Part shown: positions 1-64,000 of the stretch, piece after piece
How the letters are laid out: every line of letters begins with the position of its first letter
Numbering within the stretch: position 1 is the first letter of the stretch
Assembly: GCA_038496445.1 (NCBI GenBank)
Contig: JALMLS010000577.1
Location: 1,191,014 to 1,255,013 of the forward strand
Source: Trichosphaerium sp. ATCC 40318
Lineage: Eukaryota; Protista; Tubulinea
Reading direction: 5' to 3'
DNA length: 64,000 nucleotides
Program-made: the position numbers and the translations under genes
The notes under the pieces: model-generated
Databases searched by the model: none
Seen by the model: the letters and a program-made list of their open reading frames with translations, nothing else
Told to the model about the DNA's origin: nothing

Positions 1-576
1 GTTGCTTTTGGTAATCACTTGGGAAGAGTGAAGTCGTTCCGCGCACTGGCGCTAACAAAAGAAGGTATTGACACAATCAAGAGAGAAGACACTATTTGGC
101 CTTCTGGCCGGCTCAAAACATCTAAGGAGAACCTAATGCAGCTTTTTAATGAGAAAGGTGTCAAATTTATGTGTTATGCAAGGTTGTACATTGGCATGCG
201 CCTTGTGCCATATGACCCAACGCTATCACTTCACGATGACCCCGAGACGGCAGTTACAATTGCAGGTGGCTATGTAGAACGAGGTAAAGTGCTGCATCTG
301 TTTGAACTCGATGTGCCAAAAATTGAATCATGTGGGTACACAGTAAGGGATGTACAAGATACAGAAAGAGAACACAGATGGTTCAAGCATAGAGGTGTCA
401 TGTTTGATGCAAATTTGGAACGTACAGAGAGATACGCCATTTTCGAGATACCATTCTTAAAAGAGCGATTGGTTAGCTTGAAGTTACTCAAATCAAACAA
501 AGAAATCACTGATTTTATAGAACCGTTCAAGCAAAAGATGTTGGCATTGTACAAAGCGTCAGGAGAACAACGCTAA
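1..576 (+). CDS. Hypothetical protein, probably 5'-partial (frame open from base 1)
   Basis: Uninterrupted frame to TAA at 576 followed by an AT-rich tail with AATAAA; no family confidently recognised. Confidence 0.6.
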   Translation, partial: VAFGNHLGRVKSFRALALTKEGIDTIKREDTIWPSGRLKTSKENLMQLFNEKGVKFMCYARLYIGMRLVPYDPTLSLHDDPETAVTIAGGYVERGKVLHLFELDVPKIESCGYTVRDVQDTEREHRWFKHRGVMFDANLERTERYAIFEIPFLKERLVSLKLLKSNKEITDFIEPFKQKMLALYKASGEQR

Positions 577-800
577 ACAATTAAAAATAAAAACAAATGC
601 TGTAAATTTGTACTTGCATTGCATTGTATTTAAAGTAGTGTACGTGAGTAGAGCGAAGTAGTTGTAGCCGATTATAGGCTGGTAGAGAGTTTCTTACAAA
701 TTTAAACGGATTTTAAAAAGATTTTGCCCTTCAAATTTTTATCCGCTGTGTTGCCTTTGATCACGACCACCAATCGCCACCTTTCGGTAAAATCTTTATA

Positions 801-3248
801 ATGGCACAAAAAGGAACCAAAACACAACCTCCCTTGCAATTTTCATGTGCGTATGGATTTTTTTTTTGTTAGTGTAATCAAACTCCCATCTAATGATCTC
901 CAGACTTTAGCGGGTCTGCAGGCGTGATTGTTAGGCATGGGCCTCCAAAGGGGAAGGAAGAGAAAGAGTTAGGTGTACTGAAAGGTGCTGGAGTATGGGA
1001 ATATAGTCCAAACGGCGCCTACATTGCGGGGTGTTTGGCTAGCTGCGTGAAAGTGTATGCTGCAAACGACTTTTCTTTAGTAGCCGAGATACCTGCTGTA
1101 AAAGCCAGTAAGGTGTATTTCTCACCTCGCAGCACTTACGTGTGCGTTTGGAATCGCTCACAGAAAAAGGTGAGTTATTCTGTTCCGTTACGCACTATAC
1201 GCCTTCCATTGTAAACGTAGTAACATTACGTTCGGGTTTTTCAATTTTTGGTCGTGGTTGCGAAGATAACCCATACCACACTTTCACTGTTGCTCGTTAG
1301 TTTCGTCTTTGTATTAATCGATGAGTAGGCTGACGGAAAACGCGATCCAAACTTCACTGTTTATGATATCAAAAATAAAAAGGTTATGGCGAGTTGGACG
1401 GTACGGAGAAACGCACACTAACTTTTACTCTTTTGATGGGGTTTTGAAACCCTTCATTCGCAATTTCTTTCTTAAAAAAGACTACTACGTCGTTACGCTT
1501 TTCTGACACTGTGTAAGGTTATTAATGTAAATAATTGGCCAAGTTTGCAATGGAGTAATGATGAGTCTATTGCTGTTCGTCTCATAAATAGCGCACTTCT
1601 CATTTTTCACGGCAATGACTTGCACACATCAAAAGTCGAGATTAAAATGGACAAACTCAAATCATTCAGGATAGGCAAAGGCAAAAAAGATAAACGCATA
1701 GCTGCGTTCGTACCAGAATTCAAGGTAAGGCGCCTGTGACATTTTCAGTTCTTTTGATTGTTTGATTGTTTTTTTTTCTGAATATTGATAAAATATTATC
1801 GTCTATTTTGTACATTTTCTATGCTTACCTTCTTCACAGTCGAACCCTGGTGTTGTAAAGATTTTTTGTGTTACTATAAAGGATGGTCAATGGGCTTGCA
1901 GAGAAGAAGCTAGTAAAACGTTTTTCAGGGCATCGTACGTTCTCAAATTGGTCTGGCTGGTTTTTTTTTTTTCAATAAACCCAATATCAGTTATACTCAG
2001 CTTATTTTAACTCTAATGTAGAGATGTGAGTTACTACTGGAATAGCAAATCCACAAGTCTACTTGTACGCGCACAAACAGATGTTGACGCTCAGGGACGG
2101 TCTTACTACGGAGAATCAAGGTTGTATTATCTTAGACCAAATCAACAAACCCCAGATATAAAAACTAGTATGCACCTAACCTTTCAATTTTACCTCTTTA
2201 TAATTATACTTTGCCTTTCCTAATACTGGACAGAGGGAGTGATTCATATGGTTGATTGGGAACCTAATGGTGATTTCTTCGCTGTGGCTCACGGAGGTTC
2301 GTGGTACCGTATTACTCCGTCTCTTATTTAACGTTTAGATATGCCTCATGTTAATGTCACTATCTACCACCGTAACGGATCTGTTAATAAGCAAATAAAA
2401 CTTAAAACAGCCAGAAATTACGTAAAATTCAGCCCTTGTGGTCGATTGCTTATTGTGGGCGCTTTTGGATCACTATCCGGTGATGTTGTACGTTCAGAGA
2501 ATTTTTGAAGTTGATTTGAAGTACTTATTTGGTTTGAATAGAACATCTACGATTGGAAAGCCCCTAGACTTGTTGGATTTTTCAAGGCGTACTGTGCCAG
2601 CCATGTAGAGTGGAGTCCTGATTCCAAATTCATCATCGCTGCTGTTTTATCACCACGTATGCGTGTTGATAATGGTGTAAAAATATTTAAGCGTGATGGC
2701 ACGCAAATATTAGAAATGCCTATTGAGAAGTTGTACAAGGTACACAAAATTTTTTTTTTCTGAAACTCGTACTTACATTATCATTTAAATAGGTCGGATG
2801 GAGGCCAGCAATCCCAGGTGTTTATCCAAAGGATGTACTTAACATGCCAACCAAAATGGCACCTGCTGCTAAGAAAGAGAGCGTCTACAGACCTCCTAGT
2901 GCGAGAGCAGGCGCTTCCAGCATACCTGGCAGTCAGGCACGTTTTTTTTCTCCTTTTTTCAAAACTGTTGAAAATCTACTTTGTAAGTTGCTAATGTAAA
3001 TGTAGCGTGCTCCTACCACTGGTGGACGTTTTATCCCAGGTTCATCCAGAAGTGTGCCTGGTAGCCAACGTAGTGTTCCAGGATCCCAACGCAGTGTTCC
3101 AGGTGCTCAGCGCTACATACCAGGTGCAACACCAGCTAGTGATCACAACACTATCAAAGTTAACACGTCTGTGAATACACATACGCAACGTGGTGCTACA
3201 AGAGGTGGTCGTCGAGGGAGAGGAAGAGGTAGAGGTGGTAAACAGTGA
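801..3248 (+). CDS. EIF2A: Eukaryotic translation initiation factor 2A (multi-exon)
   Basis: Spliced peptides LQWSNDES, TDVDAQGRSYYGESRLYYL, GAFGSLSGDV, VLSPRMRVDNGVKIF and YRPPSAR match eIF2A motifs; ATG 801, TGA 3248. Confidence 0.9.
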
Positions 3249-3471
3249 TACCTGTGCCTGAATAAATAATTCAAGAAAGTATTGATTGTTGTGTGCAAGC
3301 CTTTTCCGTTATAGTGTCAATAGCCTCCCATCCTACACTAGTAATGCATCAGATTAATTTTTTGATGGAAAATGGCGTAGCTGACTAAACCCGACCATTT
3401 ACTGATTTTATTGGCATACCTTTTGGTTTGTAAAACAGGTCGTTGTAAGGTGGTATAACCAAAATTGCGGC

Positions 3472-5575
3472 ATGTTTCTTCGCGCTGCATCAGTAAATAC
3501 GACTCGCTGTGCTTGTACAGAACGAAGGTGCGCATTTTTACGCTTCTTAGAGTGGTAATACGCCTATTGGACCTCATTATAGTCAATAGCACTAAAACAG
3601 CCACTCGTGCCTACGTGAGTGAGTATGGCATTCAACCAGGCGAAAATTTCAAGCCTACGCAGTGGAGTAGAATCGCGAATGCCCCCAGAATCCATGCAGT
3701 GATTCCAGAGGGTAAAACAGACGATTTAGTCAAAAGGACGCAAGTAATAGTGAAACAACACTACAAGGAATGGCTTTCTCGTCAGGATAACTTGGAAGAG
3801 CAACAGCAAAAAGTGCTTGGCGACATGTTTTGCAAAGTTTTGCCTGGGTACAAAGCGCATTGGTTTTGTTTGGCGTAACAGCGCCTTTAGATACGCTAAT
3901 GGACCAGATGGCACTTTTAAACTCGACATGAGACTCACCAGGCCGTACTTTTATGAAAGAGACACTGTCATCAACTACATGGAACCACAATTACGCAAAG
4001 AAAAACCAGATGTATCTGTACACGTTTATCGCGCACCGAAGGTACCGTCAGCCGCCATTCAGAAGAATTTTAACCATTTTAATTCATTTTGCTAATTTAT
4101 CGAATAGAAAGCAGGTAAAACAGCTGCTATGCTATTCCCTTCGCGTAACAATTTAATGATTTACATGTCATGCAAACCTGAGGACCAAGACGTACAACAC
4201 AAGCACGTATTGGGCATGCTTCATGAAAAACTTTCATTGCCTACTGAACGCGCAGATCTTGTTCGTAATAGACGTATTGCAAGAAATATTTTCTTATGTG
4301 ATGCTATTTCAAGAACAGCAGTGTTGAAGGTTTGTTACTTACATTTCATTTTTTTTGTCCCTTTAATTTCAAGAAATGTTTTACTCATTTATGTCTATAG
4401 GGTTGGGTCCATGGTCAAGTGCGTATTATTCTTAAGTTTCAGTTATCTTTGTAATTGTTCTTTATGTACTCCTTTACGCATAGCTTGCGCTGAGGGCATT
4501 GAACGACATTTTTGTTTAAACAGTGTTGGAAAAAAGTTGAAGAGTTGACGCTATTTTTTAGACACCTGATGTAAGAGAACAATACTGGATAAAGTACTTT
4601 TTATCTGCTAGTACAGATATTTCATTACCAGTGTTCAAAGAGCTTCTTGATGAATATGATGTCACAAATAAGGATACAAGAAAGACTTTGCTTGAAGAAC
4701 TAAATATTGTTATTGGCGGTACATACTCCCGTTTTTTTTGTTTGTCTTATTCTGTTAGGTACCGAAAAGTTATCATTGAGGAGAGCTTTACGTAAACCTC
4801 TTACTGTTATTACTGCGATTGATGACTTGGATATGGGAGCTGATAGGTTTAATGATATGCTCGTATCGAATGCATTTTTGGAAGGAGGGAAGGAATTAGG
4901 TATGGCACGTGATGAAAACAGACGAGGTAAGACATGAAAAAGGTTTTATATTCTGGGTTTCTAAATTCCTACCAGGATATGTCTATCCTATGATTGAGGC
5001 ATGGAAAACAACGCCTATATTGGCTGGTTGTGAGAGTATTCCACTAGTACACTTGAATGATGTTGGTACGATCTTTTGAATGCTTTGTTTGTGTTTCTTT
5101 ATTTTATTTTTTGTTGTTGCTGTTTTTCCTTTTATTTACCTTTTATTTAGCTCCAGGAAAACGAACAGTCCGCCCTGTGATCAAGTACAAAGTTCTATTA
5201 TAAAACCATACTTACATCTCACCCTTTAGCCCAAAGAAGACACGAACTTTACCGTTTTTTTACGAAGGAGATACAGCTCAAGCTCTCAAGCAATATCTAA
5301 ACTGGGATAAATTACCAGAGCATTATCTTGCCTCTGCCGGTGCAGCTCTTAGTGGAGAACTTGCACATGTGTATAGGTTTATTCAGGCCGTTTATGAAAC
5401 AAAGGCAGCTGAGGTACGTCCTTTACTTATGGTTGTAATCGAGTTCTGTTGTTTTTTTCTCATTTTTCTCATTCTTCTTTTTTTTTTGTTAACTGTTTGT
5501 TTTTAGCCTTCTGCTTCAGATGAAAAAGTTGTCGCTGGTGTTTTAAAAAAACATGGTATAGATATAAGCGTTTAA
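3472..5575 (+). CDS. P-loop NTPase-like protein, multi-exon, possible mitochondrial presequence
   Basis: Splicing joins VYRAPK|KAGKT (Walker A-like); later VITAIDD (Walker B-like); N-terminus MFLRAAS...TKTATRAY; start uncertain. Confidence 0.55.
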
Positions 5576-5739
5576 TTTGGGAAGTATTTCTAAAAAACCA
5601 GACACTTGTACCTTAATCCAATAAACAACTCAACAATTTATGTAAACTGTCCCTTATTGTCACGTCCTCATTTTTTATAATCAATGTCGTGAAATGTCCC
5701 AATCCTATTTACTCTTTGGAACCTCTTTTTGGCTCTTTA

Positions 5740-5945
5740 CTTGAACTAGAGTAGCCGTTGCACTATCAACCGGGAAATTGCGAAACACATTTCTGCTAAA
5801 TGGGGAATATTATTTCCCAGCTTATTTACCCTTAGAACTTCATTGTTATAGCGCTGTCCTTGAACCAGAGGAGCCCTTTCACTCTCACACAACCGGGAAA
5901 TTACGAAACACATTTCTGCTAAACGGGAATTATTATTTCCCAGCT
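5740..5945. repeat. Imperfect direct duplication (~85 bp units at ~5740 and ~5859)
   Basis: AACCGGGAAATT(G/A)CGAAACACATTTCTGCTAAA...TATTATTTCCCAGCT occurs twice. Confidence 0.85.
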
Positions 5946-6093
5946 ATATCCTCTAGTACATAAACTTTGCTAGTATTATATCACGTGATATTACATATGT
6001 TTGCTGAATGTGTACATCTCGAATGCTCTCGCTAAGTGCTGTGAATATCATAATAAATTAAGTGGATCACATATATAACAACGACTTGTTGAC

Positions 6094-7655
6094 ATGATTG
6101 TTGAAATAATTCTCTCACTTGTAGTTGTGGCTATTGCAGCCACATGTGTAAAAAACTGGTCTAGAAAAAGAAGAAACCTTCCTCCTGGTCCTTTATCACT
6201 ACCGATAATAGGTGACTTGCATTTATTTGGTGATCCGGGACAATTTAGTAACTGTATAATCTCAATGGCTAAACAGTACGACGGAATCTTCAGTCTAGAT
6301 ATGGGGAATCGTACAGCAATATTTTTAAGTACTCTACCACTCATCAAAGAAGCGTTTGTGAAGAAAAACAAAACGTTCTCCAATAGACCTAAAACACTTA
6401 TTCCTGTCGAACTTGGATGGTACAATACATTGTTTACTTGTTGGTTATTTATAGTACCTATGTTGCCAAAAATACATAAAGAGTTGTTCGCTTTCACTTT
6501 AATAAAACTCAACTAAAAAACCCCACAACTTTCCGTCTTTCGTATCAACCCTGACTGAATCAATTTAGGGGAAAAGATCCAACTGGTGGTACATTATTTG
6601 CAAATGGAGAGCACCATAAAGCAGCCCGTTTGATTTGGAGTACTCACGTGATTAACCATCAAAACATGAACAAGGCAGTGAACATTCATATAGAACAAGT
6701 ACAAAGGAGCTACAAGCACCTAGTCAAACTCGCTGAGAATAAATCAATAATTGGTGCTGAATCAATATCATCAACTGTAGCTTTTGACTCAATTTCTCAA
6801 CTCCTGTTTGGTCAAAATGGCTTTGGTATGGACAACGACATTGGAGGATTGTTTCACACGCAAGAAGAAGCAATGAAAGAAGTTAACAGACCATTCCTTG
6901 GAGATTATATTCCAATGCTTCGTTTCTTGCAGAAGGACCGAGAAAAGAAATACCTAGAAAACTGTGACAGGCGCGATAAATGCCTCAGTAATATCTTTGA
7001 ATCAAGAAAACCAAGTGACAACAACATTGTTGATGTGATACTCAAACATGTTCCTTCGAAACCAAGAGCAATGTCAATCGTTCAAGAGATACTCACAGGA
7101 GGGTTTGATAGTGTAGCCCAGACGCTACAAACAGCTTTAACTGCTCTCGCGAAGAACCAAAACGTTCAAGAGAAGCTATACCAAGCACTCAAGGATCACG
7201 ATGTTATGTCGTGCGATATTTCTGAGCTGAAGAATATCAATTATTTGACTTGGGTCATTCAAGAAACCTTCAGATATCGAGCAACAGCACCTATTTACGT
7301 CCAACACGAAGCTTCTGAAGATAGCGAAATAGGAGGTTACTTTGTGCCTAAAGGAGCGCTTATTATTGGACTACATGGATGTGTCACATCGTCGAAAAAA
7401 CGTTTTGGAGATCCTGAAGTATTCAGACCAGAAAGATGGGAGAAAGAACAAAAATACGATATTGCTCCTTTAAGTTTAGGTCCTCGCACGTGTCCTGGAA
7501 AGAAAATTGCAATGGTATTGCTGTATCGTCTCTTTGCAACGTATTTTGGAAAGCTAAAGTGGAGTGAAACTGAAGTTTCAAATGATGAGTCAACGCATTT
7601 TTGTGCTGTTAACAAGTACATTATAGAGCCACAGTTCTATGTCACCCTACGCTAA
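6094..7655 (+). CDS. Cytochrome P450 (one intron 6420-6568)
   Basis: N-terminal TM, PPGPLSLPIIG hinge, ETFR (ExxR), PERW, heme motif LSLGPRTCPG. Confidence 0.95.
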
Positions 7656-8008
7656 TGGGTGTGGATAATTGTAGACGCTGCAAACATAACCGTAGAGTTG
7701 TAGCTTATTATTAAGTGTACAAAAAGAGTTTAGCAACTTCTGTTTCATTATTGGATTTATTTTCCAGTGGCCTTCTTCGCCCAAAACCTAACCTCTCCTC
7801 TAGTGTACCATCAAGACAGAAGTGCATTCGGTAGAAGCTGGCTACACTTCTGACTGATTAGTAGCTCTTACTCTTTGAATCTACAGTTTTAAGCAATATT
7901 TAATGCCACGTGACACTGACTTGCGGCTACGCAGAAGCACTTCCTGTGCACAAAAAAAAGCAGAAGTGCTTCTTTATTTAGCATACCCATCAAGGAAAAC
8001 GTATTCTC

Positions 8009-11000
8009 ATGAGCGCATTGAACTTTCTCAGCGAGATATCTGTTACTGGTAAATTCTCTGGGGTATCAGGCAAACAACGCAATAAATTAAACGTTTGTCA
8101 GATTGTTTTAACTAACAGCAGGCAACGTAACACTACGACAAGTTTACCACAACGATAGTGATCATCCAGTTGAATGCGCTTTTGTATTCCCAAAATCGGC
8201 TAAAGCCATCATTACAGGCGTAGTGGTTAAAGTAGGAGATAAAGAGTTTCAAGGCAAGTAATTGTTTAACGAATTCTGTCACGAGAAGTTCTGATTTTCT
8301 GGTTTTTGATTAGCAAAGATCTCCTCCAAACTTGATGGCATAGAGATGTATGATGATGCAATAGCTGAAGGAAATACACCGTGTATGGTTGAGCAACGCC
8401 AAGAAGACGTTGTGAAGCTGTCAGTAGGTATTATATTCTTTCGACAATTTAGAAAAATATCGTTACCATTCAATAGGTAACCTTGCTCCTGGTGCTTCTG
8501 CAATAGTAGAAATGTTTATGGTTGTGGAGGCCTCATATGACATGGACAATAGATTACGGATTTCCACTCCCCTAACTCTACGTCCTCGTTTTCTTACCGG
8601 ACATGCTACAGGTCAGCAAAATGTCATGTTTTTTATTGTTTAAAGTGTCCTCTTACCAACAACAATAGGTTCTGTGACCAACGATGTTTCTTTCAAAAAT
8701 GATTCGCCGTATGCCTATGATTTAGAATATAGTATATCAATGCCTATGCCAATCATGGCTATCACCTCACCCTCCCATGATATACAAGGTCTTTTTTTTT
8801 GAAAGACATCTTTTTTTTTTTAATTCTATTGAAGTTGCATGGGATAATGGTGTAGCTATTGTCACTGCAGTACCTAGTGCATCACAAAACTGGCAGGATT
8901 TCGATATTGTGGTAGATACAGAACCTAGCACATCACCTAGAGTTGTATGTGAGACAAACGAAGAAGGGACACGTGCAGTACGTGTTATACAAATAAACTG
9001 TTTTTACTTACAAAGAATGGATTAGGTGCACGTGACTTGCTTCCCTTCATTTAAAAATAAGCCGCAATGTGTTAAACGTGAATTCATATTCTTACTTGAT
9101 AGAAGCGGGAGTATGTCAGGATCAAGGTAATGTTACGTTGCCATTCGTACACTAACAATAGATATTAGAATATCTCATGCAAAGTCTGCGCTACAGCTTT
9201 TTTTGAGAAGTATACCGGTTGACTGTATGTTCAACATCATTAGTTTTGGTAGTAGCCACGTGAGTTTATTCCCAAAAAGTATGGAGTACTCAAATGAGAC
9301 CCTCAAAAAGGCATCATCATCCGTTAATTCCATGGGCGCTGATCTAGGTACATATGTTGTCACATGTACCCTAACAACGTAAGGTGGTACTAATATCCTT
9401 GAACCTCTCAAATTTGCTCTGGAAACCTCTTATAGTGACTATCAAAAGACTGTTTTTCTTCTTACGGATGGGGAGGTAGATAATACACAGCATATCATTG
9501 AAGTTGTTCGTAGTAATTCACAACATGCCATAGTTTTTTCAAGTGCGTGATATTGAAAATATGGTTGTGACTAACTTACCATAGTTGGTGTTGGGTTATG
9601 TGCTTCAACTGCTCTAGTTGATGGTATTGCTGAAGCTGGTGGCGGAACTGCAGTTTATGTCAAACGTAGTGAGGACATTGCTCCCCAGATTATAGGTCAG
9701 GTACGTATACTAAGTACAATTTTAGCTCAACTTCCTTACTGTTTTTCAGCTGAAGACACTTCACCGACAACTCAAGATAACCTGGAGAGGAGTACATACT
9801 CAGAGCTTTCCTCAAGATGGTAGTAATATTGTTTTTAATGACGACAGTAGTGTATCTGTAATGGCTATAATTGGTGAAGAAAAATTAAGGTATCACAAAT
9901 GTATCATACATAAACTCTACTTTTTGTGCTAACTATAATTTAGTTCTGCCGAGCTGATACTCCTAAGTGAGGATGAAGAATATAGCGTAAATCTTGCAAG
10001 TGCTTTGTACACTCACGGCAACGCCTTACACCAAATATGCGCTAGTAAGTTGTTAAAATATAAAACCAAGGAAGACGCTTTGGCTATGGCTGTACATTAC
10101 TCTCTATTAACAAATGACACGTGTTTTGTTGCAATCGAAACAAAGAAGGAAAGTGTTTTGGGAGCAATGAAAAAAATAGATATTCCGTTGCCAATAGTAC
10201 AAGAGAAGAATGTTAATACTTACAACTACACCCCACCGACTCAGTACTCATCTGTTACACCTGCTAGCACCACTCCCGTTCTGCAATCACAGCTTCCCAA
10301 GCTTAAAAAACTACCAAAGGGAGCTCCCGGCGCCAGTGCGTTTGAGTACATCTATTTATTCCTAACTCCATACTATAGAGGTGCTTCATTCAGGAGCAAA
10401 TAACTATGCCCGGCGATACAAGGTACAACATGATCGTGTTAATGTACTTGTTAACTTGTGCAAGGCTACAATTGGAGCTGATTTCTTAGCAAAGGAATCC
10501 ACTCTTAGTGATGGATCAACTATTTCAACACAATTATGGGTACTTCTTGTGATGTATGTATGCTTTTCCTTAAATAGTGTAGGATACACCTGGAGTAGAA
10601 AGATTTCATGGTCTGGGACAGTCAACCTTTAGGGGAGTAGACTTATTTGTTGTAATATACTCTATTGTTGATAGACTATCCTTTAAGAACATAGAAGGCT
10701 GGATTGATACTGCTTGTTATGATTCACCTAGAGCAGTTTTTATGCTACTTGGAAACAAGGTAAACACTCCTTTCAAAATCCTGTTTATACTCATAAGTGC
10801 AGTTGGACTTAGAAGATAAGAGGGTTGTATCCACCTCTGAAGGTGAGGCCATTGCTTCACGACATGATATGTATTTCGCAGAAGTTTCTGCAAAAACCCT
10901 TGATGGTTTGGAGGAAGCAGTGCGTGTCATGTATCAAGGTACACTTAGATATTTCCAAGATTTTGTTGATTTGTTCATAGACGCCTACAGATCTTCTTTA

Positions 11001-11785
11001 AACAACAAATACTTTTCTGGCTGCAACAGAACGAAAAGTAAGTAGTATTTTTTTAAACCAGCTTTGTTGACATACTCTAGTCGTCATGTTAGGTGACGCC
11101 AACGTCGGGAAATCAGCACTTGAAAGGCAATTTTCTGGGTTCACTGTTGACTTGGCAGAATATGTTGACTATTTGAAACAAAACGGGTATGAGGGTCCCA
11201 GGGATTCTGCGGAAAACGACAATCAACAAAAAAATAACCCTGGTTTTTTCTCTCGCATGTTCTCCAGTCTGTTCAGGACACGAAGTTCTGAAAAACCAAA
11301 AACGCGTAAGATTATAAATGTAAATAGTTGGTTGACCTTGAGTAGCGGTGAAGCCAATAACCCACGTGCCAACACATACACAAAAAACAACGACAAGAAT
11401 CCACAGCGCAGAGCCTCCATCACTTATCGAATCAAGTGCTTCAACCAAAAACTTGATGGACATTGTTGTGCTTCAAAGGGCAAACGGAACTTGGATTCTT
11501 TCGCATGAATTTGCTACAGCATTGGGTCGTACACTAGAGGACATAAAGGCGGGTAGACCACAAAAGGTGACTTATATTTGTGTTTGTTTTGAGGATACTA
11601 AAAGGTTGTTATAGCCATCAGTTGATGATAGCACCTGGGCTACCATGCTAGCTGTGGAATACTTAGAAGCCATTCCGTCAAGAAAAGACGAATGGTTTCT
11701 AGTTGTCACTAAAGCTAAGGAGCAATTGAAAAATGTTGAGCCATCGTTGCTTATGCAAGCAAAACAATTTTGTAGCACAGATTGA
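8009..11785 (+). CDS. VIT-vWA (VWA5A/BCSC-1-like) protein with an inserted, circularly permuted Rab-like GTPase domain
   Basis: VIT (QVYHND..VECAFVFP, YDDAIAEG, GNLAPG); vWA MIDAS DRSGSM...GGT...LLTDGEV; Rab motifs YKATIGADF, WDTPG, GNKLD, EVSAK, then KIVMLGDANVGKS; C-terminal LQRANGTW...WATMLAV...EWFLV typical of VWA5A. Confidence 0.9.
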
Positions 11786-11875
11786 TTAGTGTACTTTAGC
11801 TGTAAATGTATTGACTCTGATTCGAGTTTGAGATTAATATTATATTGTCTTACTATGTACCACTACAGATATTCT

Positions 11876-12919
11876 ATGAGCTCCACAAGAACCTTAAAAC
11901 TACATCTACGTAAGATAAGGGAGACTATCATGGCCATGTGTTTCCAAGCGTTAAAATAACAAAAGTGTCCCTTGGATTATCAAAGCACTCTTTGGTGACT
12001 ATGGTTTATTGTAGGACTTCACATTGCTTTCTTGTTTGTTTCAACCTGGCGCAGAGAACACTATATTGTGATGTACTATGAGTAAGCGTGTTATGTTAAT
12101 TAAGCTTTCGTAATGGAGCAACTTCGGTTGTGTATAATCAGGGCACCGAAAGAGAATTGGTGCAAAGACTGTTGCCAAATTTCCAGAATGTCTCAACTGA
12201 CTACATTACGTTAGTTTCTGTGCGTTGATTAAAACGCACAGGCTTAACTCCACCAAGTACTCAGTCAAGCATTCAAGTATTCTATAATTTACATTAGGTA
12301 ACGTGTGTATTGTTGCTTTCAGTTCCACTAGTGCATCGTCATTGTTACTAAAATTGCCAATCAACACAAATTTATCATACATCTTAAAGGTGGTAATTGA
12401 GTCCTTTCCGTTTGTTAGAGCACATACAACAAGTTCTGCTTACAGGCAAAGTTCGAAAATATACTTTAAGTAGCAATGTTACATTGTGAATGTTTGCACT
12501 GGGCTCCAAGTTTTTTAATGCATCCACTTCACCTAGAGTTAGTGTGAATCAATTTTTAAGAAGTTCGAACTACCATTGTTGTATCTATGTACTAGCTGGT
12601 TTACAACCTCCATGTCCCCTGATACGCGAAAGAGGCCACGTGGGCATACATCAGCACCTAATCCGTTAGATCAATAATATATTGAAGGTAGACCTTACCA
12701 TACGTTTTGAGGAACTCAATACACTGGCTTACTGGCAAAAACATTAGATTAGAATAATATTCTAACGAACAACTGCACCAACTCTAGGTATCCTGTTTGT
12801 GTGTGGGCGTGGAGTCACACGAAATACCCCTGGTGCGGTTCTCGTTTCCTGATGGCTCATAGTGCAAAGAAGCTAAAAACCCAAATGGACTCTCAGTAGT
12901 TTACCTGTAGTTGATTCAT
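11876..12919 (-). CDS. RhoGAP domain protein (multi-exon; 3' end approximate)
   Basis: Minus-strand exons give SQCIEFLKTYG, GLFRVSG (Arg finger), LLKVYFRTLP, GNLATVFAPILFR. Confidence 0.8.
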
Positions 12920-12976
12920 CAAACTGTTATTTAGAGTCAAAAAAAGTAGGACAAGTTTGGTGGATTGTATATTTTT

Positions 12977-13624
12977 TTACATTGAAGCTAGACTATTCAA
13001 TACCGCTGCAAGTTTTGCGTCTGTTGTGCCATGAGTTTCACGCATGCAGTTACTAAAGCTGTCCCACAAGGCGTCACAAGTACTGATCTCTTCTTTGGAG
13101 AGTGTTTGTTGGCGTGCCACTGCACGACAGGCAGTCAATGATACATAGTCAGATCCGCACTTCTGGTTGCGTAAGGACTTTACACAGCTCGCACACACGT
13201 CGTCATCTGTTACGTCCTTTCTACTTTCTGCCTTTGTCGCCCACAGTTTAATGTGTTTCGGTTTTTTAGTGCCTACGACGCTGGGATTTAGGCCAGTAGG
13301 CGTAGTGGATGGTTTCAAAGACGTTTTGAGTTTGCACAGGGACCATCTTAGCCATGTTTCATTACATTGGCTAACATCACTCTCATCGAGCATCTGTTGC
13401 GTCGAGAGCATCATACACGACATATATTTGATTTGATAGTTACCACATGGCTTTGTTCTTAAATTGACAATACATGTTTGACAGAGGTCTTCTTCTACGC
13501 TTTTGAGCGTTTTACGTGTAGTTTTTGGCGTTGCCCATAATCGTAGCGCTGTAGTGCCTACAATTGGCGCAGAAGCCGGAGGCTCGCTTCCCATAGATGC
13601 GTTGGGGGTTGTTTTGGGAAGCAC
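12977..13624 (-). CDS. Protein with two tandem CxxC + twin-CX9C (GCK/Mia40-like) domains; true start uncertain
   Basis: Two repeats, each W-A-T...CxxC-x8-C-x9-C-x16-C-x9-C. Confidence 0.65.
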   Translation of the reverse strand: MLPKTTPNASMGSEPPASAPIVGTTALRLWATPKTTRKTLKSVEEDLCQTCIVNLRTKPCGNYQIKYMSCMMLSTQQMLDESDVSQCNETWLRWSLCKLKTSLKPSTTPTGLNPSVVGTKKPKHIKLWATKAESRKDVTDDDVCASCVKSLRNQKCGSDYVSLTACRAVARQQTLSKEEISTCDALWDSFSNCMRETHGTTDAKLAAVLNSLASM

Positions 13625-13822
13625 TGAGTTTAAAAGTGCCGTTGACTTAACCGTACACTATTCGACTTTTACACTTACTGATCAAATTACACCTGCGGCG
13701 TTCTGACAACAGTAAAACAAGAGACCCTCTGCGCTTACCTAAAAAGCACGTGACTTGCCTATAAACACTTCATAGCATGCAATTAAGAGTTTGACTTTCT
13801 TTAGAGAGTGTGGTGACACGAT

Positions 13823-15461
13823 ATGAATATAATATACATAATTAGCGTATTCGCATGTGTTATAGTTTGTTTGGGTGGAATTTGCACCCAAAGAGCCAGT
13901 GACAACGTTAAAATGGCAGATGGCTTGGTATATAGCGCATTTCAAGATGTGCAAGCGCAACTCGTAGCAAGTTCTTTTCCTACAGACGAAACTGGCCTGA
14001 TTGGGCGCAATAAGCAATGGGGCACATTAATATCAGCTAGATTCCAAGTACGGTACTTTTCTAGTTCACAGTTTTAATAACGTGCACAGATTGGTGCTGG
14101 CAGAGCCTTACGTGTGGCCTTGCAAGCTTCAAATCAAGACAAGCAAGTGTGAAGTTTTTACTTTAGTAACAGTCGTAGGATGTTATCAGCCATGCTGGCA
14201 ATTGAAGTGGCGTGGAATACGACTGATCAGACTACAGGAGAGATGATAAGGTACTTCACCTATTGCGATAGCAACTTCTTTTTAGCTGACACGTGTTATT
14301 TAGCTTTGCTCCACCTGATGCTAATGGCACTTTAACTATAGCTGATAAAGCAAGCGCTGCTGCGTTTGCAATGGGGAGCTTTTGTGTTGCTCAAATGGCC
14401 GTTGAAAATAGGTAACAATGACTTACTAGAAATTGATAAAGTTTACTTTCTTGAAGCACTTTTGAGGATGTATCTGTACGGTCAAAGGCACTTCATTCAA
14501 TTATTGCTAAAGCGCTTGGTTGGTTGTACACTGTGCGCACAGAATTATTCGCTGTAGACAAGTTAGCACCCAATAGATTACTCTTTGATGCTAGATCTAT
14601 GATCGGTTGTGCTACACTTGTGGAAGACACAATACCCTCAAGCGAGTTCATTGAGCTAATGTCAACTGGAGTGATGTTCATTGATGAGGCTTTAAAACAA
14701 CAAAGACCAGATGGAGTCTTTATAGAAAAGGGTGGTCATGATACCTCTTATCAAGGTAAAAAGAGCGTAATATAATCACGTCTAGATTCCTAATTGTGAA
14801 GGTGTTGCGCTTGAGATTGGATTTGATGTTACTCTGGCATTAGGTAATAGCTCTGTTAGTACTTGCCAACAATTATTCAGTGCACTGAATAATGGGACGC
14901 TCTGGGAGGCATCGAGGTAACAGTTTAGCTCAATCATTAACTAATATATTATAGAGTATTGATTTCCGGCCAATTAGACAGCACGAATAACACAAGAACT
15001 TGTGGTGGCGGCGAGTCTTTCTTAGGAAATCCGAAAGATGCTGATATTCCTGCAATTTTCTCAGGCCTTGCCTTCAATGGTATTATCCTTTCAACTGAAA
15101 TAATACTAAACTATTGTTAGGAGAGGTTGGGCTTACACCCAATGCGTCTAGTGCAGCAAGAAGGTACTAAAGTTAAAATAATGCTCAATAAGCTAAGTCC
15201 ATTTTTAGACTTGCCACGTGGTACTCAACCAACCCATCACCAACGTGTTTCGAGTTTAACATAACTTCACCTTCAACCATATCACCACTTGCACCTCAGC
15301 AACCAAGCTCAGAACCTACAACCGTTCCACCACTTGCATCTCAGCAACCCAGCCCAGAGCCTACTTCAGTTGCTTCTTCGCTGTCTCCCATCACTTTTAG
15401 AATGCAAGGATCAATGATGCTAGCAATTATGGTCTTGTTTTGCACAGCTTTGTTTGATTAG
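13823..15461 (+). CDS. Secreted, probably GPI-anchored protein with a helical enzyme-like ectodomain
   Basis: Signal peptide, multi-exon body incl. QRPDGVFIEKGGHDTSYQG, P/S/T-rich repeated stalk, hydrophobic C-terminus. Confidence 0.7.
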
Positions 15462-15579
15462 TTAAAAAAAAACACTCAATGAATTCATGATGGTTTATTT
15501 ACATTGGTTCATACAAGATATTTGCTAGCTCTTGTTACAAACTTTCTATTTCTTTTTTACCGCGCTTAAAAATGTAGCA

Positions 15580-18500
15580 TTACAACGCTGCGTTTGCACG
15601 GCTATTTAACATATTGGCAAATTCTTTTTGGTCCTCCTCTAACTTGCGTCTTTTCTTTTGTGCTCTCCTGTTCTTAACACCACCGTAACCCTAAGTACAG
15701 CTTGTAAGAAACCAAATTGATTTCAAGTACCAAAAACAAAGTACCTTGCGTGTTTCATTATCTAATTTACGCTTAAATTTTCTGTCCCTGCGTTTCATTG
15801 CTAATTCATTCTCTTCTTTGCCTTCCATATGATACCAGCGACGTGTAGGAGCATTACTGGGATATAATCAGTGACAAGAAACGTTAGGAGTTAGGAGGGA
15901 TGCGTACGGATTTCTGAATTGTTTTACAGTCATTGGTGGGCGTTTCTTGTCAAACTCTCTAACATCACGATCAACGAGAGAATCCAAGTTGGCAATGTCA
16001 TCATCAGCATTGTCTATTTGCATTCTGCTATCACCAGCTTTGAATAAAGGCTTTTTCTTGGTTGCTTGAGTCAATGCTTCAGATATTTGTGTATCTCTTT
16101 CCTATCTCTTTGGTTAACAAAACCTTCGCTGCTTTCTGTTGGTGTAGGTACCTTCTTTAGCTCAAATTCCTTAATCTTTCTTAGTTTTTTATTTCTCTTT
16201 TTACGTTGGTTCTTTCTGCGATTCTTGATGGTCTTCCAAGACTCTTTCTTTGGTTTTGGAACTTTGAATTCTCCGTTTTCATCAATGACAGCCTCATCAA
16301 CCTTTGAGTCATCGGTGGTTTTAGGTGCTTGTGAATCCAGCATAGGTGGTAGAAGATCTGTTACTACATCAATATCACCCATGTTAGTTCTTTGTCTAAC
16401 AGCTTTCTTGAGCTCTTCATCGTAGTCTTTAACACCTGTAAAAAAAAAGTTTAGAAATAGAGAAGTATCCATTTTATTAAAGCGTACCAGAACCCTTTTG
16501 ACTCAATTCCTTCTCACGTCGTTTTCTTAGCTTTGAACGTGCTTGAATACGTTGAAGTTTTCGCTCACGAACGCGTAACTTTGTCCTACAAAAGAGATTA
16601 GACCTGATTGTCTATGTGTCATAAAGCACGTACATATCGTCTACAGCAAATTCAACAAATGGAATGTGCTTTTCACCAAAGATTGTGGCATTGGCATTTA
16701 TCAATCGTAGAGCACGAAGAGCTGGCGCATGCTCTGCGAATTGAACAAAACCATATCCGGCTGAAAGTGGTTTGTTGTTTTTATCTGTAAATGTCTTATG
16801 GTACTGGATCTTAACTTGCTCAATTACTGGTACTCTCTCATCTGATTTATGACCGAATTTTAAGAACAAGTCACGAAGACCTCGTTCATCAAACCATTGC
16901 GGTAGATTATATACTATTAAACGCCTATCTGAAAGATGGAAGTTTACATTCCTGAATAAAACCAGTTAGATAAGAAAACTTTAATCCAAAGATACGCTTA
17001 CTTGAGCTTGGCATCTTTTGATTTCTTTGCCTTTAACAGCATAATATAAACACGTTTAGGAATATCTAAACCGTCTCCTTGTAGTCCTATGAAGAGCACG
17101 TAAGGATCGGAAATATTGCATATAGAACAAGAAAGTCAAATCTAGGCTTGCACTACATACCTCCCTCGCTAGCCAAACGCAAATTTCTGTTATCATTTTT
17201 GAATTGTTTTGATTTACGTTCAATCTGTTTTGCCTGACCTTTTGGTACAGCTAGAGATACAACAAGTGGCATGTCGTCAACATAAATTTCAGAGTATTCG
17301 CTCATCATACGGGCGTCTTCCACTAACGGGAGGTGTCAATGTAAGTTAATTCAAAATGTATTCTTACCTGATAGTTCTTTGCGATTTTTGTTTATAAGGT
17401 AAGCCTCATAAGCTGAGGTGACAGCTTTAAGAGCGTTCTCAGAGCTTCGGTACTACCAATGACATAAGAACAATTTGTTTTGGTTTTCTTTAAAGGTACC
17501 TTGACAAAAGCTTTACCAAGAGGTTCTTTGGTTTCCCTGTCTTTAACAATTGCAACATATGCAAGTTTACCATATCTCCCAAACCTATAATAACTATCAG
17601 CGCCCATTTGAATAAATATAAGCCATCATACGCTTCACGCAAGTCTTGTTCAGTAGTTTCGTAAGAAAGATTTCTGACGAACAACGTCTTGTTTTCTTCA
17701 ACATCTATAACCATTGATTAACAACGAGCAACATTTCAACGAGTGCACCTTCTGTTTCTTGTCTATCTCTCCATCTAGCTTTTTTCTTTTTGCTTCTACT
17801 ACTAGATGAAGACGAAGAGCTAGAGGAAGAGCTGGAAGAAGAACTTGAAGAGGAGCTCTCCTCATCCGATTGGTCTGATTCTGATTCTTCACCTGAGCTA
17901 GATGATGATTCGCTGCTATAAAAAAAGTTACTAATAAACTAGTTGTAAGGGTACTTACCCTGACTCATCACTGGATGATTCTGAATCAGAGTCACTGCCA
18001 CTTGCGCTTGAGTCATCATCAGTTTCTGCGATTTATCATTAGGGATCTGATAGGGAGAATAGTAAAGTACGTTTGGCAAGATATGCATTCTTAGATATTG
18101 CGAAATCTACAGCGATAGGCCAACCATTAAGCTCTTGGTCATTTGCTTCCTTTACAGCCTTCTCTGTGTGTTTTCTCTCAATGAAATTGATAAACGCGAA
18201 AGGTTTGACAACACCTTCATCATTTCTTGGACGTGTCACTTCATATACCGGCCCAAAGAACTCGAACAAGTGTTTCAAATGTTGTGTAGTCACCTGTGAG
18301 TATTGTTAGGCCAGGAAACCACTTAACTGTCAAACGTACACTTCTAGCCAAGTTTCTTACAATAATTCTGTGCCTTTTTATGGATGATTCATCTAAAAGC
18401 TTCGCTCTAAATTTCTTTTTTTGTATCGTGATCTTTTCAAGTTTAATCTTGGCCATGGCTGCGTCCTGTGAGTTCATTAGTGTTATCATAATATGTATAA

Positions 18501-19524
18501 TAACTAGAAACGTGCCTTGACTCTCTTGTAAATGACAACAGCTGTTAGTGGTCCAAACTTAGCAGGGAACTCCATCCTAAAGTACCAGTGAAAATATGTC
18601 CTTTTTTTTTCCGTTTGTTAAGTTGCTTACTTTTCTGCATTTGTAGAATACTTTTGAACATTCGTCCAAAGTGCATGATATTTGACACCTTTAGGTACAT
18701 TGTTTATCATTACAGTACGTTGAGCGCTATACCATTAAATTAGTATTTGAGATAATCGAAGAATAAACGCACATCTCCTTGTCAAGAACATTTTTTGTTA
18801 GAACGTTTTCTCTGGGTCTTGCGTATTCTAGAAATAGCACGTTGCCTCCCATTTTTTTTTTCTAACAATGTAAAATTAGATAATTGCAAGGTACAACGTT
18901 AGAATTTGAAGCGGAATGGTTGTGTCAAAGAAAAAAAAAAAAAAAAAAAAAGAACATACGTTTAGCTTGCGCATTGCTTGCGTTGCTGCTTCTTCAGTCT
19001 CACTTTTTACAGTAAGTAATAAGAAACCCGTTTATAAATTATAAAAGCAAACCCGTTAGGCGTACAAATGGATAAAAGCGAATCCCTTGCATGTTGTAGT
19101 CCCTGTAAGAAATAGTTAATCACATGAGAATAAAATAATGGCCAAAAAATACGCGTCAAAACGAAAAAAGAAAAGTAAATACGCTGATTTCGTTCTGCTA
19201 GGCATGTAACTACGCGTACCTTTTTCTGTGATAAGTAAAACCCTTGTAATTGTCCCTACACGAGCGAAATGCTCTTCCACCATGTAAAATAAATGTCAGC
19301 AGGTCACTAGAGTATCTACGTATCTCTTTTGTGCAGTCTTTGGGTAATCCTTGTACATAGAGCTTATTCAGTTTTAATTTACGGCGTGTATGCTCATTTG
19401 CTGGTTTTTTGATATTTTCTTGATTCTCTTCCTTTTGTTCCTCATCGCTGCTATAATCGACTACGTCGCTATCCACGCTGTCTTCATCGTTACCGCTCAA
19501 CGACGCGATATCACTGTCGCTCAT
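15580..19524 (-). CDS. RBM28: RBM28/Nop4-like nucleolar multi-RRM protein (3' end approximate)
   Basis: RRMs KLYVQGLP/KGFAFI, RIIVRNL/PFAFI + IAVDFAISK, acidic spacer, TLFVRNL/GKAFV, SAGYGFVQF..HAPALRALRLINAN..PFVEFAVDD. Confidence 0.85.
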
Positions 19525-19866
19525 GTGAGAATTTTAGAATAAAAAAAAACAATGCGTCAAATAATTCCCTTAACCAAGATTTTTTTAGTACTGCCGACTT
19601 AAATGCTTAGCAGAATGCACTTTTTGCCTCTCGTACGCCCTTGTTTGTATCTAAGTCGGAGAATTTTGAGACTCAGTCACACGTGCAATGCTACTATTTT
19701 TTGAATTGTTTCAAAATATAGCCAATGGCTCTTCAACAATCAAACTGTCCGTTTGTACTTTTATTGCGTTAGTACACTGGTGAAGGGCAACTTTAGTTAC
19801 ACAACTGCTGTTATATTGTCTGAAATAAGACATTTTTGTAATTGTAATTTCTAGACATTTGACATG

Positions 19867-20500
19867 TTACTTTGTCATGTCTCTATCACTGCTCTTCTTT
19901 AAGAGCGACCTAAAATCTGTGGTTGGCTTTTGTTCTTCCTTTTTGGGTGTGTTTGTGGGTTTTTTTGTCTGTTTCAGTTTAATAGGACCTCCACCGAATA
20001 GAGCACCAATACCACCCTTTTTTACACCTGGTGTAGGTACCATAGGTTTTCTGGATGGTACTGAAGGTTCAGGAGCTCCCTTTAATGTACAGTAAGCATG
20101 AGTAGTCCAATGTTGGAACATGGTGCGCACCTGAGGTGTTGATTTAGTGCTAACTTCGGACCGGCTGACTTGTCCTTTTTGGATTAGCGCCTCACGCTGC
20201 TTCTCAAGGGCTCTGGCCGCGTATACTGTGCTTGGTGGCCTTTGTATTAACTATTAATTAAAGTACCTCTAAAAACGCTCACCGTCTTCTTCTACGTGGT
20301 TTAGAGAGCTTCTTAATATATGTAAGGCGTGGTTTAGAGCTACCCATTAAATCTAAAGCCTAAAAAGGTTAGGGACCGTTTTTCGTTGGTCTCACATAAC
20401 ATACAGAGCTCTCGACGAGTTTAAATGTAAAAGTGACACTAATCTCGCCCGATTCTTTTCGGTTATCCACGAAAGAAGACACATTAGTTTCTAAACCCAT
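19867..20500 (-). CDS. Small basic/proline-rich protein with actin-regulator-like short motifs
   Basis: Spliced: MGLETN...PRLTYIKKLSKPRRRR|RPPS...GIGALFGGGPIKLKQT...TDFRSLLKKS. Confidence 0.6.
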
Positions 20501-22120
20501 GTTTGGATGCTGGTCTTGGTGGTGTGCTAGAGATTTGACTTAAACAGAATTTGTGTCAAAAAAAACGGCCTGTTGCACGAGTTGCAGCCTAGAGCCAGAT
20601 TACGTAAGCATTCCACACATGCTTATCGGCTTTAAAAGATGCTGTTAAACAAGGTAGTGGAGTGTGAGAGCATAAAATTACGTTGTAAGCACGGAAAAAA
20701 GTACTTACTTAAAAGCAACAACTTTTTGCCTTAAAAGGAAAGTAGCAACGTAAAACTCCTTGAACACGGTTTCATGATGCCTGCACATTACACAGACTTT
20801 TAATTGTTCCAAATATGTAGGAACTGAAGTTATAAGTGTTTTACAGCGTTTAGTGGCTAATGTTAATTGCTCTTTAAATCAAAGAACAATACTATACAAG
20901 CGTTATTCGTGCGTAGGATATGCGTTTCCAAGCATAAAACGCTGTTTAAAACAAAAAGTGGTATAATGCCAGGCAATGCCATCGATATTAGCTAAACTAT
21001 ATAAACAGATCATATACTGTTTCTGCATAGTCACGGTTTGGACGTTTTGCCCTAGCCTTTAATATTGGTTTTACGAAAAATTCCAGCTGTAGAAAACTGG
21101 GCCATTTTTAAAACACATAAATGTGCCAGCTAAAATACATCACTTGCAACGCATGTGAGTATATCGGTGGCAATAACTGAGATAAAATTGATTGTTTGAT
21201 AACTTTGGGGAAAAAAAAATGTAAGTGAGTACTTTTGGTGCAAACGCTATTGGCATGTATTTTTACAATTGATCATAGTGGCACCACTATGCCATATACT
21301 CATTTTCTAATGAAGAAAAGTGTAGAACATAACATATAACATCAGTGTAGAATAGTAAACCTTTTGTTTCATCAAATATCATTCAACAAACTCCCACATT
21401 TGACGCACTTTATTGTGCGTTTACTTTTCAATAACATGCTTTGAGGCTATTAAATACGACCATTGACACCTACTCAAAGTGATGAAAACATAATTGATAA
21501 TGTGTGCAATAAGTATAACTTAGCTAAACAATGCTTAAAACAAAATTAAACTACTTTTAGAGTCATTGTAACATCACTGTTGGTGAATGTTTCATACTCT
21601 GTATATATTATTCACAGTATGTATGGCTTTTATTCAAGCGTCAATCATAAAAACTATTTTCAACATCAAAATAATTTTGTTTTAAAAGTGATGCTTACAT
21701 AATCTGGCTCATTTCTGGAACACTTCATCAAGTATTGCTTTTTTGCAATGACAACTCATACTTCAGTATACCTGTGACCAAAAAGAACTTTGGTAAACAA
21801 GAAAACGTGTAGACCATTTTTCGTACTTACTGATCGCACTTCAATAGCTATAATTATGAACAAGTGGTGCAACTGCTACCCTATGCACAAGAACAAAAAG
21901 GTAAAGTATTAGACAAACATTGTTTTAAAGGATTCCATTACTCCACTTGCAAGCGCACACGAAAATACAATTGAGTCAACAATGAACGACAAGAAAAAAA
22001 AAATTGAACTTGTCCAAAAAGCTGTCACAAAAAAAAAAAAACAGAAGGAAATGTTAAGGTATAATTAAGCCACCGTATTTCAAGCAGAAACCGCGTGTAC
22101 ACAAATAAACATCAAGTGAC

Positions 22121-24788
22121 ATGTCTTTGGCTGCTTGCAGGGCCGTCAGAATTACAAACAACGCTGGATTGCGGAAAAATGTCCAAAGGTCTCTCAAACC
22201 TACCAGGTCCCAATTTTTTGCTTTTTCTTATACCCTTTCCTGTCCAACAACATGGATACATTTTGAAATGAAAACGTTGTAAACTCAAGTAAACCAGCGT
22301 GATTATATCGCTAATTTGTCTCAAAACGTTTACTTCTTGCCTCACACATGCATTTTAATACGTTTTTTTGTGCCTATCACTAAAACCTCCGTCTTTTAGT
22401 GCGTACACTGCAAGGAGAAGCTATACTACTGTTTTGAACAAGAACACGGTCACCAAAGCATCAGTGGCCACAAAGTGCGCTTAAGAAAAATTTTACGAAA
22501 TGCGTACTAACGTTGTGAAAGAGCACCGTTACGCTCTAAGGCTGGCAACCGCATGCAAATGAGGTTTTACAGCAACCCTTGGGATGGAGTTGACTTTGAA
22601 GTACTTCAAATGCCTGCTCTATCGCCTAGTATGGAGAAAGGAAACCTTATTTCCTGGGAAAAACAAGTTGGGGACGAAATACAACCGTCTGACATTATCG
22701 CGCAAGTTGAAACAGACAAGGTGAGCGTTAACAAAAAAAAACTTCGAAAAAAACAAAAATAACCGCAACTACAATCCCTGCCTGTAGTATTTCCATATTG
22801 TTGGTGATGTGGCTCCAGTGTTAACCGTTGAATAGGCTACTGTCGCTTATGAGGCTACCGATGAAGGTTACATGGCAAAAATGTTGGTGGAAGCAGGAAC
22901 AAAAGATATTGATGTTCACACACCTGTTTGCGTTGTAGTTGCAGAGGAAGAGGATATTCCAAAACTTGCAAACTATACTGCTGGTGCTGGCGAGTCTGCC
23001 CCTGCAGCAGAACCAGCTGCTTCTGAACCGTCACAACCAGCAGAGCCTGCAGCTCCTGCAACACAGGTACTAATTGTTACCACCATTACCAAATGAAAGA
23101 AAAAAACCCGAAAAAAACCCGATTAGAAATTTACTTGATATTAGGCTGCTGAGCCTCCAGCTCCATATACCGCTCTAGATATGCCAGCACTATCCCCTTC
23201 AATGTCACATGGCAACCTTGTGTCATGGTCCAAGAAGATTGGAGATCCAATCAGCGCTGGTGATGTTATTGCTGAAATTGAAACAGATAAGGTAAAGTTC
23301 GAGCTATCTACTTTATTTGGCTTGTTCTTATATTTAAAAAAAGGCTACTGTCGCATTTGAAGCTACTGATGACGGTTTCTTGGCCGAAATTCTTGTACAA
23401 GAGGGTCAAGAAAAGATTTCTGTTGGCACACCAATCGGTATAATGGTTGATGAAGAAGAACATGTGCCATTGATGAAAGGCTTTAAGCCAACAGGCGATG
23501 CCCCTACACAAGGTTAGTGCTTACTCACTACTTCGTTTTTTTTTTGTACAAACTAATGGCTATTTAGCTGTTGAGGCAGCACCAGAACCTACAAAAGCTG
23601 CACCTGCTGCTGCTACTGGTGAGTCAACACCTGCTGCTGCACCTGCTTCTACTGGAGGCCGCGTCACTGCTAGTCCTTATGCGCGTAAATTGGCACAAGA
23701 AAAGGGTTTCGATATCGCTGCAGTTAAAGGCACTGGTCCTAATGGCAGAATTATTGCCGCAGATATTTTGGAGTTCACACGTAAGTGTTGGATTTGTCAA
23801 TAATGTTTTTAGATATTTACAGTCTATTAGCTGCAGCAGAAACAAAGGCACCTAAAAAACAACAAGCCCCAGCTGCCACAGCAACAGAAACAAGCGCTGT
23901 GCATGACGGTCTATCTTTCAAAGATATTCCAGTATCTAATGTCCGCCGCGTTATCGCTGATGTATTGACAACATCTAAACAAACTGTGCCACATTACTAC
24001 CTCACTGTTGACTTTGAAGTTGACAAGTTAATGGCTGTTCGTAAGCAGCTAAATGATGAATCAAAAGGAGAATACAAACTATCCGTCAACGATTTCATCG
24101 TCAAGGCTGCCGCTCTTGCCTGTAAAAAAGTGCCAGAGGCCAACAGCCAATGGCGTGGAGAGGTCATCAGGCAGTACGTGTTTTTTTTTTTGTTTTCACA
24201 ACATGAGCTCTGGTGACTTACATTTCGCTCTTAGATTCGAGAATGTAGATATCAATGTTGCTGTAGCTGCTCCTCAAGGACTCTTGACACCTATTGTTCG
24301 CGGATGTGAAGGCCGTGGCCTCACTTCAATCTCTGTTACTACCAAAGACCTCGCTGTCAAAGCCAGAGACGGAAAAATCCATCCTCAAGAGTTAGAAGTG
24401 CGTTCCTTTTTAATTGGTTTTTGCCCAATCTTACTTTTTGTACTAATTTGTGTTGTATAGGCTGGTACATTTACTATCAGCAACCTCGGTATGCTTGGTG
24501 TTAAGCACTTCTCTGCTGTCATTTTGCCACCACAAGCGTGCATCTTGGCTGTAGGTGCAAGCTCACAAAAGGCTGTTATTGACGAGTCTGGTCCTGAACC
24601 TGCTCTCAAGAATGTATCAGTAATGGAAGTTACATTGAGTTGCGATCACAGAGTTGTAGATGGAGCTGTTGGCGCACAATGGCTTAAAGTTTTTAAAGAC
24701 CTAATGGTACGACATTATGCTTTCATTTATTTTTGTACCATTCATCTAACAAACCTTTTAGGAAAACCCAATCAAGATGTTATTGTAA
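22121..24788 (+). CDS. DLAT: Pyruvate dehydrogenase E2 (dihydrolipoamide acetyltransferase), two lipoyl domains
   Basis: Mito presequence [10 protein letters not shown]; two MPALSPSM...ETDKA lipoyl domains; [17 protein letters not shown] binding domain; [10 protein letters not shown]. Confidence 0.95.
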
Positions 24789-24980
24789 GAATCCCATTAA
24801 AATAAATTTTTTTAGAAGAACCAAGTCTGACATAACCCTAATATGTATGTTGCATACGTAAACTCCACTTGTGGTCTCCAAATACATTTTTTTTTATTTC
24901 TTGTATCTTTAGTTCTTTTACACTGTATACTGTTGTATGGCTAAAAATTGTTGTTTGTCTGTCTTATTCGGATCCAAGGT

Positions 24981-27126
<2,146 letters not shown>

Positions 27127-27655
27127 GTTGTATATGGTGTACAAGCGCTTTGATTAATAGGAATAGGAAGTTGTTGTTTGACTTAAACGGTTTTCATTAA
27201 TTGTTTATCAGCTACATTCTAAAAAAGGATGTATAAGTCCCCTACGAATTACAAGACGAACATGTTGAACTAGAGCATCAAGACAACATTTGAGGTTGTA
27301 ACCAAGTGCAACATTTCGAGGTGTCAACCGTTAACTAAGCAACTTTTGTACCGTGATTGTACAACTATCTTACATTGTTGCAGCGAATTCGCTGTAGTTG
27401 AAAAGTAGTCTGTTTTTCTAATTTCTGCTTGTAAACAAATTACGGCAATCTTGCAAGTGTCAAGTATCTATGTGTCAATGGTCCACAAAACATGCTTTGG
27501 TGAAATACCCCCAAGTGTACTTGTACACGTAGTACAGTGTGCCAGGAGAGTATTTTTTTTTTTTGCCTGTCAATGTGAAATTGATTGACTGTCTAAATCC
27601 CTTATTGATCAACGTAGCAGCGAGCTGCGCATTACTTTATCATTGAGCGAACGTT

Positions 27656-30600
27656 ATGGATAAGAATTGCACGCTACTAATCCACTCTGAGTTGTCAGAG
27701 AAGCTAAGCTCGAGTGTGCTTCGCCAACAACTACAGAAGGGCAAAGAGGAAGAAAAATGCGCCGCTTTAAAAAAAATCATACTGTTGATGCTTCGTGGCG
27801 AAAAGTTACCAGAGTTGCTTATTCCTATCATACAATACGTAATACCTAGTAAAAACCACACAATCAAAAAATTGCTCTTAATCTACTGGGAAATCGTTGA
27901 AAAGACCTCTCCAGATGGCAAGCTGCTTCAAGAGATGATTTTAGCGTGGTACGTACTTTGCTGACGTAGAAGCGTCACAAAAAACTAAAAAACAAAAAAT
28001 TCAACTATCCCAAACTAATGGTGCTTTTTCTCTCAGCAACGGACTCCTACAAGATTTGAACCACCCAAATGAATACATTAGAGGAAGCACTTGTAGATTT
28101 TTATGTAAGTTGCGTGAAGCAGACCTCCTTGTACCACTCGTCGATAGCGTACGACAAAATCTAGATCACAGACACTCATACGTCAGGTGCGAGTGACAAC
28201 AGGCGAAATAACAACTTGTTAACGTTTTTAAAAGGCGAAATGCTGTACTCGCTGTGTACAGCATCTATAAGCAATTTGACCAACTCATCCCAGACGCACC
28301 GACACTAATATACGAATTTTTGATGCAGGTACCTGCAACGTCGCCAGCAAGAATAATTTTTTTTACTGGCCCCACACGCAACCAACGCTCTAGTGGAGCG
28401 CCTTGTTTGTGGTTTTGTATTCTTTTTTTTTACATCACCAAAAAAAAATAAAACCTCAGGCTTCTGATTGTTTTTCATAGGAGGGTGATCCTTCTTGTCA
28501 AAGGAATGCGTTCATTATGCTGTTTAATTGCGCGCAAGACAAGGCTGTTGAGTACCTTGTGTCGGTATGAAGTCACAATTTCTTGGTTTTTTATTTTTAT
28601 TTCGAGTATTAATGAGACCATTTAGATCCTAGACCAAGCCGCGTCATTTGGCGAGCTCTTGCAGTTAATTATAATCGAAGTTATCCGTAAGGTGTGTCGT
28701 CAACACCCTGACGAGCGTGGTAAATATATGAGATGTATTTTTACGTTGCTATCTTCTGGCAGTCCTGCAGTTCAATTTGAAGCGAGTTCTACTTTGGTTT
28801 CTCTCTCTTCTGCCCCTACAGCTATCAAGGCCGCCGCATCTGCATACACAAGCATTCTGTGCAAGGTGTCAGACAACAATGTAAAAATGATTTTGCTTGA
28901 TCGTTTGAATGCTATCAAGCGTAACTTTGGTCGCATATTAGAAGACATGATCATGGATATTTTGAGAGCATTGGCAACGTGCGCGATTTTTTTTTTATTT
29001 TTTTTTTTTATGATGCTTTATTTTAAACTTGACTTTGGTCTGTATCTTATATTTCGCGTAGACCAAATAAAGATATTCGACAAAAGACTTTGGACATTGC
29101 TTTGGACTTAGTGACTCCTGGAAACATTACAGAAGTCGTACAACTATTAAAAAAAGAAATCCAAAAAACAGAGTCAGAAAGCGAAGATAAGAAACAAGGC
29201 GCAGAGTACCGTGACATGTTGATCAAAGCTATCCACCAATGCGCTGTCAAATTTCCTGCTGTAGCGCAATCTGTTGTCCACACTCTGATCGAGTTCGTTG
29301 GCGACACAAATACACAATCAGCTTATGATGTTGCTCGCTTTGTTAAAGAGGTACGCTTGATGTCCTTAGTGTTTAAAAATGTAAGTGTTTAATTTTTATT
29401 ATAGGTTATACAAACGTATCCTGAGCTCCGTCAAGATCTGTTACATCGCTTGACAGACACAATGACACAAATCAAGTCAAGCAAGGTACATGCTTCAGTT
29501 CTTTGGATTGTTGGCGAATACTCTGAGACTGCGGAAGATATTGAGCTCTCAAGTCAAGCAATCAGAGACAGTTTGGGTGACCCAACATTTAAAGAGCTTG
29601 AGGAAGAGGAGGTAAGCTTTGTCACAAGGAAAAAAAATAACAAGAAAGAACAGAAAAGAAATGATTACGATTCTTACCTTTCACTTTAGCAAGACACCGA
29701 AGCTATAGTTCCAAAGGCTCCAGAAGTACTGGCAGATGGCACATACAAAACAGCCAGTGCCTTGGCAATGCGAGAGAAGACTACTTCTGGTGATAAGGCG
29801 CTTGATACATCGCTTCGTGGTCTGATTATTCGTGGCGATTTTTTCCTTTGCACAGCAGTGTGCAGCACTTTTGTAAAACTTGCACTCAAAGCAGAGAAAA
29901 AATTGGGTCTAGAGCATGCTAATACGCTCAATGCGTTGGTACTGTTATATCTTAACAGCTTCTTGCGGTTAGGAAAATCCAACGTTCCACCACAGCCTAT
30001 GGACGAGGATAGTTATGGTATGTGCATTTGTTTTTGGTTACAACGGCCCCCCACTCTTTTTTCTTACGCTATGTTAGAGCGCATCTTACAATGTATACGC
30101 ATTCTCGAGACAAGGGATGAAAATGCTGTGGGCGTGTGCTTACAAGACTCCCGCAAATCATTTCAGCGACTGTTGGCTCACCAAATTGAAAAACGTGATG
30201 CCATAAAACGTGAACAAAATAAGGAAAACGAGGTGGTGATGCAAGCGGATGATATCATCAAAGTCGCTCAACTACGACCAAGGAGAAGCTACGGAAAATC
30301 AGAGGAGGCTCAAGACGAAGGTAAAAAAAAAAACCAAATAGCCCTTTTTGCTCATTTTTAGATTACCAAAACGTTTCTTTTTGTTTTGCAAGTTTTTGAC
30401 AATGTACTAGATGAGCTAGATATTCGTAGTGCTACTGGTGCTGGCACAGGTCATGTTGACTTTCAAACACAATTGAAGAACATTCACCAACTCACTGGCT
30501 TTTCAGACGCGATTTATGCTGAAGCTTTTGTCAATGTTAACCAATACGATATCGTTCTAGGTACGTCAATAAGCCTACTTCGCCCCTGTATTACAGATTA

Positions 30601-31417
30601 ACGCTAACTTTTTGATTGACAGATGTCACACTTACAAATCAAACTGATGACACATTGCAACATTTGGTTCTTGAACTTGCTACTTTGGGTGACTTGAAAC
30701 TTTGCGAGCGACCACAAGCGTATACACTTGGTCCTTTTGGCAAACTGAGCATCAAGTCTAACATTAAGGTGTGTTGTAGTGCTTTATCCTCATATAACTT
30801 TTACAATTTGTGTTCTTTTTATTTGGCGTCTTTCTCAAGTCCATTCTAGGTATCCTCTACTGAGACTGGTGTTATATTTGGATCAATTGTATACGACGTT
30901 GCAGGTAGCAGTCAAGATTTGGGCCGTAACTGTGTCGTGCTTAATGAAATCCAAATCGACATTATTGAAATGATTTTACCTGCCACAACATCTGAATCTA
31001 ACTTCCGCACAATGTGGGCAGAATTTGAGTGGGAGAACAAAGTTGCTGTAAATACTGACTTTACGTACGTGTTTGTCTATTTTTTATTTGTGTTAATTTT
31101 TTGTGTTAGTAACCTTAAAGAGTTTTTGGATCACGTCACAGCCGCAACCAATATGAAGTGTTTGACATCTGATGCATCACTTCAGGACGAGTGTGGATTC
31201 CTTGCTGCAAATATGTATGCAAGAACAGTGTTTGGTGAGGATGCATTGGCCAATATTTCTATTGAAAAACATGCCAATAAAATTATTGGTTTTATCCGGA
31301 TTAGAAGCAAGACACAAGGTACACGATGATTTACCTGTTAAATTTTTACATGTTGTAGGTATTGCACTTTCATTGGGTGAAAAAATAACTCAAAATCAAA
31401 AGATGCCAGCTGTTTAA
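27656..31417 (+). CDS. COPB1: Coatomer subunit beta
   Basis: [76 protein letters not shown]. Confidence 0.97.
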
Positions 31418-31782
31418 TAAAATTACATTGTTACAATGTCAGAAAGTTAATTTGCTTACTTTACATTTGTTTAGTTGGTATTAAATGTTTTTTTTCCATC
31501 TTAATTGGTAGCAAGTTTTTTATATGTGTATAAATTATTGCTTTTGTTTGCAAATTTCATAGTGGTTATAATATATTCATAAGTGTTGTATACTTTTGAA
31601 ACAGTAAAAAATAGTGGCATTACTTTTACAATAAACTGTAACAATGTGTATCCTACATTATGTATTTAACATTAAATTATATCTAGTTACAACACTAAAT
31701 GATAACACAAAATATCTATAATCAAGTGGTAGCGCTAGCAATGCTTTAAGCAACTAATAGTATAAAAAATAGTTGAACTCTT

Positions 31783-31905
31783 AACCCTAAGTTCTAATAA
31801 CCTAACCCTAATAATGTGTAGGGTTGAAACCCTAGCCCTAACCCTGGTAAGCACAAATTAAATAATATTCATTAGGGTTGTAAACCTAACCCTAGCCCCT
31901 AAGTT
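31783..31905 (+). repeat. Degenerate telomere-like CCCTAA/TTAGGG repeats in AT-rich DNA
   Basis: AACCCTAA, ACCTAACCCTAA, CCCTAGCCCTAACCCT, TTAGGG units. Confidence 0.7.
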
Positions 31906-31986
31906 ACAAATTCTAATTAGCACACCAAACCTTAGCTCTAATATACAAAAATAACGATTAAGATTATACCCTAGAAACCAATTAGG

Positions 31987-33113
31987 CAGTGGTAAATTTA
32001 AATCGGGGTTTTTAAGAGATTCCGTCTTAAAATTCTAAGGATTTATAAGTGGAAAATCTCTTCCTTTATTCCTATGGAATCCAAATGAAATTTCCTATGG
32101 AATCCAAATGGAATTCCTTAAAGAATCCAGACGGAATTCCTTAAGAATTAACAACAAAATTCCATAAGGATTAACAATGGAATTTCCAATGGATTTTTTA
32201 TGAAATTCCAAACAAATTACCTTGAAATACTTTACAATATTTACATCAAGTCTTGTAGCACAAAATTCGTTTTATTTACCAATGATAATTTAGTTACAAA
32301 ATGCAAATGTTCCACACGCTATCATGTACAGGTCAAACTCATCAAATCTTTTCAATCTTTGGCCAAGAATTTTATCACACTTGGTATTGCGATCATAAAC
32401 TGCTAATAACACATTTGTAGAAGCTAAAATAAGAAAAGAGTAGTTTTTTGATAAATTAAATGGAAATAACCTTCAAAAACAACGTATTGAGATTAATGCC
32501 CTAAATGCGTGTTCTAATGGTGTGTAAAAGCCATTGAAATGCTTTAAAAGCCTCAAAACGGATTAGTAAGCGATATAGAAATGTCGTTGCTAACGAAAAT
32601 CACCAAAATACTTATCTCACTTACTTTTTGATTTAACGTCTTTTCGTTGTATCCATTGGTTTTCTACGCCAATAAAAGGGTGATGATGTGGTTTACTAAA
32701 AAAAAACTTGGTTAGGTAAGGCTTTGATAGTTGTTGAAATAATGAATTTTCACCAAAAATATTTTTCAAAGGAATTCTCACAAAATCCATACGAGATTCT
32801 GTTAAAAATCCCTATGGAATTCCATTAAAAATCCCAAAGGAATTTTCTACAAAATCCATACGGAATTCCATTAAAAATTCCTTCAAGTATTCCCGTTGAT
32901 ATGCTGCCAACATTTGCCAATATTGTCATTTGAGATTTTTTTACAAATCCCAAGGAATTCCTTATTTTAATGGAATATAGCAGAAATCCCATCAAAAATC
33001 CTATTGAAAATTCAGATTGCTTAGGGATTTTTTCCACAATTCCGTTAAAATCCTTAAAAAACACAGAATTTAACAGGATTTCAGAGGAAAATCCCGTTTT
33101 TAATTTATTACTG
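31987..33113. mobile_element. Non-autonomous TIR DNA transposon, family A copy 1
   Basis: Ends CAGTGGTAAATTTAAATCGGG...CCCGTTTTTAATTTATTACTG; GG on both flanks; GGAATTCC-type subterminal repeats; second copy at 37360. Confidence 0.85.
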
Positions 33114-33422
33114 GGGTTAGAGACTATGTGATTTTTGTTCACCAAATATCGCCTCGTACGGGCCATTGCGGGTAGGTGCGGAAATGCCAAAGGCATTTTC
33201 GTGCCTGAATTAATATACAGGTCTGAAAATTATCATGGTATAATACCATATTTTATGGTATAATCACCTTTTATGGTACAAGCTCAGTATAATCCATAAT
33301 TATACCATATAATTATACCATAAAATATGGTATAATACCATGTTTTTTGGACAAATGGTATAACAGCCATTATACCATGTTTATACCATATCTCAATTTA
33401 TAGAATATAATTACATAATATA

Positions 33423-34449
33423 CAGTAATAAAATAGAAATGGGAATTTTTAAGTAATCCACCCTGTTTTCCTATGGGAAAAGTAGACAGAAAAACTCTTT
33501 CTTCATTCCCATTGAATTTATATGAAATTCCGTAAGTATTATCCATAGAATTCTTAGAGTATTACTTTTGAAATTGCATATGTATTTTATATAGAATTCT
33601 CTATGTATTCTTTATAGCATTTCTTAATGTATTTTTTGTAGATTTCAATAAAAAATACTTTATAAATTACACAAATATTATTCAATACTTTGGTTCAGAT
33701 TTAATGCAAAGCCATTTTATTTATTGATCGTTACAAAATACAAACATCCTAAATAACACGTACAAGTTAAATACATCGTGTCTTCATAAACGAAAGAAGT
33801 ATTTGATCGCATTTGGTTTTGAGAGCCTGAACAATAATTAATGCATTTGTAAATGCTAAATTAAGAACACGTAGGGTTTTTTGATAAATTAAGTGGAAAT
33901 AAGCTTTAAAAACAACAAACTTGGAGTTAATGCTTTAAATACATTCTTTAATGGTGTAATAAGGTTGCAATGCTTTAATCATCCTAAAACAGATAAGTAA
34001 GAGATATTTATGTTTAAGTGATTTTCCAAACCACCTAAAACACGTTCTCCGTTACTTTTTGGATTAACACACTTTAACTTGTACCATTGGTTTTTTCACC
34101 TTTAATAATAGCATGTAGATATTGTTCACTAGAAAAATCTATGTACCTAAGGTGTCAATGGTTTTTTGCAAATATAAAACTAAACCCTAACCCTAACTTA
34201 ATTTGTACTTTCATAAACCTCAACCCTAGCCCTAACCCTAACCCTAACTAAATTAGTACATTATTTGGTGGATTTTGTACAATAATTCTGGAAATTACGT
34301 ATTTAAGGGAATATTATGGTAATTCTATCAAAAATCCTGCCATAAAAAAAAAAATAAATAAGAATTCTTCACAAATTACCTTAAAAATCCCTAAAACAAA
34401 GGAATTTAGTGGGATTTATATCCAAAATCCCGTTTTCATTTTACCACTG
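33423..34449. mobile_element. Non-autonomous TIR element family B copy 1
   Basis: CAGTAATAAAATAGAAATGG...CCCGTTTTCATTTTACCACTG; TA flanks; internal CCCTAA array. Confidence 0.85.
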
Positions 34450-35948
34450 TATACCATAAAACATGGTACTATACCATGGTATTATACCACATTTTACAGT
34501 ATATTATACCATGCATTATACCATATAATTATACCATAAAACATGGTACTATACCATGGTATTATACTGCATTTTAAAGTATATTATACCATATAATTAT
34601 ACTGTAAAACATGGTACTATACCATGGTATTATACTGTAATTTAAAGTACATTATACCACAACACCTAATTTTCTGTTAGGGTTAGGGTTAATGTGTTGT
34701 ATTTCTGTTTTACCTTACCTTCAGTCCTTGTGTTTGGATTATCTGTTACAGCACTTAAAACCCTTTCAAATGTGTAATACATTGTTTTGTGAAGGTAGTT
34801 CAGCAACTAAAGGGTAAGCATACACTTAAACAGCAAAACTGACTAAAACACATTCTCTGGGACACACTGCACATATAGTGCTTGTTAGTTGCACTTTTTG
34901 TATTATAACATGCTTATTCCACTAATTATTCTAAATAGCATACCAAGGCATTCAACACATCATTGAGGGGTCAGAGAAGTGGCTAATAATAGTGGTAATT
35001 GTCCACGGAAGGTAAAACGCTAAATCTAACATTTGTTGTTCAAAAATGTGCTAACAGGGCGTAGTGTGGCCTTGAACACAGGCAAAAGGCAGTTGTGGAG
35101 TAATTGGCACTCAACAAAGGTACACACTCTGCAAAGGACATACTTTGCTTGTCGGAACCTTTTAAATGCGTTTATGGTGTAATCGGCACATACTCAGCGC
35201 ATAATCGGCGTTTGTGAAAAAAACCTCCATCGAATGTTTTTGTACCCACCCTGAGATTTTTTTTTCTTCTTAAACGCATTTTTATGCGTAATAAATGCCA
35301 TCCGGGCTAAATCTACCAAAACTTGCCTGAAATTATTTGGTTTTTTTTGAAATCCTTAAAAAGTACTCCAATGTGTGTTAAACCACCTTTTTATTGTAAA
35401 AGCATAGTTGTTTACACACCCACCTTTTTTCATATTATTTTGTTTTTTTTGGAATTTTGAGATTTTCTCAATTTTTTTTTTACTGGCTGTTTGCGCTCAC
35501 TGATATGAGTAGCATTTAGGTTTTATACCAACGTGCTGTGTTGAATATCCAATATGCCAATAAGTAACTAAGTTAAGGCATGCTACTAAGTCTCAACTGG
35601 TCCGTCGCTCACACAACACCAGGTACGCTACTAGATAGTTGCTTTAAAGGTGTTTGAAAGGTCTTACAGGCTAATTAGGTGTTAATTAAAAAAAACCTGA
35701 AGATGAGTTAGCTGTAGGCAGGTACGATCACCTTGAAACGTGTTTTGGATAAAATTTGGCAATTTTTTTATTTTTTTTTTATGTAGTTTGATTTTGGCAC
35801 CACTGCATGGGCCGCAAGCAAGATTTGGTACCATTGCCATGACAAAACAAAAGGTTTTATATGTTCATTCATTTTGTGCATCATAAAATTGTAGGTAAAG
35901 TCATTGTTAACTTTTTTTGTAGTTCATTTCGCGCTGTGGTAAAGACAT

Positions 35949-36973
35949 CAGTAGTAAAATAGAAATGGAATTTTTAAGTAATCCACCCTGTTTTCCTATG
36001 GGAAAAGTAGACGGAAAAACTCTTCCTTAATTCCCATTGAATTTATATGAAATTCCGTAAGTATTACTCATAGAATTCTTAGAGTATTACTTTTGGAATT
36101 GTGTATGTATTTTATATAGAATTCTCTATGTATTCTTTATAGCATTTCTTAATGTATTTTTTGTAGATTTCAATAAAAAATACTTTATAAATTACACAAA
36201 ATATTATTTGATACTTTGGTTCAGATTTAATGCAAAGTCATTTTATTTATTGATCATTACAAAATACAAACATCCTAAATAATACGTACAAGTTAAATAC
36301 ATCGTGTCTTCATAAACAAAAGAAGTAATTTGATTGCATTTGGTTTGAGAGCCTGAACAATAATTAATGCGTTTGTAAACGCTAAATTAAGAACGCGTAG
36401 GTTTTTGATAAATTAAGTGGAAATAAGCTTTAAAAACAATGTACTTGGAGTTAATGCTTTAAATACATTCTTTAATGGTGTAATAAGGCTGTTGCAATGC
36501 TTTAATCATCCTAAAACAGATAAGTAAGAGATATTTATGTTTAAGTGATTTTCCAAACCACCTAAAATGCATTCTCCATTACTTTTGGATTAACGCACTT
36601 TAACCTGTACCATTGGTTTTTTCACCTTTAATAATAGCATGTGGATATTGTTCGCTAGAAAAACCTATGTACCTAAGGTGTTGATGGTTTTTTGCAAATA
36701 TAAAACTAAACCCTAACCCTAACTTAATTTCTACTTTCATAAACCTCAACCCTAGCCCTAACCCTAACCCTAACTAAATTAGTACATTATTTGGTGGATT
36801 TTGTTCAATAATTCTGAAAATTCCGTATTTAAGGGAATATTATGGTAATTCTATCAAAAATCCTGCCATAAAAAAATAAAAATAAGAATTCTTCACAAAT
36901 TACCTTAAAAATCCCTAAAACAAAGGAATTTAGTGGGATTTATATCCAAAATCCCGTTTTCATTTTACCACTG
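35949..36973. mobile_element. Non-autonomous TIR element family B copy 2
   Basis: Near-identical to 33423-34449; AT on both flanks. Confidence 0.85.
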
Positions 36974-37359
36974 ATGTTTTTGAATGTCAGAATGGAATTT
37001 AGTGAAGGTACATTGGTTTCTTTTAGATCACTGGATAATATGATGGATTGTACTGTAAAAACAACGACAAATGTAAATAAATTGTTGGTACAAGTACCAC
37101 AAATTGTGGTATAATGTACAAAGTTTTATGGTATATTGTACTGGTTATTGTGGTAAAATATACCACACTTCATGGTATATTGCAACCATGTTTTGTGGTA
37201 TAATATACCAAGTTTTATGGTATAATATACCAAGCTTTATGGTATTATACTATGTTTTATACCATGTTTTATGGTAGAATTATACCATATATTGCATTTT
37301 TTCAGGTGAAAAAATATGGTATAAATTCGCACTTTCTACTGCATATTTATGGTATAATT

Positions 37360-38497
37360 CAGTGGTAAATTTAAATCGGGGTTTTTAAGGGATTCCGTCT
37401 TAAAATCCTAAGGATTTATAAGCGGAAAATCTCTTCCTTTATTCCTATGGAATCCGGACGGAATTCCCTATGGAATCCGAATGGAATTCCCTATGGAATC
37501 CGGATGGAATTCCTTAAAAAATCCGGACAGAATTCCTTAAGGATTAACAACAGAATTCCCAATGGATTTTTTATGAAATTCCAAACAAATTACCTTGAAA
37601 TACTTTACAATATTTACATCAAGTCTTGTAGCACAAAATTCGTTTTATTTACCAATGATAATTTAGTTACGAAACGCAAATGTTCCACACGCTATCGTGT
37701 ACAGGTCAAACTCATCAAATCTTTCCAATCTTTGGCCAAGAATTTTATCGCACCTGGTATCGCAATCATAAATTGCTAATAACGCATTCATAGAAGCTAA
37801 AATAAGAAAAGAGTAGTTTTTTGATAAATTAAATGGAAATAACCTTCAAAAACAACGTACTTGAGATTAATGCCCTAAATGCGTGTCCTAGTGGTGTGTA
37901 AAGGCCTTTGAAATGCTTTACAAGCCTCAAAACGGATTAGTAAGCGATATAGAAATATCGCTGCTAACGAAAATCACCAAAATACTTATCTCACTTACTT
38001 TTTGATTAAACGTCTTTTCGTTGTATCCATTGGTTTTTTACACCAATAAAAGGGTGACGATGTGGTTTACTAAAAAAAAACTTGGTTAGGTAAGGCTTTG
38101 ATAGTTGTCGAAATAATGAATAATTTTGAATTTTCACCAAAAATATTTTTCAAAGGAATTCTCACAAAATCCATACGGAATTTCGTTAAAAATCCCTATG
38201 GAATTCCATTAAAAATCCCAAGGGAATTCCCTACAAAATCCATACGGAATTCCGTTAAAAATCCCTTCAATTATTCCCGTTGATATGCTGCCAACATTTG
38301 CCAATAATGTTGTTTGGGATTTTTTTACAAATTCCAAGGAATTCCTTATTTTAATGGAATATAGCAGAAATCCCATCAAAAATCCAATCGAAAATTCAGA
38401 TTGCTTAGGGATTTTTTCCACAATTCCGCTAAAATCCTTAAAAAACACGGAATTTAACAGGATTCCAGAGGCAAATCCCATTTTTAATTTACTACTG
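37360..38497. mobile_element. Non-autonomous TIR element family A copy 2
   Basis: Near-identical to 31987-33113; same TIRs; AATT on both flanks. Confidence 0.85.
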
Positions 38498-38630
38498 AAT
38501 TTGGCTGTTTCATGGTATAAATCCTTTGATTTATGGTATATTATACTGGAATTTGTGGTATAAAATTGTAATCAATGGTATAATTATACCACAAATCCAT
38601 GGTATCTACCATAAAAACAGCTTAAAAATT

Positions 38631-41600
38631 TTAGACCTGTCCAGCTTGGATGTTCTTATCCATAGCATTGCAAAATTGAGCGATAGGTTTGCGGGATAAG
38701 GTGTTGGCATCGGTGTGGTTAATACCTTTTTTATATACAACATTAAAGTCGTATTGCTGAATTTCCATCAGCCACCGTGCTACCACATCTCGCGGATCTT
38801 TTAGAGTATGCAAGTATTTTAATGGTTTGTGATCAGAGTACACGATTAATTTAAAATTCGAAAATGATAAATAACCACGGAATTCTCTGAGAGCCATTAC
38901 TATACCCAAGCATTCTCTATCAATTGTAGAGTATCGACGCTGGGAATCGTTAAACGTATAGCTGTAATAAGCTATCACATGTTGCTTTCCTTCATGGCGT
39001 TGAACCAAAGTTCCTCCACATGCACGTCCCGAAGCGTCAACATGTATTTCAAAAGGTTTCTCGAAATCAGGATGTCGAAGTATAGGCGGAGTCATCAGCG
39101 CTAACTTCAGACTAAGGAACGCTCTATCACATTCAGACGTCCATATCCAAGGAGTATCCTTCTTTCGGAGGTCATTTAAAGGAGCCGCTTTGCGTGCGTA
39201 ATTTGCAACGAATTTTCGATAGTATCCCGTAATACCCAAAAATGATTCAAGTTCCTTGATATCATTAGGGCGTTTAGCATCTGCTATCGCTTTGATAATG
39301 CGTGGATTAGTAGCTACTCCATCAGCAGTTACTACATGACCGAGGAACTCAATGCTATGTCGAAATAAAACGGATTTACTCGCTTTCAGTTTAACGTTAT
39401 ACTTGCGTAATCGGTCGAACATGAGTTTGAGATGTACAAGGTGGTCATCAAAGCTATCACTGAATATAATAATGTCATCGACGTAACATAGGCATACCTG
39501 CCATAGTAAACCTGATAACATTAAATTCATATGACGCTGAAATGTAGCTTGTGCATTTTTGAGTCCGAAAGGCATTCCCATAAACTCAAAGAGTCCCCAG
39601 CGAGTTGCAAAAGCTGTTTTGCACCTATGTGCAGGATGCATTGGTATTTGCCAATAGCCAGCTACAGCATCGAACGAGCTAAAGTATTTGGCTCGATTCA
39701 ACGCGTTTAAAAGATCTTTAACCCGTGGTAGTGGGTGTACATCTTTAGCTGTAACTTTATTTAGAGCTCGAAAATCTATACAAACACGCCAAGCTCCCGA
39801 AGGTTTACGTACAATCACTACAGGCGAACTTCATGATGACTTGGAATGTCGTATGACGCCATCTTTAAGCATCTTATCTACCTCCTTACGTAAGATTTTC
39901 TCTTTGTTAGGATTAAGGTGTCGATAAGGAATACTAATGGGTCTCATGTCCGCAGGTGTATCAATGAAGTGTTCAACTCCTTTGACACGCCCAGGTTGTT
40001 CGAGGTTTTCAGTAGCTCTGTTCAGATACTGAGCTAAAAGATAATAAGTACGTTCTTTCTGATCTTCAGAAATATCCGATCGTTCAAGTGTGTACATATC
40101 TTTAGCTTTTTTCAGCATTTCTGGTGTAACTTGCTTTTTGGTTTCATTGATAATTCGAAGCTCTTTGTCGTAGTCAATGTCAAGGATATTGATTTCTTGC
40201 GTTTCATCAATTGCGGTAAATCGCGCAATGCGATAGCCACGTGGTATACGCATATCTTTGTTATAACCATTTAATACTCGTATAGGTACCATATTTTTAG
40301 TTACTCTACTCAGTGAGGCGGCGAGTTGTATTCCCGTATCGGTTAACAACTGTGAGTGACCATCTAACTCCAATGCCTTAACTGTTTGTACTACACCTAG
40401 TTTACTAACAATAGGAGACGAAACTTTAGCGAATACTGTGACTTGTGACAATTTAGGTATGATAATATCATTCGCAGCAATAATCAGCGCTTCACCCTCT
40501 TTGTAAGCCTTAGTACGCGTTTGCGTCATCCTAATCGTAGTTCCCTTGGCTGTACGTAACTGTCCTTTAGCAAAATCAATGGTTAATTGATTGCCTACCA
40601 GCATATTCATACCTAACAACAATGGGAACTTAAAGTTTTTCATAATATGACATTTAACTGTGAAATTTTCACTACCTATTCGAATAGGTAACTCTATTAT
40701 GCCCATTGATGTCATTGGTTGGTTGTCAGCTGTAAATACGGGACTGGTTTTAACCCTTTGGATTAATGAATGCAAGTGTAAGTCGTTAACTAACTTGTAG
40801 CTAACTATACTAACCGAAGCACCCGAATCGAGTATGGCATTAACAGTAGATCTATTAACTACGACATTGGCTTTGGCTATGCTGTATGAGTAGGTAGGTA
40901 CATTGATATTATCGATGTCCATAACCACTTTACTAGCATGCATATACGCGAGGTTGATGTAACCTGTGGAAGTTGGATTATTATCATATTCTATGGATTT
41001 AGGAATATTTTGAGAATTTGGATTATTATGATACGTGATATTCGCATCTTTGTGATTATTTTTCTCATGATTATTTAACGCGTTGGGGTTGTCGTGTTTT
41101 TTAATAAAAGGATTATTTTTGTTATTGATATTTTTGTTATTCACCGACAAAGGATAAGGACCCCAATATTTATTTTGATTGTTATTCGCGTTTTGATACA
41201 AAGGATAAGACTGCTGTTGATTTGACGCAGTAGGATTATTGTTGGATGGAGGATGGTAAGAACCATCAGGATTGAGCAGTCTAGCGATATTTTTGTCATC
41301 TAAGATAAGGGCCATATGGTTACCTTGACCAGAGAGACTGAATACGTAAGAAAGGTACACTGACTCTCTCTTAGCCGTCAACTTTGTCCTGCACTCTTGC
41401 GCAAGGTGACCACCCACACGACACCTTTCACACGGTACTTGAAAGTTGACACGATCAAGCGGTGGACCTGATTTGTTCCTGTCACGATGCATGACATAAC
41501 CAGGAGGTGGTTGTTGGAAATGACAAATTCTCAAATTGTAATGTCGATTACGCCGTTTGGGTCTAGGTCGTTTTTGTTGATAAGGCTGTGATGACTGCTT

Positions 41601-42765
41601 TCCATTCACCCATGGAGGTGTGTTATTGTAATTCTGTTGCCAGTTGTTACCCTGAGGTTGTTTCGGCCATTGGTTCTGCACTTGATTGATGTAATTCATT
41701 TGATTATTCATTTGCGCGGTTGATGCGAAACAACTTTCAGTGTAGGATGCTATTTCTAACGCTTTGGCTAATCGCATACCCATTTGTTTACCGCGTAATT
41801 GTAGCGCTACCTGTCCGTTGATGCTTGTATGTAAACTGTTAAGGAATTTTTCGGCTTGTTCTTCTTCATTGTATAGGGAACGATCACCTATACTCTTGAC
41901 TTGTCTAAACCAATTCTGTACGTTGAGATTTAACCCTTCTTGTGTCATAGTACTGAATTGCTTTCGTGATTTGACTACTTCCGCGAATGAACGAAAGCGA
42001 GCGAGTAGTGCGTGAAGAATCTTTTGAGGTTTATCCTTTAAACTGAAATTGTGTACTATCTCACCGGCTTCGCCTTTGGTATAATTCTGTAAACAATAGT
42101 TGTATGCTTCTTGATCGTAATTGTTGCTGTCGACGTATTTCTGAACACTACGCAAAAATTCATGGAGATCACCATTGTCACCGAATTTTTCTAAATCGGG
42201 ATTTCTATGTTTAGGTGTTCGCTTGATTGTATCACTCCAATCGATGCCCACAACCACTCCGTTTTCGTAATGTCGGTGTGGTAGGTAATTCAAAAGCATA
42301 CTCTTAACCATGGCACTATATTTAGGAGCACCATTGGCATCGAGCTCATCTAGGCGATCGATTTCTCTTCGTTTATCCTGCGATCCTCTACGAGCACGTT
42401 TATCACGTTTGTCACGGGAGTGATCAGATCTCGAACGACTAGAGCGGCGTAGAGACAGTGACGAGCGCTCTAGCAAAGTGCCCAAAGAAACAACCACACC
42501 ACTAACAACAACAACAACAACCAGTGTGTAGTGTGCACGTCTTCTGTATAGACCGCACCCCCTCCGAACGTCCCTTGACGAGTTGGGCACTTCGCTAGAG
42601 CGCTCGTCACTGTCTCTACGCTGCTTACGTTTTTTAGATTTGCGTCTCGAAGGGGATCTATCACGGCGATCATCACCATCTTCACTGTTACTGGGAGACG
42701 ATGGTGGCATCATCATCGGGTGGATGACAATAGCGACTCTTAGATTTGTGTTTGTGTACTTTCTT
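38631..42765 (-). pseudogene. gag-pol pseudogene of the gypsy element
   Basis: ORFs 39831-42716 and 38631-39818 are in the same frame, split by TGA where conserved W of SxSxWSSPVV is expected; truncated by element C. Confidence 0.85.
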
Positions 42766-43800
42766 CAGGGCTGAAACTCAGCTAGGCATTGCCTTAAAAA
42801 ATGATGCATATTCCTAACATTTGGCATTAGATGGCAAAATCAAGGCATTTGCATTTGGCAATGCCCAATAAAATAAGGCATTTTTACAAAAAGGCAATGC
42901 CTTCAGCAAAAAGGCATTAATACCAGGCATTTTTGGGCATCTTTTGGCATTGCATAAAATCAGGTAATGCCTTGTATTGCATTTTTTGGCATTGTGTAAA
43001 ATCAAGTAATGCCCTGTATTGCAAGTACTTTATGCCTTTATTATGCTTTATTTTTTTAAGCAATATATGCCTTGTATTTTAATTCATATATAAGGCATTG
43101 CCTATACTATATCATAGGACTGATCACATTAAGGAAGTGGTTTAAGGTAAGTAACAGTCAAACAACTTTTACACTTTTTTTTTCACATCACCTACTGACG
43201 TTTTATATAGATAGGCACCTAGCGCTCTTAGTAATTCATGAAATTAGACGAAACCGCCCCCAAACGAACCGCAGCACCCTATTTCACCTACAACAGTAGT
43301 AGGAGTGAACTCCGCGATATTTCCAGGACCGCGGAATTCTAACACTACAAGGTAAGTTTTTTTTTTTTTTTTCTACACCATCTCATATTTTCTTTAAGGT
43401 TTTTTCAAATGTGGACTTAGGAGTTTTGTGTATTGTATGTGTACTGTATTATAAAATAAATAGTTGTGTTATTACCTGAAAATGCCCTGGTTTATTAGGC
43501 ACTGTAGACTATGATAATGCTTTTTTTTTGCCTTCAAAATAAGGCATTGATGCATGAGTTATGCCCTAATTTGAAGGCATAATTCTTTAAAATATGCAGA
43601 CAAAACCATTGCAATCTTGTGTACCAGATGCAAGCATTTCTCATCAAATATAAGGCATTTTTGGAGCAAAAAATAAGGCATTGCCCTGTATTTGCTTTTT
43701 TGAATGAGGCAAAAACTAGGCATTTTTGTAAAAAATAAGGCATTATTTGATGAAAATGCCTAGGCATTGTCCAAAAATGCCTTGTTGAGTTTCAGCCCTG
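42766..43800. mobile_element. Non-autonomous TIR element D inserted in gag
   Basis: Perfect 15-bp TIR CAGGGCTGAAACTCA; TT target duplication; AGGCATT/AATGCC subterminal repeats. Confidence 0.9.
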
Positions 43801-44532
43801 TTGGAGTGTTTCTTTCTCTCATGTTTCTTTGTTTCGCGTTTCTTACGTTCGTCAGCGCTCTTGGATGAGTAACTTTCCGATGTCGAATGCAACAACCTTC
43901 TTTTACTTAGCGTTTCTCTTTTCTTCGATAGGCTCTTCTTTTCGGATATAACTTCGACTTCCGGGGTAACAACAGAGGCGCTAGAATCAACATTGGGTTC
44001 ATTGGAATCCCCAAAAAGAGGAGAGCTTTTGTTTGTTTTCAGCTCGGATAATTGAACGGGAGTGATATTCTCTCCGTCACCTTTTTCAGGTTGTACAAAC
44101 TGCTCAGCAGTATCACAGGGCTTACTTATTTCCTTAATGACGTCTGAGCTTGTCGGAACAGCCGGGGGGACTGTCTTGGTCGGAGAACTCGGAGAGTTCG
44201 GAGGTGTGATAACTTCAGTTGTGATTTCTTTATTAATATCCGAGGCCTTTTTACTTTCTTTATCTAGCTTAGGTATCGATACTACCGCTTTTTTGGATGG
44301 CGGCGGAGATGTGATTTGTGGTTTCGGAAGAGCTTCAGGGGATTTCGGATTGGTACTAGCAGGTTTTTTCTTATGGGTTTTACGTTGGAACTTCTTCTTA
44401 GGAGCCCCGGCGGATAACTTCTTCGTACGCTGTTGTTTAGGCGTACGTTGTAGGTAAGGTTCGTTGGTGTGTCTGGTCTTCTGTTTGTCGGTCATACGCT
44501 GGTTTTCAAATTCGAGTCGTGTCGCCAAAATA

Positions 44533-44854
44533 TGTTAAGGCTATTTTAGGAGGAGAGGTCAACTGTGTATTTATTGTGTGATTATGCATCGTACACCGGA
44601 GATAGTACGGAGTAGTGCGTTTTACAATATGTAGTAGTGTGATACAGGAATGTGTATAAAAACTCTCTTACACTATCGCTCTTCTTTTGGCCTTTGTAAG
44701 CACAGGCTATTGTCAGCGCCCTCCAAGTTTTATTGTAAGTAATCCAAATGGAATGATCAGCCAGGTAGTTTCCGAAAGTATAGACTTGAACAGTGGTACA
44801 TAACTATTTGCTGCTAATACCTAATTTACATTACTTTGTTTCCCGGATACAACA
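44533..44854 (-). repeat. Putative 5' LTR of the gypsy element
   Basis: TGTT...AACA ends; followed on minus strand by TATTT then PBS-like TGGCGACACGACT; no partner LTR, so outer boundary unverified. Confidence 0.6.
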
Positions 44855-44875
44855 CGTGTCGTTAATAAAAGGTAG

Positions 44876-45953
44876 ACCCTGAATTATTCGGTGTTACATT
44901 CGAAAATCTTACTCCCTTACCTGTGAGACCTATATCTGCCGCACTAAGTACGTAGTTTGCATTTCAAAAATCAAGAAGATAAAACCTTTCGGATTATGCG
45001 TGTTTGGCGTTAATTTTTTTTAAGTACCTTCTCTGGATGGGTCTCTTTTAGTGTTGTTCCAAGGGGAAGAAGTTGTAGTAAAAACAGAAAGTGATGTAGA
45101 AGTATGTAGAGGAGATAATGGATTGGACAGATTAACTGCTATCTACAATGATGGGAACTTTGTTTCTGAAAACAAGTTCGTAGTACTCGAGTCATCTAGC
45201 CAGTTTATAGAATACACACTTAACCCTTCTTCACCTGAATGTATTTCAATGGTACCGTCCTGTACTTTTGCGCTTGAGGCTCAGCAATTTATTTTACAAT
45301 GTACGTAAAAGTGGAGTTGAACAACTAAGATCTGAGGGTCACCCCAGACAATAAACGGCGTGTAAAGAGCTGACTGAACCTAGTTGCCATTGATGGTGAT
45401 GTGATGTACTTGTTAGTACATACTTCTGGGATAGCAACAATACACCGGGTTCCAACTTCGACATTACTTTCTGGAGCCCCATGCGAATATACGTTGGATG
45501 CCATGACATTATTTGTAGAGGGTTTGTATCCCACCACTTCCAATTTAGACATACTAGATGATGATAGGCTCATAATTAGTGTTGGTTTTGATACTTCGCA
45601 AGTAGACAAAGTGACAGGTAATTACATTTGTAGTAGAAACTGACGATTAACTGAATTATTTGAGGTGCTGTAACTACATACGGGCAAATTACTTTTCCAT
45701 CCTATGTTTACTACCCTGGATTTAATCCTCTGCCAGCGTGTGTTTCAAGGTCAGATAAAGTCTCCTAGACGATCCTTTGTATTCTTGGTTTTTTGCGTAT
45801 TTTTTGAGAATGTTTGTTGTTGAACCTTATTTGATTTAGGAAACGAGCAATAGCTTCTGATGAAGAAAGAATACGGCTCTTACACCGTTGAATTTATAAC
45901 AAACATCCGTTATAATAAAACAGTTGGTAGTGTAGCTTTGAACGTTTTCTAGT
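44876..45953 (+). CDS. Multi-exon gene fragment of unknown function, 5' end not found
   Basis: Exon-like ORFs 45051-45308 and 45401-45643 bounded by GT/AG; starts right after the LTR. Confidence 0.4.
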
Positions 45954-46235
45954 CAAGATACAAAACTCTTCTTCTAAGTGACCAATAAAAAAGATTAATG
46001 CTCCAATTTTAAGTTTGTCCGTACTCATGACCTAAACCTTTTTCATCCTCATAGTTTGTGTTATAGGTGCTAGCATGTAACTAAACCATTTTGCTTGTTA
46101 GCACAAACTTTATGCTCACAATGATGAACAAAACCGAGTTCTTTTTTATCGACAATACAAAACAGTCTTTTAGATGAAACGTCTACTTTAAATTACTTTA
46201 TTAACCTAGTATACCACTGAGTCTCCTTTTGCGCA

Positions 46236-47148
46236 TCAAAATTCTGATGGCTTCTTGCCACTTTTCTTTACATAGTTCTCCCATTTATCCAAAGGCCAAA
46301 AGAAAAGCATGTTTTCAAAAGTACTTAAATTGTAAACAAGCTTCTCATGCTTCTCTAGCTCTTCTGCTTCTTCTTTTACTTGTTTTTTAAATCCAGGCGA
46401 AATTAATTGCATAAAATAAGACCCTCTATTAGTGCCTTCGTCTTGTAGGAACTTTTTATAGTTGGAAAAGTAGAGAATGCATAAAATGATGTATATAAGG
46501 TTTTCGATTTGCAAAAAACTTAAGATATTTTTGCTTGTCTGTTCAAATGAAGGCGATATTATACGAATACTGTTGATGTAATCAAAGAGAAAGAATATAG
46601 ATACGTATTCTATAAGAGGAGGTATGGTATCAATGGCCAAGTTAATGAAAAAGAACAACACGCCTAAAGAGAAGAGTTAAGCAAGAGACACGAGAAAATG
46701 CGTTGTGTTTTTTTTGGAATTTTTTTTGGGTTTTGTGTGGATCACGTGATCAAGTACCTAAACATTTGAATGGAGAAATCCATACTATAGCTTCAGTAAG
46801 AACATCCAAGAACACAATCGCCGTTTCAGCGAGTAGTAGAATGTAAAACAATTGCGAAGAGTAAATAAGCTCTTCTGCTTCTTCTACAAAGATTTTCTCC
46901 TCGAACGTGACCGATATATTCGCCACGTGCTCCAATTCATGAGTAAAATGTTCTATACGAACCATACCAACAACAGAGAATGCCAGAGCAAGTACTAAGC
47001 CACCAATGATAACAATTAAAGCATTTCGTCTTCTTTGTTTTAATATCTTTTTTACTTTATGATGTACTGAGTGTTTGACGCGCTCAGTAATACTTAGCCC
47101 TTGAGAACGAAGTTCCTCGTCAGAATTGCTTTCTGAAGCTGCAGCCAT
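46236..47148 (-). CDS. Multi-pass membrane protein of unknown function (2 exons)
   Basis: Two ORFs joined by a GTACTT...TTTAG intron; ~4 hydrophobic segments. Confidence 0.7.
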
Positions 47149-47428
47149 TGTAAGAATTTAAACTAAGTAGCGATTGGCTTAAACAAGGTAGTGAGGTTCT
47201 TCTGATGGTGCACCTACAACAAAAACACGTAAAGATAATCCTTAGCAGTCGGCAGGAAGTATTATTGTGACAGAATTGTGAATTACTACTTGTATTGACC
47301 AAGCAGTTTATCGATAATAAAAATGACTAACTTGGAGATGAATGTCATTGGTTCTACCGACCATTCGGGGCATAAGTGAAACAAAGAATAGCATGTGCAA
47401 ACTTTTTATTCCTTACAGCGTGAGAGTC

Positions 47429-48467
47429 TTACTTTGTAGCTTCCAGTAATACAGTGTAGTCAAACCACTTTAATATTTCTTCAAAAGACTCCTTTGATAG
47501 TCCAGTTTTACCCAAGTCATCATTGTCGTACTCCTTGAGTGCATTCAATTTACGTATTTTTGAGAACCCTGCTTTTTTTAGACAATCGATTGCTGTTGAC
47601 TCCTTGTAGTCGTATCCCTTTAGGTTAACACCTTCTCCACTTTCTAATCTTACTGTATAGTTATATTCAACAGCATCTGTAGGTTCTTGTGGGATCTTAG
47701 ATAAGTCCAATTGCGTTATACATCCATAAGCCTTTAGTGTTTTTTGATCTTAGACAAAAAATAAGTTTTCAAAAAAAAACATCACGCTGTTAGTCATGTT
47801 ACCTTTCTTCAACAACGCTTTATTTAACGGGAAAATAATATAGCATTTCCCATTAGCAGCTGTATAACCGAATAAACTATTTATCATAGTTTGTAAGGCT
47901 TCAACGCTCTGAGCACACTGAAGGACATAGTTGCATAAAACAAGTTCGAATTGTTCTCCTTTTTCTGCAGCAGTTGTACTTCCAAGTGCAACAGTATCAA
48001 ACCTTGATATAGGTTAACAATAGAACTCATCGCATGCCACTAACAGAAAAACTTTGAAGAAGAAAGAAAAGACTCACGATGCATCAATGTCCAAAGACTT
48101 GGCTCTTTTTTTCGCTTGTGAAATCATATCACTCGATTGATCGATCCCTGAAGCACGTGCGCCTCTCTTTGATGCTTCAAATACCCAATCACCTAGTTTT
48201 GAAACCAATTAACAACGTACGTAGTGAAAAAGCGCGTATTGTGAGTTTTAAGGTTGTTTACTGCTAAGTCTTTGTATATTCGCGTTTAATTGTACCTGTA
48301 CCGCATCCAGCGTCTAGAATAGACTTGTTTTTTATGTTTCCGAGTAGTTTGAATATTTGAGAGCGAACGTAAGGTTTAAGAAAGTTTCCTTTACCTCCAT
48401 ACACTCTACTCCATTTCTCAGCAACGTTTTGGGTATATAATGCGGCTGGTGCTATTGTCTCGCTCAT
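47429..48467 (-). CDS. Class I SAM-dependent methyltransferase
   Basis: ILDAGCGTG motif I, GIDQSSDMI, FELVLCNYVL, LKKAGF. Confidence 0.85.
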
Positions 48468-49017
48468 GTTGTGTTCTGATTTGTTATGTCAAGTCCAAAA
48501 AAAATTGGGGTTTCACAAGAAAGCAATAATTTGGGGTTCAAATCCACCCAAAATGGTGCATTGTATGTCATGAATGTCCCTTGTTTAAGAGGTACCCGTG
48601 TTGCTGTAAGAGCGCTAAATCTGTTAGTTGCAAGGATAGGTTACCATCTCTAAATAGAAAGTGTTTCTCGTGGGTTATTAAATGTACTAATCTAGAGCGC
48701 TCGTTACCAATTTCAACGTATAGCTTGTGTGGAATTAATCTCTTAGAAACTAGTCTCTTGTATAGAAGTAGAATTTGAAAAAAGAAGTGAAATAAGCGTG
48801 GAAATATGCAGAGAAAATCTTGACAATCTTGATACGTATACAATACTTCTAGAGCACTTCTTTAAATAGAATTGATTCGCGATATTTAGTGAGAGAAGGC
48901 ACGCGAATGGACTTCTAAAAAGAACAGGAACTCCCGTTTAAAACAAGCCAACATGATGCAAACAAAACTCTTTAATGAAGTTACTACATACCTACGGTAG
49001 AGGTTTATAAACTCAGT

Positions 49018-49935
49018 TCATCTTTCAAAGTAATACTCTTTCATTAAAGTGCCATTCTTCTCCCAAACTTTATAATCTCCCTTCAGCTTGCTGTTGACAT
49101 AAAAGCAATCAACGAGTATTTGACTGGTTTCATGCCACTTCCTAAACTCTCCTTCGAGTTTGGCATCTACATAATAGCACTGCATATACAACTGGCCGTT
49201 ATCATACCACTCTTGATAGTGTCCATCCAGATCACCATCGGAGTAACTGCATTCAACAAACATCTTACCATTCACATGCCATTCCTTGTATTCTCCGTTT
49301 AATGTACCACGGGTATGTTTGCTCAGTTTGCGAGGTTGACCGTCTTCATCCCATGCTCTAAATTCTCCTTCTAGTTTGCCTTTAACATGATGGCAAAGTA
49401 TAGAAACTTGTCCGTTTTCATGCCATTGTTTATATTCTCCTTCTCGATTATCATTCCTATACTTGGTGTACATCTTCAACTGTCCGTTCTTGTACCATCT
49501 CTTGCAATCTCCTTGTAGCCTATCGTTCAAGAAACACCGCTGTTCTTTTAATTGGACACCATCATACCACACTTGGTAATTACCAAAGCGTTTGCCGTGT
49601 TTCCAAAATTGTTGCCGAACCACGTGATCGCTTGTTATTACAACTTGTCTAACGCCTTTAACCTCTGATTCTATTTGATTGACAGCGTGTTGCTTCCAAC
49701 TACCTTGTTTCCTCAAGTATCTATCAAACCTTGTTGTGATTGCCGAGTACCTAGAAAATAGAGGCCACTTCAAATAAACCTCAAAGTCTAGCTTGATAAT
49801 CTTCTGTTGTATTTTTTGGGGAAGGCGTAGTAGCAATGGGTTCCAAAAAGCTGTGTCTGACTTCTTTATCTATTTGTTTATCAGTTTACTTAACAAGCAC
49901 GTTATTATTACCTCCTTAGACGATGTTTGGTCCAT
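49018..49935 (-). CDS. F-box-like N-terminus + MORN-variant repeat protein (paralogue 1)
   Basis: Exon 1 MDQTSSKE, then LLRLPQKIQQKII, then ~8 repeats G.Y..W..NGQL....Y....L.G. Confidence 0.85.
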
Positions 49936-50259
49936 AATAATCGCTAAGCGTTTGTGTTGTGAAATGCTAACGGTGGGTCAAGAGTGGCTTTTCGACTTTC
50001 AATCTACTTGATTGATTTCTACTCAATCGTACAAAGGTTCTAGCTATCTAAATAAATTTAATAATCTGTTCCCAGAAACTCTTAGAGTACATAATACACA
50101 ACTTGCAAGGTTTTAGCTAGTAGTAAGGCAACTCAGTTGTTTAAAATAGCTTGAATATGAAGTTTATGGGGATCCTTTTTGTGTTTCTTGCAAAGCAAGT
50201 TCCCGTGGAATCAAACTATGATAGTGAAGTAGTTGTGACAAGGAGTAGTGAATATAAGT

Positions 50260-52278
50260 TTATTGGTGTATGCACGCTGTATCTAGCAATAAGTTCAGGC
50301 GATATGCCAAACACTCAGTCACTGCTTGTCGAGTCACTTCTGGCAATACCATCAGAAAATGAGAATCCTTTGCGGTAGTATAATCTAGTGACTGTTTAAT
50401 ACAATCTGAAGTTAAGATAATATTACATACCTATGACCATATAAAGCCACTGCAATGATAAGGGACAATAATACAACTACTCCTACTACAGAGAGTATGA
50501 CAACATACAAATTCACATCTGCCTTTCTGCAATCATTTGTATTGATGGATATTGCTACTGCAAAACCACGTGCGTTAGTACTCTCTACTGCTTCTATTCT
50601 CTCGCATGCATTCTATCATAGTATTAGATAAGAAACAGCTAAAGACAGAAAGACGTACGGATGTAGTTCCACCAATAAACTCAACAGTTGTGCTCTACCA
50701 ATACATAACTTTGTGATATGCATTAATCTACGTACTTGGGATTTACACTGTGTGAAAACTTGGATCACAACTTCACCATCTACGTATGTTCTGTTATTTA
50801 ATCTTACTTTGATACCTTCAGTAGCTGATATACATCCGTTTATTGTCACCATAGTTTCGTTTGATTCAATAGTGATCGATCCTAATACGTGCGCTGAGTT
50901 TCATAAAGATAAATCCTATTCCACTTACCTTGTTGAACGCTGAAGTTTCCATTAATTATGACATCATTGATGATCACAATACCAGTCGAAGATCCGAATA
51001 CTTCGCCCTCTAAAGTACCATTTATAACAACTGTACTATTTTCACAGCCGAATCTTTGACAACCTAGAAAACGCGTGAATACTAACATGTGGAACAACTT
51101 GGTTCTGATTCATACCAATTTCATCCGGAAGCTTCCTTGTGTAACCTAGAGGTTCCCACATCACATTTACAGTACTCTGACTAAGGCCAAGGTCAACTGT
51201 TTCTGTATTTAGTCCAGGAGGGACAGTCATACAAAAGCCATCTAAAGGTGAACGTTAGAATGATAGTCAATACTCAACTTGCGTATTGTGTTGTTTATAG
51301 CGGGGACATGTTCGGTTTCAACACGGCGGCCATTAATTACCATGGAACCCTTCTTTAATTCCGCTTCGATATCTGGATGAATGTACCCCATTTCTTCAAT
51401 AAACGCACAAAGGCGTGTGTAAGCAATGTACGGAGGAGGATAATCTTGTTTACCAACTAAAAATCTGGTTGTCATGAAATACAAAACCCTTAATTTACAA
51501 AGCACGTGCGTGGATCTTCATATGTATGTACCACAATAGGATACGGATAGCTACTCTCAATTGTAAATGTTGGCCTGGATGGTATAGACGATGCATCACA
51601 CCAATAGAAATGATTGTGGACGTCGCCACTGCCTAAACACGTGATTTCAAAAACTAGCTTGTGTGGTAAACTACGCCATACTGCTTTTAATGAGCCAACC
51701 ATTAGATTTATCCTTCCTCGCATTTGTAGCGTTAACTTTTAATCTTTGGCCATCAGAAAGTGTAGAGTACGTTGTAATAGCATCAGAGATATAATCAAAT
51801 CCAGCAACTATTTGCTTTAATCCAAATGCGGCATAAAATACAAAATGCCCGAAAAAAAGTACCAGGTCCGCTAGAATTTGGATACGACGCCCAATTTGTA
51901 TAGTTAGACCAGTCTGTCATCACCTCATGTATAGAACCAGCTGTGTTAAGGCCTGACGCGGTAAAAACGATTTGAGCATTCAAAACATCAACTACAATGA
52001 AGTAACATGAGCACAAATACTGTTAAGAAACACCTGGTCATACAGATAATGAATTCAGTAGTGTATTTGATCAATGCAAAGCTTTCAGTTGAAGTACCAG
52101 GTTCTAATAGTACGTTCTCGCACGTGTCTATCTCTAACACGTACGAAACTTGTGCCGTAAAAGATTGTCCTTGGAAAGTTGTCAATAGCAAGCTACACGT
52201 GACGTAAGATGCAATATACAGCGTACCTCTAGACACTACCACGAAAACCAATAATTGCCATAGTTGAAACATAAACAT
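50260..52278 (-). CDS. Type I membrane/surface protein with beta-rich ectodomain (3' end approximate)
   Basis: Signal peptide MFMFQLWQLLVFVVV, multi-exon ectodomain, TM LYVVILSVVGVVVLLSLIIAVALY. Confidence 0.6.
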
Positions 52279-53293
52279 AAGATCGCGTGATATTTATTGA
52301 AGAAGTTGTTAATTTGGTTGGACAATTCTGTAATATTCACATCGCCAGGATCACATTTCAAATTTAGGATGTTAGTATTAGAAAACACTCTCACGATAGA
52401 GATGAGAGAATCAAGCACTTCAGTTGTACATACAAGATACTTTGTGATGTTATGTACATGAGGGGTTAGGCGCTTTCATGCACTACAACATGTCGTATGA
52501 ATAATATCATCTCGTTTGTAGTATAACTATCGGCAGAAAAACAATCGAACGTGGACTACGTATCATGACAAAAGCAAAGCGAAAACGAATCCTTTATGAT
52601 TCCTGGTTTTTAACTGTATTTGTTCGGAACGTCCAATTATCCTTTCTGAGTCATAGTTACCACAAAGATTCAAACCCTCATCTAGTGCAGTATGATAAAC
52701 TATTACCAAATGGATTTTGATGTGCTGATGATAGGCCGAGCAACTAATGGTAGACTAGACGGTCAAGAGATAAGAAAGTCATAAAAGGCAAGCTCAAAAA
52801 AGTGATTATTGATCGAAAAATGAACTACGCCATGGTTCTACTTAGTTGTATCACTCAAAACAATATTTAGATACCCGCGTAACAACGAAAATATGAAGCC
52901 ACTTGATTCCCTTGGAAAAAGTGTAGCTCAAAATTGTGGATAAAAACCTACTTTTGGATTCGTTCCTCATTCTCACCACAGCATTATAAAGGCTGTAAAA
53001 AATCGAGTTTATTTTTAGCAGTAATTACTTTTTAGTGTTAGCCCAACTACCTCCCAAATTGAAATTCCCTTCTTTATTGGGCTGTGTTTGGCGTGCAAAA
53101 ACCAACTGTGCCAGTTTGGGAGAGTTTGATAAGCAAAAACTGTTAAAATTACTAAAGCTCTAATCTATTTAGTTAATGGTCTCTCGTTTTGGATTGAAAC
53201 TTTGACACCCAAATCTTTTACGAAAGAAAGGCCATCAAAGTGCACCTCTTCCACAAGAATAATTCTATCTAGCCTTTTTGACATCACAACCTT

Positions 53294-56187
53294 ATGTCTG
53301 GTACGTTTAACCGCTGACAAACGTTAACTTCATTATTGTTAATTCTAATACGTTGTAGACCTTGGAAGAGGGCGCAGAGTCGTCAAAAGGAGGGCAAAAG
53401 TGAAAAACAACAAACGGTCACGAGATAGCAACAAACTAGTCACATACTTGTCCAATAGCATTACTAAGCACGATTTAAAGGCGTATGCCAAAAAAAAACT
53501 ACTGTTGAAGGCTACACTTTCTCCTCGAGCAATGGCCGAGGCTATCGCTGATTCAGCGCCCGCTGGTACGTTTTTTAACCTTCTTCTCACGTTACGTTAT
53601 TTAATCGCTCTCTTTTTCGATTTTTTGTAAGTACCTAATTTCTCTTCGTTAAAACCTTGATAGTTGAATTACTCCAACAAAGAGTATCCGAACTGAAGAC
53701 TCAAACAAGGGACGCTTCTATTTCAGGCCTAAAACTAAAACACGAGCACGTCTGGGCTTTACTTGCATTATGTGGTACGCAAATTTATTTACGCTAAAAC
53801 AACTCTTTGTGATTGATTTCAAAACGCGAAAATAGTAAGTCCAGAAATAAAGGTTTTTGCTCCCAAACGAACCCGTATTAGTTTCCACGCAACCAAGATC
53901 CAAAGATTTTTGAAATTCAAGAGCTTTTGTCTAACTATGCGTAGAACCAAAGCAACAAAAAGGGAAAAAAAAAATTTCAAAACATAAAAAATCACAAACA
54001 AACAGGAAGCGGCAGAGATCTGATTCTTCGAGCGCTTCCGACAGCACAAGTAGACCCCAGTCTAAAAACAAACGAGCCAAAACAACAGCCAAAGCTTTTG
54101 ATTTACTGGAAAAAACGTCTCCCGAAAAAATTATCACGTTTAAGCCAGCAAAACGGAAGACAAAAGCTGAGGCTTTGAAGCATAAAAAACAAGAAGACGA
54201 GCGAAGGGCGAGGACCGGAGACGATCTTCATAGAATGGACTACGCAAAATCTAAAGCCAAACGATCATTGCAGCTAACAACGGAGGATAAAATTGATCAA
54301 TTGAAAGAGAATTGTGCATTACAGTTTAGACAGCTAACGGCAATAGTTAACAAGAACAGCGAAACCCTTACGCGTTACTTCAATGCAGATAGACGCAATA
54401 AGCTTTTCAGAACGCTCATCAGGACTGGTACGTTAATTAGTTTACATTTTCTTTTCTTTTGTTAATACACATCAGATCTATCGATGCTTTGGGATCTTTT
54501 ACACGAAGAGAAAAGGTACAAGAAGATTACCCTTTTGTGGTTCTTTGCCTTCATGGTGTATACAACATTCGTTGGTATGGCGGATAATGACGAATCACTC
54601 TACCCAATGGAAGATGGTAAAATACAGTACCCAGAAAAAATAGTACAACGAACACTTTTCGAGAGGCTAAACAGCTCTGGCATGAAAGACCTAAAGTGTT
54701 GGGATACCCACCAGACACACACGGAGTGCAAACGGCCTGATTTGTTATTTACCGCAAATCTAGACACCATTGACATTGCTAAGTCAATGTACGTCTGTAT
54801 TTTTTGGGAGGTAAAGAAAGGCATCGGTACTTTTTCAAAACACGACAAGATGCAAATAGTGTACGATCGTTGGTTTTAGCTTGTTGTTACTTATGTTCTT
54901 CTTAGTCGTTATTTACCATATGGGTTTCTCGCACAACCAACGCGAACTAGAATCACTGGTGTTTTGTCAAACGCAAAATACATCATGTTCTTTCAAATGA
55001 AATATGTTGATGCCACCGGTGAATATGAAGTTGAAGCATCTCCTGAGTATGAGTACGACAGCCCTGATTCTATGGGCGTTAAACTCGTAAATCATCTCTT
55101 GAGCTGTACGCCACGATATCTGGGATGGCATATGCCAATGTTCGAATGCGACGAGAAACAATACGTACCTGAATGTATTCTTGGCACGGGTTCAAGTGCT
55201 TCTGTTTATAAGCTGAACACAATCATTCCTACAGCTGCTAAAGTGTTTAAAAGCGGATATGAAGAATGGGGAGAAAAGGAACACAAAATGTTGGATATTT
55301 TATCCGATAATAGTGTACCAGGGACTCCTAGAGTGGTAAGTCAGTTTTTGGTTTGTTATAATCAATTCTAAACTCGTTTCAGGTCTTTTCCGGTGTAACC
55401 TTGGATGATAAACAGCTATATTTCGCTATGACACCTGTTGGCGATCAATTAAAGTCTAGTATCAATGGAGAAGGACCTTCGCTTTCTCAAGTAGTAGACA
55501 CTCTGCAGCACTCACACAAACTTGGATTTGTGCACAGGTACTTGATCATTATTTTTTTCCAAGTCCTTGCGCTTTTAACAATGTAATTTTTTCAAAAGGG
55601 ATGTAACTACAAGTAATATTGTAGTCTCTAAAGAAAAGCTTTACCTGATTGACTGGAGTACAGCTGTAAAAGTTGATTCCGTACAACTTTACAATGGTAC
55701 TATTGTTAACGCTTGTGAAGAAGTTCTACTACAGAGAGCTATTAACGGTACTGTTCAAAACAAACCTTGGCATGATCTCGAAGCGCTTGTAAGAGCCTAC
55801 ATAGTATTTACAATGAAGGATTCTCGTATCGTCAACGACATCATTGATGCGCAAGATGAAATAGGATGGAGGGGTGTCATTAATCAAGCAATATTCGGGA
55901 AGTTTATGAGTAACTGGAGAGCACTTTGTGCTGTGAAAGTATATGCTGAGGCTCTTTCATACGCCCGTAATTGTAATTACAACGCACTAAAACGATGGTT
56001 TGATGAGCACATGCTAATGCTTAAGGTCGACATTGAGGAATACTCATTTCCTGAAACCTACCTAGAAAAGCTGGAACAAGCTGAAAACGCGAACATTACG
56101 AGCATCAAGGCTCATAATAGTTACGAACCAAAAATTGATTATGGTAAATCTACAGTACCTCCATTACTAGAAGGAGATGAGCAATAA
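53294..56187 (+). CDS. Crinkler/FunK1-like protein: PD-(D/E)xK nuclease-like domain + atypical protein kinase
   Basis: WDTH...KRPD...WEVK...Q; kinase LGTGSSASVY, AAKVF, HRDVTTSNI, LIDWS, GT, HDLEAL. Confidence 0.8.
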
Positions 56188-56303
56188 TACGAGCTTGCTG
56201 TTGTGGTGCTTTAAAATATGTACTAAAGAACCACTTTATACACTTAAAATAAACATACTTGGATGAAGATCTTATGATTCAGTGTGATTACCAGTGGAAA
56301 TCT

Positions 56304-57266
56304 TCCTACACTACACCTCTCATTATCCAGTTCTTCTTTAACCCTACAGTATACAAGCTAGGGTATCAAACATATTCGATGAACATGAAATTGGATTTAT
56401 TTGTTTGTTTAAATGTAGAGTTTCACTTCGTACGTTTCATCCACACGCCATCCGAATATAAGCTGGCTTCTAATAATTGCCCACCAAGATTCCAAATTTT
56501 ACAATCTCCGTGCTTTTTTCCGAACTACGATCAAAGTAACTACATATGCAATAAAAACAATTTATAACAACTTGTTAGATGCCCATTCTGATAAGCTCAC
56601 GTACTTTATAGTGTATAATACGATATATTGATCCATCGTCATAGTATTCTTTATGCTCTCCATGGAGCTTGTTAGACTTGTAGCGACATGTAACATTGAC
56701 TTGGCCAAAAAAAAGATAGGAACGAAAATTACCGTCCAACTTGCCATATTTGTAATGCCTTTCAGCTACTAGTTGATTACCAAAATACTCTATCTGCTTC
56801 CCGTGTAGTTTACCAGCTCGAAAGTTAGACACAGAGAAGAGCGTTCGTCTAGAAAAGTCAAACTTTTCTTTTTTGGTTTTTTTGGGTTCTTTTTCCTGTT
56901 TACCATAACGTTTCTTTCTTCCCCAAGTGCGTGTAAGAATTCTGCTACTGGTTTCGGCTTTAGTTTGTTTCCATTTTCTCCACACGCCACTCTTACGCAT
57001 CAAATCATCAAATCTTGATGTATAAGCGAGGTTCTTTGAGATGAGAGGCCATTTTAGATAAACCTCATCATCTAGACTGAAGATCATGAATTTCAGTTCA
57101 ACTGGTATGTTTGTAAGCACTAAACGTGATTTTTCGCTTGTAATCACATTACTAGTAAATGTCTTTAGCAAAGTGTAACAGGATGTTTTTTTAGCGTTTT
57201 GTTTAGATGTGTGGCTAATAACACGTACTTGTTAGTTTGTTTTTGAGCGGCTGAGTTGTCTTGCAT
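56304..57266 (-). CDS. F-box-like + MORN-variant repeat protein (paralogue 2; 3' end approximate)
   Basis: LTNIPVELKFMIFSLDDEVYLKWPL shares EVYLKWPL...TxRFD..RKxGxW with paralogue 1; GKLHG/GKLDG repeats. Confidence 0.75.
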
Positions 57267-58429
57267 TCAATAGATGTTATAATAAGCTGATTTCAATTTG
57301 GTTAATTTCGGAAAAAGTTAAGAATTCTTCTCCCAAGTCGTACCTTTTTCAGAATAAAATGAGTTCGCGGAACATCATTACAACTTCACTGGAAAGTTCG
57401 GTAGGAATATGTTGCTCCACATTCCAACTTAGGATGTTATCACCACTACTTCAAATATCCCTACTCCAACAATGAGTAACAGGCGGGTATCATTCGGAAG
57501 ACGGAAATGTGCCAAATGGTAAGTCGAGTTTTTGGTATTGTACGTGCTTTTTTGAAGTTATATTATTTTTATCCATCAAAATAAGAGCTCGTAGAGTATA
57601 TATTTGTTTGTGTTAGATTGGAATCTCTGATACTGATAGGTACGTGGAAGTGAGTTGTATCTTCAAGTATCACGTGTGATATTTGTTATTGGTTTTTTGA
57701 AAATGTTTTATTAAAATTCTAGATATTAGAATGTGAAGCTGGCTTTCTGGTAGCCCTTTTGCTTCAAATACAACTATTACATTCTCAGAGACATTCAGTT
57801 GTTAACGGCAGCCAGTTGCTCTTACTTGCAGGTATACACAAATTGACTTGTCTTCTTGCGGATTAATAACAGATGAAGGTAACTATCAGCCAAGAAAGTT
57901 GCAACGGGTACCTTGGCACTAATGGTTCATACAAAACATACTTACACTGCAACCAACATACGTTAGAAGGTGTTACTCCCGGATATGTTGGACGCTTTAT
58001 TTATACAGATGAACAACGGAATAAAATCATGCTGAATTGAACAATCTGTCCCTACTAATAAATGGTACATAAATAGTACGTAATTGGCTGTTTTATGCGA
58101 CATTGCCGACCAAATCGTACCTAAGAAAATTCATAATTTTATGCTCTTGTACTAAAAATGTCTGTTTATTTGAAACCCGACATAATACTGCACTGGATGA
58201 ATACTAGCGCAATGAGAAGAACTAGCGCTAGTATCAGCACCAACAATAGGGCGGTTTTAAACCGTATTTTTATTTTCACGAAAAAACCCACAAAAACTCG
58301 AGCAATAAATATACTGTCGAGACTGGTGGTGGGTTGGTTCACGTGTTGGACCTACGAATGACCACTTTTGACCCTACGTTTGCTCTTTATTACTAAACAA
58401 ACACAACTTGTCAATTACAACAACAACAA

Positions 58430-59854
58430 ATGCATCTCCTCAAGTTACTCGCATTTATCTCTTTGATTTCTTACACTTTTGGTGCTTCTTGCCATTACAC
58501 ATACGACAACACCCTTAGCGGACCAACTAACTGGGCAACATATTGCTCAAACCCAGGTACGTCTAACTTTGATCAGCTACCCATACGCTCACAATCATAT
58601 TTTGTTTAAAAACAGTCAGTTGGGTAAAATATAACGGTTTTTTTTGGTGTTATCACGTGATACCTTCGTGGTGTTACGTTACTTTTTCCTCTTATTTGCT
58701 ACGAACGTCCATGTTGATTTGATTGATAGATTGCGATGGTTCAAGCCAATCTCCTATCGATATAAAGGATGCTGACGCAGTAGCAGACTCAAATCTAATG
58801 GCTTTGGTTAGTGCTTGTTTTCATAAGTCGTTTTGTGGCTAAAAACACCTACATTAGAGCACTCAGTATGGTGCTAGCGTAGACTATGAATTAAGGAATA
58901 CAGGGCACAACATTCAAAGTACACTTCGTGAAAACTGACGTCCGATAAATACTTAATTGTTTTTTAGTTGATGTTGATGATAGATCATTGTCAACAACAA
59001 TCGGTGGTGAATCACTACCTCTTATTCAATTTCATTTACACGTTTTGAGTGAGCATACATTTGAAGGAGCATCAAAGTCCGCTGAAGTTCATTTGGTACA
59101 AAAACATCTTTCGCTTAAACTACTTCACTCACACCTTTCTTACAATACGCACTATTTGTTAACAGCTGCCCTTGTAGGTTCATATTCTAGATTCTAAAAT
59201 CACCGTTGTTGGTATTGCTTTTGAGGCTGATGCAAGTGTTACAACAGAAGATCCTTTTATTGCAGCGGTTCGATTGCTTCTTTTTTGTTGGAAAACAAAT
59301 CAAGTATTTTAATGATTGTTTAGTTGACACCTATGTTGCCTCTATTATCTGGAAATTCGACTAATGTTACTTTAAACGTACTCACTTTATACTGCTACTT
59401 TTCGCTAGTATTGATTTCAAAGTCAACTGTTGTGGCAGTTAATTGTCACATCACGTGATTGCACATAAACCTAAAATTTCTTTACTGACATGTGCGTTTG
59501 TAGTTGGCTACTCTTGGAGAGTCTGTTAATGATAAAGAGTACTACACTTACTCAGGTTCATTGACCACACCACCATGTTCTGAGAGCGTACAGTTTTACA
59601 TAATGAAGGATGCCAGAGCAATCACAGTGGATCAATTCAACGCTCTTCAAACAGTTCCTGTTCTGAAAGGAAATGCAAGGCCTGTACAACCCCTTAATAG
59701 CCGCCAAGTCTCCAAGTTTGTGCCTAGTTCCTTAGAGCCTACTTCTCCAACTGTTGCTCCAGTCGACACATCTGCACCAGTTGACGCTTCAACTGGAAGC
59801 TTGTTACAATTAAGCTTTGCTGCTTTATTGGTTGTGTATGCTTTTGTACTGTAG
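58430..59854 (+). CDS. Alpha-carbonic anhydrase, secreted/GPI-anchored
   Basis: Signal peptide, GPTNW, QSPIDI, NTGH, QFHLH, SEH, EVHLVH, YSGSLTTPPCSE, hydrophobic tail. Confidence 0.95.
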
Positions 59855-60362
59855 AATAAATGTTAGTTATTGCAACCTTGCTACTCCATTTCAATCATTC
59901 ACTATCAAGTAAATGTACTGCCAACATTCAAAACACGCCTTGTGTTGCACAACCTTCTATACCGGAACAGGCACACAATGTACATATTTCGGTCTGACAA
60001 TGATAACCTGATATGTTTCGAGGAAGTCTATGTCACCAACTGTTTTAATGAAACGTTTCCACACAACGTAATTTTCATTGTTTCATGTAATAAAATTATC
60101 AGTTTTCTTAGGGACGAGGCAGCAACTTCCTATAAAACAGCCAATTACGTACTATTTATACGTACCATTTCTTACAACAAAAGGGTTTAGTGATCGTAGG
60201 CCTAGAAAACTCAACATTTTGTGCCTGTCCAAAAAATGTCACTGTTTATATGAAACCCGCATGGTATGCTTGATCTTCTCCTCGTTCCTTAACTACGACC
60301 CAAGGCAACGTTCAAAATTGATTGCTTTAAGTACCTACAAGATCTTAACCACCAAAGCTACA

Positions 60363-62150
60363 ATGAAGGTTGTAATAGCTCTTGTGCTCTTATTTTGTGC
60401 TCACCTAGCACTTTCCCGTGTCAGCTACCATGGATACAAGTTTGTTCATATCAACAACATCACAAGCGCTACAAAGATCCAAACATACGTCGAGAAGTAT
60501 AATCTAGATGTATGGGAACGTAACACGGTTGAAAATACCGTTACTGTATTGGTAGGTCACCTTACAAAACAAAACAAACAGAAAAACAACAAAACCTTTC
60601 TTCTTTTTCGGAAATATCACGTGACGAATCGTTTCGGTCCTAAAACGGTTAAACTCATTTTTACTAAGGTAGAACCAGATATGGTCGGCGTTTTAATGAC
60701 CACTGAACTGGATGCTGTTGTCGGCAGAGATGTCCAAGAAGTTTTCGACAAGGAAGCTAGAGAAATCGTAAGTCCAAAGATACGATACTTTACTGGACTT
60801 TAATCTTTCACTAGGAAGAAGCCAGACATGCCTCTGAGTTCTTTGATACTTTTAGGACCCTTGACGAAGTTAACTCTTGGCTTGATGGCGTCGCTGACGC
60901 TAGTCCACTGGTACAACAAACATATTTGTTGTGACATCTAATCATAGATGTTGCTAGGTAACTCGTGTCAGACCTGGTTTGAGTTTAGAAGGTAATGAGA
61001 TTAATGGTGTTGTAATGGGAACTGGAGATATGAGTATTTACTTCATTTGCACTATTCACGCCCGCGAAGTACGGGTTAAAACTCTATATCCTACCACCCT
61101 TTGCTAACTTGCTGTTTAGTGGATTAACACACCAGTGGTATGAAGCTCGTGTTTGTTGCTTTCCGAATATATACTTACATGTAGTTTAGTGTAATAACGC
61201 GATCAAGCAACTCTTAACAAACACACATCTTCTTGCACAATTCACGTGGCATATTTTCCCTGTTGTCAATCCAGATGGATTTTTGTACACTTGGAGTACT
61301 GATCGTAACTGGCGTAAGAACAGGTTAGTCTATTCCTTTCTATGCACTTGAGATGTACATTCTAATAGTAGTTCTTAAGACGTGTTAATGCTGGGTCTAC
61401 TTACAGAGGCGTTGACCTTAACAGAAATTTCGGTGTTGGTTTCGGTGGTGGCGGTAGTTCTGGAAACCCAAGCTCTGGAAGCTTTAGAGGTAATGCAATC
61501 TCAATGGATTTGTATTAATGTTTTGTGTTAGGACCTGAAGCTTTCAGCGAACCTGAATCAGTTGTTATTCGTGATTATGGTCGCTCTATTGAGAACTTAG
61601 TTGGCTATATTGATATCCATTGCTGTGGTAACATGTGGATGAATCCTTGGGGTTATGAATGTGATGACGTACCACCTGACAATGCCGCCCAAAGACTTTG
61701 TGGACAAGGTACTAGACAATAAAAACTCCTATAAAAGACTGTCGCATTAACAAGGTTTTCAATAATGCTCAGAAAACCAGACAAATCCTACCAGTTTTTT
61801 TTTTGCACCAGTATTGAGTTAACCTTTTTTTTTTTTCAACAGCGGCTGTGAATGCAATCCAAGGAGAGACTGGCGCTAGATGGGCTGAGGGTAATACATG
61901 TTCGGTTATATACCAAGCATCTGGCATCACAAGCGATGACATGTATGGTGCCGAAGGCGTAAAGTATGCGTACTCAATTGAAAACAGAAGTCAAGGTAAG
62001 AATCTCAGAATTTTAGTTTCCAAAAAAACAATGCTAACTTATGCTATAATAGGAAGCTTGAGCAATAAGGATTATATTGACTATGCCATAAGAGAGACCT
62101 GGGCAGGTATTAAAGCATGGGCTGAGTGTATTGCAGCAGCTGAACAATAA
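60363..62150 (+). CDS. Zinc carboxypeptidase, M14A family
   Basis: Signal + propeptide, [38 protein letters not shown]. Confidence 0.93.
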
Positions 62151-62483
62151 AGCTCGTAGATTCAATTAATAATGGTCATCAACGTTTCGTGCATCTTGTG
62201 TTGCTTCTCTTCTTGAATTGACCCAACAACGTACCTTTCACGCCTTCAACAGGTTCTTTAAGACAAAAACAACACGTTTTTGGCGACAAGATTCGTTTTT
62301 TGAGCAAAAATCATAAAACAGCGGGAGTTGTCAAAATGCAATTGTAGAAGTGATAATTGCTACGCACGTATTAGCGCCAAGCGGCTTTTATTTGATACAG
62401 TAAAAAAACTTTTGAGTTTTTTAATTGTTGTCTAAAGCTAGCTTATCCGCTTTGTGTGGCGTAGAAATGGTACAAGAGTAAAT

Positions 62484-62984
62484 TTAATGTACAACTGGAG
62501 GCAAAGGTTCGCCTTTTACTTCAGCAAAATTGATCTTTGAATCCAAATCTAAGTCGATCTCGCCTACTACACAGCTAATACGAGCATCAGTATTGTACTG
62601 TCAGAATTTTTTTCAGAAAAAAAAAAACAAAACAACGCTAAGAACTGTACATGTTGTCACCACGAACGATATATAAGCCTACTACCTCCCTAGTGCAGCC
62701 ATTCTCATTAAAGATTCGCTCAGTGCAATCTTCTATAATGCAATTTATATACTGATCTACACCTTTTAATTTGCCCTTTAACAAGGTGTCAGTACGCTCA
62801 GTTAGTGAAATTAATATAAAAACGCACAACAAGACTTCGCCCGTCATTGGTTATTACACACACGGTCTCTTGATTAAAAGGTAAGCATTGACGCTAACAA
62901 TGAAAGTGCTAGAACAAATAACAAAAAACTAGACCTTATTTTCGGTCAGTACGTACGATCAATCCACTCTTGGAGAAAAGCCAT
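62484..62984 (-). CDS. LSM8: U6 snRNA-associated Sm-like protein LSm8
   Basis: VITNDGR..G.LKGVDQYIN..ERIF..GLYIVRGDN..VVGEIDLDLDSKINFAEVKGEPLPPVVH. Confidence 0.93.
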
Positions 62985-63109
62985 GTGTATATTCACGCGT
63001 GGGCAATGCCTTGAGCCTAAGGAACGTATTAGGGAAGTTAAGCAAGTCCATCTTTTTCAACAATAAACGTTCCACCGTTAACTCTAAGCAAAATACAGGC
63101 TAACCAGCG

Positions 63110-64000
63110 ATGAAGAACGCTAACGTTGACACACGCAAGGTGTTCGTAGGTGGTATATCCCCAAAGGTACTACTAACCGTTGTAAACGTTTATTAACACT
63201 TTCCTAAACTGCGTATTTGCAGCTGATGGACTGAAAACGAAAAATAACTGCTAAACAGCGAACCTTTTTTGATTTGATCTATTTACGTTGCTACAGTCGT
63301 TTTTTTTTACAATTTCTATACTGTAGCGCCTTTAATAGATGCATGCTTATTTTATTAGACTGATGCAACAAGCTTGAAAGCCTTTTTTGAAGATAATTTT
63401 GGACCTGTGTTAGAATGTAAAATAATATATGACCATAACACTGGAAGATCAAAAGGGTACGTCCAGGCTTCTGTAAATTTCTCTTTGTCGAAAACTCTAA
63501 AATACCACAAAAAGCGTTTTCGGCACTCGCGATCAGCACTGTTAAGTGTATAGTATGCACAGTAGCTTTTTTAACTGGTGTACAGCCCTCCAGAAAAGAA
63601 ACGAAGCGCTGAAAAAAGAAAAGCAACTTATTTTTACGTTTTGGGCTTTATTTGCTATAAAAATGCCTTTGGTTGTACAAGTTTTCCTTTCTTGCGCATT
63701 AACTACACAACCACTCTTTTAAAACGACCGCTAGGTATGGTTTTGTCACATTTTCAGATATGGCACATGCAGATTTGGTCAAAAGCGCGACAAATACGCC
63801 ATCACTGTCGTTTTGCGGTAAAACGGTAATTTCGAATCGCAACAACAGAAATTTCACCAGAAATTAAAAAAACATTTTGTTTAGATGAACGCGGCGTCAG
63901 CTTATAGAAAGGCCGATGTTGCTCCAAGACAGCATTACGTGCCACAAGGTGTACCACCTCGTGTTATGCAGTACAATAATCCACAAGGAGGTGTACCAAG
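63110..64000 (+). CDS. RRM RNA-binding protein, 3'-partial
   Basis: RKVFVGGI (RNP2), RSKGYGFVTF (RNP1), P/Q/Y-rich tail; divergent from LSM8 across ~125 bp. Confidence 0.85.

Follow-up and report, generated by a model that had tools for sequence, protein, structure and literature searches.

Can a GTPase fold be opened between its first helix and switch I, so that the P-loop (G1) comes last along the chain? Two natural circular permutations of this fold have been described (PMC2430557): YRG, with the motif order G4-G5-G1-G2-G3, and cpRAS, with the order G3-G4-G5-G1-G2 and a cut between strands 2 and 3, as a sequence-only reading of the locus studied here had correctly stated. After the first permutation, any further one was argued to be unable to fold (Anand et al. 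2006, as cited in PMC2430557), an argument that cpRAS refuted (PMC2430557). The same reading proposed a further order, G2-G3-G4-G5-G1, for a Rab-type domain encoded by Trichosphaerium sp. ATCC 40318, within a 64,000-nucleotide stretch of contig JALMLS010000577.1 that was analysed as a whole and is called the window below. Our analysis makes it probable that the locus genuinely encodes a circularly permuted G domain of the Rab family, whose fold and nucleotide binding are predicted.

The domain is embedded in a gene that occupies 8009-11785 on the forward strand, with an ATG at 8009, ~19 exons and ~960 codons; all other features described here lie on the same strand. The gene model was curated by hand, guided by Pfam matches and splice sites. 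All exon translations are without stops, the first intron runs from 8049 to an uncertain end at 8118 or 8121, and the product is ordered as VIT, VWA_3, linker, permuted Rab-like domain, linker and C-terminal domain. Pfam VIT (PF08487) is assigned to the exons 8122-8253, 8314-8427 and 8477-8611, with matches on two collinear exons to profile positions 16-60 (E 3.5e-8) and 63-96 (E 0.0034). Because these two matches are collinear only with a GC donor (CAAG/GCAAGT), the intron at 8254-8313 is likely of the GC-AG type. The vWA domain follows on the exons 9026-9126, 9169-9347, 9384-9542 and 9585-9700; Pfam VWA_3 (PF13768) is matched on two of them, at profile 20-71 (E 1.1e-8) and 76-126 (E 0.038), and the MIDAS motif DRSGSMSG lies inside the exon 9026-9126. 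This scaffold resembles VWA5A, PARP4 and ITIH, in which an N-terminal VIT is likewise followed by a VWA_3-type vWA with a DxSGS MIDAS; the locus differs in carrying a 238-codon GTPase cassette in the linker past the vWA region, and we know of no GTPase module in VWA5A, PARP4 or ITIH proteins. A P450 exon neighbours the VIT-vWA gene.

The exon after the vWA region (9944-10335) matches no Pfam family, and a search with 9939-10334 found zero relatives of 73-231 aa in a set of 5.8 billion sequences. Its 3′ end encodes a Thr/Pro/Ser/Gln-rich linker, probably disordered, that leads into the GTPase module. At the other end of the gene, the two last exons (11346-11566 and 11615-11785) encode a Thr/Pro-rich linker, followed by a C-terminal domain that contains the motif VVLQRANGTW. 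Between 11346 and 11785 there is no Pfam match and no PDB match; the C-terminal domain presumably resembles the C-terminus of VWA5A/PARP4.

In the 3′ half of the gene, splicing yields one continuous frame of nine exons that begins at 9944 and meets its first stop codon at 11783-11785. This frame uses the five introns of the sequence-only reading (10423-10464, 10540-10582, 10760-10802, 10939-10980 and 11038-11080), each of which starts with GT, ends with AG and spans 42 or 43 nt as stated there, with a branch-like YTRAY 10-15 nt upstream of the AG. Once these five are spliced out, the peptides quoted in that reading are reproduced exactly. Three introns were added (10336-10378, 11306-11345 and 11567-11614), the last two exons being in frame only when 11306-11345 and 11567-11614 are removed. 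All introns within the nine-exon frame are between 40 and 49 nt long, follow the GT-AG rule and contain a branch-like motif.

The GTPase cassette itself (10379-11305; 714 nt, 238 codons) is bounded by phase-1 introns at both ends. The intron that opens it (10336-10378; 43 nt, phase 1, GTGCGT...CCTAAC...TATAG) is required for the open frame. All 238 codons are open, although the DNA is rich in A+T and its stop-free runs average 17 codons, and the run that bears G1 extends over 145 codons, a length reached by only 22 of the 7251 stop-free runs in the window. Exon a (10379-10422) encodes an amphipathic segment (moment 0.56) in which VLHSGANN, possibly the remains of the last part of helix 1, is followed by YARRYK, where switch I begins. 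Exon b (10465-10539) contributes G2/switch I (ATIGADF, 10465-10485) and strands 2 and 3; exon c (10583-10759) contributes G3/switch II (DTPGVERF), helix 2, strand 4, helix 3, strand 5 and the GNK of G4; and exon d (10803-10938) contributes the LD of G4, helix 4, strand 6, G5 (SAK, 10887-10895) and helix 5. Both G3 (W/DTPGVE, 10537-10539 and 10583-10600) and G4 (GNK/LD, 10751-10759 and 10803-10808) are thus split between exons. Exon e (10981-11037) lies between intron 10939-10980 (42 nt) and intron 11038-11080 (43 nt, donor GTAAGT) and encodes the end of helix 5 and the linker from the native C-terminus to the native N-terminus. Exon f (11081-11305; 225 nt, phase 1-1) supplies strand 1 (KIVMLG), the G1 P-loop (GDANVGKS, 11092-11115), helix 1 and a low-complexity linker; a candidate amphipathic helix at 11239-11280 has a hydrophobic moment of 0.59, the second highest within the C-terminal 500 residues.

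The order of the motifs was examined with a Rab profile that we built from 58 Rabs. The first piece of the domain aligns to profile positions 32-177 with 147 bits and precedes the late piece, which aligns to positions 9-32 (13.7-17.2 bits, conditional E 2e-6), in agreement with the proposed order G2-G3-G4-G5-G1. With Pfam Ras (PF00071) the hits are collinear: 10583-10759 covers profile positions 54-113 (E 1e-10), and 10803-10937 covers 114-155 (E 3e-7). A linker of ~15 residues separates the G5/helix 5 part from the late strand 1 and G1. With the late piece put first, the profile recovers a single Rab domain over positions 9-176 (177 bits), and one residue is inserted where the pieces join. 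The boundary at profile position 32 places the cut between helix 1 and switch I, as had been claimed. No P-loop precedes G2: the only Ras-type Walker A in the 64 kb, both strands considered, is at 11092, the Rab profile has zero matches in the N flank of G2, and the KLKKLPKGAPG of that flank is too polar and Pro-rich for a buried strand 1. Nor do a G2 and a G3 follow the late G1, the Rab profile being silent downstream of the late helix 1. Judged by sequence, the permuted order is well beyond chance and the feature is confirmed as real, its splicing, expression and folding being only predicted.

Two elements of the original proposal stood in part. All five motifs are retained as far as nucleotide binding goes; in G3, however, Val replaces the catalytic Gln (DTPGVE). 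Switch I was to serve as the N-terminal tether of the domain; the cut site agrees, but the ~7-10 residues before switch I (VLHSGANN) resemble a remnant of the end of helix 1, so that the domain does not strictly begin with switch I. The profile alignment of the first piece begins at position 31-32, on NNYARRYK, and the helix 1 leftover in exon a is visible only in BLAST extensions.

With G1 GDANVGKS, the G2 Thr of ATIGADF, G3 DTPG, G4 NKLD and G5 SAK, the embedded domain has the motifs of a Rab/Ras G domain in an order other than the canonical G1-G2-G3-G4-G5. Like canonical Rabs (Rab7/Ypt7), the re-ordered domain matches the Rab profile end to end; canonical Rabs differ from it in their unpermuted order, C-terminal Cys prenylation, catalytic Gln and G3 Ala. 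At the locus, DTAGQE is replaced by DTPGVE, and these changes in G3 (Ala to Pro, Gln to Val) could be signs of relaxed constraint. A prenylation signal is absent, as helix 5 enters an internal linker and the protein ends in ...CSTD, without CC, CXC or CAAX. The best solved matches are Ypt7/Rab7 for exon b and Ypt7 for exon c (36.7 bits), while exon d matches solved Rab2, Rab10 and Rab1; identity of the domain to any Rab is 33-42%. Since exon d is nearer Rab2/Rab10 and the switch exons are nearer Ypt7/Rab7, assignment to a Rab subfamily is weak.

Set against the described permutations, the locus supports a third cut point, at helix 1/switch I, distinct from those of YlqF/YRG and cpRAS. Like the locus, cpRAS (Elias and Novotny 2008, PMC2430557) is a permuted G domain of the eukaryotic Ras superfamily inside a large vWA-bearing protein, with a short loop linking helix 5 to strand 1 and a protist-rich distribution that includes Amoebozoa; a junction of helix 5 to strand 1 is common to YRG and cpRAS (PMC2430557). 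The cut in cpRAS lies between strands 2 and 3, whereas that of the locus lies between helix 1 and switch I, and the cpRAS order does not describe the locus, where G3 is preceded by an uninterrupted stretch of G2, strand 2 and strand 3. Moreover, cpRAS is of the RAS family with a TIE motif at G2, whereas the domain at the locus is Rab-type, with YKATIGADF and WDTPG. Architecture differs as well: the cpRAS domain precedes a zinc finger and a Sec23/24-type vWA, or is part of a COG2373/A2M-like protein, whereas here VIT and VWA_3 stand before the GTPase domain. The YRG/YlqF/YawG proteins share with the locus a natural circular permutation of a P-loop GTPase with G1 after G5, and their solved members keep GTP binding (as cited in PMC2430557). 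They are cut after strand 3, whereas at the locus both G2 and G3 precede G4, and they are ancient TRAFAC ribosome-assembly factors present in all domains of life, outside the Ras superfamily and without a vWA host. In a literature search, we found no paper giving the order G2-G3-G4-G5-G1 for a natural GTPase.

The same linear series of motifs can arise in another way. In natural tandem Rab-Rab proteins (such as P0017, P0001 and P0004), G2...G5, a short linker and G1 are collinear, and BLAST alignments of the locus against natural tandem Rabs pass directly from G5 of domain one to G1 of domain two. The locus could be a decaying relic of such a protein, a non-functional spacer in which the first domain is without a P-loop and the second is only a P-loop. 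This collinearity, the Pro and Val in G3, a weak BLAST extension to P0143 in the N flank that looks like a P-loop with a 4-residue deletion, and a weak alignment of a solved Nog1-type GTPase beyond G1 to NNPG, possibly an old G3 (E 0.55), would all suit a relic. However, the Rab profile is silent in the N flank and after G1, no DNA repeat joins the two ends, and the tandem proteins have a complete G1 in their first domain and a complete second domain, both of which are absent from the locus. In addition, G1, G2, G4, G5 and a hydrophobic strand 1 are intact within an open frame of 238 codons; a Ras fold minus its central strand would be unstable, yet the core motifs are well preserved. We regard the relic as unlikely. 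A vestigial N-terminal P-loop (GAPG with the 4-residue deletion, via P0143) and second-domain remnants after G1 (the Nog1 alignment) were both rejected as candidates, the Rab profile finding nothing at either place; a recent duplication was rejected as well, the N flank and the G1 exon sharing no DNA repeat.

The permuted reading also presumes that G1 is joined to G5 in the mRNA. An artefact of the gene model or assembly, whether by exon skipping, intron retention with a separate product, or mis-assembly, would yield an mRNA without G1 after G5. With 225 nt and phase 1 at either end, the G1 exon is symmetric, and its skipping would leave the frame intact; retention of the intron 11038-11080 would put a TAG (11044-11046) in frame, with an ATG at 11089; and no transcript of this copy was found in sequence-set searches and two metagenome scans. 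Against this, a donor (AAAA/GTAAGT) and a branch-like acceptor delimit a 43-nt intron resembling its neighbours, a gap of 43 nt is too small for a promoter, and the C-terminal exons are in frame only via this exon chain. To such an artefact we give little credence. Permuted or split folds readily undergo domain swapping, and this tendency, together with the long flexible linkers that flank the late piece, would favour complementation between molecules, in which the late strand 1, P-loop and helix 1 enter another chain and nucleotide drives the formation of scaffold dimers or polymers. Such complementation is very improbable, given that a linker of ~15 residues suffices for closure within the chain, as in YRG and cpRAS (PMC2430557), and that no sign of oligomers emerged from this analysis.

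Searches for relatives returned no second copy. Among 1.84 billion representatives, the exon 10583-10759 found just canonical or tandem Rabs at ≤52% identity, and no ortholog or paralog. Two back-translated peptides, MLGDANVGKSALE and WDTPGVERFHG, were scanned against metagenomes with 0 matches, and a genome scan with a vWA exon returned only planctomycete vWA ORFs of 333-363 aa. P0072, a transcript of Bolivina argentea with the layout strand 3-G3-G4-G5-linker-G1 followed by the start of a vWA domain, was rejected as a relative; it is a singleton whose own relatives are all canonical Rabs, and no recorded contig encodes it.

A structural model for the permuted Rab-like domain can be put forward. 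The chain would run from switch I (G2) through G3, G4, G5 and helix 5, over the ~15-residue linker, and into strand 1, the P-loop (G1) and helix 1. We infer that the late strand 1 takes its central position in the sheet and that the late P-loop completes the nucleotide site. The new chain ends would adjoin at the helix 1/switch I loop, so that the module would hang by a single point in a long, probably disordered linker of the host, a predicted cytosolic VIT and VWA_3 (VWA5A-like) protein. The helical domain of G-alpha is inserted at the same loop. GTP binding with very slow intrinsic hydrolysis is the most likely behaviour predicted for the domain, slow hydrolysis being likely because the catalytic Gln is Val; Gln61-type substitutions cripple hydrolysis by Ras-like GTPases. 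The domain may stay 'on' for long periods and offer a Rab-like interaction surface, or it may be a switch dependent on an outside GAP, and through it the vWA scaffold could be linked to membranes or Rab7-type partners; more speculatively, the amphipathic helix after helix 1 may aid membrane contact.

A different role, which we think unlikely, is that the permuted, hydrolysis-dead Rab module is bait for the Rab-modifying or Rab-binding effectors of intracellular bacteria or giant viruses, which the scaffold would detect in the manner of 'integrated decoy' immunity, here in a protist. The permutation would then expose both switch regions and remove the membrane anchor, and the locus would be one of several genes for cytosolic VIT-vWA sensors that form a family and each embed a trafficking switch, here a Rab7-like one.

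As to origin, the permuted domain probably arose either from a tandem Rab-Rab intermediate that was trimmed at both ends or through an already permuted cassette that entered a phase-1 intron. Tandem Rab-Rab proteins are a plausible evolutionary precursor by the route of duplication and trimming.

If the permutation is true, the G domain tolerates separation of the P-loop and switch I along the chain, and the Rab family joins the permuted GTPases. It would also offer engineers a natural template for a GTP switch inserted into a host protein by a single attachment point. For the amoebae, the gene points to unexplored vWA scaffold proteins with built-in Rab modules.

In the gene at 8009–11785 (+), whose product carries VIT and VWA_3 domains, the Pfam Ras profile matches exon 10583–10759 (profile positions 54–113) and exon 10803–10937 (positions 114–155). 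A Rab profile, built from 58 full-length single-domain Rabs out of the representative-set search, finds two complementary matches in the spliced protein: profile positions 32–177 correspond to NNYARRYK-ATIGADF through the end of helix 5 (147 bits), and positions 9–32 to a late piece encoded after G5, RTKIVMLGDANVGKSALERQFSGF, which holds strand 1, the P-loop (G1) and helix 1 (13.7 bits at a conditional E of 2e-6, or 17.2 bits for this piece on its own). Placing the late piece first yields one match of 177 bits, covering profile positions 9–176 with 1 residue inserted at the joint; hence, no part of the Rab domain is missing and almost none is duplicated. The profile breaks where helix 1 ends, immediately ahead of switch I, which bears out the cut proposed in a sequence-only reading of this locus as a permuted Rab-type GTPase ordered G2-G3-G4-G5-G1. 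As that reading also held, all five nucleotide-binding motifs are kept: G1 (GxxxxGKS), the switch I Thr, DxxG, NKxD and SAK. Only one Walker A motif on either strand of the 64 kb window has a Ras-like context, that at 11092. Helix 5, the old C-terminus, is joined to strand 1, the old N-terminus, by a linker of ~15 residues that derives mostly from the small exon 10981–11037; complementation between chains is possible, but the 15-residue linker makes it unnecessary.

The five introns previously claimed (10423–10464, 10540–10582, 10760–10802, 10939–10980 and 11038–11080) are all 42 or 43 nt with GT...AG borders; splicing them out reproduces the peptides quoted earlier, and a YTRAY branch-like motif can be read 10–15 nt upstream of the AG in all five. 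Three further introns were placed at 10336–10378 (43 nt), 11306–11345 (40 nt) and 11567–11614 (48 nt), and with all eight removed the frame runs uninterrupted from the preceding exon as far as the stop at 11783–11785. The exon encoding G1 (11081–11305) is 225 nt long with phase 1 at each end and is thus skippable without a frame shift. An artefact of the gene model through exon skipping, with this exon dropping out in frame, or through intron retention is nevertheless improbable, as the donor GTAAGT matches consensus, the 43-nt intron is typical in size and the downstream exons are in frame.

The host gene comprises ~19 exons from an ATG at 8009. Its VIT exons give two collinear Pfam VIT matches (profile 16–60 and 63–96) that no GT donor places in one frame, so a GC-AG intron of 60 nt is likely at 8254–8313 (donor CAAG/GCAAGT). 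Two collinear Pfam VWA_3 matches follow (profile 20–71 and 76–126), with the MIDAS motif DRSGSMSG in exon 9026–9126. A post-vWA exon of 130 codons, Thr/Pro/Ser/Gln-rich at its end, precedes the GTPase cassette; a search with a length filter found no database relative of the 132-residue exon ahead of the cassette. Downstream, ~90 residues of low complexity are followed by a C-terminal domain (~100 residues) with no match in Pfam or the PDB. No signal peptide was seen by eye at the N-terminus, and the host protein is therefore probably cytosolic. The window is eukaryotic DNA, and its G+C content of ~38% and numerous very short introns are in line with the figures published for the Trichosphaerium draft genome (37.7% G+C, 8.7 introns per gene; PMC10521059). 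By eye, a cytochrome P450-like gene lies upstream at 6079–7652, whose 366-codon exon had no database relative in the 201–640 aa range when 1406 word-sharing candidates were compared at E 1e-20, and exons resembling the housekeeping 2-oxoacid dehydrogenase E2 and coatomer beta subunits lie at 23800–24800 (+) and 28600–31300 (+). An LTR-retrotransposon-like pair of long ORFs occupies 38634–42716 (-), of which one, of 961 aa, has a Pfam retroviral-type aspartyl protease and the other, of 395 aa, encodes reverse transcriptase and RNase H.

That no intact P-loop precedes G2 and no G2 or G3 follows the late G1 was upheld: neither the N-terminal flank nor the 80 residues past the late helix 1 match the Rab profile. 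BLAST extensions into this flank aligned KLKKLPKGAPG-AK with the canonical LLKVLLVGDSGVGKTA, hinting at a decayed strand 1/P-loop and a helix 1 leftover. A vestigial strand 1/P-loop in this flank is unproven: it has no profile match, no DNA repeat was found between it and the G1 exon, and the flank is Lys- and Pro-rich. Judged by this composition, the flank cannot form the buried central strand, whereas the late KIVMLG can; a remnant of helix 1 may at most comprise the last 7–10 residues ahead of switch I, the amphipathic VLHSGANN. That the locus is a decaying relic of a tandem Rab-Rab protein is unlikely, with its motifs intact, its open frame long and a fold that requires the central strand.

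Among permuted GTPases, the YRG order is G4-G5-G1-G2-G3 and the cpRAS order G3-G4-G5-G1-G2 (PMC2430557), as the sequence-only reading had stated. The cpRAS proteins are cut between strands 2 and 3, belong to the RAS family with a TIE motif, and sit N-terminal to a zinc finger and Sec23/24-type vWA or within an A2M-like protein (PMC2430557); in contrast, the present module is cut at the end of helix 1, is Rab-type and lies downstream of a VIT and VWA_3 pair. The helix 5-strand 1 join is common to all three and, being present in both known classes, is compatible with the fold. In a full-text literature search, the string G2-G3-G4-G5-G1 occurred in no paper and papers on circularly permuted GTPases concerned YRG members; a 2026 survey from the cpRAS authors' field cites cpRAS alone. 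The proposal of an independent third permutation is supported, its cut and order being distinct and no description having been found in that search. At gene-sequence level, the module is a genuine Rab-like G domain in a third, apparently undescribed circular permutation inside a VIT-vWA protein.

The closest solved structures are Ypt7/Rab7 for the switch I and switch II exons and Rab2, Rab10 and Rab1 for the G4-G5 exon, and identity to any Rab compared is 33–42%; as far as these data go, the module appears to be Rab family, Rab7-like in its switch regions. When the 59-residue G3-G4 exon was run against 1.84 billion representatives, the matches listed were canonical or tandem Rabs, none above 52% identity, and JGI metagenomes scanned with two back-translated peptides gave no match. 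These searches, of collections that apparently lack this genome's proteins, yielded no transcript or ortholog of this copy. The sole permuted-looking protein among the matches listed was P0072, a EukProt transcript of the foraminifer Bolivina argentea, ordered strand 3-G3-G4-G5, a 13-residue linker, G1, ~90 residues and a vWA start (DISGSM). Like cpRAS it begins at strand 3, in a cpRAS-vWA-like layout, but its sequence is Rab-like; it has no close relatives within the searched range, is a singleton in that collection, and may stem from chimeric assembly.

The cassette, 10379–11305, has 714 nt of coding sequence and phase-1 introns on both sides, which fits a shuffled module. Alignments of natural tandem Rab-Rab proteins are collinear with G2...G5-linker-G1 of the locus, so the classical duplication-and-trimming route fits, although a direct trace of it is absent at the locus. 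One 391-aa "tandem Rab" representative, P0009, consists of two identical repeats and resembles a transcript assembly artefact; tandem matches need checking before use as natural examples.

With all five motifs present, nucleotide and Mg binding by the module is plausible. In Ras-like GTPases the G3 Gln positions the catalytic water. Here G3 is DTPGVE, with Val replacing this Gln and Pro the preceding Ala, and DTPG is frequent as a G3 motif in other GTPase families; from the established effect of Gln61-type substitutions, intrinsic GTP hydrolysis should be very slow. A prenylation signal is absent. In the linker past the late helix 1, PGFFSRMFSSLFRT (11239–11280) ranks second in helical hydrophobic moment across the C-terminal 500 residues, with bulky hydrophobics at i, i+1, i+4, i+5, i+8 and i+9 and a polar face of Ser/Arg/Thr; we speculate that this candidate membrane-binding amphipathic helix could stand in for the missing lipid anchor. 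With one surface loop of the domain serving as both entry and exit of the chain, the permuted module would be attached at a single point inside a long flexible linker.
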